Notes under the pieces: model-generated
What the model saw: only the letters and a program-made list of their open reading frames with translations
The model's database searches: none
What the model was told of the DNA's origin: nothing
Source: Candidatus Kaiserbacteria bacterium CG10_big_fil_rev_8_21_14_0_10_49_17
Lineage (GTDB): Bacteria > Patescibacteriota > Minisyncoccia > Phycocordibacterales > JABMNX01
Direction: 5' to 3'
Length of the DNA: 19,407 nucleotides
Assembly (NCBI GenBank): GCA_002778575.1
Contig: PFBJ01000019.1
Span: 773-20,179, forward strand
Position numbers and translations under genes: made by a program
In this document: one piece after another, positions 1 through 19,407 of the stretch
How positions within the stretch are numbered: the first letter of the stretch is position 1
Layout: every line of letters starts with the position of its first letter

Positions 1-3
1 TCA

Positions 4-22
4 CCACGCGCGCGGCGCGTGG
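4..22. repeat. GC-rich palindrome CCACGCGC-GCG-GCGCGTGG; the same arms recur at 19373-19389
   Basis: Perfect 8-bp inverted arms around a 3-nt centre, read directly from the sequence. Near-identical element at the other end of the window. Confidence 0.5.
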
Positions 23-83
23 CAGGTCATTCGGGGCTGTTGGTAAAATAGGTTCTGGCGGTGTTTAATAGAGGCACAGATAA

Positions 84-117
84 GAAATCGACTCATTCAG
101 GCGAATGAGTCGATTTC
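84..117 (+). terminator. Perfect 13-bp inverted-repeat hairpin (aaatcgactcatt / aatgagtcgattt, loop caggcg) followed by tttcctt. Probably the intrinsic terminator of an upstream plus-strand gene outside the window
   Basis: Stem, loop and T-rich tail read directly. No coding sequence in 1-227. Confidence 0.45.
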
Positions 118-160
118 CTTGCCCCAACAGAGCCATTTCTTGATTTTATGGCTCAACTGC

Positions 161-189
161 TTGACTTTTACTGTTTTTTATGATTAAAT
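161..189 (+). promoter_or_regulatory. Sigma70-like promoter TTGACT-N17-TTAAAT, with TG two bases upstream of the -10, for the SPFH operon
   Basis: -35 TTGACT at 161-166, 17-nt spacer, -10 TTAAAT at 184-189. SD GAAAGG sits 7 nt before the ATG at 228. Confidence 0.5.
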
Positions 190-227
190 TGTCCCAGCAG
201 AGTTCATCGAAATAGAAAGGTTCTACA

Positions 228-1367
228 ATGCCATCACGCCATCTCGAAGTTACTGAACACCCGAAAGTGTACTGGTGGGTGACCATCGGTTACGCTATCG
301 CGAACGTTCTTATCCTCCTATTCGCACTGTTCTACCTCGCCGACATCCCCATTCAAACATTTATGGGCGCGCAGTGGGACGTGCAAGAGCTGGTTTACTT
401 CCTGCTTGCCTTGTGGTTTGTGCTCTCCTTCGGCTACGTCCGAACGGAGGATATAGCCGCAATGACACTCTTCGGGTCTGGTGTCAAAAACATCTACCAG
501 CCTGGACTGAAGTTTGCAATCTTTGGCCTTCTGAAAATTACTCGATATCCTCGTGGAATTATTCAGGAGCAGTACCCGGATGAACCGGCGTACGTGCAGC
601 ACACCGACGACAAGGAGCCGCTGCAGAAAATTACAGTTGACGGAAAAGAACGGTACATGGTCCGCCCTGTTAGGATCGTTAGTGGCGGACCTAAGAGAAA
701 GGGGGCAGCCTTCGACCCGAGCAAAGAAAACATCCTCGAGTCACAAATGACAATGGATGTTTCCTGGTATACTCGCTACCGTATTGCAAATCCGCTCTGC
801 TTCCTATCCGTCATCGGCACAATCGCCGAGGCACGCAAGCAGATGCGTGACACCAGCCAACGGGTACTTTCAGAAGAGTTCGCGAAGCGGACTCCCGCCC
901 AAATTATTGGCCATCTCGAGGAGATCAATAAGAGGCTCGATAAAGAGACAGCTGAAGCGACCTCCTCCTGGGGAATTGATTTTGATGAGTCATCGGTCTT
1001 TTCTCCAGACCTCAGCCATGACCTTGCTATTGGCTTGCGTAATGTTCCGCTAAGCAAGGCGCAGGCAGTGCAAACGCGGGTAACCGCTGATGCAGAAAGA
1101 TACAGACTGACTGAAGAAGGTCTTGGTACCGCAGCGGCTCGAAAGGCCTACCTAACCGCCGAAGGCGACGGTATGCAAGAGATCGCTAAAAAGCTCGGAG
1201 TTGACGGGGCTGACGTTCTTGCGGCTGAGACAGCCAAGAAAACGGTCGGCGAATCTGATCTGGTACTTGGTGCTGATGGTCTCGCGCAGGCGCTCGGAGG
1301 TCTCATGACCGCCGGTCATGCGTTTAAGCGAGGCAAGGAGAAGAAGGCGGGTTCTGAGGAGTCATGA
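228..1367 (+). CDS. SPFH/band-7 (stomatin/HflK/C-like) membrane protein
   Basis: Two N-terminal hydrophobic segments, then an SPFH-like core (VRTEDIAAMTLFGSGVKNIYQPGLKF...), then an Ala/Glu-rich coiled-coil tail typical of HflK/C and flotillin-like proteins. Good SD. Stop overlaps the next start (ATGA). Confidence 0.7.
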   Translation: MPSRHLEVTEHPKVYWWVTIGYAIANVLILLFALFYLADIPIQTFMGAQWDVQELVYFLLALWFVLSFGYVRTEDIAAMTLFGSGVKNIYQPGLKFAIFGLLKITRYPRGIIQEQYPDEPAYVQHTDDKEPLQKITVDGKERYMVRPVRIVSGGPKRKGAAFDPSKENILESQMTMDVSWYTRYRIANPLCFLSVIGTIAEARKQMRDTSQRVLSEEFAKRTPAQIIGHLEEINKRLDKETAEATSSWGIDFDESSVFSPDLSHDLAIGLRNVPLSKAQAVQTRVTADAERYRLTEEGLGTAAARKAYLTAEGDGMQEIAKKLGVDGADVLAAETAKKTVGESDLVLGADGLAQALGGLMTAGHAFKRGKEKKAGSEES

Positions 1368-2185
1368 CAATGAGTGGCAACACAATCCTGTACGTGATTG
1401 TCGGAGTCATTCTCGTTGCTGCCCTCATAATCACGCAGCTTCGAAAACATCCGACTGCACGTGAAATGGCAAAAGGTGCCGGAAAACTTTTCGTCGCGCC
1501 AATTGTCGCACTGAAGAACGGTTCTGGTGACAGCGCAGGTAAGATTCTCGACACTATCAAGGTGCTGGGGGCAGCTGCTCTTGTCATCGGTGGCGTGATT
1601 TTCGCGCTCTACTACTTTGGTGATGATCGTCTGCGTGCAATCCTTCAGTCCTATCAATATGAAGGTATCACGGGGATTCTCTTCATCACTGCTGGTTTAC
1701 TGGTCTGGCCGGTGAAAAAAGTGGGTAAACCGCTCGGCTTCATTGCCGTCATAACCGGACTTGCATTCCTCGGTACGATTGGAGTCGTCTCAGTAATCAG
1801 TCTCTGGCCGTCTGGGCCGCCTGAAACGGCTCGTTCTACCCCAATACACACCCCTCGCCACGCAACTCGCTCGCAGTGCGATGGGGTCGTTCATTCAGTT
1901 ACGCTTAGCCGTACCAACCAGAACTTTACCTTCGTGTCGGGGAACTGTCGTTTCTTGCACGACTTGGAAATGCCGTCAAATTCGGCGGGCGACTGTGTTC
2001 GCATGAATGGCGTCCTTCAGTGCGGGGCTGGGAGGGAACAACCAATCCGTGTTGTCCCACCCTACCGTGTGCACGTCACTTTGCGTTCAACCTCTACCGG
2101 TTCCGTCACCTACAACTTTATACGGTGCCCGTGGAGAATGCCTCGCGGTGAGTGCTTTGGGAGGCTCATTGCAGGGCGGCGATAA
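1364..2185 (+). CDS. Polytopic membrane protein translationally coupled to the SPFH gene, possibly an NfeD-like partner. The C-terminal ~120 aa have atypical Arg/Cys/Ser/Thr-rich composition
   Basis: ATGA overlap with the upstream gene. About 4 predicted TM helices in the first ~150 aa. The frame stays open to 2185, and an intrinsic terminator follows at 2207-2240. The C-terminal composition is an outlier for this window, so the true end or function is uncertain. Confidence 0.5.
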   Translation: MTMSGNTILYVIVGVILVAALIITQLRKHPTAREMAKGAGKLFVAPIVALKNGSGDSAGKILDTIKVLGAAALVIGGVIFALYYFGDDRLRAILQSYQYEGITGILFITAGLLVWPVKKVGKPLGFIAVITGLAFLGTIGVVSVISLWPSGPPETARSTPIHTPRHATRSQCDGVVHSVTLSRTNQNFTFVSGNCRFLHDLEMPSNSAGDCVRMNGVLQCGAGREQPIRVVPPYRVHVTLRSTSTGSVTYNFIRCPWRMPRGECFGRLIAGRR

Positions 2186-2206
2186 TAACCTTTCAAAACT
2201 CACAAT

Positions 2207-2240
2207 GCTCGTGCGCAAGCCGCACGGGCATTCTTTTTTT
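2207..2240 (+). terminator. Intrinsic terminator: 9-bp stem gctCGTGCG-caagc-CGCACGggc, then ttcttttttt. It sits between the convergent plus gene and the minus-strand pilin-like array
   Basis: Hairpin plus an 8-T tract read directly. An A-run on the other side allows some bidirectional function. Confidence 0.6.
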
Positions 2241-2246
2241 CCAATA

Positions 2247-2495
2247 CTAGAGACTAAATACAGTCGCGCGGATGAAGTAAATAATGCCTTGAACTGAGAC
2301 AATAATGAACATCCCCACAATACCCCAGAGCATATGCCGCTTGCCGGTTGTTCTTCCTTCGTCTTGGTCAGCCTTCCAGATAAATACGGTTAAGCCCCAC
2401 ATGAAGAAGAAAAGGGCCACAGCAAAAAGGAGGTACGCGATCGGGTCAAGGATATTCACCACTATCTTCTCCATTAACTGGGAAGCATAGGACAT
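2247..2495 (-). CDS. Small two-TM membrane protein, paralog A of a tandem pilin-like (TrbC/VirB2-like?) family
   Basis: 82 aa, two hydrophobic helices separated by a charged loop (KADQDEGRTTGKRHMLWGIVGMFIIVSVQG). Shares the I/M-x-W-G...F-x-V-S-x-x-G motif with the three upstream paralogs. Only 5 nt after the previous gene. Confidence 0.6.
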   Translation of the reverse strand: MSYASQLMEKIVVNILDPIAYLLFAVALFFFMWGLTVFIWKADQDEGRTTGKRHMLWGIVGMFIIVSVQGIIYFIRATVFSL

Positions 2496-2500
2496 AGCGG

Positions 2501-2845
2501 CTACTTAATGTTCACTGTCGGAGCGTCAATCGTAGAGTCCTTACTGATGTTGAATGTATCCTGAAGCAGTCGCACCAATCCCCATACGGAGACCATCACG
2601 AAAAGCGCAATAATTCCCCATATCATGATATTGCGACCTTCTTCTTGTTTATCCGCATCTCCGGCTGAGAAGATGTACTTCATCAAGCCCCAGAAGAATG
2701 CCAAGACCGCAAGCGCAAGCACAATCGGAATCGCAGATGAGATGAGCGTTCCGACTGTCTGTAGTACTCCTTGCAGCCCTGTTGCTGCAAATGCAAACGA
2801 AGGAAGCGCAAGAAGTGCTGCAACGGCTAATGTAATTCTCTTCAT
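2501..2845 (-). CDS. Small secreted/two-TM membrane protein, paralog B of the pilin-like family
   Basis: 114 aa. Signal peptide (MKRITLAVAALLALPSFAFA), then hydrophobic segment, loop GDADKQEEGRNIMIWGIIALFVMVSVWGLVRLLQDTF, and a second hydrophobic segment. Same architecture as VirB2/TrbC-type pilins. Confidence 0.65.
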   Translation of the reverse strand: MKRITLAVAALLALPSFAFAATGLQGVLQTVGTLISSAIPIVLALAVLAFFWGLMKYIFSAGDADKQEEGRNIMIWGIIALFVMVSVWGLVRLLQDTFNISKDSTIDAPTVNIK

Positions 2846-2934
2846 TACTTTGAATTGTTTATGAATAACGACCTATTGTGTACATACATGGTAAGCGGAA
2901 CAACCGCCCCCCGCAATAGTCTAATGTGGATTCC

Positions 2935-3174
2935 TCAAAGAAGAAACGTGTTTTGTAAAAGCGTGAGAATGCCCCAGATTGAGACCATAAAGAAAAGAGC
3001 CACGACCCCCCAAATCATAATGTCTTTCGCTGACTTCCGGCTCTCCTCACTTCCAAATGAAAAGCTGTACTTTGCGATGCCGAAAAAGAGCCCGAGCACC
3101 GCTATACCAAGAAGAATCGGAATAGCTATATTTATAAGTTTAACAATACTGCCGACGAGGGTCGCGATGGTCAT
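2935..3174 (-). CDS. Small two-TM membrane protein, paralog C of the pilin-like family
   Basis: 79 aa. AKDIMIWGVVALFFMVSIWGILTLLQNTF is nearly identical in pattern to paralog B. 1-nt gap to the upstream gene. Confidence 0.65.
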   Translation of the reverse strand: MTIATLVGSIVKLINIAIPILLGIAVLGLFFGIAKYSFSFGSEESRKSAKDIMIWGVVALFFMVSIWGILTLLQNTFLL

Positions 3175-3175
3175 A

Positions 3176-3550
3176 TTATCGTATGCTCTTTATTGTTGTA
3201 TCTATCAATTCAGCAATTACCTTAGCGCCTATAAATACAGCGATGCCCACCAACGTCCACAGAAAGGTACTTTTTGCATTCTTGAGTTTTTCTTCACTTC
3301 CTTGTGCGGTGACAAACAGAAAACCAGCGTAAATGATAAAAAGTGCGGCAATTGGAAGTCCAATTACGATAATCGCATCGAGGAGGACATTAATAAATTG
3401 CGGAATGGTGGAAACGCCACTGAGCGGATTCTGCAATCCTCCTCCGGGACTTCCGCCAGTAACGTTTTCTGTCGCGGCTCCCGCTAAGAATGGCACGAGA
3501 AGTACGAGGCTTGACCCCGCTGTAATAGCAATACTGCGAAATAACTTCAT
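3176..3550 (-). CDS. Small secreted/two-TM membrane protein, paralog D of the pilin-like family. Start trimmed to the internal ATG at 3550
   Basis: The signal-peptide-like N-terminus MKLFRSIAITAGSSLVLLVPFLAGAA begins at the ATG at 3550, which also avoids overlap with the upstream SBP gene. Gly-rich loop, then two hydrophobic helices. Confidence 0.6.
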   Translation of the reverse strand: MKLFRSIAITAGSSLVLLVPFLAGAATENVTGGSPGGGLQNPLSGVSTIPQFINVLLDAIIVIGLPIAALFIIYAGFLFVTAQGSEEKLKNAKSTFLWTLVGIAVFIGAKVIAELIDTTIKSIR

Positions 3551-3560
3551 ACCCCTAATC

Positions 3561-4871
3561 TTACCGCTCAAGTAAACTATTGAGAAGCGCCGAACCTTCA
3601 CTAATGGCCTCCGAGATGCGGAATCTGCCTGATGTCACGGATTCAATCATCCCCCGAAAGAGCGCCTCGGTTTCAACTGGGTCCGGATCACGGAAATTAC
3701 GCGCTGCAATTGCCGCATTGTAAAAGACCGTATCAAACGGATCGTCAGTGGAGCGGGAAAGTATATCGCGTCGCGGTGAAGGAAGGCCGGTCAATTCTGA
3801 AAAGAGAATACTCCCCTCTTCCGCCACCATAAGCGCGATGAGTTGGAGTGCTCCATCCGGATTACTGGAGCCTTTTGGAATTGCAAGACCTGTCATTCGC
3901 CCATACGAGACAACACTGGCATCGCGGGCCTGCGGGGCTAATGCGACATCAAAGTTTAAATTCGGATTCTGAGCGCGAATGCTCTGTATTTCACTTGCAA
4001 AACCAAGGTACATTGCAAGTTTCCCTCCGATAAATGCGGCGCGTGCTTCAGGAAGCGCGCGATTCCACGTATACACTGTCTTTGACGGATTTGAGAAGTC
4101 AGTGTAGAAACGCAGCGCCGTGACCGCCGGCGCTTCGGTGTTAGCAAAATCGTTACGATCCAAGTCCGAGGTGTGCCGTCCACTCGTATCGGTTGCCACA
4201 ATGGAAGAACCCGCCTGCATCATTAGTAGCGCGAGAATCTCTTTTGCGTGCGCAATATTTTGATACTCACCGAGTGCGATTGTGCTTTGGAATATGTTGC
4301 TTGCGGCATCTCGCGTTGTGAGGCGCTCGCTTGCAAGCACCTGCACCTCGTCCCAGTACCGAGGAGCGCGCGCCACACCCGAACCAGAAAAGATCGAACG
4401 ATTCCAGTACAGCACCATCGGATCAATGCTTATTGGGAATGCCAGAACCCCCGCGTCAGTTAAAAAAAGTTCTCCTTCCTCGATAAAAGTATCTTTGTAG
4501 TCCCGCTCAGAGAGGAAATCGTACGAAGCAGGGAGAAGTTTGTCACGGTGCTTGTGCGCAAGTGCTTGGTTTAGGAAAAACACATCCGGTCCACGTTGCG
4601 CCGCGAGCGCCTCAATGAGGTCCTGCTCGTAGGTGCGTGGATTCTTCTCAACGTACTCAACCGAATCCAAAAGCTCAGTATTATCACCAGCAAGTGCGCT
4701 GAAGTAGTCGAGCATTGCTGTCTTTGAGTATGTCCCCCACACTGTTACTTGGCCAACCTGCACCGTATCTCTGCCTAAACCACCGACTCCCGCAAATACA
4801 AGCACTCCGATGACTCCCATAACAGAGAAGAACCCTATGACACCGACTTGAAAAATACTGAGCTTTTTCAT
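3561..4871 (-). CDS. Extracellular solute-binding protein, ABC-transporter family-1 (MalE-like) fold, membrane-anchored
   Basis: N-terminal TM anchor. Pattern matches the N-lobe of periplasmic sugar-binding proteins (VTVWG...GPDVFF...A...). 436 aa. No permease or ATPase genes adjacent in the window. Confidence 0.65.
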   Translation of the reverse strand: MKKLSIFQVGVIGFFSVMGVIGVLVFAGVGGLGRDTVQVGQVTVWGTYSKTAMLDYFSALAGDNTELLDSVEYVEKNPRTYEQDLIEALAAQRGPDVFFLNQALAHKHRDKLLPASYDFLSERDYKDTFIEEGELFLTDAGVLAFPISIDPMVLYWNRSIFSGSGVARAPRYWDEVQVLASERLTTRDAASNIFQSTIALGEYQNIAHAKEILALLMMQAGSSIVATDTSGRHTSDLDRNDFANTEAPAVTALRFYTDFSNPSKTVYTWNRALPEARAAFIGGKLAMYLGFASEIQSIRAQNPNLNFDVALAPQARDASVVSYGRMTGLAIPKGSSNPDGALQLIALMVAEEGSILFSELTGLPSPRRDILSRSTDDPFDTVFYNAAIAARNFRDPDPVETEALFRGMIESVTSGRFRISEAISEGSALLNSLLER

Positions 4872-5395
4872 TTCTCTAACACTATACCGTAATGATGCGC
4901 GCCAGGCTCGAACTCCTCAACAACAGAAAGACCCGCGTGGGTAAAGAGCTCACGCGCGCTTTTTTTGCTCACGACTGCATCAGGCGCCGGTCCGAGTCCT
5001 TTGAATGAATCACTCCAGTCAATAAGAAGGAGTTTCCCTTCTTTTTTGAGCACTCGGTAAATTTCGAGTGCCGCCTCCGCCGGTTTCTCGAGCTGAAAGA
5101 GCGTATTAGAGAGAATAAGAGCGTCAATTGAGTCACTTTCAATATTCGAGCCTCCCGGCTCATCGATATCGCCCCATAGTATTTCTACCTGCTCTAGCCC
5201 TGCCGATTGTGCCTCATTTTTTATCTTGCGAAGCAGTTCTCGGTCAATATCAACCGCAATAACCAGTCCGCGCGAGCCGACACGCTCTGCCACTAAGAAT
5301 GTGTACGCGCCGGAGCCGGCACCGAAATCAGCTACGCGCATTCCTTCACGCACCGTAAGTGCTCGGATTGCTTTTTCCGGTTCTACAAATGCCAT
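4868..5395 (-). CDS. Class I SAM-dependent methyltransferase
   Basis: Motif I VADFGAGSGAYT and motif post-I VIAVDID. 175 aa. ATGA overlap with the downstream SBP gene. Confidence 0.8.
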   Translation of the reverse strand: MAFVEPEKAIRALTVREGMRVADFGAGSGAYTFLVAERVGSRGLVIAVDIDRELLRKIKNEAQSAGLEQVEILWGDIDEPGGSNIESDSIDALILSNTLFQLEKPAEAALEIYRVLKKEGKLLLIDWSDSFKGLGPAPDAVVSKKSARELFTHAGLSVVEEFEPGAHHYGIVLEK

Positions 5396-5454
5396 ATATA
5401 ACGGTAGTATACCTGCTTTTAATGATATTCGTGCGTGCGTGTGGGGATTGAGAC

Positions 5455-7923
5455 CTACACACAGATAAATGAAGCAATCTTGTCTCCCGCTCGCAATTTC
5501 ATTACGCGCACACCTTGTGTCTGCCTGCCGAGCGTCGGAATCTCATTTTGGTCAATCCGTATCACTTGCCCTTTCTGTGAAATAGCGACAAGCTCTCCTT
5601 CTTCTTTCGCATCAACGACAGCCGCGGTAATAAGATCTCCTGTCTTTGCAGAGACATTAGCGGTTTTAATACCGGAGCCGCCTCTCTTTTGGACTTTGTA
5701 TTCCGAAAGCGGCGTTTTCTTTCCGTAGCCAGTCTCTGAAAGCACCATGAGTTCTGGCTTTTGCATTGTGGTGCTTCGAGCCACTCCTGCGCCGATAATG
5801 TTATCCCCTTTTGAGAGCTTTATCGCGCGAACCCCCGCGGCAGAACGCCCCATCGCACGTACATCTTTTTCATTAAAGCGTATTGACTGGCCTTTTGCGG
5901 TAACAATCGAAACAGTATCCTTCTCTCCAACAAAATGCGTGCTAATAAGCTCGTCTCCGGTAGCAAGTTTTATCGCAATAAGTCCGCTGCGGCGCACCTC
6001 TTGGAAACTTGTCGCGTCCACTTTTTTTACAACTCCTTCTTTCGTCACCATCATTAAGTGCCACTCCCCTTTCTTGTAGGTAGAACTGATCGGCAAAACA
6101 GAAGTAACCCGCTCATTTTGGTCAAGCGAAATGAAATTCATTATTGATTTACCCTTTGTCGCGCGGCGACCCTCCGGCAACTCATACATTTTCATTTGGT
6201 ACGCCTTGCCACGGTCAGTAAAGAACAGGAGGTCGCTGTGTGTTGAGGCCGTCAGCATTGTGGTGACGAAGTCTTCCTCTTTCGTATTGAGGTCTATAAC
6301 ACCCACACCGCCGCGCTTCTGCTTCCGAAACTCATCAGGACTCGTGCGTTTAATGTAGCCGCCTTTTGTGAGCACCATGACACTCTCCTCGTCTGGCACC
6401 AGATCTTCAAGGGAAAGCGACTTTACTGGCTGCGTAACAATTTTTGTACGCCGCTCATCGCCAAATTTCTCAGCGACGGCTACGAGCTCATCGCGCACAA
6501 CGCCAAGAATTTTCTTCTCACTTGCAAGGAGCGTCTTGAGTGCTTTGATAAGCGCTTGAATGTCTTTTAATTCATCTTCAATCTTTTTCCGCTCAAGTCC
6601 CGCAAGCTTTTGCAATCGCATTTCAAGAATTGCGGTCGCCTGGATCTCGGAAAATGCAAACTGCTTCATCAGTGCGGCATGCGCGCTTGATACGTCCAAA
6701 GCCTTCTTAATCAACTTGATAATCTCATCGATGTGATCGAGCGCTTTCTTAAGCCCGAGAAGAATGTGTTCGCGCGCTTCTGCTTTCGCAAGATCGAAAC
6801 GAGCACGACGGGTGATGACTTCGACACGGTGCTTTATAAACGCCTCAAGCACACTCTTTAAAGAAAGGGTCTGCGGTACCCCATCAACGAGCGCCACCAT
6901 ATTGTAGTGAAAGGTTTCCTCGAGTTGCGTGTGCTTGTAGAGGTAATTGAGGATATTTTGCGGATGTCCTGAACCTTTGAGGTCTATTACCACTCGGATG
7001 TCATCGGTCGATTCATCTCGAATGTCTTTAATGCCGTCAATCTTTTTGTCCCGAACGAGGTCCGCGATTTTTATCAAAAGTTCTGCTTTATTTACACGAA
7101 ACGGGATGGACGTAATAATAATGTGCGCGGCTCCTTTCTTATCTTCTGTTATCTCTGCAACCCCACGCACAACAACACCACCGCGCCCTGTGGCATACGC
7201 TTGCTCGATATCTTTCTTATTAAATGCAATACCACCCACGGGAAAATCAGGGCCGTGCACGAACTGAAGCAAATCATCAGTAGTCGCCTTGGGGTTTTCA
7301 ATCAAGTGCACTGTGGCATCGCACACTTCACGGAGATTGTGGGGCGGAATATTGGTAGCCATTCCAACCGCAATACCGAGCGTGCCGTTTAGCAGTAACT
7401 GTGGAACCGCCGCGGGAAGCACTGCAGGCTCAAGCTTTGTCGCATCGTAATTTGGTTTAAAATCAACCGTATCTTTTTCAATGTCACGAAGAAGCTCACC
7501 GGAGAGCTTGTCCATTTTCGCTTCAGTGTAGCGCATCGCGGCAGGCGGGTCGCCGTCAATGGAGCCGAAGTTCCCTTGCCCGTCAACAAGCGTGTAGCGT
7601 GTATTAAAATCCTGCGCCAGCTTTGCGAGCGCGTCGTAAATTGCACTGTCTCCGTGCGGGTGGTATTTACCCATCACATCTCCGACGACTGCCGCCGACT
7701 TTCGGTAACGGGCATTTGATGAGAGCCCCATCTGGTGCATGGTGTAGAGAATGCGTCGGTGTACCGGCTTAAGCCCGTCACGCACATCAGGAAGCGCGCG
7801 GCTCGTAATAACCGACATCGCATAGTCAAGGTATGACTCTTTCATTTCAGAGCTAATGCTCTGCTCTACGACACGTGCGCCCGCTTGCTTTGCGGGCTCT
7901 TTTTCGCTCTCTTTTTTAGCCAT
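5455..7923 (-). CDS. gyrA: DNA gyrase subunit A
   Basis: [34 protein letters not shown]-region motif, active-site [10 protein letters not shown], GyrA-box-like C-terminal beta-pinwheel repeats. 822 aa. Confidence 0.97.
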
Positions 7924-7932
7924 ATAACAGCT

Positions 7933-8295
7933 CTATTCTACCAAATCCTGAGGCTCTTCGCCAGCTTCAATAACTCCGTTTTCAGCGGTTGTACTCGCCT
8001 GAGGTTGTGGAATTGCCGTATCGGCGAATGTCTCTTGAATATCCTCGCCGGCTGTTGAAAATTGCTCCTGCAGGTCTGCGACAAATGCATTGAAGCCCGC
8101 GGAGCTTTCTGTCGTCTCACGTTCTGGAAATGTAACTGTCTCCAAACTACTTCTAAAATCAACAAGCCAAAACAAGAAAATAGCGAGCGTGATACTGCCG
8201 GCAACGCTAAATACTATAGTCTGCTTTTGATGCGCGGGTCGTGCCCGCACATTTTCAAGTATCTTAAAAAACATATTTTCGATACCGTTACGCAC
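7933..8295 (-). CDS. Hypothetical single-pass membrane protein with acidic C-terminal tail. The true start may be the ATG at 8274
   Basis: The ORF-track start at 8295 is GTG and overlaps the upstream gene by 8 nt. An in-frame ATG at 8274 gives MFFKILENV.... One TM helix (IVFSVAGSITLAIFLFWLV). No recognisable domain. Confidence 0.45.
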   Translation of the reverse strand: MRNGIENMFFKILENVRARPAHQKQTIVFSVAGSITLAIFLFWLVDFRSSLETVTFPERETTESSAGFNAFVADLQEQFSTAGEDIQETFADTAIPQPQASTTAENGVIEAGEEPQDLVE

Positions 8296-8920
8296 TGAGC
8301 AACACCACCTCGCCCGAGAGCGCTTCGGCCTCTTTTTGTTTAATGGTGAGTTTCTCTATCGGCTTCAGATTTTCAGAACCTGACTCCTTTAAAAATGTTT
8401 CGAGCGCTTTCTTCTCGCCGATCTCGCCGTAGTGAATCGGTACCACAATATGCGCTTCAAGCTTCACCGCGATGTCGTGCGCGTGCTTGGCGTCGAGCAC
8501 GCCATCTCCTCCGATTGGCACACACAAAACATGCACGGTATCGATGGATTCGAGTACTTTCGCGTCAATATCTTTTGTGCCAAGTGCCCCGAGAAAAAGA
8601 ATATCCATTCCTTCAAGTGTCACCTGATATATCGTGTTGGGTCTATTCGCGCCATTGTAATTTGAAATAGACGGAAAACCGTGCACAACGACACTGCCAA
8701 CTTCGTACTCACCGGGGCCAGTAATAACAAACGGTTCTTTTTCACCGTGCGTCACCTGCTCGACTCCATTCATGTCTGGGTCGTTGATAGAAATAAGCGC
8801 GACATCAGCGCCAAATCGAGCTCCTTTTAGTTTTGAATTCTTTGAAATGGGATTAAATGCAATCGTCGTTGAACCGACGCTCGCTTTAATACATTCTCCG
8901 CCATGGTAGGTGATAACCAT
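8288..8920 (-). CDS. Metallo-beta-lactamase-fold metal-dependent hydrolase (UPF0173-like)
   Basis: MVITYHGGECIKA...DP... N-terminus and overall pattern match the small MBL-fold hydrolase family. HxHxDH-equivalent region AKHAHDIAV. 210 aa. Confidence 0.7.
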   Translation of the reverse strand: MVITYHGGECIKASVGSTTIAFNPISKNSKLKGARFGADVALISINDPDMNGVEQVTHGEKEPFVITGPGEYEVGSVVVHGFPSISNYNGANRPNTIYQVTLEGMDILFLGALGTKDIDAKVLESIDTVHVLCVPIGGDGVLDAKHAHDIAVKLEAHIVVPIHYGEIGEKKALETFLKESGSENLKPIEKLTIKQKEAEALSGEVVLLSA

Positions 8921-8959
8921 ATGCGTGAGTATAGCAGATTTTATCCCTCAAACAGACTA

Positions 8960-8987
8960 TTGACACTAAACCTTCATTTCGTATAGT
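8960..8987 (+). promoter_or_regulatory. Near-consensus sigma70 promoter TTGACA-N16-TATAGT driving the GC-rich non-coding island
   Basis: TTGACA at 8960-8965 and TATAGT at 8982-8987, read directly. Predicted TSS about 8994. A minus-strand TATACT box (8933-8928) for the hydrolase gene lies just upstream, so this is a divergent promoter region. Confidence 0.65.
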
Positions 8988-8994
8988 TAAAGAG

Positions 8995-9299
8995 TACTGC
9001 TCTCCCAAGTGGTGCAACAGAGGGGCTGTCGTTCAGCCACCTGGCGGGACCATCGCAGCGGATGCTGTTCGACAGCCCTTCGCCACCTGTTCTTTAAATA
9101 CATTTTCTCTCGTACACCACCGGCGCCCACGCACCCCGACCCCCCGCCGATGGTGCACCCGGCCAGCCTAAGAGCACCCCCCCTCTTACGCTTGGCCCGC
9201 TGTCGGAACCTCCCTAGTTGCGTCCCCGCGCTACGGAAGCCTGGACCACCGGCAGCACCGGGCCGGCGCGCCAACACGCGCCGGTCCTTTTCCTTTTTT
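8995..9299 (+). ncRNA. Unidentified structured RNA, about 300 nt, GC-rich, bounded by its own promoter and terminator
   Basis: GC-rich island well above its surroundings. No ORF with protein-like composition in any frame (the 105-111 aa ORFs here are Pro/Arg/Ala-rich low-complexity artefacts). Long-range helix gggctgtcg(9023-9031)/cgacagccc(9071-9079). Strong promoter and terminator. Family not assignable by eye. Confidence 0.5.
9260..9299 (+). terminator. Intrinsic terminator: 11-bp GC stem GGGCCGGCGCG-ccaaca-CGCGCCGGTCC, then ttttccttttttg
   Basis: Read directly from the sequence. One G-U wobble in the stem. Confidence 0.75.
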
Positions 9300-9307
9300 G
9301 CACTTTT

Positions 9308-9337
9308 AATCAACTTAGTCATATGACTAAGTTGATT
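9308..9337. promoter_or_regulatory. Perfect 30-bp AT-rich palindrome aatcaacttagtcat|atgactaagttgatt, a candidate dimeric-protein operator
   Basis: 15/15 perfect inverted repeat centred on CATATG. Lies between the terminator of the first RNA and the promoter of the second. Confidence 0.45.
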
Positions 9338-9395
9338 CGGTCACCTACCAAAATTGGCTCTCTTTATGGAGTATTTTTGAAGTAGTAAAAGGTAC

Positions 9396-9423
9396 TTGAC
9401 AAATTTTATATATATGATAGTAT
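9396..9423 (+). promoter_or_regulatory. Sigma70-like promoter TTGACA-N16-TAGTAT, preceded by an AT-rich UP-like region
   Basis: TTGACA at 9396-9401, TAGTAT at 9418-9423. TSS about 9430. Confidence 0.55.
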
Positions 9424-9429
9424 TTTACT

Positions 9430-9767
9430 ACCCTGCGGAGAACGGCACGCCTAAATGGTGCTCCGTCGCCCGAGGGTATAGTGCCGGTTCGCATTGCCGG
9501 CGAATAATAAATTAAAATGAGGACCGCACGTTATGGGTACGTGTATGGAACTCGATGAGGGGCTGAGGGAGCCCACAGACTGACACATGATCTTTATGTC
9601 GCCCCGCAACGGCGACGCCGCATTGAGGGAAAAAGGGCGAGCCTCTGAATTCCGGTATGCCTTAAAGCTACACGCTTTAGGATGTACGGCATACACGCCA
9701 CCGCCGAGCGCCCCTCGAAACGCATAGGCGAGATCAAAGAGCCCAAATCTTGGGCTCTTTTCTTTTT
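9430..9767 (+). ncRNA. Second unidentified structured RNA of about 340 nt. Alternatively a long structured leader/attenuator of rpsA
   Basis: GC-rich. Only tiny ORFs. Begins after its own promoter and ends at a strong terminator 140 nt upstream of the rpsA ATG. Several local hairpins, e.g. GCCGG-uucgcauug-CCGGC at 9486-9504. Confidence 0.45.
9737..9767 (+). terminator. Intrinsic terminator: 10-bp stem AAGAGCCCAA-atc-TTGGGCTCTT, then ttctttttg
   Basis: Read directly. Confidence 0.75.
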
Positions 9768-9789
9768 GTATATATTTTGTATAGTGCAT

Positions 9790-9807
9790 ATGCTCCGTAC
9801 GGAGCAT
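9790..9807. promoter_or_regulatory. Perfect 18-bp palindrome atgctccgtacggagcat immediately after a TATAGT -10-like box (9780-9785), in the rpsA upstream region. A second hairpin atctgc-caaaaa-gcagat lies at 9819-9836
   Basis: Read directly. Could be an operator, an RNA hairpin in the rpsA 5'UTR, or both. Confidence 0.4.
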
Positions 9808-9908
9808 TTATTAACCACATCTGCCAAAAAGCAGATACGGTACGGGCTAACACTGCACTTGCTACAGCTACGAGAAATACATGCAGAACCCGACCGCTTT
9901 TTCTATTT

Positions 9909-11045
9909 ATGGACACAGATAAAACGAAAGAAAGAGAAGAAACAGTAGAGACCACCGAGGAGGAAGTTTCAAAAAAGAAACGGGAGTCATTCCTTGGGAC
10001 CCTACTTGAAAGTGGACCGACTCCCCCATCTGAGGGCGACCTCGTCGAGGGGCCGGTTATTGCTATCGAGCGCTCACGCGTCTACATCGATCTGCCGCCA
10101 TTCGGCACCGGTATTATTTACGGCAAGGAATTTATGAGTGCGCGCGATATTCTCCGAAAGGTGAATGTCGGTGACACTATTGCCGCTAAAGTCATCGACA
10201 CTGAGAACGAAGACGGCTACATTGAGGTCTCGCTTAAAGAAGCGCGCCAGGCGCTTATCTGGGCTGAAGCCGAAGATGTAATGAGCAACAAAAAGACCCT
10301 TGAACTTCCCGTGAAGGAAGCGAACAAGGGCGGTCTTATTATTGAATGGCAAGGTATTCAGGGGTTTCTCCCAGCGTCACAGCTCGGCCCTGAGCACTAC
10401 CCGCGTGTCGAGGACGGTGACAAAGACCGTATTCTTGATGAATTGAAAAAACTTGTCGGAGAAAAACTCTCCCTCTCAATCATTACTGCAGATCCAAAAG
10501 AGAACAAACTTATTTTCTCCGAAAAGGGGGCAGACCAAAAAGAGCGCGCTGAAATGATAGACCGGTACAGCATCGGTGACGAACTTGTAGGAGAGGTGAC
10601 CGGCGCGGTTGACTTTGGCATCTTCGTAAAACTGCAGGAAGGGCTCGAAGGGCTTGTGCATATATCTGAAATTGACTGGGCGCTTGTTGAGGATCCTCGT
10701 TCGCTCTACCGTGTTGGAGATACGGTGAAAGTGAAAATTATTGAGATAAAGGACGGCAAAATTTCACTTTCCATTAAAGCGCTCCGTGAAAATCCATGGA
10801 AGAGCGCGTCGGAGAAATACAAGAAAGATGCACGAGTGAAAGGAGTTATCATCAAGTACAACAAGCACGGCGCACTTGCCTCAATCGAAGAAGGTGTTGC
10901 GGGGCTTGTGCACATCTCTGAATTTGAAGACGAGCAGGAATTGCGCAACACACTTGAACTTGGGCGTACCTACGACTTCGTGATTACTCTTTTTGAGCCG
11001 GATGAACAGCGCATGACGCTTTCATACAAACAGGCACAAGAATAG
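9909..11045 (+). CDS. rpsA: 30S ribosomal protein S1, short four-S1-domain form
   Basis: Repeated S1/OB motifs (GDLVEGPVIAIERSRVYIDL..., GDTVKVKIIEIKDGKISLSIKA, GVIIKYNKHGALASIEEGVAGLVHISEF). Acidic N-terminus. Start taken at the first ATG (9909) after the upstream terminator and promoter; the ORF-track start at 9750 is a TTG inside the terminator. Confidence 0.75.
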   Translation: MDTDKTKEREETVETTEEEVSKKKRESFLGTLLESGPTPPSEGDLVEGPVIAIERSRVYIDLPPFGTGIIYGKEFMSARDILRKVNVGDTIAAKVIDTENEDGYIEVSLKEARQALIWAEAEDVMSNKKTLELPVKEANKGGLIIEWQGIQGFLPASQLGPEHYPRVEDGDKDRILDELKKLVGEKLSLSIITADPKENKLIFSEKGADQKERAEMIDRYSIGDELVGEVTGAVDFGIFVKLQEGLEGLVHISEIDWALVEDPRSLYRVGDTVKVKIIEIKDGKISLSIKALRENPWKSASEKYKKDARVKGVIIKYNKHGALASIEEGVAGLVHISEFEDEQELRNTLELGRTYDFVITLFEPDEQRMTLSYKQAQE

Positions 11046-11061
11046 ACTACCAACCTAAAAA

Positions 11062-11097
11062 AAGAGAAGCCGCCACGCTGTGGCGGCTTCTCTTTTT
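11062..11097 (+). terminator. Intrinsic terminator after rpsA: 14-bp stem agagaagccgccac-gct-gtggcggcttctct, then TTTTTT
   Basis: Read directly. Confidence 0.8.
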
Positions 11098-11149
11098 TAT
11101 AAATCTCTGTTAGCGTCTTTTCAGGCAAGCATGAGAAGAGAGGTGTGAG

Positions 11150-11602
11150 ATGGTCCACGCAATAATCGCTGGGAGTACCCAGTTTCACTGGCCAACAATG
11201 GAGGAGTGCACAAGCCCTCTTTCCGCGGCCGAAGAACAGGAAATTCTTGAACGAATACACTGCTACCGGCGCATCAATGATATAAGCAAAAAACGCATTG
11301 CTGCACTTTTTGAAAAAACTGAGGCAATGACGGTTCAGGCAGAAGTGCTCTTTGAAAGCCCTCTGCCGCAGTACGAACAGCACGAACTTGAGGCGATTGA
11401 AGAGTTTGCCCGTAAGTGGCTTAACCCGCACCTTATTGCAATACGAGCACCATTCGTGTTGTGGGTACACACCGAAGGCTTGTTGCGCTGCTGGATTCAC
11501 GAAACGCGTGCCTACCGGTATGTAAATTTTATCGGCTTCATCGCACCTCTCGGTATCTCTGACAAAGAATCACTTACCCTTCTGGGATGGCCCTCCACAT
11601 GA
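11150..11602 (+). CDS. Hypothetical protein, 150 aa, no recognisable domain
   Basis: SD AGAGGTG 6 nt upstream of the ATG. The stop codon lies in the loop of the terminator hairpin at 11589-11613. Protein-like composition. Confidence 0.5.
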   Translation: MVHAIIAGSTQFHWPTMEECTSPLSAAEEQEILERIHCYRRINDISKKRIAALFEKTEAMTVQAEVLFESPLPQYEQHELEAIEEFARKWLNPHLIAIRAPFVLWVHTEGLLRCWIHETRAYRYVNFIGFIAPLGISDKESLTLLGWPST

Positions 11603-11613
11603 GGGCCTTTTTT
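11589..11613 (+). terminator. Intrinsic terminator GGCCCTC-cacat-GAGGGCC, then TTTTTT. Shared region with the convergent pth gene
   Basis: Read directly. TGA of the upstream ORF sits in the loop. Confidence 0.6.
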
Positions 11614-11632
11614 ATGCTCTACTTTATTTTAC

Positions 11633-12223
11633 TTAATTAAACTGATTCATTGCATTCATCCTTCCCTCTTTTATGAGCGCCGCGATCGCATCACTTGCGG
11701 TCTTTGTAATGCCGCTCAGTTTCTTTTTCTCAGTTGGTGTGAACGGCTTGAGTATAAAATCGAGGACTTTGTGCTCGCCTTTTGGTTTTTTCACCTTTCC
11801 TGCGGCTGTCCTCGGCGAGATACCGATACGCAGCCGTACGAAATCTTTACTCTTCACTGCTTTCATAATGCTCTCGACGCCTCTGTGGCCTCCGGATGAG
11901 CGTCCGAATGAAATTTTCATGCTCCCGAATCCGATATCAAGCTCGTCGTAAACGACAATGAGTCGCTGTGCGGCCTTCGCGCTCTTTACATACGCCCCGA
12001 CACTCTTTCCTGACGCATTCATAAACGTCTCCGGCAAGAGAAGGACAACAGAGTGCCCACCGATCTTCCCTTTTGAAACAAGTGCGTCGCTTTTTTTCTC
12101 ATACTCCCATTCTGAAAAGTCGTACTGCTTTGCGAATTGCTCGAGCACCATGCGCCCGGCATTGTGCCGTGTGTCCGCGTATTCCTCTCCGGGGTTTCCA
12201 AGTCCCACCACTACACATGTCAT
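11633..12223 (-). CDS. pth: Peptidyl-tRNA hydrolase
   Basis: N-terminal VVGLGNPGEEYADTRHNAG and active-site His region typical of bacterial Pth. 196 aa. Confidence 0.93.
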   Translation of the reverse strand: MTCVVVGLGNPGEEYADTRHNAGRMVLEQFAKQYDFSEWEYEKKSDALVSKGKIGGHSVVLLLPETFMNASGKSVGAYVKSAKAAQRLIVVYDELDIGFGSMKISFGRSSGGHRGVESIMKAVKSKDFVRLRIGISPRTAAGKVKKPKGEHKVLDFILKPFTPTEKKKLSGITKTASDAIAALIKEGRMNAMNQFN

Positions 12224-12274
12224 GCAGAAAGTGTACTACAAAACAAAAATAATGTGCATGACACGCACTTTCGT

Positions 12275-12303
12275 ATTGTGTCAATGCGGCACTTCAAGTA
12301 CAA
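12275..12303 (+). promoter_or_regulatory. Promoter TTGTGT-N17-TACAAT for lepB. The ATG is 10 nt after the -10, implying a leaderless or near-leaderless mRNA
   Basis: Read directly. No SD before the ATG at 12314. Confidence 0.45.
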
Positions 12304-12313
12304 TTCTTCCAAT

Positions 12314-12889
12314 ATGGACACTCCCATTGAGCGTAATGAGAATTTTTTCGTTGAAATTCTGAAATTTTCTCTCATTGCGCTCCTTATTGTTGTTCCAATC
12401 CGTTTTTTTATAGCCCAACCATTCGTTGTCTCCGGCGCGTCCATGTCTCCTGCTTTTGAGGACGGTGAGTACCTTGTTATTGACCAGCTTTCGTACCGCT
12501 TTAATGAACCGCAGCGCGGAGATGTTGTTATTTTTCGCTACCCGCGCGACCCGCGAACCTACTTTATCAAGCGCATCGTCGGCCTTCCCGGAGAGAGTCT
12601 TGAAATGAGCGGGAAAACCCTCTACGTGCGAAATGATGAGAATCCAGATGGGTTTGCTCTCAGCGAGCCGTACATTGCAAAGGAAAATGAACAAGGTAAT
12701 TTTTTCTCTGTTACCTTAGCTGATGATGAGTACTTTGTCCTCGGGGATAACCGTGCCGCAAGTTCCGATTCGCGGGTGTGGGGGCCGCTCAATGAACAGT
12801 ACCTTATCGGCCGTTCCTTCCTGCGCCTTATTCCGCTTACACACATCGGTATCCTGCCCGGCGATTACCGTAACGCCTACACACAATGA
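12314..12889 (+). CDS. lepB: Signal peptidase I
   Basis: N-terminal TM anchor, catalytic Ser box SGASMSPAF, Lys box region, and GDNRAASSDSRVWGPL box E. Start trimmed to the ATG at 12314 (MDTPIERN...); the longer ORF would run through the pth divergent region. Confidence 0.85.
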   Translation: MDTPIERNENFFVEILKFSLIALLIVVPIRFFIAQPFVVSGASMSPAFEDGEYLVIDQLSYRFNEPQRGDVVIFRYPRDPRTYFIKRIVGLPGESLEMSGKTLYVRNDENPDGFALSEPYIAKENEQGNFFSVTLADDEYFVLGDNRAASSDSRVWGPLNEQYLIGRSFLRLIPLTHIGILPGDYRNAYTQ

Positions 12890-14037
12890 TTCTGCTTGGT
12901 AACAATATGAAAAGCTCCGATGAGTACGTGCGACAGGCTATTGCTGTTGCCCGGTACTACGGTTTTCTCCCTGTTGAAGCAGTGCTCCCGACATGTAAAT
13001 TGACACGCCGTCTTCCGGCACCGATTCCATCGAGCGAGAAAGCAGATAAAGAGTTCGCCGCAATTATGTATTCCTATATTGAAAACGGGTACGCGAAACT
13101 CTCCCAGCCGTCACTCCTTTACCATTACACTGAAAATCCGGACTCCATTTCTTTTGGCCTCCAGGTGCTCGGGTCAGGCAAAAGTATTGCCGAGGCAATT
13201 TTACTTAAGACGGCACTTGCCATTCTCGCTGAAACGAACACACCTAAAACCTGTGTGTACATAAACGGCATTGGCGACAGAGACTCAATGCAGCGTTTCT
13301 CGCGAGACCTCACCGCTTACTTACGGAAAAATATTGAAGACATCCCTTCGCACGCTCGTCAGCTCATGAAAAAAGACCCTATTGCAGCATACCGCGACAT
13401 GCTCCGCAAGCGGCACGACATCGCGCTGCGCGCGCCAAACACAATTCAATTTTTAACTGAAGCAAGTCGAAGCCATTTACGTGAAGTACTGGAGTATCTC
13501 GAGGTCGCGGGCGTCCCGTACGAGCTTGATACGAATCTCGTCGGCTACCAAGACTGCCACACGCGCACATTCTTTGAGGTCCGCGAGCAGAATGAGAATG
13601 AAGACGATGAGCAAACGATTTTTGCCCGCGGCGGACGCTTTGACGAACTGGGGAAACGTTCCTTTAAGACTGAAGTACCTGCAGTAAATGTCACTTTGAC
13701 TATTGAAAAGAAAGGGCGCATGAGTAAGAAATCCCTTGAACCGAAGCAGCAGCGAAAACCAAAAGTGTGTTTTATTCAGCTTGGTTTTGATGCGAAACTG
13801 CGGGCGCTTAATGTGATTGAGGAGCTCCGTCTCTCGAAAGTTCCAGTCTACCAAGCACTTGGGCACGAGCGGCTCACCGACCAGCTCGCGCTTGCTGAAG
13901 AGATGCACATTCCCTACGCAGTCATTATGGGGCAGAAAGAGGCGCTCGAAAACGCAGTTATCGTCCGCAACCTCGACACTCGCTCCCAGCAGACGGTTCC
14001 AATCACCATGCTGCCGCAGCACCTCAAGGCCCTCTAA
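12886..14037 (+). CDS. Histidyl-tRNA synthetase-like protein with degenerate catalytic core; anticodon-binding domain retained
   Basis: Matches HisRS in the motif-1 region (YYGFLPVEAVLP), FGLQ...insertion domain, motif 3 GGRFD and a clear class-IIa C-terminal anticodon-binding domain (KVCFIQLGFDAKL...AVIMGQKEALENAVIVRNLDTRSQQTV). The segment that should hold the histidine-binding loop (LRPEGT) and motif-2 arginines (FRHERPQKGRYRQF) is about 30 aa shorter and non-conserved (KLSQPSLLYHYTENPDS). ATGA overlap with lepB. Confidence 0.65.
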   Translation: MILLGNNMKSSDEYVRQAIAVARYYGFLPVEAVLPTCKLTRRLPAPIPSSEKADKEFAAIMYSYIENGYAKLSQPSLLYHYTENPDSISFGLQVLGSGKSIAEAILLKTALAILAETNTPKTCVYINGIGDRDSMQRFSRDLTAYLRKNIEDIPSHARQLMKKDPIAAYRDMLRKRHDIALRAPNTIQFLTEASRSHLREVLEYLEVAGVPYELDTNLVGYQDCHTRTFFEVREQNENEDDEQTIFARGGRFDELGKRSFKTEVPAVNVTLTIEKKGRMSKKSLEPKQQRKPKVCFIQLGFDAKLRALNVIEELRLSKVPVYQALGHERLTDQLALAEEMHIPYAVIMGQKEALENAVIVRNLDTRSQQTVPITMLPQHLKAL

Positions 14038-14038
14038 C

Positions 14039-14067
14039 TTGCCATAGGAGACTCTCTATGCTATGGT
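14039..14067 (+). promoter_or_regulatory. Promoter TTGCCA-N17-TATGGT with the rpsU ATG 8 nt downstream (leaderless arrangement)
   Basis: Read directly. No SD. Confidence 0.4.
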
Positions 14068-14075
14068 GACCCGCA

Positions 14076-14321
14076 ATGATTAATATAGAAGTAGAAAAAG
14101 GAGGCACCGAAAATACGCAAAGCTTGATGCGTCGTTTTTCAAAGCGCATGCAAGGCTCGCGCATTATGCCTCGCATGCGTAAAATTCGCTTCTATTCCCG
14201 ACCTGCGTCTCCGGCGCTTAAAAAGCGCCAAGCGCTTCGAAAGCTCGAGCGTCGAGCAGAATACGAGAAACAACTAAAACTAGGTAAGGTTGTCGAAGGG
14301 CGCCGCGGGTCCCGTCGCTAA
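14076..14321 (+). CDS. rpsU: 30S ribosomal protein S21
   Basis: 81 aa, very basic, FSKRMQ...RKIRFYSRPS...KKR pattern characteristic of bS21. Confidence 0.8.
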   Translation: MINIEVEKGGTENTQSLMRRFSKRMQGSRIMPRMRKIRFYSRPASPALKKRQALRKLERRAEYEKQLKLGKVVEGRRGSRR

Positions 14322-14704
14322 TGGCAGAACTCTCCATTCGAAACACCACTCGGCAGTCGCTTCCGCGGCTGCCGTTTGCGCGCATGAAGGATTCGGTACT
14401 CGGGAAGACGTACGACCTTTCACTCGTATTCATTGGAGCGACGCGCGCTCGCCGACTCAATGTAGAGACACGAGGCAAAGACTATGTTCCTACTGTACTC
14501 TCATTTCCTCTCTCAAAGGAGAGCGGAGAAATTTTTATCTGTCTTTCAAAAGCACTTCAAGAGGCGCCCGCATACGGAAAAACACCGAGTCAGTTTATTG
14601 GATACCTCTTTATCCACGGACTGTTGCATTTGGACGGGCTCACACACGGTAGTACAATGGACAAATCGGAGCAGATGTTGTCGAAGAAGTTCGATTTGAA
14701 TTAA
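14321..14704 (+). CDS. ybeY: Endoribonuclease YbeY (rRNA maturation factor)
   Basis: Zinc-binding motif HGLLHLDGLTH (H-x3-H-x5-H) and VLSFPL motif. 1-nt TAATG overlap with rpsU. Confidence 0.85.
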   Translation: MAELSIRNTTRQSLPRLPFARMKDSVLGKTYDLSLVFIGATRARRLNVETRGKDYVPTVLSFPLSKESGEIFICLSKALQEAPAYGKTPSQFIGYLFIHGLLHLDGLTHGSTMDKSEQMLSKKFDLN

Positions 14705-14737
14705 CAGTACCTTCTATATCTCTTCGGAGCTCCGTGC

Positions 14738-14764
14738 GAAAACCGGATGCGTGGTTTTCTTTTT
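14738..14764 (+). terminator. Intrinsic terminator GAAAACC-ggatgcgt-GGTTTTC, then ttttg, 8 nt before ftsA
   Basis: Read directly. A 10-bp palindrome cggagctccg (14725-14734) lies just upstream. Confidence 0.55.
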
Positions 14765-14772
14765 GAGTTGTT

Positions 14773-15939
14773 ATGGCACGAAATATTATCACCGGCATAG
14801 ATATCGGCACCTACACTGTGAAGGTTGTTATTGCCGAGCATGTGCGCGGCAAGGATAAGAATTTCCCGCAGATTATCGGCACCGGAATGTCTGAGAGCAA
14901 AGGCATGCGCCACGGCTATATTGTCGGGACACAGGACGTGCGAAAGAGCATTCGCGCCGCTCTCTCGCAGGCAGAGAAAATGGCTGGGGTAAAAGTAAAA
15001 GCCGCCTACGTTGCGTTCGGCGGTGTCGGCCTCGATGAGGTGCACGCGAAGGGCGAGGTTATTATCTCTCGCGCGGACCTTGAGGTGGTTGATCTGGATA
15101 TAAAGAAAGCGCTTGAGGACAGCGTCGAGAAGGCGGCGCAGAAAGTTATAAATAGAAAAATTATTCATGAAATCCCGCTCGGATTTCGACTTGACGGAAC
15201 GCGCGTACTTGGGCGGCCTGTCGGAATGCACGGAAGCAAACTTGAGGCAGATGTCCTCTTTATCACCGCACTTGAACAGCACCTGCAGGATTTAATCCAT
15301 TGCGTCGAGGACGCGGGCGTCGAGGTTATTGATGTTATGGCTTCCCCTATCGCAGCGGGCCTTGTATCGCTTACCAAAGCGCAAAAGAAAGCCGGCTGCG
15401 TGCTGGCGAATATCGGCTCCGAGACAGTCTCTATTGTTGTCTTTGAAGATTCAATTCCGGTGTCATTGAAAGTCTTTCCTATCGGCTCCACTGACATCAC
15501 GAACGACATCGCATTGGGGTTAAAGGTTTCGCTCGATGAAGCAGAACAAATCAAACGAGGCGCTCTAACCTCGACTCCGGTATCAAAAAAGAAGCTCGAT
15601 GACATTATTGACGCACGGCTGAAAGATATTTTCGAGCTTGTTGACAAGCACTTGCAGAGCATCGGGAAAAACGGACTCCTCCCTGCTGGGATTATTATTA
15701 CCGGCGGCGGTTCGGGCGCTACCTCCATTGAGGACTTGGCGAAAGCGGCGCTGCGACTCCCATCGCAAATTGCGGCCACTCGGACACTTGGCAAAACAAA
15801 AATTAAGGACGCCTCGTGGGCGGTTGCCTACGGGCTCACTATCTGGGGGCTCACCGCAGACGAAGAGCCGGCCGGACTGCAACTAACGCGCAGTGCCGGT
15901 GGGAAGTTCCTGTCTCTCCTCAAACAATTCCTCCCTTAG
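14773..15939 (+). CDS. ftsA: Cell division protein FtsA (actin-like ATPase)
   Basis: N-terminal IITGIDIGTYTVKVVIAE phosphate-1 motif, IGTGMSESKGMRHGYIVG, GGG motifs. 388 aa. Immediately upstream of ftsZ. Confidence 0.93.
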   Translation: MARNIITGIDIGTYTVKVVIAEHVRGKDKNFPQIIGTGMSESKGMRHGYIVGTQDVRKSIRAALSQAEKMAGVKVKAAYVAFGGVGLDEVHAKGEVIISRADLEVVDLDIKKALEDSVEKAAQKVINRKIIHEIPLGFRLDGTRVLGRPVGMHGSKLEADVLFITALEQHLQDLIHCVEDAGVEVIDVMASPIAAGLVSLTKAQKKAGCVLANIGSETVSIVVFEDSIPVSLKVFPIGSTDITNDIALGLKVSLDEAEQIKRGALTSTPVSKKKLDDIIDARLKDIFELVDKHLQSIGKNGLLPAGIIITGGGSGATSIEDLAKAALRLPSQIAATRTLGKTKIKDASWAVAYGLTIWGLTADEEPAGLQLTRSAGGKFLSLLKQFLP

Positions 15940-15961
15940 CACTACACCACAACATTGCCAC

Positions 15962-15998
15962 GAGCTCTTGCAGTAGCTCTTTTTTTGTTTTCTGCTTT
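15962..15998 (+). terminator. Weak hairpin (5-bp stem GAGCT/AGCTC) plus T-run between ftsA and ftsZ. Possible attenuator
   Basis: Read directly. The stem is short, so termination efficiency is doubtful. Confidence 0.3.
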
Positions 15999-16048
15999 GA
16001 AACAAAATAAAAAAATGTCAACTGCTTTCTTTTTCAAAACCCCCTGTT

Positions 16049-17272
16049 ATGATGAGGCAAATTTCAGTTGGGGAATCTAAGAGAAATATGCCACAAATAA
16101 AATCAGAAGTAGAAGCATTTGCCCGCATCCGAGTTGTCGGTGTCGGTGGCTCTGGTGCTAATGCGGTGAATCACATGATCACTTCAAAAGTGAAAGGGGT
16201 CGACTTTATTGCAATCAATACTGACGCGCAAGATCTCCACCAGTCACTCGCGAAAGCAAAAATTCATATCGGTAAAAACCTGACCCGAGGGCTCGGTGCG
16301 GGAATGAATCCTGAGATTGGAAAGCGCGCGGCAGAAGAGACAAAGGAAGAAATCCAGGAAGCACTGAAAGGTTCAGACATGGTGTTTGTGACATGCGGCA
16401 TGGGTGGCGGTACCGGTACCGGCGCGGCTCCCGTGGTTGCGCGCACTGCTCGCGAGATGAATGCGCTTACCGTAGCTGTCGTTACAAAACCGTTTTCATT
16501 TGAAGGCCAGCAGCGAATGCGTTTGGCTGAGCAGGGGCTTGAAGAACTTAAGAAAGAGGTGGACGCGCTTATCGTTATTCCAAACGACAGACTCCTTGCG
16601 GTAGTACAGCGCGACACGACAGTGAAGAACGCTTTTGCAATGTGTGACGATATCCTGAAGCAGGCTGTTGAAGGCATTTCAGACCTCATTACAATGCCCG
16701 GTATTATCAATGTCGACTTTGCCGATATTCGCGCCATTATGGATTCCGCCGGCTCGGCACTTATGGGTATAGGGCTTGGCTCAGGCGAAAAGCGCGCAGA
16801 AGAAGCAGCGCAGGCGGCTATCTCATCGCCTCTCCTTGAGATCTCTATAACCGGTGCGAAGGGCGTACTCTTTGCGGTAGCCGGCGGTGACGACCTCTCA
16901 ATGCTTGAGGTGCAAGACGCCGCAAAAGTTATCACTGAGAATATTGACCCGAATGCGAAAGTTATCTTCGGCGCGGTGAAAGATGAGAAATTGAAGAAGA
17001 ATGAGGTTAAGGTAACCGTTATCGCAACAGGATTCCCTGAAGGGGCATTTAACCACACGAAGAGCTCTTCCCTCTTCCAAATCCCGAATAAAAAAGACGA
17101 GGAGGAGAAAGAAGAGAAAGTAACCGGAAAAATCTATAATCCGGCGCCAACTACTCCCAAGAAGGAAAAGAACGTAAAGGAGCCAGAGGAAAAGGATGAA
17201 AAGAAAGACGACGAGGATGACGACGATTGGGGGGCAGTTCCCGCATTCCTGCGACGAAGTAAGCTGAAATAG
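16049..17272 (+). CDS. ftsZ: Cell division GTPase FtsZ
   Basis: Tubulin signature [14 protein letters not shown]-terminal [12 protein letters not shown], acidic/Lys-rich linker, conserved C-terminal peptide [13 protein letters not shown]. The start could be the ATG at 16088 instead. Confidence 0.95.
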
Positions 17273-17291
17273 CGGGAAGTATATAAACTTC

Positions 17292-17317
17292 AAAAATCCG
17301 CCTCCTGGCGGATTTTT
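17292..17317 (+). terminator. Intrinsic terminator AAAAATCCGCC-tcct-GGCGGATTTTT after ftsZ. A TACAAT -10-like box (17320-17325) lies 6 nt before the trxB ATG
   Basis: Read directly. The A-run/T-run symmetry would allow it to act in both directions. Confidence 0.65.
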
Positions 17318-17331
17318 GGTACAATACTTTC

Positions 17332-18375
17332 ATGTACGATCTCATAATAATTGGTGGTGGCCCAGCCGGTGCAGCTGCAGGAGTCTACGCCGCTCGAAAA
17401 CAGTTAAAGAGTCTCCTTATTACAAAAGAATGGGGCGGGCAGAGCATTGACTCGCCGGAAATACAAAACTGGATTGGCACTGTTGCGGTTTCGGGAGGCG
17501 ACCTTGCAAAGCAGCTAAAGGAGCACGTCGAAGCATACAAAGGCGAAGTTGTTGAAGTGCGCGACGGTATCTGCGCGAGTATGGTTGAAAAGAGCGACAA
17601 TGGTTTTGTCGTTAAAACAGACGATGGCAAAACAGAGCAGGCGCGCGCTATTCTTATCTGCTCCGGCGCGCACCGTAGGCGCCTACCCGTTGAAGGAGCG
17701 GACACATTTGAACACAAAGGTCTTACGTACTGCGCTTCTTGTGATGGCCCACTCTTCTCTGGGCAAGATGTCGCAGTGATTGGCGGCGGTAACGCCGGCT
17801 TTGAAACCGCCGCGCAACTCCTCGCCTACACCAAGAGCGTAACGCTCCTCCACCGAGGTGAGCAGTACAAAGCAGACCCAATCACAGTCAAGAAAGTACT
17901 TGCCCATCCGAATATGACCGGAATCCTTAATGCCAATACAACTGAGATTGTTGGGGAGAAATTTGTGAAAGGACTAAAGTATACGGATAGCAAAAGCGGT
18001 GAAGAGAAAGAGCTCGCTGTCTCTGGTGTCTTTGTTGAAATAGGCCTTGTTCCGAATACTGATTTCGTAAAAGACCTTCTTGAGCTTGATGCAATTGGAC
18101 GGATTAAAGTTGACGGTAAAAACCAGCAGGCAATTCTAAAGAGCCACACGACGCAGGAGGTGGGAGATGCGAGGCGTGGGGAAAGTGCCGAGGAAGGCGT
18201 AGAAGAATCTACGAAGCCTGAGGCACAGGGGCCCCACAACGAAGCAGATGTTGTCTCCTGTGGTGTGTGGGCAGCTGGGGATTGTACCGACGAGCTCTAC
18301 CACCAAAACAACATAGCCGCAGGCGACGCCGTAAAGGCGCTCGAAGATATCTACACCAACCTCAAGACGAGATAA
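17332..18375 (+). CDS. trxB: Thioredoxin-disulfide reductase-like flavoprotein with a ~40-aa acidic insertion
   Basis: FAD motif IIIGGGPAGAAAGVYAA, redox-active CASCDG (CxxC), NADPH motif VAVIGGGNAGFETA, C-terminal VWAAGDCTD. The insertion SHTTQEVGDARRGESAEEGVEESTKPEAQGPHNEAD sits before the last FAD-binding segment. Confidence 0.8.
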   Translation: MYDLIIIGGGPAGAAAGVYAARKQLKSLLITKEWGGQSIDSPEIQNWIGTVAVSGGDLAKQLKEHVEAYKGEVVEVRDGICASMVEKSDNGFVVKTDDGKTEQARAILICSGAHRRRLPVEGADTFEHKGLTYCASCDGPLFSGQDVAVIGGGNAGFETAAQLLAYTKSVTLLHRGEQYKADPITVKKVLAHPNMTGILNANTTEIVGEKFVKGLKYTDSKSGEEKELAVSGVFVEIGLVPNTDFVKDLLELDAIGRIKVDGKNQQAILKSHTTQEVGDARRGESAEEGVEESTKPEAQGPHNEADVVSCGVWAAGDCTDELYHQNNIAAGDAVKALEDIYTNLKTR

Positions 18376-18377
18376 GG

Positions 18378-18407
18378 AAAAACCCGCCTCATGCTGAGGC
18401 GGGTTTT
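18378..18407. terminator. Symmetric terminator AAAACCCGCCTCA-tgc-TGAGGCGGGTTTT shared by convergent trxB (+) and the minus-strand membrane-protein gene
   Basis: 13-bp perfect stem flanked by A/T runs on both sides. The stop codon of the minus-strand gene lies in the loop. Confidence 0.75.
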
Positions 18408-18922
18408 AAGTTTGGACTCTTCTCTTCCTTCTTCTCCGGGGTCTTGGGCTCGCACGCAAGCAGGTACTGTGCCAGCACATACCCCTGAAGCCCAGCTGAA
18501 TACAGGACTCCGATCAGGATTGGGAAGTGAAAGAAATTCCATACACTCAGGGTTGAAAAGATTGCAAGGAAAGTAAGACGCATAGGCCAAAGCAGTCGCT
18601 CATGCTGAAGACGGAGTGCATAGTCGCTTCTTTGAGCCTTCTCTTCAAGGATCCGAATCCTGTGAATAAAGAGTGGTCCTAAAAGAAGGAGCAAGAGGAG
18701 CACGAAGGCAAGAAAAATTCGGCCTGAAAGCGGAATATGTGTTTCATCTATGCCTCCGACGAGCACAAGCCCGCCAACCACCAGTATGGTGACAATGTAG
18801 ACATGCATGCACATCCTTGCCTGCCAAAATTGATTTTTCCCGATTTTTCCTTCGACAAAACGGCAAAGCGGTTCGAAAAATTTCTTGATAAGAAACAGGT
18901 CCAATTCCCTAAGCTTCTCCAT
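18389..18922 (-). CDS. Hypothetical polytopic membrane protein. Start trimmed to the ATG at 18922
   Basis: The ORF-track start at 18988 is a TTG. The ATG at 18922 (MEKLRELDLF...) has SD AAGAGG 7 nt upstream and a TTGACT-N18-TAATAT promoter further upstream. About 4 TM helices. No recognisable domain. Confidence 0.55.
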   Translation of the reverse strand: MEKLRELDLFLIKKFFEPLCRFVEGKIGKNQFWQARMCMHVYIVTILVVGGLVLVGGIDETHIPLSGRIFLAFVLLLLLLLGPLFIHRIRILEEKAQRSDYALRLQHERLLWPMRLTFLAIFSTLSVWNFFHFPILIGVLYSAGLQGYVLAQYLLACEPKTPEKKEEKSPNLKPASA

Positions 18923-18951
18923 GAGTGCCTCTTTGTATTGGTATCCTGACA

Positions 18952-18981
18952 ATATTAAACACTTTTTTTGCAAAAAGTCAA
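18952..18981 (-). promoter_or_regulatory. Promoter TTGACT-N18-TAATAT on the minus strand for the membrane-protein gene
   Basis: Reverse complement of agtcaa (18976-18981) and atatta (18952-18957). About 28-nt leader with SD. Confidence 0.45.
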
Positions 18982-18986
18982 TGTTC

Positions 18987-19013
18987 AAGGACCCCGTACA
19001 GGGTCCTTTTATT
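18987..19013. terminator. Hairpin AAGGACCC-cgtaca-GGGTCCTT with TTTTATT on the plus side. Likely terminator region after the minus-strand zinc-finger gene
   Basis: 8-bp perfect stem read directly. The T-tract is better on the plus strand, so it may act bidirectionally. Confidence 0.4.
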
Positions 19014-19015
19014 AG

Positions 19016-19213
19016 TCAGTGGTACATTCTTGCAAGTCCGTGAATGCGATGCGATTCTTCCTGCTCTTTATGCGCGTGGCGCATGTCCTCAACCGCACCA
19101 GCACACTCATTGCAGTCGCGAATGTGCCCTTCAATAATGTAGTGTTCGTCTCCCAGACTCTTACCTTCCACGAAATCACGAAGTACATTCTCTGGCGGGT
19201 GTTTCTCAGACAT
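19016..19213 (-). CDS. Small (65 aa) putative zinc-finger protein with an H-x3-C-x2-C motif; anti-sigma-factor-like zf-HC2 pattern
   Basis: Strong SD AAGGAG 6 nt upstream of the ATG. Motif HIRDCNECAGAVEDMRHAH. Acidic/His-rich tail. Confidence 0.5.
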   Translation of the reverse strand: MSEKHPPENVLRDFVEGKSLGDEHYIIEGHIRDCNECAGAVEDMRHAHKEQEESHRIHGLARMYH

Positions 19214-19372
19214 TGCTCTCTCCTTACTTTACCTGTGGTGTAGTAGAGCAAATTATATTTCCCGGGTCAAATCCCTGATTGCCAATAGCTGCTCTGTTGT
19301 GTAATGCGGTGTTTTTTGGACGAAGTTCGAACATTGTACGAACAAAATCCGCAGGATTTTGATGACTGACGC

Positions 19373-19389
19373 ACGCGCCGAGCGCGTGG
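19373..19389. repeat. GC-rich palindrome CACGCGC-cga-GCGCGTG, same arms as the element at 4-22
   Basis: Read directly. 17/19 identity to the reverse complement of 4-22. Confidence 0.45.
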
Positions 19390-19407
19390 TGGTTCTTTCC
19401 CAAATCG

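What the first reader, a model, noticed from the sequence alone, without database searches (positions are those of the whole stretch)
2247..3550. Tandem array of four paralogous small two-helix secreted membrane proteins (pilin-like), downstream of an SBP and methyltransferase in the gyrA transcription unit
Four consecutive genes of 79-124 aa (after start trimming) are separated by 1, 89 and 5 nt (and 10 nt from the upstream SBP gene). Each has an N-terminal hydrophobic or signal segment, a short charged loop and a second helix carrying the shared motif (K/R)xI(M/F)xWG(I/V)xALFxMVSxWG. This architecture is that of TrbC/VirB2-type conjugative pilins. Arrays of such genes are a known feature of CPR/episymbiont genomes, but no VirB4/VirB6/VirD4 genes are nearby. 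They sit instead with a membrane-anchored solute-binding protein and a SAM methyltransferase. Diversified tandem paralogs suggest surface-exposed, possibly host-interaction or antigenically variable functions.
Basis: partly seen in the sequence, partly recalled or inferred. Interest (0 to 1): 0.6.

Follow-up and report, generated by a model that had tools for sequence, protein, structure and literature searches.

The report
VirB2-like pilin gene array in Kaiserbacteria
Four adjacent small genes in an ultra-small (CPR/Patescibacteria) bacterium encode relatives of the conjugative-pilus subunit VirB2, a known kind of gene array in these bacteria, but here it always sits directly behind a sugar-binding-type protein gene in the gyrA operon, a link that seems not to have been described.

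Summary
Four minus-strand genes (3550-3176, 3174-2935, 2845-2501, 2495-2247) have exactly the stated spacings. All four match Pfam PF18895 (T4SS_pilin) above the curated cut-off, so the VirB2/TrbC-like reading is supported.

Such arrays are already published for Patescibacteria: 441 arrays of 2-11 pilins, about 25% identity between paralogues, and an essential array in Southlakia. This one is therefore a new member of a known kind.

New here:
- The order gyrA, methyltransferase, membrane-anchored MalE-like SBP, pilin array is conserved in all 79 related loci that have enough downstream sequence (of 83 holding the SBP), while synteny breaks right after the last pilin.
- The arrays have a fixed design. 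A P1-type gene with a signal peptide is first, a short P4-type gene without one is last, and 1-5 variable genes lie between.
- Orthologues are about 42-45% identical across species, like the neighbouring SBP. This is an old, ordered set of paralogues rather than a fast antigenic cassette.
- Two of the four window proteins (P2, P4) lack a signal peptide.

No VirB4, VirB6 or VirD4 gene lies within about 27 kb. Whether this genome has a T4SS could not be tested directly.

The parts
3176..3550 (-). P1, pilin-family gene 1 (124 aa): signal peptide (AGA|AT), Gly/Pro-rich linker, two hydrophobic helices. It belongs to the 'constant first gene' type (cluster C0).
   Evidence: PF18895 40.4 bits; TrbC 22.2 bits, below the cut-off. 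Hydropathy. C0 occupies position 1 in 63/63 arrays.
2935..3174 (-). P2, pilin-family gene 2 (79 aa): two helices, no signal peptide. It is a variable middle type (cluster C2), N-terminally shorter than most of its orthologues.
   Evidence: PF18895 34.4 bits. Hydropathy. Cluster C2 has a median length of 114 aa, and 17/21 members have three hydrophobic segments. 54% identical to P3.
2846..2934 (-). 89-nt spacer between P2 and P3, with no significant structure or promoter match.
   Evidence: RNA fold z = +0.53. No promoter-like site in the gap.
2501..2845 (-). P3, pilin-family gene 3 (114 aa): signal peptide (AFA|AT), a helical hairpin and a short polar C-terminal tail. It is a variable middle type (cluster C12).
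   Evidence: PF18895 46.2 bits. AF2 pLDDT 81 with helices 2-18, 24-60 and 64-97. P15 and A20 are invariant in 77 homologues.
2247..2495 (-). P4, pilin-family gene 4 (82 aa, or 75 aa from the ATG at 2474): two helices, no signal peptide. It belongs to the 'constant last gene' type (cluster C1).
   Evidence: PF18895 37.7 bits. C1 is the last gene in 56/58 arrays, and 56/58 members have two hydrophobic segments.
2204..2232 (.). GC-rich hairpin between the convergent genes, a likely bidirectional terminator that closes the operon.
   Evidence: 12-bp stem followed by a T-run on the + strand. Minus-strand RNA fold -20.3 kcal/mol, z = -2.5.
3561..4871 (-). Membrane-anchored MalE-like solute-binding protein (436 aa), always immediately upstream of the array in relatives.
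   Evidence: SBP_bac_8 and SBP_bac_1. AF2 pLDDT 89.7 with a TM helix at 6-29. Foldseek hits to sugar-binding SBPs, E 7e-24. 79/79 loci with enough downstream sequence have pilins downstream.
4868..5395 (-). Class I SAM methyltransferase (175 aa); its stop overlaps the SBP start by 4 nt. Present in most relatives but not all.
   Evidence: Methyltransf_31/11/25. Missing in 7 loci that keep gyrA-SBP-pilins.
5455..7923 (-). gyrA, the upstream same-strand gene of the conserved block and probably the same transcription unit.
   Evidence: DNA_topoisoIV and DNA_gyraseA_C. Upstream of the SBP in nearly all loci.

Best explanation
The four genes encode VirB2/TrbC-like pilin-family subunits (Pfam PF18895) of the type IV secretion system that most Patescibacteria carry. 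They are encoded away from the virB4 locus, at the end of a housekeeping operon: gyrA, methyltransferase, SBP, pilins.

Shown here:
- Family membership of all four proteins.
- The helical-hairpin architecture.
- Signal peptides with a conserved A-x-A site on P1 and P3 only.
- A conserved array design: P1-type first, P4-type last, variable middle genes.
- Invariable adjacency to an orphan MalE-like SBP.

Inferred by homology with VirB2/TraA and from the Southlakia Tn-seq result:
- The proteins are inserted into the membrane by Sec/YidC, and P1 and P3 are trimmed by signal peptidase I.
- Both termini lie outside the cell and the short charged loop lies inside.
- A VirB4-driven machine encoded elsewhere extracts them from the membrane and assembles them into a pilus or short conduit that contacts the host cell.
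- The conserved end members act as structural or initiating subunits, and the variable middle members are the exposed, host-adapted ones.

The role of the SBP is unknown. It may capture host-derived saccharide at the contact site or otherwise work with the pilins.
For: - Family: PF18895 is above its cut-off for all four proteins. Of 149 array homologues, 146 match PF18895 and 29 match TrbC/VirB2. All listed hits among P3's 430 homologues are PF18895, and NCBI names some of them 'pilin'.
- Structure: the AF2 hairpin is confident. The signal-peptidase site is conserved, with P15 and A20 invariant.
- Context: the block is conserved in 79/79 informative loci. The array shows positional orthology.
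- Fusions: in relatives the pilin module is fused behind secreted passenger domains. These are a subtilase, a 2,170-aa Ig/cadherin/PKD protein, SLT and other transglycosylase-like domains, and VanY. This fits an extracytoplasmic, cell-wall- or host-directed role.
- Literature: the pilin array is essential in Southlakia (PMC10633639). VirB4 is in 2,417/3,035 Patescibacteria assemblies, and pilins lie away from virB4 in about 40% of them (PMC12102498).
- Co-occurrence: four of five draft relatives that carry this block are listed as VirB4-positive in that paper's Table S1.
Against: - No VirB4, VirB6 or VirD4 gene lies in the window, in 7.5 kb beyond it, in any of about 90 loci of up to 21 kb, or in 30 kb around the block in a complete 617-kb chromosome.
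- The MAG that probably supplied the window (Kaiserbacteria CG10..._49_17; the assignment rests on GC content only) is listed as VirB4-negative in PMC12102498 Table S1. So is one other relative with the block. Both are draft assemblies.
- No pilus has ever been seen for this family.
- TrbC itself is below its cut-off for the window proteins.
Confidence: 0.6

Rival explanations
1. The proteins are VirB2 homologues that no longer form a pilus. They act as membrane-resident T4SS channel or platform subunits, or simply as two-helix membrane anchors for surface proteins, which suits a monoderm envelope.
For: - Gram-positive-type (MPF-FATA) T4SSs, from which the patescibacterial system derives, normally have no pilus (PMC12102498, PMC12857230).
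- P2 and P4 lack signal peptides, like the 80-residue Mycoplasma ICE pilin-like family (NF045849; E 1e-5 to 1e-6, sub-threshold).
- In relatives the module sits at the C-terminus of large secreted proteins, where it would serve equally well as an anchor.
Against: A plain anchor does not explain why 4-8 free-standing small paralogues with a fixed order are kept in about 60 species. Reviewers of the field favour pilus formation as the reason the array is essential in Southlakia (PMC12857230), though that too is unproven.
Confidence: 0.2
2. The SBP and the small two-helix proteins form a T4SS-independent module, for example a new solute-capture or uptake device or a surface complex. In that case the PF18895 similarity reflects ancestry only.
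For: - SBP-to-pilin adjacency is universal (79/79; median gap 4 nt), while synteny ends right after the array, with 30 different downstream gene families in 61 loci.
- No ABC permease or importer ATPase appears in the four loci with precomputed Pfam annotation.
- The block is present in two draft genomes scored VirB4-negative.
- The SBP has a confident MalE-like fold.
Against: - gyrA is linked almost as tightly, so conserved order alone does not prove shared function.
- Two-helix hairpins of about 80 residues are unlike any known importer membrane domain.
- The VirB4-negative genomes are incomplete drafts, and the baseline VirB4 detection rate is only 80%.
- Fusions of the pilin module to SLT-like wall hydrolases (a VirB1-type activity) point to T4SS-type biology.
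Confidence: 0.12
3. They are unrelated small membrane proteins (holins, bacteriocin-immunity or phage-exclusion proteins) that match the pilin HMM only through hydrophobic composition.
For: There are weak sub-threshold hits of P3 to SieB (E 0.004) and of the others to assorted membrane families. Short hydrophobic proteins are prone to spurious matches.
Against: - All four exceed the curated PF18895 cut-off by 8-20 bits, with near full-length profile coverage.
- Specific conserved motifs (WG...GKxxMxWGxIGxFxMxS) recur across 149 homologues.
- There are no PHROG hits apart from one family of unknown function at E 0.0018.
- The locus has a housekeeping, non-mobile context.
Confidence: 0.02

Closest known systems
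Patescibacterial VirB2-like pilin arrays (Southlakia epibionticum ML1 T4SS cluster SEML1_0006-0019; 441 arrays catalogued by Quinonero-Coronel et al. 2025, PMC12102498)
   Same: Tandem PF18895/TrbC-like genes. Paralogues have low identity (published mean 25%, maximum 54%; here 23-54%). The genes are chromosomal, with no relaxase nearby.
   Different: In Southlakia the six pilins lie inside the T4SS cluster near dnaA. Here the array is detached from any T4SS gene, ends the gyrA operon and always follows an orphan SBP. The constant-ends, variable-middle design and the SBP link were not reported in the papers I could search.
Canonical conjugative pilins VirB2 (Ti plasmid), TrbC (RP4) and TraA (F); Pfam PF04956
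   Same: Small proteins with a signal peptide plus a hairpin of two hydrophobic helices and a short charged loop. P1 and 29/149 array homologues match PF04956 at E < 1e-3.
   Different: Those are single genes inside a diderm T4SS operon. The window proteins are below the PF04956 cut-off, P2 and P4 have no signal peptide, and no processing enzyme (TraF or TraX type) is evident.
Mycoplasma ICE pilin-like protein family Mbov_0395 / MMCAP2_0565 (NCBIfam NF045849)
   Same: An approximately 80-residue two-helix protein of a monoderm T4SS. All four window proteins align over nearly the whole profile.
   Different: Scores of 24-28 bits are below the curated cut-off of 40. That family is a single gene on a mobile element.
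virB2 paralogue arrays of Bartonella and Anaplasma
   Same: Tandem, diverged VirB2 copies, proposed to vary the exposed surface.
   Different: Those are diderm pathogens of eukaryotes, and the variation is thought to be recent and immune-driven. Here the first and last paralogues are ancient and keep their positions.
MalE/CUT1-type ABC substrate-binding proteins (for the neighbouring gene)
   Same: The SBP has a confident type-II SBP fold, and its best structural matches are sugar-binding proteins (5ci5, 2zyo, 1eu8).
   Different: It has an N-terminal transmembrane anchor. No permease or ATPase partner lies nearby, and it is always coupled to pilin genes.

Membership tests
Pfam PF18895 T4SS_pilin | HMM score at or above the gathering cut-off (26.6 bits) | tested here: met
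   P1 40.4, P2 34.4, P3 46.2 and P4 37.7 bits. The same family is precomputed on the public contigs.
Patescibacterial VirB2 pilin array (PMC12102498) | Two to eleven pilin genes in tandem, or separated by one gene, with highly diverged paralogues | tested here: met
   Four tandem genes with gaps of 1, 89 and 5 nt. Pairwise identity is 23-54%, against a published mean of 25% and maximum of 54%.
TrbC/VirB2 (Pfam PF04956) | HMM score at or above the gathering cut-off (27.9 bits) | tested here: not met
   Only P1 matches, at 22.2 bits and E 1.6e-4. At family level, 29 of 149 homologous array proteins match at E < 1e-3, best 5e-9. Homology is therefore likely, but strict membership of the window proteins is not shown.
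TrbC/VirB2-type conjugative pilin | Cleavable N-terminal signal peptide followed by two hydrophobic helices joined by a short charged loop | tested here: inconclusive
   All four have the two-helix hairpin. P1 and P3 have a signal peptide with a conserved A-x-A site. P2 and P4 have none. SignalP and TMHMM were not available, so this rests on hydropathy and AF2 only.
TrbC/VirB2-type conjugative pilin | Encoded with, or at least in the same genome as, a VirB4 ATPase and VirB6 channel protein | tested here: inconclusive
   There is none within the window plus 7.5 kb, nor in any held locus. The whole genome could not be searched. A published table lists VirB4 in 4 of 5 drafts with the block, but not in the probable source MAG.
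TrbC/VirB2-type conjugative pilin | Polymerises, with phospholipid, into an extracellular filament | not testable with these tools
Type IV pilus (T4P) pilins | Class III signal peptide / N_methyl motif (PF07963) | tested here: not met
   No N_methyl or T4P pilin family appears among the Pfam or NCBIfam hits. The signal peptides are the ordinary A-x-A type.
Holins / bacteriocin immunity / superinfection exclusion | Significant HMM match to such a family | tested here: not met
   There is only a sub-threshold SieB hit for P3 (17 bits against a cut-off of 26). PHROGs gives nothing apart from one family of unknown function at E 0.0018.
ABC importer (for the SBP) | SBP fold together with an adjacent permease and ATPase | tested here: not met
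   The fold criterion is met. No BPD_transp or ABC_tran importer genes lie within 10 kb in four annotated loci.

The most novel reading that the evidence does not exclude
The orphan, membrane-anchored MalE-like SBP is a dedicated functional partner of the VirB2-like array. Together they would form a Paceibacteria-wide 'SBP + ordered pilin set' module, with a constant first and last subunit and a variable middle. It would act either as a ligand- or host-glycan-sensing accessory of the T4SS contact structure, or as a T4SS-independent surface device that survives in genomes without virB4.
Probability: 0.25. Interest if true: 0.65.

Novelty: new member of a known kind. Interest (0 to 1): 0.4.

Why it matters
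Patescibacteria make up a large part of uncultured bacterial diversity, and how they live on their hosts is largely unknown. In the one genetically tractable species, the T4SS and its pilin array are essential for epibiotic growth.

This locus shows that a whole class (Paceibacteria, more than 590 matched stretches in species-representative genomes) keeps an ordered pilin set in a housekeeping operon. It is welded to a sugar-binding-type protein and lies away from the secretion ATPase.

That gives concrete hypotheses to test: which subunits are structural and which are host-adapted, and whether the SBP works with the pilus. It also gives a simple genomic marker (gyrA-SBP-pilins) for comparative work. 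It does not change the current picture of what these proteins are.

Tried and rejected
- A profile search of the P3 family against PDB sequences found nothing significant.
- AFDB50 was not available.
- I tried to find VirB4 in the same genomes. I scanned all ORFs of 400 aa or more in about 90 loci; the Walker-A candidates turned out to be SMC, an ABC exporter and ClpB. I also spent the last homologue search on an isolated 278-aa pilin-domain gene near ClpB, hoping it marked a T4SS cluster. It did not.
- I could not prove which CG10 Kaiserbacteria MAG the window comes from, because names are truncated in the outputs and the protein accessions are absent from the paper's stored tables.
- I did not attempt dN/dS among paralogues or orthologues. 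At 23-54% and about 43% amino-acid identity, synonymous sites are saturated. The only close relative (80% nucleotide identity) has contigs that stop at the start of P1.
- DnaA boxes are not enriched in the window, so the idea that the locus sits at the replication origin is unsupported.
- The promoter scan was not above chance.
Full report
**Observation**

The minus strand of the window carries, in order:
- gyrA (7923..5455)
- a 175-aa SAM methyltransferase (5395..4868)
- a 436-aa solute-binding protein (4871..3561, overlapping the methyltransferase stop by 4 nt)
- four small genes: P1 3550..3176 (124 aa), P2 3174..2935 (79 aa), P3 2845..2501 (114 aa) and P4 2495..2247 (82 aa)

A GC-rich hairpin at 2204-2232 lies between P4 and the convergent gene and looks like a bidirectional terminator. 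The 89-nt gap has no significant structure or promoter match.

The same DNA was assembled independently in six public contigs, so this is not an assembly artefact. [quoted passage not shown]' MAG with locus tags COU17_03415-03430.

**Anatomy of the proteins**

Hydropathy shows three hydrophobic segments in P1 and P3 and two in P2 and P4.
- In P1 and P3 the first segment is a classical signal peptide: MKLFRS...FLAGA|AT in P1 and MKRITL...SFAFA|AT in P3.
- In an alignment of 77 P3 homologues, P15 and A20 (the -1 residue of the cleavage site) are invariant. This fits a conserved signal-peptidase I site.
- AlphaFold2 on that alignment gives a confident model (pLDDT 81). It has a signal helix at 2-18 and a hairpin of two long helices at 24-60 and 64-97, with a three-residue turn in the charged loop.
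- P2 and P4 begin directly with the first hairpin helix.

It is strong only in P2 and P3, which are 54% identical. The other pairs are 23-33% identical.

**Family**

- All four proteins match Pfam PF18895 (T4SS_pilin) above the curated cut-off, over nearly the whole 71-position profile.
- P1 also matches TrbC/VirB2 (PF04956) at E 1.6e-4, below the cut-off.
- All four match the Mycoplasma ICE 'pilin-like conjugal transfer protein' family NF045849 at E 1e-5 to 1e-6, below the cut-off.
- I scanned 149 proteins from this and homologous arrays. Of these, 146 match PF18895 and 29 also match TrbC/VirB2, best E 5e-9. This ties the group to canonical conjugative pilins by sequence.
- No holin, immunity or T4P-pilin family matches.

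**What is already known**

Quinonero-Coronel et al. 2025 (PMC12102498) searched 3,035 Patescibacteria genomes with exactly these two Pfam models. They report:
- VirB4 in 2,417 assemblies.
- VirB2-like pilins in 1,948 VirB4-positive assemblies, near virB4 in only 1,135 of them.
- 441 arrays of 2-11 pilin genes, with mean paralogue identity of 25% and a maximum of 54%.

Wang et al. 2023 (PMC10633639) showed by Tn-seq that the pilin genes inside the T4SS cluster of Southlakia epibionticum are essential for growth on its host. A 2025 review treats a pilus-forming monoderm T4SS as an open, exciting possibility (PMC12857230).

The finding is therefore a further example of a published kind of locus. 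Its distance from virB4 is not unusual either.

**What the context adds**

The three diverged relatives I looked up by their P3 orthologue all show the same order: Lactamase_B_3, a small gene, gyrA, methyltransferase, SBP, then 4-6 pilins.

I then anchored on the SBP. A scan of one genome per GTDB species matched at least 590 stretches, and I analysed the best 80 loci. I built an HMM from the pilins and called ORFs in all loci.
- Of 83 loci with the SBP, 79 have pilin genes downstream on the same strand, with a median gap of 4 nt.
- The other four contigs end within 563 nt of the SBP stop.
- One locus has a HicAB-like pair inserted between the SBP and the first pilin, but keeps the array.
- gyrA is upstream in nearly all loci, usually about 3.0-3.5 kb upstream of the SBP start and sometimes 4-6 kb.
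- The methyltransferase is missing in seven loci.
- Immediately after the last pilin, synteny dissolves. The first large downstream ORF falls into 30 unrelated families in 61 loci.

The SBP itself is a diverged family-1 SBP, with 69 bits to the mannobiose-binding protein 4r9f. Its model is confident (pLDDT 89.7): an N-terminal transmembrane helix, a disordered linker and a MalE-like body. The best structural matches are sugar-binding SBPs (5ci5, 2zyo, 1eu8). No ABC permease or importer ATPase lies within 10 kb in the four loci with precomputed annotation.

**Design of the arrays**

I clustered the pilins of 63 complete arrays.
- One family, C0 (P1-type, signal peptide plus hairpin), is at position 1 in 63/63 arrays and also at position 2 in 42.
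- One family, C1 (P4-type, about 90 aa, no signal peptide), is the last gene in 56/58.
- The 1-5 genes in between fall into 36 small clusters with varying copy number. The window's P2 and P3 are among these.
- Array sizes are mostly 4-7 genes.
- The best hit of P3 is the second-to-last gene in 49/62 loci. The best hit of P4 is the last gene in 47/61.

Median identity of the window proteins to their orthologues is 42-45% for the four pilins, 43% for the SBP and the methyltransferase, and 67% for GyrA. The paralogues are therefore old and ordered, and they evolve no faster than their neighbours. This argues against a rapidly switching antigenic cassette for the end members, while diversification of the middle slots remains plausible.

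The window's P2 is shorter than most members of its cluster, which usually carry a signal peptide.

**Hints about function from relatives**

In some arrays the pilin hairpin is the C-terminal module of a larger secreted protein:
- a 541-aa subtilase fusion (L050)
- 284-aa and 377-aa proteins (L073, L084)
- a 2,170-aa protein full of Ig, cadherin and PKD domains (L073)

Homologues of an isolated 278-aa pilin-domain protein include fusions to SLT (PF01464), transglycosylase-like (PF06737) and VanY domains, which are VirB1-type wall-hydrolase activities. In the array fusions checked the passenger lies N-terminal to the hairpin, and two of them show a weak N-terminal signal-like match. This implies that the N-terminus of the mature pilin module is extracytoplasmic, and it fits surface, wall or host-directed biology.

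**T4SS elsewhere?**

No VirB4-, VirB6- or VirD4-like gene is found in any of the following:
- the window
- the 7.5 kb beyond its left end on the 53-kb ENA contig
- any of the roughly 90 loci held
- 30 kb around the block in the closed chromosome OZ244961.1

I could not search whole genomes. From Table S1 of PMC12102498, four draft genomes that carry the block are VirB4-positive: Campbellbacteria RIFCSPLOWO2_02_35_12, Kaiserbacteria RIFCSPLOWO2_01_FULL_51_21, Zambryskibacteria RIFOXYC1_FULL_39_10 and, probably, Kaiserbacteria RIFCSPHIGHO2_02_FULL_49_16. One is negative, Kaiserbacteria RIFCSPLOWO2_01_FULL_54_13.

The MAG 'CG10..._49_17' is the likeliest source of the window, which has 49.6% GC, but this is not proven. 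It is also listed as negative. Given draft assemblies and an 80% baseline, this does not distinguish the hypotheses.

**Conclusion**

Family membership (PF18895, VirB2-like) is secure. The most likely function is as subunits of the patescibacterial T4SS surface structure. I give this about 0.6, because the link to a T4SS in this genome is inferred and not shown.

A non-polymerising membrane role (0.2) and a T4SS-independent SBP-linked role (0.12) remain open.

As a kind of locus it is already known. The universal coupling to an orphan MalE-like SBP in the gyrA operon, and the constant-ends, variable-middle architecture, appear to be undescribed in the literature I could search. They are the parts worth following up.

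Noticed in passing
window 2334, 2392, 2394 (within P4); locus L003: A second sample's contig (ERZ27293414) differs from the window by only three SNPs in 3,553 bp, and all three are in P4: G34 synonymous, L35 to stop (TTA to TGA) and H54Q. P4 therefore seems to be a hotspot of strain-level variation and is truncated in part of the population. The chance that all three fall in this gene is about 3e-4, or about 5e-3 if the two adjacent SNPs count as one event.
   Followed up: partly
L090 and L091 (sibling strain; align to window 8863-3491): A co-occurring sibling strain is 80% identical in DNA, and its SBP is 92% identical in protein. In two independent assemblies its contigs both end about 50-70 nt into the P1 orthologue. 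Something at the start of its pilin array, possibly population heterogeneity, stops assembly.
   Followed up: partly
L050:4722-6347; L073:9747-16259; L073:8105-8959; L084:11327-12460; proteins P0245, P0248, P0256, P0261-P0264: The PF18895 hairpin occurs as a module of larger proteins. In the array fusions it is the C-terminal module: behind a subtilase, and behind a 2,170-aa Ig/cadherin/PKD protein. Other homologues combine it with SLT, transglycosylase-like and VanY wall-hydrolase domains (order not determined).
   Followed up: partly
L013:1878-2482: A HicB/HicA-like toxin-antitoxin pair is inserted between the SBP and the first pilin. This is the only interruption of that junction seen in 79 loci. 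I identified the pair by reading the sequence; it was not checked with an HMM.
   Followed up: no
L092:10001-10837 and L093:10001-10834: Relatives carry an additional isolated 277-278-aa pilin-domain gene just after clpB, about 9 kb downstream of the array, again with no T4SS genes around it.
   Followed up: yes
L028:2297-5116 (minus strand): A 939-aa ORF in a Patescibacteria MAG matches the eukaryote-type major vault protein domains MVP_shoulder (E 2e-22), Vault_3 and Vault.
   Followed up: no
window 9300-14500: Gene orientation diverges at about 9.3-9.7 kb, and the cumulative GC skew reaches its minimum at about 13.5-14.5 kb. This could mark a replication origin, and published work places T4SS genes near origins. 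However, there is no dnaA gene and DnaA boxes are not enriched (5 found against 3.25 expected).
   Followed up: partly
window 1-78; L001:17040-17117; ends of L002-L004: The first 78 nt of the window recur at 90% identity about 4 kb beyond the window on the longer contig. Contigs L002 and L004 end at window positions 75 and 50. L003 departs from the window at position 75 and continues into different DNA carrying an HNH endonuclease gene. This looks like a repeat or strain-variable junction.
   Followed up: no
window 228-2185 (+ strand): Convergent with the array are an SPFH/Band_7 protein (379 aa) and a 273-aa membrane protein with no family match. The SPFH protein follows the array in only 10 of 61 related loci, so it is not part of the conserved block.
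   Followed up: partly

What the first reader, a model, noticed from the sequence alone, without database searches (positions are those of the whole stretch)
8935..9340. GC-rich non-coding island with a near-consensus promoter and strong terminator: an unclassified structured RNA gene
TTGACA-16-TATAGT is almost the textbook sigma70 consensus, which is typical of stable-RNA genes. It drives about 300 nt of GC-rich sequence with no protein-like ORF. The island ends in an 11-bp GC hairpin plus U-tract. It contains a long-range helix (9023-9031 with 9071-9079) and recurring ccaccggc-type motifs. None of the signature boxes I know are present on the plus strand: no RNase P GGAAAGUCCGGGC or GGUAAGAGCGCACC, no tmRNA tRNA-like 3' end, no SRP domain-IV GGAAGCAGCC. 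The minus strand begins GGGGACGCAACUAGGGAGGUUCCGACAG, which resembles a tmRNA 5' end (B. subtilis GGGGACGUUACGGAUUCGACAGGG), but I found no matching CGUC(U/C)CCACCA 3' end and no minus-strand promoter. It is either a divergent member of a known family or an undescribed RNA.
Basis: partly seen in the sequence, partly recalled or inferred. Interest (0 to 1): 0.75.

Follow-up and report, generated by a model that had tools for sequence, protein, structure and literature searches.

The report
Orphan C-rich small RNA gene
A roughly 300-base GC-rich stretch in a Kaiserbacteria (candidate phyla radiation) genome looks like a real non-coding RNA gene, but it has no relatives anywhere we could search, so its function is a guess.

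Summary
The island (about 8994-9299, + strand) lies between the best sigma-70-like promoter (TTGACA-16-TATAGT, 11/12) and the strongest intrinsic terminator in the 19.4-kb window. It is 65% GC in a 50% GC genome and has no codon periodicity. It folds into five well-defined hairpins (z = -5.75 with the terminator, -3.59 without).

It matches no Rfam family on either strand, and ARAGORN finds no tmRNA. The genome is Candidatus Kaiserbacteria bacterium CG10_big_fil_rev_8_21_14_0_10_49_17. GenBank annotates the antisense 111-aa ORF as a hypothetical protein, which has no homolog among 1.84 billion representative proteins.

The island sits in a hypervariable spacer between the divergent MBL-gyrA operon and rpsA. 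About 90 syntenic loci from other Patescibacteria contain no homolog by blastn or nhmmer, and a covariance-model search of 84 of them (445 kb) found none either. Several do carry analogous GC-rich, C-rich promoter-to-terminator cassettes. One is a two-hairpin RNA with a 6C-like look; others are small ORFs with long C-rich tails.

The best reading is a lineage-specific, C-rich small RNA, possibly pairing with G-rich targets as 6C and RsaE do. Conservation and covariation could not be shown. A decaying cassette with no function remains a serious rival.

The parts
8960..8987 (+). RNA1 promoter: -35 TTGACA, 16-nt spacer, -10 TATAGT. It lies back to back with a weaker minus-strand site, GTGTCA-17-TAAAAT (8966-8938), that faces the MBL gene.
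   Evidence: 11/12 matches, the best site in the window.
8994..9015 (+). Hairpin H1 at the predicted 5' end. The transcription start is inferred at about 8993-8994, 6-7 nt after the -10 box. The apical loop is CUCCCA.
   Evidence: the minimum-energy and centroid structures agree.
9020..9081 (+). Hairpin H2, a long irregular hairpin.
   Evidence: inverted repeat I1, 18-nt arms, 83% complementary.
9082..9111 (+). AU-rich single-stranded linker, GCCACCUGUUCUUUAAAUACAUUUUCUCUC.
   Evidence: unpaired in both the minimum-energy and centroid structures.
9112..9158 (+). Hairpin H3 with a 19-nt C-rich loop, CCCACGCACCCCGACCCCC. Its 5' arm carries the first CCACCGGC copy.
9161..9197 (+). Hairpin H4 with the apical loop CACCCCCC.
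9199..9256 (+). Hairpin H5, a branched-looking stem that contains CCUCCC and GUCCCC. Its 3' arm carries the second CCACCGGC copy. The minus-strand tmRNA-like string lies here (9199-9226).
9260..9299 (+). Intrinsic terminator: an 11-bp stem with 10 GC pairs and a 6-nt loop, followed by TTTTCCTTTTTT.
   Evidence: top-ranked terminator in the window.
8987..9322 (-). The 111-aa ORF annotated in GenBank as hypothetical protein COU17_03455 (PIT90877.1). It is most likely a spurious call over the GC-rich RNA gene.
   Evidence: annotation, singleton cluster; no homolog among 1.84 billion representatives; no Pfam match; no codon periodicity.
9308..9337 (.). A perfect 30-bp palindrome between the RNA1 terminator and the RNA2 promoter. 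It may be an operator. Its membership in the RNA1 unit is uncertain.
   Evidence: unique in the window and in the 96 loci held when one search was run.

Best explanation
The island is an independent, lineage-restricted gene for a non-coding RNA of about 305 nt.

How it is made:
- It is transcribed from the + strand, starting near 8994 from a near-consensus sigma-70 promoter.
- It ends at the 9260-9299 intrinsic terminator.

Where it sits:
- It occupies a hypervariable slot between two divergently transcribed conserved units, the MBL-fold hydrolase/gyrA operon and rpsA (S1).
- The host is Candidatus Kaiserbacteria bacterium CG10_big_fil_rev_8_21_14_0_10_49_17.
- In other Patescibacteria the same slot holds other strongly promoted, terminator-ended, GC-rich and C-rich cassettes.

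What it most likely does:
- The RNA is a string of five local hairpins. Most of its guanines are paired, and runs of cytosine lie in apical loops and bulges: CUCCCA, CCCACGCACCCCGACCCCC, CACCCCCC and CCUCCC.
- The most likely mode of action is as a trans-acting riboregulator. Its exposed C-runs would pair with G-rich single-stranded stretches of mRNAs. This is the mechanism demonstrated for actinobacterial 6C sRNA and for RsaE/RoxS of Firmicutes.

Shown: the promoter and terminator signals, the non-coding character, the thermodynamic foldedness, the lack of family membership and the lack of homologs.
Inferred: that it is transcribed, that it is stable, and the whole trans-acting mechanism. No target has been identified.
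For: - Transcription signals: the best promoter (11/12) and the best terminator of the window lie in the right order and orientation, 305 nt apart.
- Non-coding: no period-3 GC signal (p = 0.83). Genuine small ORFs in the same slot of relatives show GC3 of 0.79-0.90, weaker (0.65) in L024. There is no Pfam match. The antisense ORF is an ORFan. There is no SD-plus-start arrangement on the + strand.
- Fold: z = -5.75 for the + strand against -3.56 for the minus strand. Without the terminator the values are -3.59 and -2.32. The minimum-energy and centroid structures are nearly identical.
- Loops: four of the five apical loops contain CCC. Only 16 of 300 composition-matched shuffles reach that.
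- Real sequence: identical in three assemblies.
- Analogues in the same slot: L016 has a roughly 120-nt unit with a TTGACA promoter, two hairpins with loops CCCCCC and CCCUCCCCCCC, and a terminator. Its highest-scoring Rfam match by bits is 6C over the full model length, although below threshold.
- L019, L024 and L027 have long C-rich non-coding tails. All units in this slot are 5-20 GC points above their host locus, and all but the window's own RNA2 have C > G on the sense strand.
- Mechanism precedent: 6C binds G-rich mRNA stretches through its C-rich loops without a chaperone (PMC6486639).
Against: - No homolog exists in about 90 syntenic loci, nor in the phage, plasmid or viral collections. 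The only other copies are identical. There is therefore no conservation and no covariation.
- The closest relatives lack the unit entirely.
- C-rich loops largely follow from the composition. The fraction of C among unpaired bases equals that of shuffles.
- Most genes in the window look leaderless or SD-poor, so the classic anti-SD target class is scarce here.
- The one striking duplex, with the rpsU/ybeY junction, is not exceptional once intramolecular folding is counted.
- No expression data could be consulted.
Confidence: 0.42

Rival explanations
1. It is an evolutionary relic or a neutral transcript. The slot between MBL and rpsA repeatedly gains and loses promoter-terminator cassettes. 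In relatives these are a small GC-rich ORF followed by a long C-rich structured tail. Here the ORF has been lost, and what remains is still transcribed but has no function of its own.
For: - The spacer ranges from 76 to 2196 bp across relatives, and its content is unrelated from lineage to lineage.
- L019, L024 and L027/L040 have good SD sites, ORFs of 37-56 aa with high GC3, and non-coding C-rich tails of 220-345 nt that end in terminators.
- RNA1 resembles such a tail in composition and hairpin style.
- The unit is absent from the nearest relatives and has no homologs.
Against: - There is no detectable sequence similarity between RNA1 and any of those cassettes, apart from promoter or terminator boxes.
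- The promoter and terminator are in pristine, near-consensus condition, which is unexpected for a decaying unit in a small genome.
- The fold z-score is well below shuffles.
- A reduced CPR genome keeping about 1 kb of useless spacer is somewhat unlikely (inference).
Confidence: 0.3
2. It is a cis-acting upstream element of rpsA. RNA1 and RNA2 would be tandem promoter-terminator modules, and regulated read-through would feed extra transcription into the S1 gene, as an attenuator or a long leader.
For: All three promoter-like elements (8960, 9396 and about 9765) point towards rpsA. C-rich, pyrimidine-rich RNA is the kind of ligand that S1 binds (established knowledge of E. coli S1). The arrangement is shown.
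Against: - rpsA keeps its own promoter and a leader motif that appears conserved on inspection of relatives' spacers, in the last 150 bp of the spacer. This holds in relatives with 176-bp spacers that lack RNA1 and RNA2.
- Two strong intrinsic terminators and a new promoter lie in between.
- No alternative antiterminator pairing was seen in the folds.
Confidence: 0.08
3. The functional strand is the minus strand. The island would then be either a structured 5' leader of the MBL-gyrA operon or the 111-aa protein annotated in GenBank (PIT90877.1).
For: - The minus strand is G-rich (40% G), as structured RNAs and sense strands usually are.
- It has a lower absolute folding energy.
- GenBank calls a CDS there.
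- There is a weak promoter-like site at 9402-9373.
Against: - The minus-strand z-score is weaker than that of the + strand.
- There is no minus-strand terminator, and only a 9/12 promoter.
- The MBL gene has its own -10-like box 7 nt before its ATG.
- The ORF has no homolog among 1.84 billion proteins, no Pfam match, no codon periodicity and no SD, and it would have to be read through the terminator hairpin.
Confidence: 0.06
4. It is a very divergent member of a housekeeping RNA family: tmRNA, RNase P RNA, SRP RNA or 6S RNA.
For: The length, the GC-richness and the strong promoter are typical of stable RNAs. The minus strand contains a tmRNA-like GGGGACG...UUCCGACAG string.
Against: - None of these families appears even at E <= 10 on either strand.
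- ARAGORN finds no standard or permuted tmRNA.
- There is no T-arm or CCA partner for the GGGGACG string.
- The predicted fold is five local hairpins, not a 6S-like rod or a P4-type pseudoknot core.
Confidence: 0.03

Closest known systems
6C sRNA of Actinobacteria (Rfam RF01066; M. tuberculosis B11/6C)
   Same: - An independently transcribed small RNA with GC stems, runs of at least 6 C in apical loops, and an intrinsic terminator.
- A chaperone-independent mechanism of G-C pairing with G-rich mRNA stretches (PMC6486639).
- RNA1's H3 and H4 loops (CCCACGCACCCCGACCCCC and CACCCCCC) have this look.
- The unit in the same slot of relative L016 gives 6C as its highest-scoring Rfam match by bits (23.8 bits, full model length).
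   Different: - RNA1 gives no 6C match even at E <= 10.
- The L016 match is far below the gathering score of 47.
- RNA1 is four times longer (305 nt against about 75 nt) and has five hairpins.
- It comes from a different phylum, and no targets are known.
- The resemblance is one of architecture, not of homology.
RsaE/RoxS of Firmicutes and the UCCC-loop sRNAs of Staphylococcus
   Same: C-rich unpaired motifs presented on hairpins pair with G-rich ribosome-binding regions (PMC4409812 and PMC6158497, listed). These RNAs are stand-alone genes with a promoter and a terminator.
   Different: There is no Rfam match. Genes of this organism mostly lack SD sequences, so the canonical target class is scarce. 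The regulator-controlled promoter context known for RoxS is not recognisable here.
GC-rich intergenic-region ncRNA candidates (Breaker-lab GC-IGR approach)
   Same: It was detected by the same signature: an unusually GC-rich, long intergenic region in a lower-GC genome (PMC8632094, listed).
   Different: Those candidates are accepted only when several homologs show covariation. RNA1 has a single known sequence.

Membership tests
tmRNA (standard or two-piece) | A tRNA-like domain: the 5' GGGG... acceptor strand pairs with the 3' ...CCACCA end, and there is a T-arm (GGUUCGAAUCC type). | tested here: not met
   ARAGORN finds no tmRNA in the window. Neither strand has a CGUCCCC-ACCA partner or a T-arm near the GGGGACG string.
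tmRNA (standard or two-piece) | A match to the Rfam tmRNA covariance models. | tested here: not met
   No tmRNA-clan match at gathering score or at E <= 10.
RNase P RNA (bacterial type A/B) | Conserved P4 core sequences (CR-I to CR-V) and a covariance-model match. | tested here: not met
   No RNase P match at E <= 10 on either strand. The fold has no long-range P4-like pairing.
SRP RNA (4.5S / long SRP) | A domain IV hairpin with a GNAR tetraloop and the conserved symmetric and asymmetric loops, plus a covariance-model match. | tested here: not met
   No SRP match at E <= 10.
6S RNA | A rod-like fold of about 180-200 nt with paired 5' and 3' ends and a large central bubble. | tested here: not met
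   The predicted fold is five independent local hairpins with unpaired ends. There is no 6S match.
6C RNA (RF01066) | Two adjacent hairpins, each with at least 6 C in the loop, scoring above the Rfam gathering threshold (47 bits). | tested here: not met
   RNA1 has C-rich loops but gives no 6C match at E <= 10. The relative L016 reaches only 23.8 bits.
6C / RsaE-type C-rich-loop riboregulators (functional class, not homology) | C-runs exposed in apical loops more often than composition predicts. | tested here: inconclusive
   Four of five apical loops contain CCC, against 1.5 +/- 1.1 in shuffles; 16 of 300 shuffles reach 4. The overall C fraction of unpaired bases equals that of shuffles.
6C / RsaE-type C-rich-loop riboregulators (functional class, not homology) | Base pairing with G-rich target mRNA regions that alters translation or stability. 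| not testable with these tools
   Only 29 kb of the genome was available. The best duplex, with the rpsU/ybeY junction, was not robust.
Protein-coding gene (GenBank PIT90877.1, minus strand) | Homologs, a domain match, codon periodicity and a plausible translation start. | tested here: not met
   No homolog among 1.84 billion representatives. No Pfam match. No period-3 GC signal, p = 0.83. Singleton cluster.
Conserved structured ncRNA (comparative definition) | Several diverged homologs with compensatory base changes. | tested here: not met
   No homolog by blastn or nhmmer in about 90 syntenic loci, and none by covariance model in 84 of them (445 kb). The only other copies are 100% identical.

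The most novel reading that the evidence does not exclude
The spacer between rpsA and the MBL-gyrA operon may be a conserved expression slot in Patescibacteria. It would continually recruit unrelated, strongly promoted, GC-rich and C-rich cassettes. RNA1, together with the adjacent RNA2, would be a functional, phylum-specific riboregulator. It would work by C-run to G-run pairing in organisms that are largely leaderless and SD-poor. That would make it among the first described trans-acting sRNAs of the candidate phyla radiation, with a target logic different from SD occlusion.
Probability: 0.2. Interest if true: 0.6.

Novelty: new member of a known kind. Interest (0 to 1): 0.35.

Why it matters
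- I found no literature on regulatory RNAs in candidate phyla radiation bacteria (one full-text search). These organisms have tiny genomes, are mostly uncultured, and may largely lack SD-led translation.
- A strongly signalled orphan RNA gene gives a concrete candidate to look for in existing metatranscriptomes.
- It flags a probable mis-annotation in GenBank (PIT90877.1).
- It points to a hypervariable intergenic slot next to rpsA. That slot seems to collect highly expressed small genes across Patescibacteria.
- If RNA1 is only a decaying cassette, the finding is ordinary.

Tried and rejected
1. Known RNA families. Rfam at gathering score on the whole window, and E-value mode on 8800-9800, 8985-9305 and 9420-9775, gave only chance-level hits. 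The best was Betaproteobacteria-1 on the minus strand, 20 bits against a gathering score of 49. ARAGORN found nothing.

2. Synteny-based homolog search.
   - Loci fetched: 6 from GTDB genomes, 80 from metagenomes, and the contigs of the four closest MBL homologs.
   - blastn, nhmmer and a covariance model of the 3' domain found only the window's own copies.

3. Other collections. The phage and plasmid collections and two exact-pattern scans of viral contigs gave nothing.

4. Strain variants for covariation. Cluster look-ups and contig look-ups gave only 100% identical copies over the island, or contigs that stop short of it.

5. Spurious-ORF trick and protein hypothesis. HMMER of the annotated 111-aa ORF against 1.84 billion representatives gave no homolog.

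6. Relic of the small-ORF family seen in L019, L024 and L027. One + frame ends in '...AADAVRQPFAT', vaguely like their '...AAG..AT*' C-termini. It has no start codon, no DNA similarity and no periodicity, so this was treated as chance.

7. Target prediction.
   - duplexfold picks the rpsU/ybeY junction (14281-14336) as the best non-self partner in the window. The energy is -68.6 kcal/mol, and 0 of 120 shuffles reach it.
   - The cofold ddG that counts intramolecular structure is -16.9, against a background of -9.8 +/- 5.1, and other windows reach -30. It was therefore not accepted.

8. Replication origin. The cumulative GC skew has no minimum at the spacer, and DnaA-box-like sites are not clustered.

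9. MITE or terminal inverted repeats. The 10-bp inverted repeat 8904-8913 / 9341-9350 is within chance expectation, and one arm lies inside the MBL coding region.

10. Paralogs in the same genome. The 10 kb upstream of the window has another GC-rich gene-free gap, but it shows no similarity to RNA1 or RNA2.

Full report
**What is there**

The stretch 8935-9340 lies in a gene-free spacer of about 990 bp (8921-9908). On the left is a minus-strand operon: an MBL-fold hydrolase at 8288-8920, a small hypothetical gene, and gyrA/parC at 5455-7923. On the right is a plus-strand rpsA (S1) gene, about 9909-11045, followed by pth, lepB, a hisS-like gene, an S21-like gene, ybeY, ftsA, ftsZ and trxB.

- TTGACA-16-TATAGT at 8960-8987 is an 11/12 match, the best promoter-like site in the whole window.
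- The hairpin 9260-9287 (11 bp, 10 GC pairs) followed by TTTTCCTTTT is the top-ranked terminator of the window.
- The interval between them is 64-70% GC in a 49.6% GC window and is heavily C-biased on the + strand, with 50% C and 20% G at 9101-9200.
- The 9023-9031 / 9071-9079 helix is part of an 18-nt-arm hairpin.
- CCACCGGC occurs twice in the island.
- The tmRNA-like minus-strand string is there.
- The sequence is identical in ENA, JGI and Logan assemblies, so it is not an assembly artefact.

**Coding or not**

The two long ORFs are 105 aa on the + strand and 111 aa on the minus strand. Neither has a Pfam match. The island shows no period-3 GC pattern (0.64/0.64/0.67, p = 0.83). Real genes nearby, and real small ORFs in the same slot of relatives, show strong periodicity with GC3 up to 0.90. 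No + frame has an SD-plus-start arrangement.

GenBank annotates the minus-strand 111-aa ORF as hypothetical protein COU17_03455 (PIT90877.1). This identifies the genome as Candidatus Kaiserbacteria bacterium CG10_big_fil_rev_8_21_14_0_10_49_17. That ORF has no homolog among 1.84 billion representative proteins. I regard it as a spurious call over a GC-rich non-coding region.

**Known RNA families**

- Rfam 15 gives nothing at gathering score anywhere in the window.
- It gives nothing credible at E <= 10 when only the island is searched. The best hit is 20 bits against a threshold of 49.
- ARAGORN finds no tRNA or tmRNA, standard or permuted.
- tmRNA, RNase P, SRP, 6S and 6C membership are therefore each tested and not met.

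**Structure**

The + strand folds into five local hairpins: H1 8994-9015, H2 9020-9081, H3 9112-9158, H4 9161-9197 and H5 9199-9256. A 30-nt AU-rich linker lies at 9082-9111, and the terminator follows H5.

The minimum-energy and centroid structures agree. The z-score is -5.75, or -3.59 without the terminator. The minus strand gives -3.56 and -2.32.

Four of the five apical loops contain CCC, and only 16 of 300 shuffles reach that. However, the C fraction of unpaired bases is what the composition predicts. The C-rich-loop look is therefore only weakly more than a by-product of a C-rich, G-poor sequence.

**Comparative evidence**

The flanking MBL protein has no relative closer than 67% identity in 5.8 billion clusters. 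I collected about 90 syntenic loci. The divergent MBL/rpsA pair is widely conserved in Patescibacteria, but the spacer ranges from 76 to 2196 bp.
- The two closest lineages have spacers of 176 bp and 275 bp (the latter holds its own short promoter-terminator unit), and the next have 366 and 1013 bp.
- None contains anything similar to the island by blastn or nhmmer. A covariance model of the 3' domain, searched over 445 kb, also found nothing.
- The phage, plasmid and viral collections are also negative.
- Conservation is therefore absent wherever it could be tested, and covariation cannot be evaluated. The evolutionary distances are large, though.

**What the relatives do show**

The slot commonly holds a strong TTGACA promoter that points towards rpsA, a short GC-rich unit and a terminator. 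The units are 5-20 GC points richer than their locus and, apart from the window's RNA2, have C > G on the sense strand.
- L016 has a roughly 120-nt RNA with two hairpins whose loops are CCCCCC and CCCUCCCCCCC. Its highest-scoring Rfam match by bits is 6C over the full model length, at 23.8 bits, far below the gathering score of 47.
- L019, L024 and L027/L040 have small GC3-rich ORFs of 37-56 aa, followed by C-rich hairpin tails of 220-345 nt.
- L012 and L045 encode small secreted proteins.
- The window itself has a second orphan unit, RNA2, at 9396-9770.
- From inspection of the spacers, rpsA appears to keep its own promoter and a shared leader motif in the last 150 bp of the spacer in all the lineages inspected. 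RNA1 and RNA2 are therefore insertions, not part of the ancestral rpsA leader.

**Mechanism**

I commit to this reading: a lineage-specific, independently transcribed small RNA whose exposed C-runs pair with G-rich single-stranded mRNA stretches. That is the mechanism shown for 6C sRNA (PMC6486639) and for RsaE/RoxS.

This is an inference from anatomy. Three points count against it.
- No target was found.
- Genes here mostly look leaderless, with a -10 box 6-8 nt before the ATG and no SD.
- The one striking duplex, H2 against the rpsU/ybeY junction, scores -68.6 kcal/mol with 0 of 120 shuffles reaching it. It loses its distinction when intramolecular folding is included.

The main rival is that the unit is a decaying or neutral cassette of the kind this slot turns over. 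Smaller rivals are:
- read-through regulation of rpsA;
- a minus-strand leader or protein;
- a divergent housekeeping RNA.

**Verdict**

The unit is non-coding, unclassified and well signalled, but it is not demonstrably a conserved structured RNA.
- It is best filed as a new orphan member of the general kind 'bacterial small RNA gene', with a 6C/RsaE-like look but no family membership.
- Interest is moderate to low. Its value lies mainly in being a testable sRNA candidate from the candidate phyla radiation, and in the variable rpsA-adjacent slot.

Noticed in passing
window 9396-9770 (+): A second orphan transcription unit, RNA2, lies directly downstream. Its promoter is TTGACA-16-TAGTAT with a TG extension (10/12), followed by about 340 nt and a terminator at 9736-9760. 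It has no codon periodicity (p = 0.69), no Rfam match and no homolog in about 90 loci. Its fold z-score is -2.99.
   Followed up: partly
window 9308-9337: A perfect 30-bp palindrome, AATCAACTTAGTCAT|ATGACTAAGTTGATT, lies between the RNA1 terminator and the RNA2 promoter. It is unique in the window and in the 96 loci held at the time of the search. It may be an operator for a dimeric regulator.
   Followed up: partly
window 9842-9880; also the spacers of L008, L012, L013, L016, L019, L024 and L027: A conserved motif, GCTAACCCTA...ACAGAGAA, occurs in the rpsA 5' leader of many Patescibacteria. The window has a diverged copy. It looks like an S1 autoregulatory leader element. It was seen by eye only.
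   Followed up: no
window gene starts at 8920(-), 7923(-), 5395(-), 12223(-) and 17332(+): Several genes have a -10-like hexamer (TATACT, TAGAAT, TACAAT) 6-8 nt before the ATG and no Shine-Dalgarno sequence. This suggests widespread leaderless mRNAs in this organism.
   Followed up: no
window 8987-9322 (-): GenBank protein PIT90877.1 (hypothetical protein COU17_03455) is an ORFan that lies antisense over the RNA1 unit. It is probably a mis-annotation.
   Followed up: yes
L016 2742-2925 (-): In the same slot of a relative (GCA_026195275.1) there is an sRNA-like unit of about 120 nt. It has two hairpins with loops CCCCCC and CCCUCCCCCCC and a terminator. Its highest-scoring Rfam match by bits is 6C (23.8 bits, gathering score 47).
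   Followed up: partly
Spacers of L019, L024, L027 and L040 (upstream of the MBL gene, window orientation): A family of small GC3-rich ORFs of 37-56 aa with good SD sites. L024, L027 and L040 share a C-terminal '..AAG..(A/T)T' stop; L019 ends '..ESAAT'. Each ORF is followed by a C-rich non-coding hairpin tail of 220-345 nt.
   Followed up: partly
L098 5449-6326 (same contig, about 4 kb upstream of the window): Another GC-rich gene-free gap of about 870 bp lies after rpsT. It has a 22-bp perfect inverted repeat (5862-5883 / 6214-6235) with arms 330 nt apart and a G10 run. It has no Rfam match and no similarity to RNA1 or RNA2.
   Followed up: partly
L006 spacer; L061 and L076 spacers: L006 carries a tRNA-like 71-nt gene with its own promoter and terminator, which Rfam did not call at gathering score. 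L061 and L076 share a short RNA-like unit (..CTTTTTGGCGA[AT]AAC..GTCCGCC..AGCGGATTTTT).
   Followed up: no
window 14281-14336 (+): The junction between the S21-like gene and ybeY is the best antisense partner of RNA1 hairpin H2 in the window by duplex energy alone. The effect disappears when intramolecular folding is counted.
   Followed up: yes

What the first reader, a model, noticed from the sequence alone, without database searches (positions are those of the whole stretch)
9308..9337. Perfect 30-bp palindrome between the two RNA genes
aatcaacttagtcatatgactaagttgatt is a 15+15 perfect inverted repeat, centred on CATATG and AT-rich. That is far longer than expected by chance. It has the look of a high-affinity dimeric DNA-binding-protein operator, for example an HTH or Xre-type repressor, and could coordinate the flanking transcription units. 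It could also be the half-site pair of a recombinase or a partition-type site.
Basis: seen in the sequence. Interest (0 to 1): 0.55.

Follow-up and report, generated by a model that had tools for sequence, protein, structure and literature searches.

The report
Perfect 30-bp palindrome, function unproven
A real, far-from-chance 30-bp perfect palindrome sits between two unannotated RNA-like genes of an uncultured Kaiserbacteria (CPR) bacterium; it most likely binds a protein as DNA, but nothing available proves this, and it is absent from all relatives.

Summary
Window 9308-9337 is a perfect 15+15, zero-spacer palindrome; about 2e-5 are expected per window.

It lies 8 nt after the T-tract of a strong terminator ("RNA1") and 58 nt before the -35 of the next promoter ("RNA2"). 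This is in the S1-MBL-gyrA spacer of a Ca. Kaiserbacteria genome.

What it does cannot be settled.
- All four assemblies holding it are 100% identical across the whole spacer.
- The nearest relative (67% aa) lacks the entire RNA1-palindrome-RNA2 block.
- No regulator gene lies in about 29 kb.

Against a terminator:
- It has no U-tract and 27% GC.
- It is the only one of 94 long palindromes from 80 related loci plus this window that combines low GC with no A/T run.

For a DNA-level protein site:
- A second perfect palindrome (84-117) shares 11/15 centre-aligned arm positions (AATCRACTYA-N10-TRAGTYGATT).
- That palindrome also sits about 45 nt upstream of a -35.
- The 18-bp core occupies operator-like positions at Phd/YefM-PIN and TetR genes in unrelated metagenomes, though it also occurs as a terminator stem and inside coding repeats.

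parS, dif, CIRCE and oriC readings fail. Best guess is a trans-factor binding dyad (about 0.35). Rivals are a transcript hairpin or insulator, and a neutral inverted duplication. Interest is modest.

The parts
9308..9337 (.). Perfect 15+15 zero-spacer palindrome (I3), AATCAACTTAGTCAT|ATGACTAAGTTGATT. GC is 27%. The hairpin free energy is -16.0 kcal/mol as RNA and -11.1 as DNA.
8960..8987 (+). Promoter-like site of the upstream unit 'RNA1' (TTGACA-16-TATAGT, 11/12). It lies back-to-back with the promoter of the leaderless MBL gene.
   Evidence: sequence
8994..9299 (+). 'RNA1': a roughly 300-nt C-rich, GC-rich (0.64-0.68) unit with no credible ORF. Fold z-score is -5.7. It ends in a hairpin at 9260-9287 (-23.6 kcal/mol) followed by the T-tract TTTTCCTTTTTT at 9288-9299. 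No Rfam match.
9396..9423 (+). Promoter-like site of the downstream unit 'RNA2' (TTGACA-16-TAGTAT with an upstream TG, 10/12). The palindrome ends 58 nt upstream of its -35.
9430..9770 (+). 'RNA2': a roughly 340-nt unit with a terminator at 9736-9760 plus a T-tract. Fold z-score is -2.9. No Rfam, tRNA or tmRNA match and no credible ORF. It could alternatively be a long leader of the S1 gene.
84..117 (.). Sibling palindrome (I2), GAAATCGACTCATTC-AGGC-GAATGAGTCGATTTC. It shares 11/15 centre-aligned arm positions with I3, giving the common form AATCRACTYA-N10-TRAGTYGATT. It lies 44 nt upstream of the -35 (TTGACT, 161-166) of the band-7 gene. In strain variant L190 it lies about 10 nt after tRNA-Leu(tag).

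Best explanation
The palindrome is a double-stranded-DNA binding site for a symmetric (dimeric or tetrameric) protein encoded elsewhere in the genome. It sits in the untranscribed gap between two strongly promoted RNA-like units, centred about 108 bp upstream of the RNA2 start.

A protein bound there could modulate the RNA2 promoter from an upstream position. It could also act as a boundary or roadblock between the two units.

The same protein may bind the related dyad at 84-117, about 96 bp upstream of the band-7 operon start. The inferred recognition pattern is AATCRACTYA-N10-TRAGTYGATT.

Shown: the symmetry, the position, the lack of terminator features and the sibling site.

Inferred: that a protein binds at all, and what it does.
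For: 1. Perfect 30-bp dyad with no spacer, far beyond chance.
2. It lies after a strong terminator (11-bp GC stem of -23.6 kcal/mol plus TTTTCCTTTTTT) and before the next promoter. It is therefore probably little transcribed.
3. It is not terminator-like. The scan did not flag it, and its 3' flank is CGGTCACC. Of 94 perfect palindromes with arms of at least 13 nt in 633 kb (80 related Paceibacteria loci plus this window), 74% carry A/T runs. This is the only one with GC <= 0.30 and no run.
4. Palindrome I2 (84-117) matches 11/15 centre-aligned arm positions. It is the best of 93 comparators, and the next best reaches 9/15. Only 0.7% of random cross-locus pairs reach 11/15, and those are mostly orthologous hairpins. 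The half-site spacing is identical and the flanks are not homologous.
5. Both dyads lie 44-58 nt upstream of a -35 hexamer.
6. The 18-bp core CTTAGTCATATGACTAAG lies 6-15 nt upstream of Phd/YefM antitoxin starts in 22 metagenome contigs. It lies at TetR gene starts in 15 more. So this kind of sequence is used where autoregulatory proteins bind.
7. In relative L060 a different 17+17 perfect palindrome overlaps the -35 of a 12/12 promoter of a GC-rich non-coding unit in the same spacer.
Against: - No DNA-binding protein is encoded in the window or in about 8 kb more of the contig. The lineage-specific neighbour hyp150 is an ORFan with an unusable model (pLDDT 35).
- The site overlaps neither promoter.
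- Natural operators are rarely perfect over 30 bp.
- Only two related sites were seen in about 29 kb, and none in 80 relatives at up to 3 mismatches.
- The I2/I3 similarity was noticed post hoc (roughly p = 0.02).
- The same 18-mer is also a terminator stem (L090) and a coding repeat in IS66 orf1, so its occurrences elsewhere are heterogeneous.
- I2 could simply be the terminator of tRNA-Leu.
- Long palindromes in this spacer are evolutionarily labile: L060 and L054 do not share theirs.
Confidence: 0.35

Rival explanations
1. Transcript-level hairpin. The palindrome is transcribed by polymerases that read through the RNA1 terminator. It folds into a 13-bp stem with an AUAU loop. It then acts as a back-up terminator or insulator protecting the RNA2 promoter, or as a 3' exonuclease barrier.
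For: - It starts 8 nt after the RNA1 T-tract, at the 3' end of a strongly promoted unit.
- Its RNA hairpin energy (-16.0 kcal/mol) equals that of the RNA2 terminator stem (-15.0).
- In this clade long perfect hairpins are very common, about 1 per 6.7 kb. Most sit at gene 3' ends, including zero-spacer ones.
- The sibling I2 lies about 10 nt after tRNA-Leu in L190, with no other terminator in between. Other tRNA genes of the organism are followed by AT-rich hairpins.
Against: - There is no U-tract on either strand, and GC is 27% without a GC-rich core. It is unique among the 94 palindromes in lacking both, and the terminator scan did not flag it.
- A strong canonical terminator already precedes it, so little read-through is expected.
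- Self-complementarity through the 4-nt loop is not needed for an RNA hairpin.
Confidence: 0.25
2. Neutral by-product. A single template-switch or inverted-duplication event copied 15 nt in reverse complement next to itself. The palindrome has no function and has simply not yet decayed.
For: - Zero spacer and 100% symmetry are exactly what one such event produces.
- The element is confined to one species-level lineage.
- There is no polymorphism anywhere in the spacer, which is consistent with recent origin.
- Long palindromes in the same spacer are not conserved even between related species L054 and L060.
Against: - The similarity to I2 at identical register is not expected from an independent random duplication.
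- Neutral origin does not explain why both dyads sit at comparable distances upstream of promoters.
Confidence: 0.2
3. Member of a small dispersed palindromic repeat family (REP-like), or a recombination or insertion target associated with genome rearrangement.
For: - Two related palindromes occur in intergenic DNA within about 29 kb.
- I2 sits 6-10 nt from a strain-specific breakpoint. In the window strain the outer end of a roughly 250-bp inverted repeat flanking a 3.9-kb segment abuts it. In L190 a tRNA-Leu with an HNH gene lies there instead.
- I3 lies inside a block (RNA1-I3-RNA2) that the nearest relative lacks.
Against: - Only two copies are known, and their arms are only 73% alike.
- No RAYT, IS200/605, integrase or Xer gene is present in the region.
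- The breakpoint at I2 lies outside the palindrome, not in its centre.
- The dif reading conflicts with divergent gene orientation and a skew running from negative to positive. The arm matches the conserved XerD arm at only 7/11 positions (my own comparison from memory of the consensus).
Confidence: 0.1

Closest known systems
Palindromic operators of type II toxin-antitoxin (Phd/YefM-PIN) and TetR-family autoregulators
   Same: Perfect AT-rich dyad symmetry. The identical 18-bp core CTTAGTCATATGACTAAG lies 6-15 nt upstream of Phd/YefM antitoxin starts (22 contigs) and at TetR gene starts (15 contigs) in metagenomes.
   Different: In the window no TA or TetR gene, nor any ORF, lies next to the site. 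The site is 58 nt upstream of a -35 rather than over the promoter. Its outer 6 nt per arm differ from all those loci. Binding in those loci is itself inferred from position only.
Rho-independent (intrinsic) terminators, including the bidirectional perfect hairpins typical of Paceibacteria
   Same: A stable perfect hairpin at the 3' end of a transcription unit. Such hairpins with arms of 13-25 nt are frequent in 80 related loci.
   Different: No U/A tract, a GC-poor stem and no GC core. A canonical terminator already stands 8 nt upstream.
Far-upstream or two-turn-spaced dyad sites such as NikR (GTATGA-N16-TCATAC) or other ribbon-helix-helix tetramer operators (from my own knowledge)
   Same: The conserved outer blocks are separated by more than a helical turn (AATCRACT-N14-AGTYGATT). 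This suggests a dimer of dimers rather than a single HTH dimer.
   Different: No sequence relationship, and no RHH or NikR gene was seen. This is a resemblance only and was not tested.
REP / dispersed extragenic palindromes
   Same: Short intergenic palindromes with related sequence in more than one place, located next to gene ends and variable regions.
   Different: Only two copies are known. There is no conserved GTAG-type head and no RAYT gene. Copy number in the genome cannot be tested here.

Membership tests
Intrinsic terminator | Stable stem-loop at the 3' end of a transcription unit | tested here: met
   13-bp stem with a 4-nt loop, -16.0 kcal/mol as RNA. It starts 8 nt after the RNA1 T-tract.
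Intrinsic terminator | U-rich tract directly after the stem (at least 5 T in 8) and a G+C-rich stem | tested here: not met
   The 3' flank is CGGTCACC on the + strand and AAAAGTGC on the - strand. Stem GC is 27%. The scan did not flag it. It is the only one of 94 clade palindromes with low GC and no A/T run.
Transcription-factor operator (dimeric repressor) | Dyad symmetry | tested here: met
   15+15 perfect.
Transcription-factor operator (dimeric repressor) | Overlaps or abuts the -35/-10/+1 of the regulated promoter | tested here: not met
   It ends 58 nt upstream of the RNA2 -35, with its centre at about -108. It lies about 335 nt downstream of the RNA1 start.
Transcription-factor operator (dimeric repressor) | A cognate DNA-binding protein encoded nearby or elsewhere in the genome | tested here: inconclusive
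   None was found among the genes of the window and of about 8 kb more of the contig.
Transcription-factor operator (dimeric repressor) | Further sites of the same motif (a regulon) | tested here: inconclusive
   One related dyad at 84-117 (11/15 per arm, same spacing). There are no others in about 29 kb.
Transcription-factor operator (dimeric repressor) | Conservation of the site relative to its flanks in relatives | not testable with these tools
   All copies come with 100% identical flanks. The nearest relative (67% aa) lacks the whole block.
ParB parS centromere | 16-bp TGTTNCACGTGAAACA-type sequence (consensus from my own knowledge) near parAB or the origin | tested here: not met
   The sequence bears no resemblance to that consensus. 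No ParA or ParB gene was found. There is no DnaA-box cluster.
Xer dif site | Two 11-bp arms around a 6-8-bp centre, a conserved XerD arm, and a location at the terminus (convergent genes, skew running from + to -) | tested here: not met
   Genes diverge from this spacer and the skew runs from - to +. The arm matches TTATGTTAAAT at only 7/11 (consensus from memory). No Xer gene is nearby.
HrcA CIRCE | TTAGCACTC-N9-GAGTGCTAA (consensus from my own knowledge) upstream of chaperone genes | tested here: not met
   The arms and the spacing differ (sequence). No groE or dnaK gene is nearby.
Type II TA operator | Palindrome within about 20 nt upstream of an antitoxin start codon | tested here: not met
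   No ORF of 25 aa or more with any family match lies between 8921 and 9910.
REP-like dispersed palindrome | Many copies per genome and an associated RAYT | tested here: inconclusive
   Two related copies in about 29 kb, and no RAYT seen. The full genome was not available.

The most novel reading that the evidence does not exclude
I3 and I2 are the first two visible sites of a lineage-specific dyad motif (AATCRACTYA-N10-TRAGTYGATT). An unidentified regulator of a Kaiserbacteria (CPR) bacterium binds it from about 100 bp upstream. It controls, among other things, an unannotated non-coding RNA unit (RNA2) that, like its neighbour RNA1, has no counterpart in Rfam or in relatives. This would be a small regulatory circuit around new RNAs in an organism group with very few known regulators.
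Probability: 0.15. Interest if true: 0.5.

Novelty: new member of a known kind. Interest (0 to 1): 0.3.

Why it matters
If a protein does bind here, this would be one of very few defined regulatory sites in Patescibacteria. It would also give a handle on two strongly promoted, unclassified RNA-like genes.

As it stands, this is a well-verified sequence feature without a demonstrated role. It is confined to one lineage, in a clade where long perfect palindromes are common and short-lived.

Tried and rejected
- **Rfam, tRNA and tmRNA.** Rfam at gathering and at E <= 10, ARAGORN, and Rfam on 17 related loci and on the extended contig. Nothing covers the palindrome or the two flanking units.
- **Homologues of RNA1, RNA2 and the spacer.** nhmmer against 80 related loci gave only self hits. 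A profile built from conserved S1-upstream blocks of relatives does not hit the window.
- **Conservation test.** It is impossible. L001, L002 and L192 are identical over the spacer, and the three SNPs between assemblies lie in gyrA and ftsA.
- **Origin of replication.** There is no DnaA-box enrichment: 5 observed against 3.25 expected, with one in the spacer. The skew simply follows gene strand.
- **Extra half-sites.** None beyond I2, I3 and one match inside gyrA.
- **Metagenome scan of the 18-mer core.** It returned 77 contigs in heterogeneous contexts: TA operator, TetR, IS66 coding repeat, URO-D upstream and terminator stem. No single family emerges, and no hit shares the window's outer arms.
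- **Viral scans.** The 16-mer core gave 28 contigs, which I did not examine further. The dyad pattern gave 16 contigs in about 5 homologous groups, near chance.
- **Phage and plasmid BLAST of the RNA1-I3-RNA2 block.** No match.
- **Extended homology between the I2 and I3 flanks.** None.
- **RNA1-RNA2 duplex.** Not better than shuffles.
- **Candidate partner hyp150.** It is lineage-specific and lies next to S1. It is an ORFan, and the single-sequence model has pLDDT 35, so no fold search was attempted.
- **Band-7 homologues to test conservation of I2.** Only one homologue exists, at 36% identity.
- **Palindromes upstream of strong promoters.** 4 of 23 promoters in the S1-MBL spacers have one, against 2.3% of random positions. 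The control is not restricted to intergenic DNA, so I do not rely on this.
- **LexA-type motifs.** The Bacteroidetes motif CTAA-N5-TTAG (PMC8565304) has the opposite arm order and a different spacing.

Full report
**Observation**

Window 9308-9337 reads AATCAACTTAGTCATATGACTAAGTTGATT. It is its own reverse complement, with 15-nt arms, zero spacer and CATATG at the centre. About 1.8e-5 such palindromes are expected per window. In 300 Markov shuffles the longest zero-spacer palindrome had arms of at most 12 nt (mode 7), and the runner-up in the real window has 9-nt arms.

It is identical in three other assemblies: ENA ERZ27293400 (L001), Logan SRR6240789 (L002) and JGI 3300004210 (L192). It is therefore not an assembly artefact.

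**Organism and setting**

The gene content is typical of Patescibacteria. It includes gyrA, S1, pth, lepB, a hisS-like gene, ybeY, ftsA, ftsZ, trxB, tandem pilin genes and an MBL-fold hydrolase. One window protein is 100% identical to an NCBI protein from a 'Candidatus Kaiserbacteria bacterium CG10_big_fil_rev...' assembly.

The palindrome lies in the 990-bp spacer between the divergent MBL gene (8288-8920, minus strand) and the S1 gene (9909-11045, plus strand). The order S1 <> MBL-gyrA-methyltransferase-SBP is conserved in nearly all of the 80 species-level relatives fetched. The spacer, however, varies from about 216 to 2400 bp.

Within the window's spacer there are two units, each bounded by a promoter and a terminator.
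- 'RNA1' has the promoter TTGACA-16-TATAGT at 8960-8987 and a terminator hairpin at 9260-9287 followed by TTTTCCTTTTTT.
- 'RNA2' has the promoter TTGACA-16-TAGTAT at 9396-9423 and a terminator at 9736-9760.

RNA1 is clearly GC-rich; RNA2 is only slightly above background. Both fold better than shuffles, with z-scores of -5.7 and -2.9. They carry no ORF with any family match. They match no Rfam family, tRNA or tmRNA.

The palindrome begins 8 nt after the RNA1 T-tract and ends 58 nt before the RNA2 -35.

**Relatives**

The nearest relative (L003, 67% aa identity in MBL and 81% in S1) has a spacer of only about 190 bp, with none of RNA1, the palindrome or RNA2. nhmmer finds no homologue of either unit or of the inter-unit DNA in any of the 80 loci. 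The dyad motif is absent from them at up to 3 mismatches.

The copies that do exist have 100% identical flanks. The only SNPs between assemblies fall in gyrA and ftsA.

**Is it a terminator-type hairpin?**

Long perfect palindromes are common in this clade. There are 94 with arms of at least 13 nt and loops of at most 5 nt in 633 kb (80 related loci plus this window). Most sit at gene 3' ends, and 74% carry A/T runs at the arm ends.

The window's own terminators, after S1 and after trxB, have this form. The palindrome does not.
- Its stem GC is 27%.
- It has no A/T run longer than 2.
- Its 3' flank is CGGTCACC.
- It is the only one of the 94 that combines GC <= 0.30 with no run, and the terminator scan does not flag it.

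As RNA it would still be a -16 kcal/mol hairpin, as stable as the RNA2 terminator stem. It also sits at the end of a transcription unit. A role as back-up terminator or insulator therefore remains a serious rival. However, a strong canonical terminator stands immediately upstream (-23.6 kcal/mol plus a U-tract).

**A related second site**

The window holds another perfect palindrome at 84-117: GAAATCGACTCATTC-AGGC-GAATGAGTCGATTTC. Aligned by the dyad centre it matches the finding at 11 of 15 arm positions. The two share the form AATCRACTYA-N10-TRAGTYGATT.

It is the best match among 93 comparators, and the next best reaches 9/15. Only 0.7% of cross-locus pairs reach 11/15, and those are mainly orthologous hairpins. 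The flanks are unrelated.

This site lies 44 nt upstream of the -35 (TTGACT, 161-166) of the band-7 gene. Both dyads would thus be centred roughly 96-108 bp upstream of a start site. The start sites are estimates.

In a strain variant (L190) the same palindrome lies about 10 nt after a tRNA-Leu(tag) gene. It could therefore equally be that tRNA's terminator. The similarity was noticed post hoc and rests on two sites. I treat it as suggestive only.

No further half-sites occur in the roughly 29 kb of this organism that could be reached.

**The core elsewhere**

The 18-mer CTTAGTCATATGACTAAG occurs in 77 JGI metagenome contigs with 25-72% GC. By context:
- 22 have it 6-15 nt upstream of a Phd/YefM antitoxin gene followed by a PIN toxin gene;
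- 15 have it at the start of a TetR-family gene;
- 10 carry it inside IS66 orf1, where it encodes an LSHMTK repeat;
- 7 have it upstream of a URO-D-like gene;
- the rest are other, smaller groups and single contigs, among them L090, where it forms the stem of A/T-flanked terminators.

None shares the window's outer arm. This shows that such a sequence is the kind used at autoregulatory operator positions. It does not point to one protein family, and palindromes as a class are over-represented in any large collection.

**Other readings tested**

- No DnaA-box cluster.
- The sequence is unrelated to parS or CIRCE.
- Gene orientation and skew are the opposite of a terminus, which argues against dif.
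- No recombinase, ParAB or transcription-factor gene lies in the window or in 8 kb more of the contig.
- The lineage-specific neighbour hyp150 is an ORFan with an unusable structure model.
- No phage or plasmid similarity.

In relatives, other long palindromes sit upstream of strong promoters of GC-rich non-coding units in the same spacer. In L060 one overlaps the -35 of a 12/12 promoter. In L005 one lies 72 nt upstream of a -35. These are unrelated in sequence and are not conserved even between L060 and its relative L054. This argues that such palindromes turn over quickly.

**Verdict**

The palindrome is real and non-random. The best single explanation is a DNA-level binding site for a symmetric protein encoded elsewhere. 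Its action would be on the RNA2 promoter from upstream, or as a boundary between the two units (confidence about 0.35).

The rivals are:
- a transcript hairpin acting as back-up terminator or insulator (about 0.25);
- a neutral inverted duplication (about 0.2);
- a REP-like or recombination-associated palindrome (about 0.1).

None can be excluded without the full genome, transcript-end data or binding assays. It falls within known kinds of element, and the interest is modest. The more unusual objects here are the two flanking unclassified RNA-like units.

Noticed in passing
window 8960-9299 and 9396-9770: Two tandem units bounded by promoter and terminator ('RNA1', C-rich, about 300 nt; 'RNA2', about 340 nt). 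They have no ORF and no Rfam, tRNA or tmRNA match, and the nearest relative lacks them. Other Paceibacteria carry unrelated GC-rich promoter-driven units in the same S1-MBL spacer, in the same orientation (L005, L011, L025, L036, L054 with two, L060); terminators were confirmed only in L005 and L060.
   Followed up: partly
window 84-117: A second perfect palindrome (15+4+15) shares 11/15 centre-aligned arm positions with the finding. It lies 44 nt upstream of the band-7 -35, and about 10 nt after tRNA-Leu(tag) in strain variant L190.
   Followed up: yes
L188 5502-5750 and 9607-9851 (right copy ends at about window 78): Inverted repeats of about 250 bp (84-96% complementary) flank a 3.9-kb segment carrying PPDK_N, PEP-utilizers and His_Phos genes. 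The outer end of the right copy abuts palindrome I2. Strain variant L190 has tRNA genes and an HNH endonuclease gene there instead. This may be an invertible or mobile segment.
   Followed up: partly
window 9790-9807: A 9+9 perfect palindrome, ATGCTCCGTACGGAGCAT, lies just after a TATAGT -10-like hexamer (9780-9785) upstream of the S1 gene. In relatives a different, long hairpin lies upstream of the S1 gene (about 30 nt from the start in L044, by my estimate). Examples are GGTGGAAAATTTTCT..AGAAAATTTTCCACC in L044/L079, with pairing-preserving variants in L035, L068 and L078. This may be an S1 leader structure.
   Followed up: no
window 8921-8960; L003, L035, L049, L068, L078, L080 upstream of MBL: The MBL-fold gene appears leaderless, with a TATACT -10 about 7 nt before its ATG. 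Matching -10-like hexamers (tatact or tataat) recur in relatives. In several of them a 13-20-bp perfect hairpin directly abuts that -10 at the -35 position.
   Followed up: no
window 11150-11602: A 150-aa ORFan is inserted between S1 and pth in this lineage only; relatives have S1 directly followed by pth. Its only full-length database match is the identical NCBI protein from a Ca. Kaiserbacteria CG10 assembly, apart from two weak partial hits to repeat-rich proteins. The structure model is unusable.
   Followed up: partly
L083-L159 (metagenome contigs): The 18-mer CTTAGTCATATGACTAAG is conserved 6-15 nt upstream of Phd/YefM-PIN operons in 22 contigs, most of them 67-69% GC, and at TetR gene starts in 15. 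This looks like conserved operators. In IS66 orf1 it encodes LSHMTK-type repeats with 11-bp-spaced TATGACTAAG units.
   Followed up: partly
L190 940-1140: Between tRNA-Leu(taa) and tRNA-Lys(ctt) there are two tRNA-like fragments beginning (A)CATCCGCCTATAGCTG, followed by tRNA-Lys(ctt), whose 5' end has the same motif. These may be pseudo-tRNA remnants, next to an HNH endonuclease gene.
   Followed up: no
window 2247-3480 (minus strand): Four tandem small genes match the T4SS_pilin family (PF18895), next to a solute-binding protein gene.
   Followed up: no

What the first reader, a model, noticed from the sequence alone, without database searches (positions are those of the whole stretch)
9396..9908. 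Second promoter-to-terminator GC-rich RNA, immediately upstream of rpsA: independent sRNA or long attenuating leader
TTGACA-16-TAGTAT is followed by about 340 nt of GC-rich, ORF-free sequence that ends in a 10-bp-stem terminator. The terminator is then followed by a TATAGT box, a perfect 18-bp palindrome and a second hairpin before the rpsA ATG, which has no SD. In E. coli, S1 is autoregulated through its structured leader. This region could therefore be an S1-sensing attenuator (terminator/antiterminator) or a separate small RNA. Two adjacent unexplained structured RNAs in a streamlined genome is unusual.
Basis: partly seen in the sequence, partly recalled or inferred. Interest (0 to 1): 0.65.

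Follow-up and report, generated by a model that had tools for sequence, protein, structure and literature searches.

The report
Orphan small RNA unit beside rpsA
The promoter-to-terminator stretch is a self-contained, lineage-specific small transcript inserted just upstream of the S1 gene, not part of its leader; S1 has its own short structured leader, which many related bacteria share and which no RNA family catalogue lists.

Summary
The window comes from a Candidatus Kaiserbacteria (CPR/Paceibacteria) genome. In detail: a near-consensus extended -10 promoter (9396-9423), about 306 nt of structured sequence and a strong intrinsic terminator (9736-9770). It is followed by TATAGT, an 18-nt palindrome and an rpsA start without SD. 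'GC-rich' is modest (56.5% against 49.6%). 'ORF-free' is loose, but no ORF there looks real.

This unit ('B') is not the rpsA leader. Syntenic relatives have MBL-to-rpsA spacers of 107 to 1392 nt, and none contains B. B matches nothing in Rfam, phages, plasmids, 108 related loci or a metagenome scan. Its terminator has no competing antiterminator.

The real rpsA leader lies at 9790-9908. It consists of a 5' hairpin, a UUAUUA box, two nested helices around an unpaired CUAAC loop, and a conserved ACGGCNACGAGA loop. A covariance model finds this motif upstream of rpsA in 38 related loci, with 94% pairing and compensatory changes in 13 of 14 pairs.

B is best read as an orphan, independently transcribed small RNA. 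It is one of several unrelated cassettes that accumulate in this spacer. Its function is unknown.

The parts
9396..9423 (+). Promoter of unit B: -35 TTGACA (9396-9401), 16-nt spacer, TG (9415-9416), -10 TAGTAT (9418-9423). The predicted start is near A9430.
   Evidence: 10/12 matches, TG before the -10; sequence read.
9430..9735 (+). Body of unit B, about 306 nt and 56.5% GC. Predicted hairpins at 9430-9477, 9482-9502, 9519-9553, 9560-9574, 9598-9616 and 9652-9693. A single-stranded A/U-rich linker lies at 9503-9518. There is no detectable homologue.
   Evidence: Fold (z -2.99). No Rfam hit. No tRNA or tmRNA. No nhmmer, tblastn or BLAST hit. No coding signal.
9533..9583 (+). 16-codon ORF (MGTCMELDEGLREPTD) preceded by GAGGA (9519-9523) with a 9-nt spacer. 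After its TGA, the same frame stays open through a 46-codon ORF (9587-9727). Probably not translated.
   Evidence: codon score -0.22, against 0.36 +/- 0.11 for real genes. (0 hits for the 46-aa part among 1.84 billion representatives). (genes of this genome mostly lack SD).
9736..9770 (+). Intrinsic terminator of unit B: 11-bp stem AAAGAGCCCAA/UUGGGCUCUUU, loop AUC, then a U-tract.
   Evidence: -15 kcal/mol, pairing probability 0.98-1.0. In the nascent transcript the 5' arm is mostly unpaired, so no antiterminator is predicted.
9780..9785 (+). rpsA-proximal -10 box TATAGT. The -35 is weak: best is TTTTCT with a 16-nt spacer, 3/6. The box sits in the same register to the first leader hairpin as in relatives.
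   Evidence: TATAGT/TATACT a few nt before hairpin H1 in most of 40 relatives. (ATTTYGTATAGT repeated at A's -10 and here). This promoter falls below the threshold of the scan.
9790..9814 (+). Leader hairpin H1 (18-nt palindrome 9790-9807), followed directly by the A/U box UUAUUAA (9808-9814).
   Evidence: I5. In relatives a hairpin of unrelated sequence abuts (U)UUAUUA.
9819..9836 (+). Window-specific extra hairpin AUCUGC-CAAAAA-GCAGAU.
   Evidence: It appears as an insertion relative to the other 39 aligned leaders.
9837..9896 (+). Core of the conserved rpsA-leader motif:
- P2: 9838-9846 with 9889-9896
- unpaired CUAACA: 9847-9852
- P3: 9853-9857 with 9882-9886
- loop carrying ACAGCUACGAGAAAUAC: 9864-9880
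   Evidence: This is the best hit of models R2 and R3 in the whole window: 9834-9896 at 13.8 bits, E 0.12, and 11.6 bits, E 0.45. The unconstrained MFE gives the same nesting.
9897..9911 (+). U-rich 12-nt spacer without SD, then the rpsA start codon ATG (9909-9911). rpsA runs to 11045 (378 aa).
   Evidence: (three matched S1 stretches). (100% identical to the S1 protein of Candidatus Kaiserbacteria CG10_big_fil_rev_8_21_14_0_10_49).

Best explanation
Unit B (9396-9770) is a self-contained, lineage-specific transcription unit.

How it is made:
- A near-consensus extended -10 promoter starts an RNA near 9430.
- A strong, unregulated intrinsic terminator ends it near 9768, giving a hairpin-rich RNA of about 330-340 nt.
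- The RNA is most likely non-coding. Whatever it does, it does in trans.

Where it sits:
- B lies in a spacer between the divergently transcribed MBL-fold gene and rpsA.
- In this clade the spacer repeatedly acquires unrelated promoter-to-terminator cassettes.
- B is the newest cassette here. It was inserted between an older cassette (A, 8960-9297) and the rpsA -10 box.

How rpsA is controlled:
- rpsA is transcribed mainly from its own proximal promoter (-10 at 9780-9785).
- Its control lies in a separate SD-less leader (9790-9908) conserved across Paceibacteria.
- By analogy with other ribosomal-protein leaders, that leader is probably the site of feedback by S1.

Status of each step:
- Shown: the anatomy, the absence of B from relatives, the absence of an antiterminator, the lack of coding signal, and the conservation and covariation of the leader.
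- Inferred: that B is actually transcribed, that it acts in trans, and that S1 binds the leader.
For: - Promoter and terminator are in the same orientation, about 306 nt apart.
- The terminator is -15 kcal/mol, forms with probability about 1, and has no alternative partner for its 5' arm.
- B folds better than shuffles, z -2.99.
- Codon-usage scores of all B frames and of the minus-strand ORF lie below every 64-codon window of real genes.
- The ORFs have no homologues and no Pfam hit.
- Gene order gyrA-hyp-MBL | rpsA-pth-lepB-hisS is shared by relatives whose MBL-rpsA spacer is 107, 185, 293, 530, about 620, 907, 976 or 1392 nt. None of them has B.
- A's terminator is homologous to that of the cassette in L088 (score 32, shuffle maximum 25). 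In L088 the terminator is followed directly by the rpsA promoter. B is therefore an extra insertion.
- The leader motif is found upstream of rpsA in 34 to 38 loci and essentially nowhere else in 665 kb. Pairing is 94.2%, 13 of 14 pairs have compensatory changes, 0 of 500 shuffles do as well, and slid controls give 37-45%.
- 30 of 39 leaders give the nested fold by MFE alone, against 16% for shuffled flanks.
Against: - No transcript data exist, so promoter and terminator use is predicted only.
- B is a singleton. There is no covariation or conservation to show that the RNA is functional.
- The reverse strand folds almost as well, z -2.47.
- The rpsA-proximal promoter has a poor -35 in this genome. 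Read-through from B could therefore contribute to rpsA transcription.
- B has the same layout as the putative small-ORF cassettes of relatives: structured 5' part, A/U linker, GAGGA, ATG, structured 3' part, terminator. A micropeptide mRNA is therefore not excluded.
- The window's leader scores only E 0.12 to 0.45 with the family model.
Confidence: 0.6

Rival explanations
1. B is the mRNA of a micropeptide. Either the 16-aa ORF 9533-9583 is translated, or a 64-aa product arises if the in-frame TGA at 9581-9583 is read through. Alternatively it is a recently inactivated version of such a gene. In this reading it is built like the putative small-ORF cassettes found at the same place in relatives.
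For: - GAGGA lies 9 nt before the ATG, and the frame stays open to 9727, 9 nt before the terminator.
- Relatives carry, at this position, a promoter, a 5' hairpin, a strong SD, a 22-56-codon ORF, a structured 3' part and a terminator.
- The L002 and L019 peptides are homologous to each other, E about 1e-7.
Against: - The codon-usage score of -0.22 is below all real-gene windows.
- The 46-aa part has 0 hits in 1.84 billion representatives.
- A profile of the L002/L019 peptides does not hit B, even with the stop removed.
- Genes of this genome mostly lack SD, so GAGGA is weak evidence.
- A 46-codon open frame is expected by chance at this GC content.
Confidence: 0.15
2. B is a transcribed or untranscribed relic with no present function. 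It would be a decaying inserted cassette whose promoter-like and terminator-like ends survive.
For: - B is a singleton with no homologue anywhere searched.
- Its neighbour A looks like a degenerate copy of a cassette that carries an ORF in relatives.
- There is an in-frame stop inside the only long plus-strand frame.
- Structure scores are not strand-specific.
Against: - The promoter is near consensus with an extended -10.
- The terminator is perfect: 11 of 11 pairs followed by a U-tract.
- This is unexpected for decaying sequence in a small, compact genome where other spacers have a median of 70 nt.
Confidence: 0.15
3. B is a long attenuating leader of rpsA. Transcription would start at 9430, and the 9736-9760 hairpin would act as an S1-responsive terminator/antiterminator switch.
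For: - B lies directly upstream of rpsA on the same strand.
- The proximal rpsA promoter has a weak -35.
- In E. coli, S1 represses its own mRNA through a structured SD-less leader (established knowledge).
Against: - There is no alternative pairing for the terminator.
- There is no exceptional complementarity between B and the leader.
- B is absent from all syntenic relatives, whereas the -10 box and the leader are conserved downstream of B's terminator.
- L081 also has a weak -35 and no cassette at all.
Confidence: 0.07
4. The region encodes the 118-aa protein annotated by JGI on the minus strand (9451-9807).
For: A gene caller predicted it on the identical JGI contig.
Against: - Among 5.8 billion proteins, the only match is the identical sequence itself.
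- There is no Pfam hit.
- The codon score is -0.08, against 0.36 +/- 0.11 for real genes.
- The ORF would start inside the conserved rpsA leader hairpin and run antisense through a plus-strand terminator and promoter.
Confidence: 0.02

Closest known systems
Stand-alone intergenic bacterial sRNA genes (own sigma-70 promoter to intrinsic terminator)
   Same: B has a near-consensus promoter, a discrete hairpin-rich body of about 330 nt, a strong Rho-independent terminator, and no coding signal.
   Different: B has no homologue, no known target or partner, and no expression data. At about 330 nt it is longer than typical base-pairing sRNAs. Such RNAs are essentially uncharacterised in CPR bacteria.
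E. coli rpsA (S1) autoregulatory leader (established knowledge: three hairpins, A/U-rich single strands, no SD, repressed by free S1)
   Same: The true leader at 9790-9908 is SD-less and consists of hairpins separated by A/U-rich single strands just before the rpsA AUG.
   Different: There is no sequence or structural homology. The Paceibacteria motif has its own signature: a UUAUUA box, P2 / CUAACCC / P3, and an ACGGCNACGAGANAC loop. S1 binding is untested. Unit B is not part of the leader.
Ribosomal-protein leader candidates found by comparative genomics (for example Eckert and Weinberg 2020, PMC7247131; Rfam r-leader families)
   Same: It is a conserved, covarying structure immediately upstream of a single ribosomal-protein gene across a bacterial lineage.
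   Different: The text search of that paper found no S1/rpsA leader and no CPR lineage. No Rfam 15 family matches the window or 23 related loci.
Leader-peptide transcription attenuators (trp-type)
   Same: The order is promoter, short ORF, terminator, downstream gene.
   Different: About 150 nt with several independent hairpins separate the ORF from the terminator. No antiterminator is predicted. The peptide has no run of regulatory codons. The element is not conserved upstream of rpsA.

Membership tests
Terminator/antiterminator attenuator of rpsA | A mutually exclusive antiterminator pairing that competes with the terminator stem | tested here: not met
   in the nascent transcript 9430-9748, bases 9737-9748 are 52-98% unpaired and no partner exceeds 0.17. 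In the full transcript the stem forms with probability 0.98-1.0.
Terminator/antiterminator attenuator of rpsA | The element is conserved upstream of the regulated gene in related genomes | tested here: not met
   nhmmer of B against 108 loci finds only the identical contig L089. Syntenic spacers of 107-293 nt cannot hold it.
Terminator/antiterminator attenuator of rpsA | No promoter between the terminator and the regulated gene | tested here: inconclusive
   TATAGT at 9780-9785 sits in the same register to hairpin H1 as in relatives. Its -35 is weak, and the promoter falls below the threshold of the scan. Function is not shown.
Known RNA families (Rfam 15: RNase P, tmRNA, 6S, SRP, riboswitches, r-protein leaders, sRNAs) | A covariance-model match at the family's gathering score | tested here: not met
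   There are 0 matches at the gathering score in the window. At E up to 10, 8900-9950 gives only far sub-threshold hits. ARAGORN finds no tRNA or tmRNA.
Stand-alone sRNA gene | Own promoter and own intrinsic terminator on the same strand | tested here: met
Stand-alone sRNA gene | No protein-coding signal | tested here: met
   Codon-usage scores. No homologues. No Pfam hit.
Stand-alone sRNA gene | Conservation, or covariation of structure, in relatives | tested here: not met
   B is a singleton.
Stand-alone sRNA gene | A discrete transcript is detected | not testable with these tools
   No transcriptome data are available.
Small-ORF cassettes seen upstream of rpsA in relatives | SD plus start codon, and a peptide related to those of other cassettes | tested here: not met
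   GAGGA, 9 nt, ATG is present. However, a profile of the L002/L019 peptides does not hit any B frame. Six-frame tblastn against the loci gives nothing.
Paceibacteria rpsA-leader motif (defined here, models R1-R3) | Nested helices P2 and P3 around an unpaired UAAC(C) loop, supported by covariation | tested here: met
   Family: 94.2% paired, 13 of 14 pairs with compensatory change, 0 of 500 shuffles as good. 30 of 39 leaders show the fold by MFE alone, against 16% of shuffled controls. Window: the MFE fold has the same nesting.
Paceibacteria rpsA-leader motif (defined here, models R1-R3) | A significant covariance-model score for the window's copy | tested here: inconclusive
   It is the top hit in the 19.4-kb window on both strands and lies at the right place (9834-9896). 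But it scores only 13.8 bits, E 0.12 (R2), and 11.6 bits, E 0.45 (R3).
Paceibacteria rpsA-leader motif (defined here, models R1-R3) | Conserved loop ACGGCNACGAGANAC, and a position 10-20 nt before an SD-less rpsA AUG | tested here: met
   The window has ACAGCUACGAGAAAUAC at 9864-9880. The motif ends 12 nt before ATG 9909.
E. coli-type S1 autoregulatory leader | Binding and translational repression by free S1 | not testable with these tools
   This needs biochemistry. Only the SD-less, hairpin plus A/U-rich layout could be checked, and it is met.

The most novel reading that the evidence does not exclude
The spacer between the MBL-fold gene and rpsA may be a promoter-proximal insertion hot spot in Kaiserbacteria-like CPR bacteria. 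It would collect tiny self-contained promoter-RNA-terminator cassettes, some with micro-ORFs.

B would be the latest arrival. Possible footprints of its insertion:
- a relic of the ancestral rpsA promoter at about 9300-9328;
- a 30-nt perfect palindrome at 9308-9337;
- a duplicated -10 segment, ATTTYGTATAGT.

This would imply either an unrecognised class of minimal non-autonomous mobile cassettes that target a strong promoter, or a functional link between these RNAs or peptides and S1 or the ribosome.
Probability: 0.12. Interest if true: 0.7.

Novelty: new member of a known kind. Interest (0 to 1): 0.4.

Why it matters
- Regulatory RNAs of CPR/Patescibacteria are almost unknown. These genomes are small and compact, so two strongly promoted non-coding units in one spacer stand out.
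One is an orphan, probably non-coding transcript (B), whose function can only be reached by transcriptomics. The other is a widely conserved, covarying, SD-less rpsA leader, which is a good candidate for S1 feedback control.
- That leader sits in a lineage where most genes appear leaderless or SD-less. It is absent from Rfam 15 and can be tested directly with S1 binding or toeprinting.
- The variable cassette spacer is also a convenient marker of recent genome change in these uncultured organisms.

Tried and rejected
- **Known RNA family.** Rfam at gathering and at E up to 10, and ARAGORN: nothing. RNase P-like and T-loop-like strings seen by eye were not supported by any model.
- **Homologues of B.**
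  - nhmmer against 108 loci: none.
  - Six-frame tblastn against the loci: none.
  - blastn against phages and plasmids: none.
  - A 19-mer metagenome scan gave 13 chance matches with no extended similarity.
- **Antiterminator or pairing with the rpsA leader.** Rejected. The first duplex test timed out. The full-length duplexfold output was uninformative, so I replaced it with a 30-nt windowed test against dinucleotide shuffles.
- **A and B as paralogues or mutual partners.** No similarity and no exceptional duplex.
- **Coding readings.**
  - The minus-strand 118-aa ORF is an orphan.
  - The 46-aa ORF has 0 hits.
  - A resemblance I saw by eye between B's frame (D*HMIFMSP) and the L002/L019 peptides (DH..FLNMSP) failed a profile test.
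- **Small-ORF family.** The word-index search with the L002 peptide found nothing, and a 38-aa query was too short. Only L002 and L019 are significantly alike.
- **Leader alignment.** Plain MAFFT of the leaders gave no consensus structure. Iterative covariance models were needed.
- **H1 hairpin detector.** An automated detector was too strict, finding 17 of 37. H1 conservation therefore rests mainly on inspection.

Full report
**Source and context.** The S1 protein encoded at 9909-11045 is 100% identical to that of Candidatus Kaiserbacteria bacterium CG10_big_fil_rev_8_21_14_0_10_49. The next best match among 5.8 billion proteins is 79% identical. The neighbourhood is gyrA(-), a hypothetical gene(-), an MBL-fold gene(-, 8288-8920), a 988-nt spacer, then rpsA(+), pth(-), lepB, hisS, ftsA, ftsZ and trxB. 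An identical JGI contig exists (L089).

**Checking the observation.**
- The scan finds TTGACA-16-TAGTAT with an upstream TG at 9396-9423.
- It finds an 11-pair terminator at 9736-9760 followed by a U-tract.
- A second unit of the same design lies just upstream: unit A, promoter 8960-8987 and terminator 9260-9287.
- The hairpin of B's terminator is -15 kcal/mol and forms with probability about 1.
- B's body folds better than all 100 dinucleotide shuffles (z -2.99). The opposite strand scores z -2.47, so this is not strand-specific evidence.
- B is only moderately GC-rich: 56.5% against 49.6% for the window and 64.7% for A.
- B is not strictly ORF-free. JGI called the 118-aa minus-strand ORF a gene.
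- That ORF matches only itself among 5.8 billion proteins and has no Pfam hit. Its codon score is -0.08, against 0.36 +/- 0.11 for real genes of the window.
- On the plus strand, a 16-codon ORF with GAGGA 9 nt upstream and a 46-codon ORF share one frame, separated by a TGA. The frame scores -0.22, below every real-gene window. The 46-aa part has no hit among 1.84 billion representatives.

**Is B a known RNA?** No. Rfam 15 gives no match at gathering score. At E up to 10 only far sub-threshold hits appear. ARAGORN finds nothing.

**Is B part of the rpsA leader?**
- I fetched 80 rpsA loci from GTDB species representatives and 15 loci of the closest S1 proteins.
- nhmmer with B, with A or with the window's own leader finds only the identical contig. 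The one exception is a leader hit in L107.
- The nearest relatives keep the same gene order, but the MBL-to-rpsA spacer varies widely:

| Locus | Spacer (nt) |
|---|---|
| L107 | 107 |
| L081 | 185 |
| L084 | 293 |
| L088 | 530 |
| L003 | about 620 |
| L106 | 907 |
| L108 | 976, including a 240-aa ORF |
| window | 988 |
| L103 | 1392 |

- The short spacers hold just a -10 box and a leader.
- The longer ones hold one to three unrelated units, each with its own promoter and terminator. Several have a strong SD and a 22-56-codon ORF followed by a long structured 3' part.
- Across 69 loci the spacer before rpsA is at least 500 nt in 14. Only 5% of other spacers are that long.
- A's terminator and the sequence after it are homologous to those of the L088 cassette (score 32, shuffle maximum 25).
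- In L088 that terminator is followed at once by the rpsA promoter TTGCAA-17-TATAGT.
- B, together with the 30-nt palindrome at 9308-9337, is therefore an additional insertion in the window's lineage.
- The terminator has no competing structure. B shows no exceptional complementarity to A or to the leader.
- The attenuator reading is therefore not supported.

**The real leader.**
- Aligned by eye, 40 leaders share the following order:
  1. a -10 box (usually TATAGT);
  2. a hairpin of variable sequence;
  3. (U)UUAUUA;
  4. an outer helix;
  5. an unpaired (C/G)UAACC(C/U);
  6. an inner helix;
  7. a loop with ACGGCNACGAGANAC;
  8. the closing strands;
  9. 10-20 A/U-rich nt and an AUG without SD.
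- MAFFT alone could not align this.
- A 10-sequence seed showed 11 of 16 pairs with compensatory changes.
- Three rounds of covariance models (R1-R3) found 25, then 34, then 38 copies. All are on the rpsA strand and immediately upstream of rpsA, in 665 kb searched. There was one marginal stray hit (E 1.2).
- On the 34-sequence alignment, 94.2% of cells pair and 13 of 14 pairs show double changes. 0 of 500 shuffles reach the observed values, and slid controls give 37-45% pairing. That alignment is fitted to the model.
- As an independent check, the unconstrained MFE gives the nested P2/UAAC/P3 fold in 30 of 39 leaders, against 16% after shuffling the flanks.
- In the window, the top model hit on either strand is 9834-9896 (13.8 bits, E 0.12; 11.6 bits, E 0.45). 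It carries CUAACA and ACAGCUACGAGAAAUAC, and its MFE shows the same nesting. Membership is convincing by position and motif but statistically marginal.
- No Rfam family matches this leader in the window or in 23 related loci.
- A text search of the main comparative study of ribosomal leaders found no S1/rpsA leader and no mention of CPR.
- Most other genes in the window have no SD, and several have a -10 box only 6-11 nt before the ATG. The long structured rpsA leader is therefore exceptional here.

**Mechanism.**
- I take B to be an independently transcribed, constitutively terminated RNA of about 330-340 nt. It is most likely non-coding and acts in trans, if it acts at all (confidence 0.6).
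- rpsA would be expressed from its proximal promoter and controlled through the conserved leader, most plausibly by S1 itself. This is an inference by analogy with E. coli S1 and other ribosomal-protein leaders.
- The proximal promoter has a weak -35 (best 3/6). L081, which has no cassette, has a weak -35 too. Some read-through from B cannot be excluded.

**Novelty and interest.**
- B is an orphan sRNA-like unit: a new member of a well-known kind, with no handle on function.
- The more useful result is the conserved Paceibacteria rpsA leader, a new ribosomal-protein-leader candidate with solid covariation.
- The cassette-collecting spacer is a second, more speculative lead.
- Overall interest is moderate.

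Noticed in passing
window 8960-9297: Unit A has promoter TTGACA-16-TATAGT (11/12), a C-rich body of about 270 nt (64.7% GC, GC skew about -0.3) and an 11-bp terminator. It folds at z = -5.7 and has no Rfam hit. Its terminator and the sequence after it are homologous to the cassette in L088, and by eye to the one in L106. Those cassettes carry a strong SD and a 26- or 38-codon ORF. A has no such ORF.
   Followed up: partly
window 9308-9337: A perfect 30-nt palindrome, AATCAACTTAGTCAT/ATGACTAAGTTGATT, lies between A's terminator and B's promoter. It is unique in the window and absent from the other loci. Its left half aligns by eye with the spacer of the rpsA promoter of L088. It may be a footprint of B's insertion or an operator.
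   Followed up: partly
window 8976-8987 and 9774-9785: A 12-nt direct repeat, ATTT(C/T)GTATAGT, covers the -10 box of unit A and the -10 box next to rpsA. It suggests that promoter segments were duplicated when cassettes entered. It could also be chance plus -10 constraint.
   Followed up: no
L002 3162-3332, L019 365-508, L088 2696-2776, L106 2069-2185, L103 1324-1464, L003 3506-3655, L016, L012, L056, L013: Putative small-ORF cassettes lie upstream of rpsA. Each has a strong promoter, a 5' hairpin, AGGAGG-type SD, a GC-rich 22-56-codon ORF, a stop often followed by (T)CGGC/CCGGC, a structured 3' part of 100-340 nt, and a terminator. Only the L002 and L019 peptides are significantly alike (E about 1e-7), and they differ by synonymous changes (seen by eye). 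No homologues were found in the protein database.
   Followed up: partly
L084 2740-2880; L016 about 3590-3790: Short promoter-to-terminator RNAs upstream of rpsA carry a perfect Shine-Dalgarno-like AAGGAGGUG (L084) or AGGAGGUGAUC (L016) with no usable start codon after it. They may be anti-SD-binding RNAs.
   Followed up: no
L070 3508-3700: A csrA-like gene ([48 protein letters not shown]..., identified by eye) occupies the cassette position directly upstream of the rpsA leader.
   Followed up: no
window, starts of genes at 8920(-), 4871(-), 18375-side trxB 17332(+), gyrA 7923(-), pth 12223(-): Most genes lack an SD. Several have a -10-like box (TATACT, TATAGT, TACAAT, TAGAAT) only 6-11 nt before the ATG. 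This suggests widespread leaderless or near-leaderless mRNAs in this genome.
   Followed up: partly
window 9451-9807 (-) = L089 950-1306: JGI annotates a 118-aa hypothetical protein antisense to unit B. It is an orphan with non-genic codon usage and is almost certainly a false gene call.
   Followed up: yes
L038 3640-3700; L055 60-100: Long poly-G and poly-C runs and N-runs occur next to the rpsA leader in two MAG contigs. They are probably assembly or scaffolding artefacts.
   Followed up: no
L001 3245-3762: A 62%-GC gene for a protein of about 170 aa with an N-terminal signal-like peptide sits in a 43%-GC genome, between a strong promoter and the rpsA promoter. Its composition suggests recent acquisition.
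   Followed up: no
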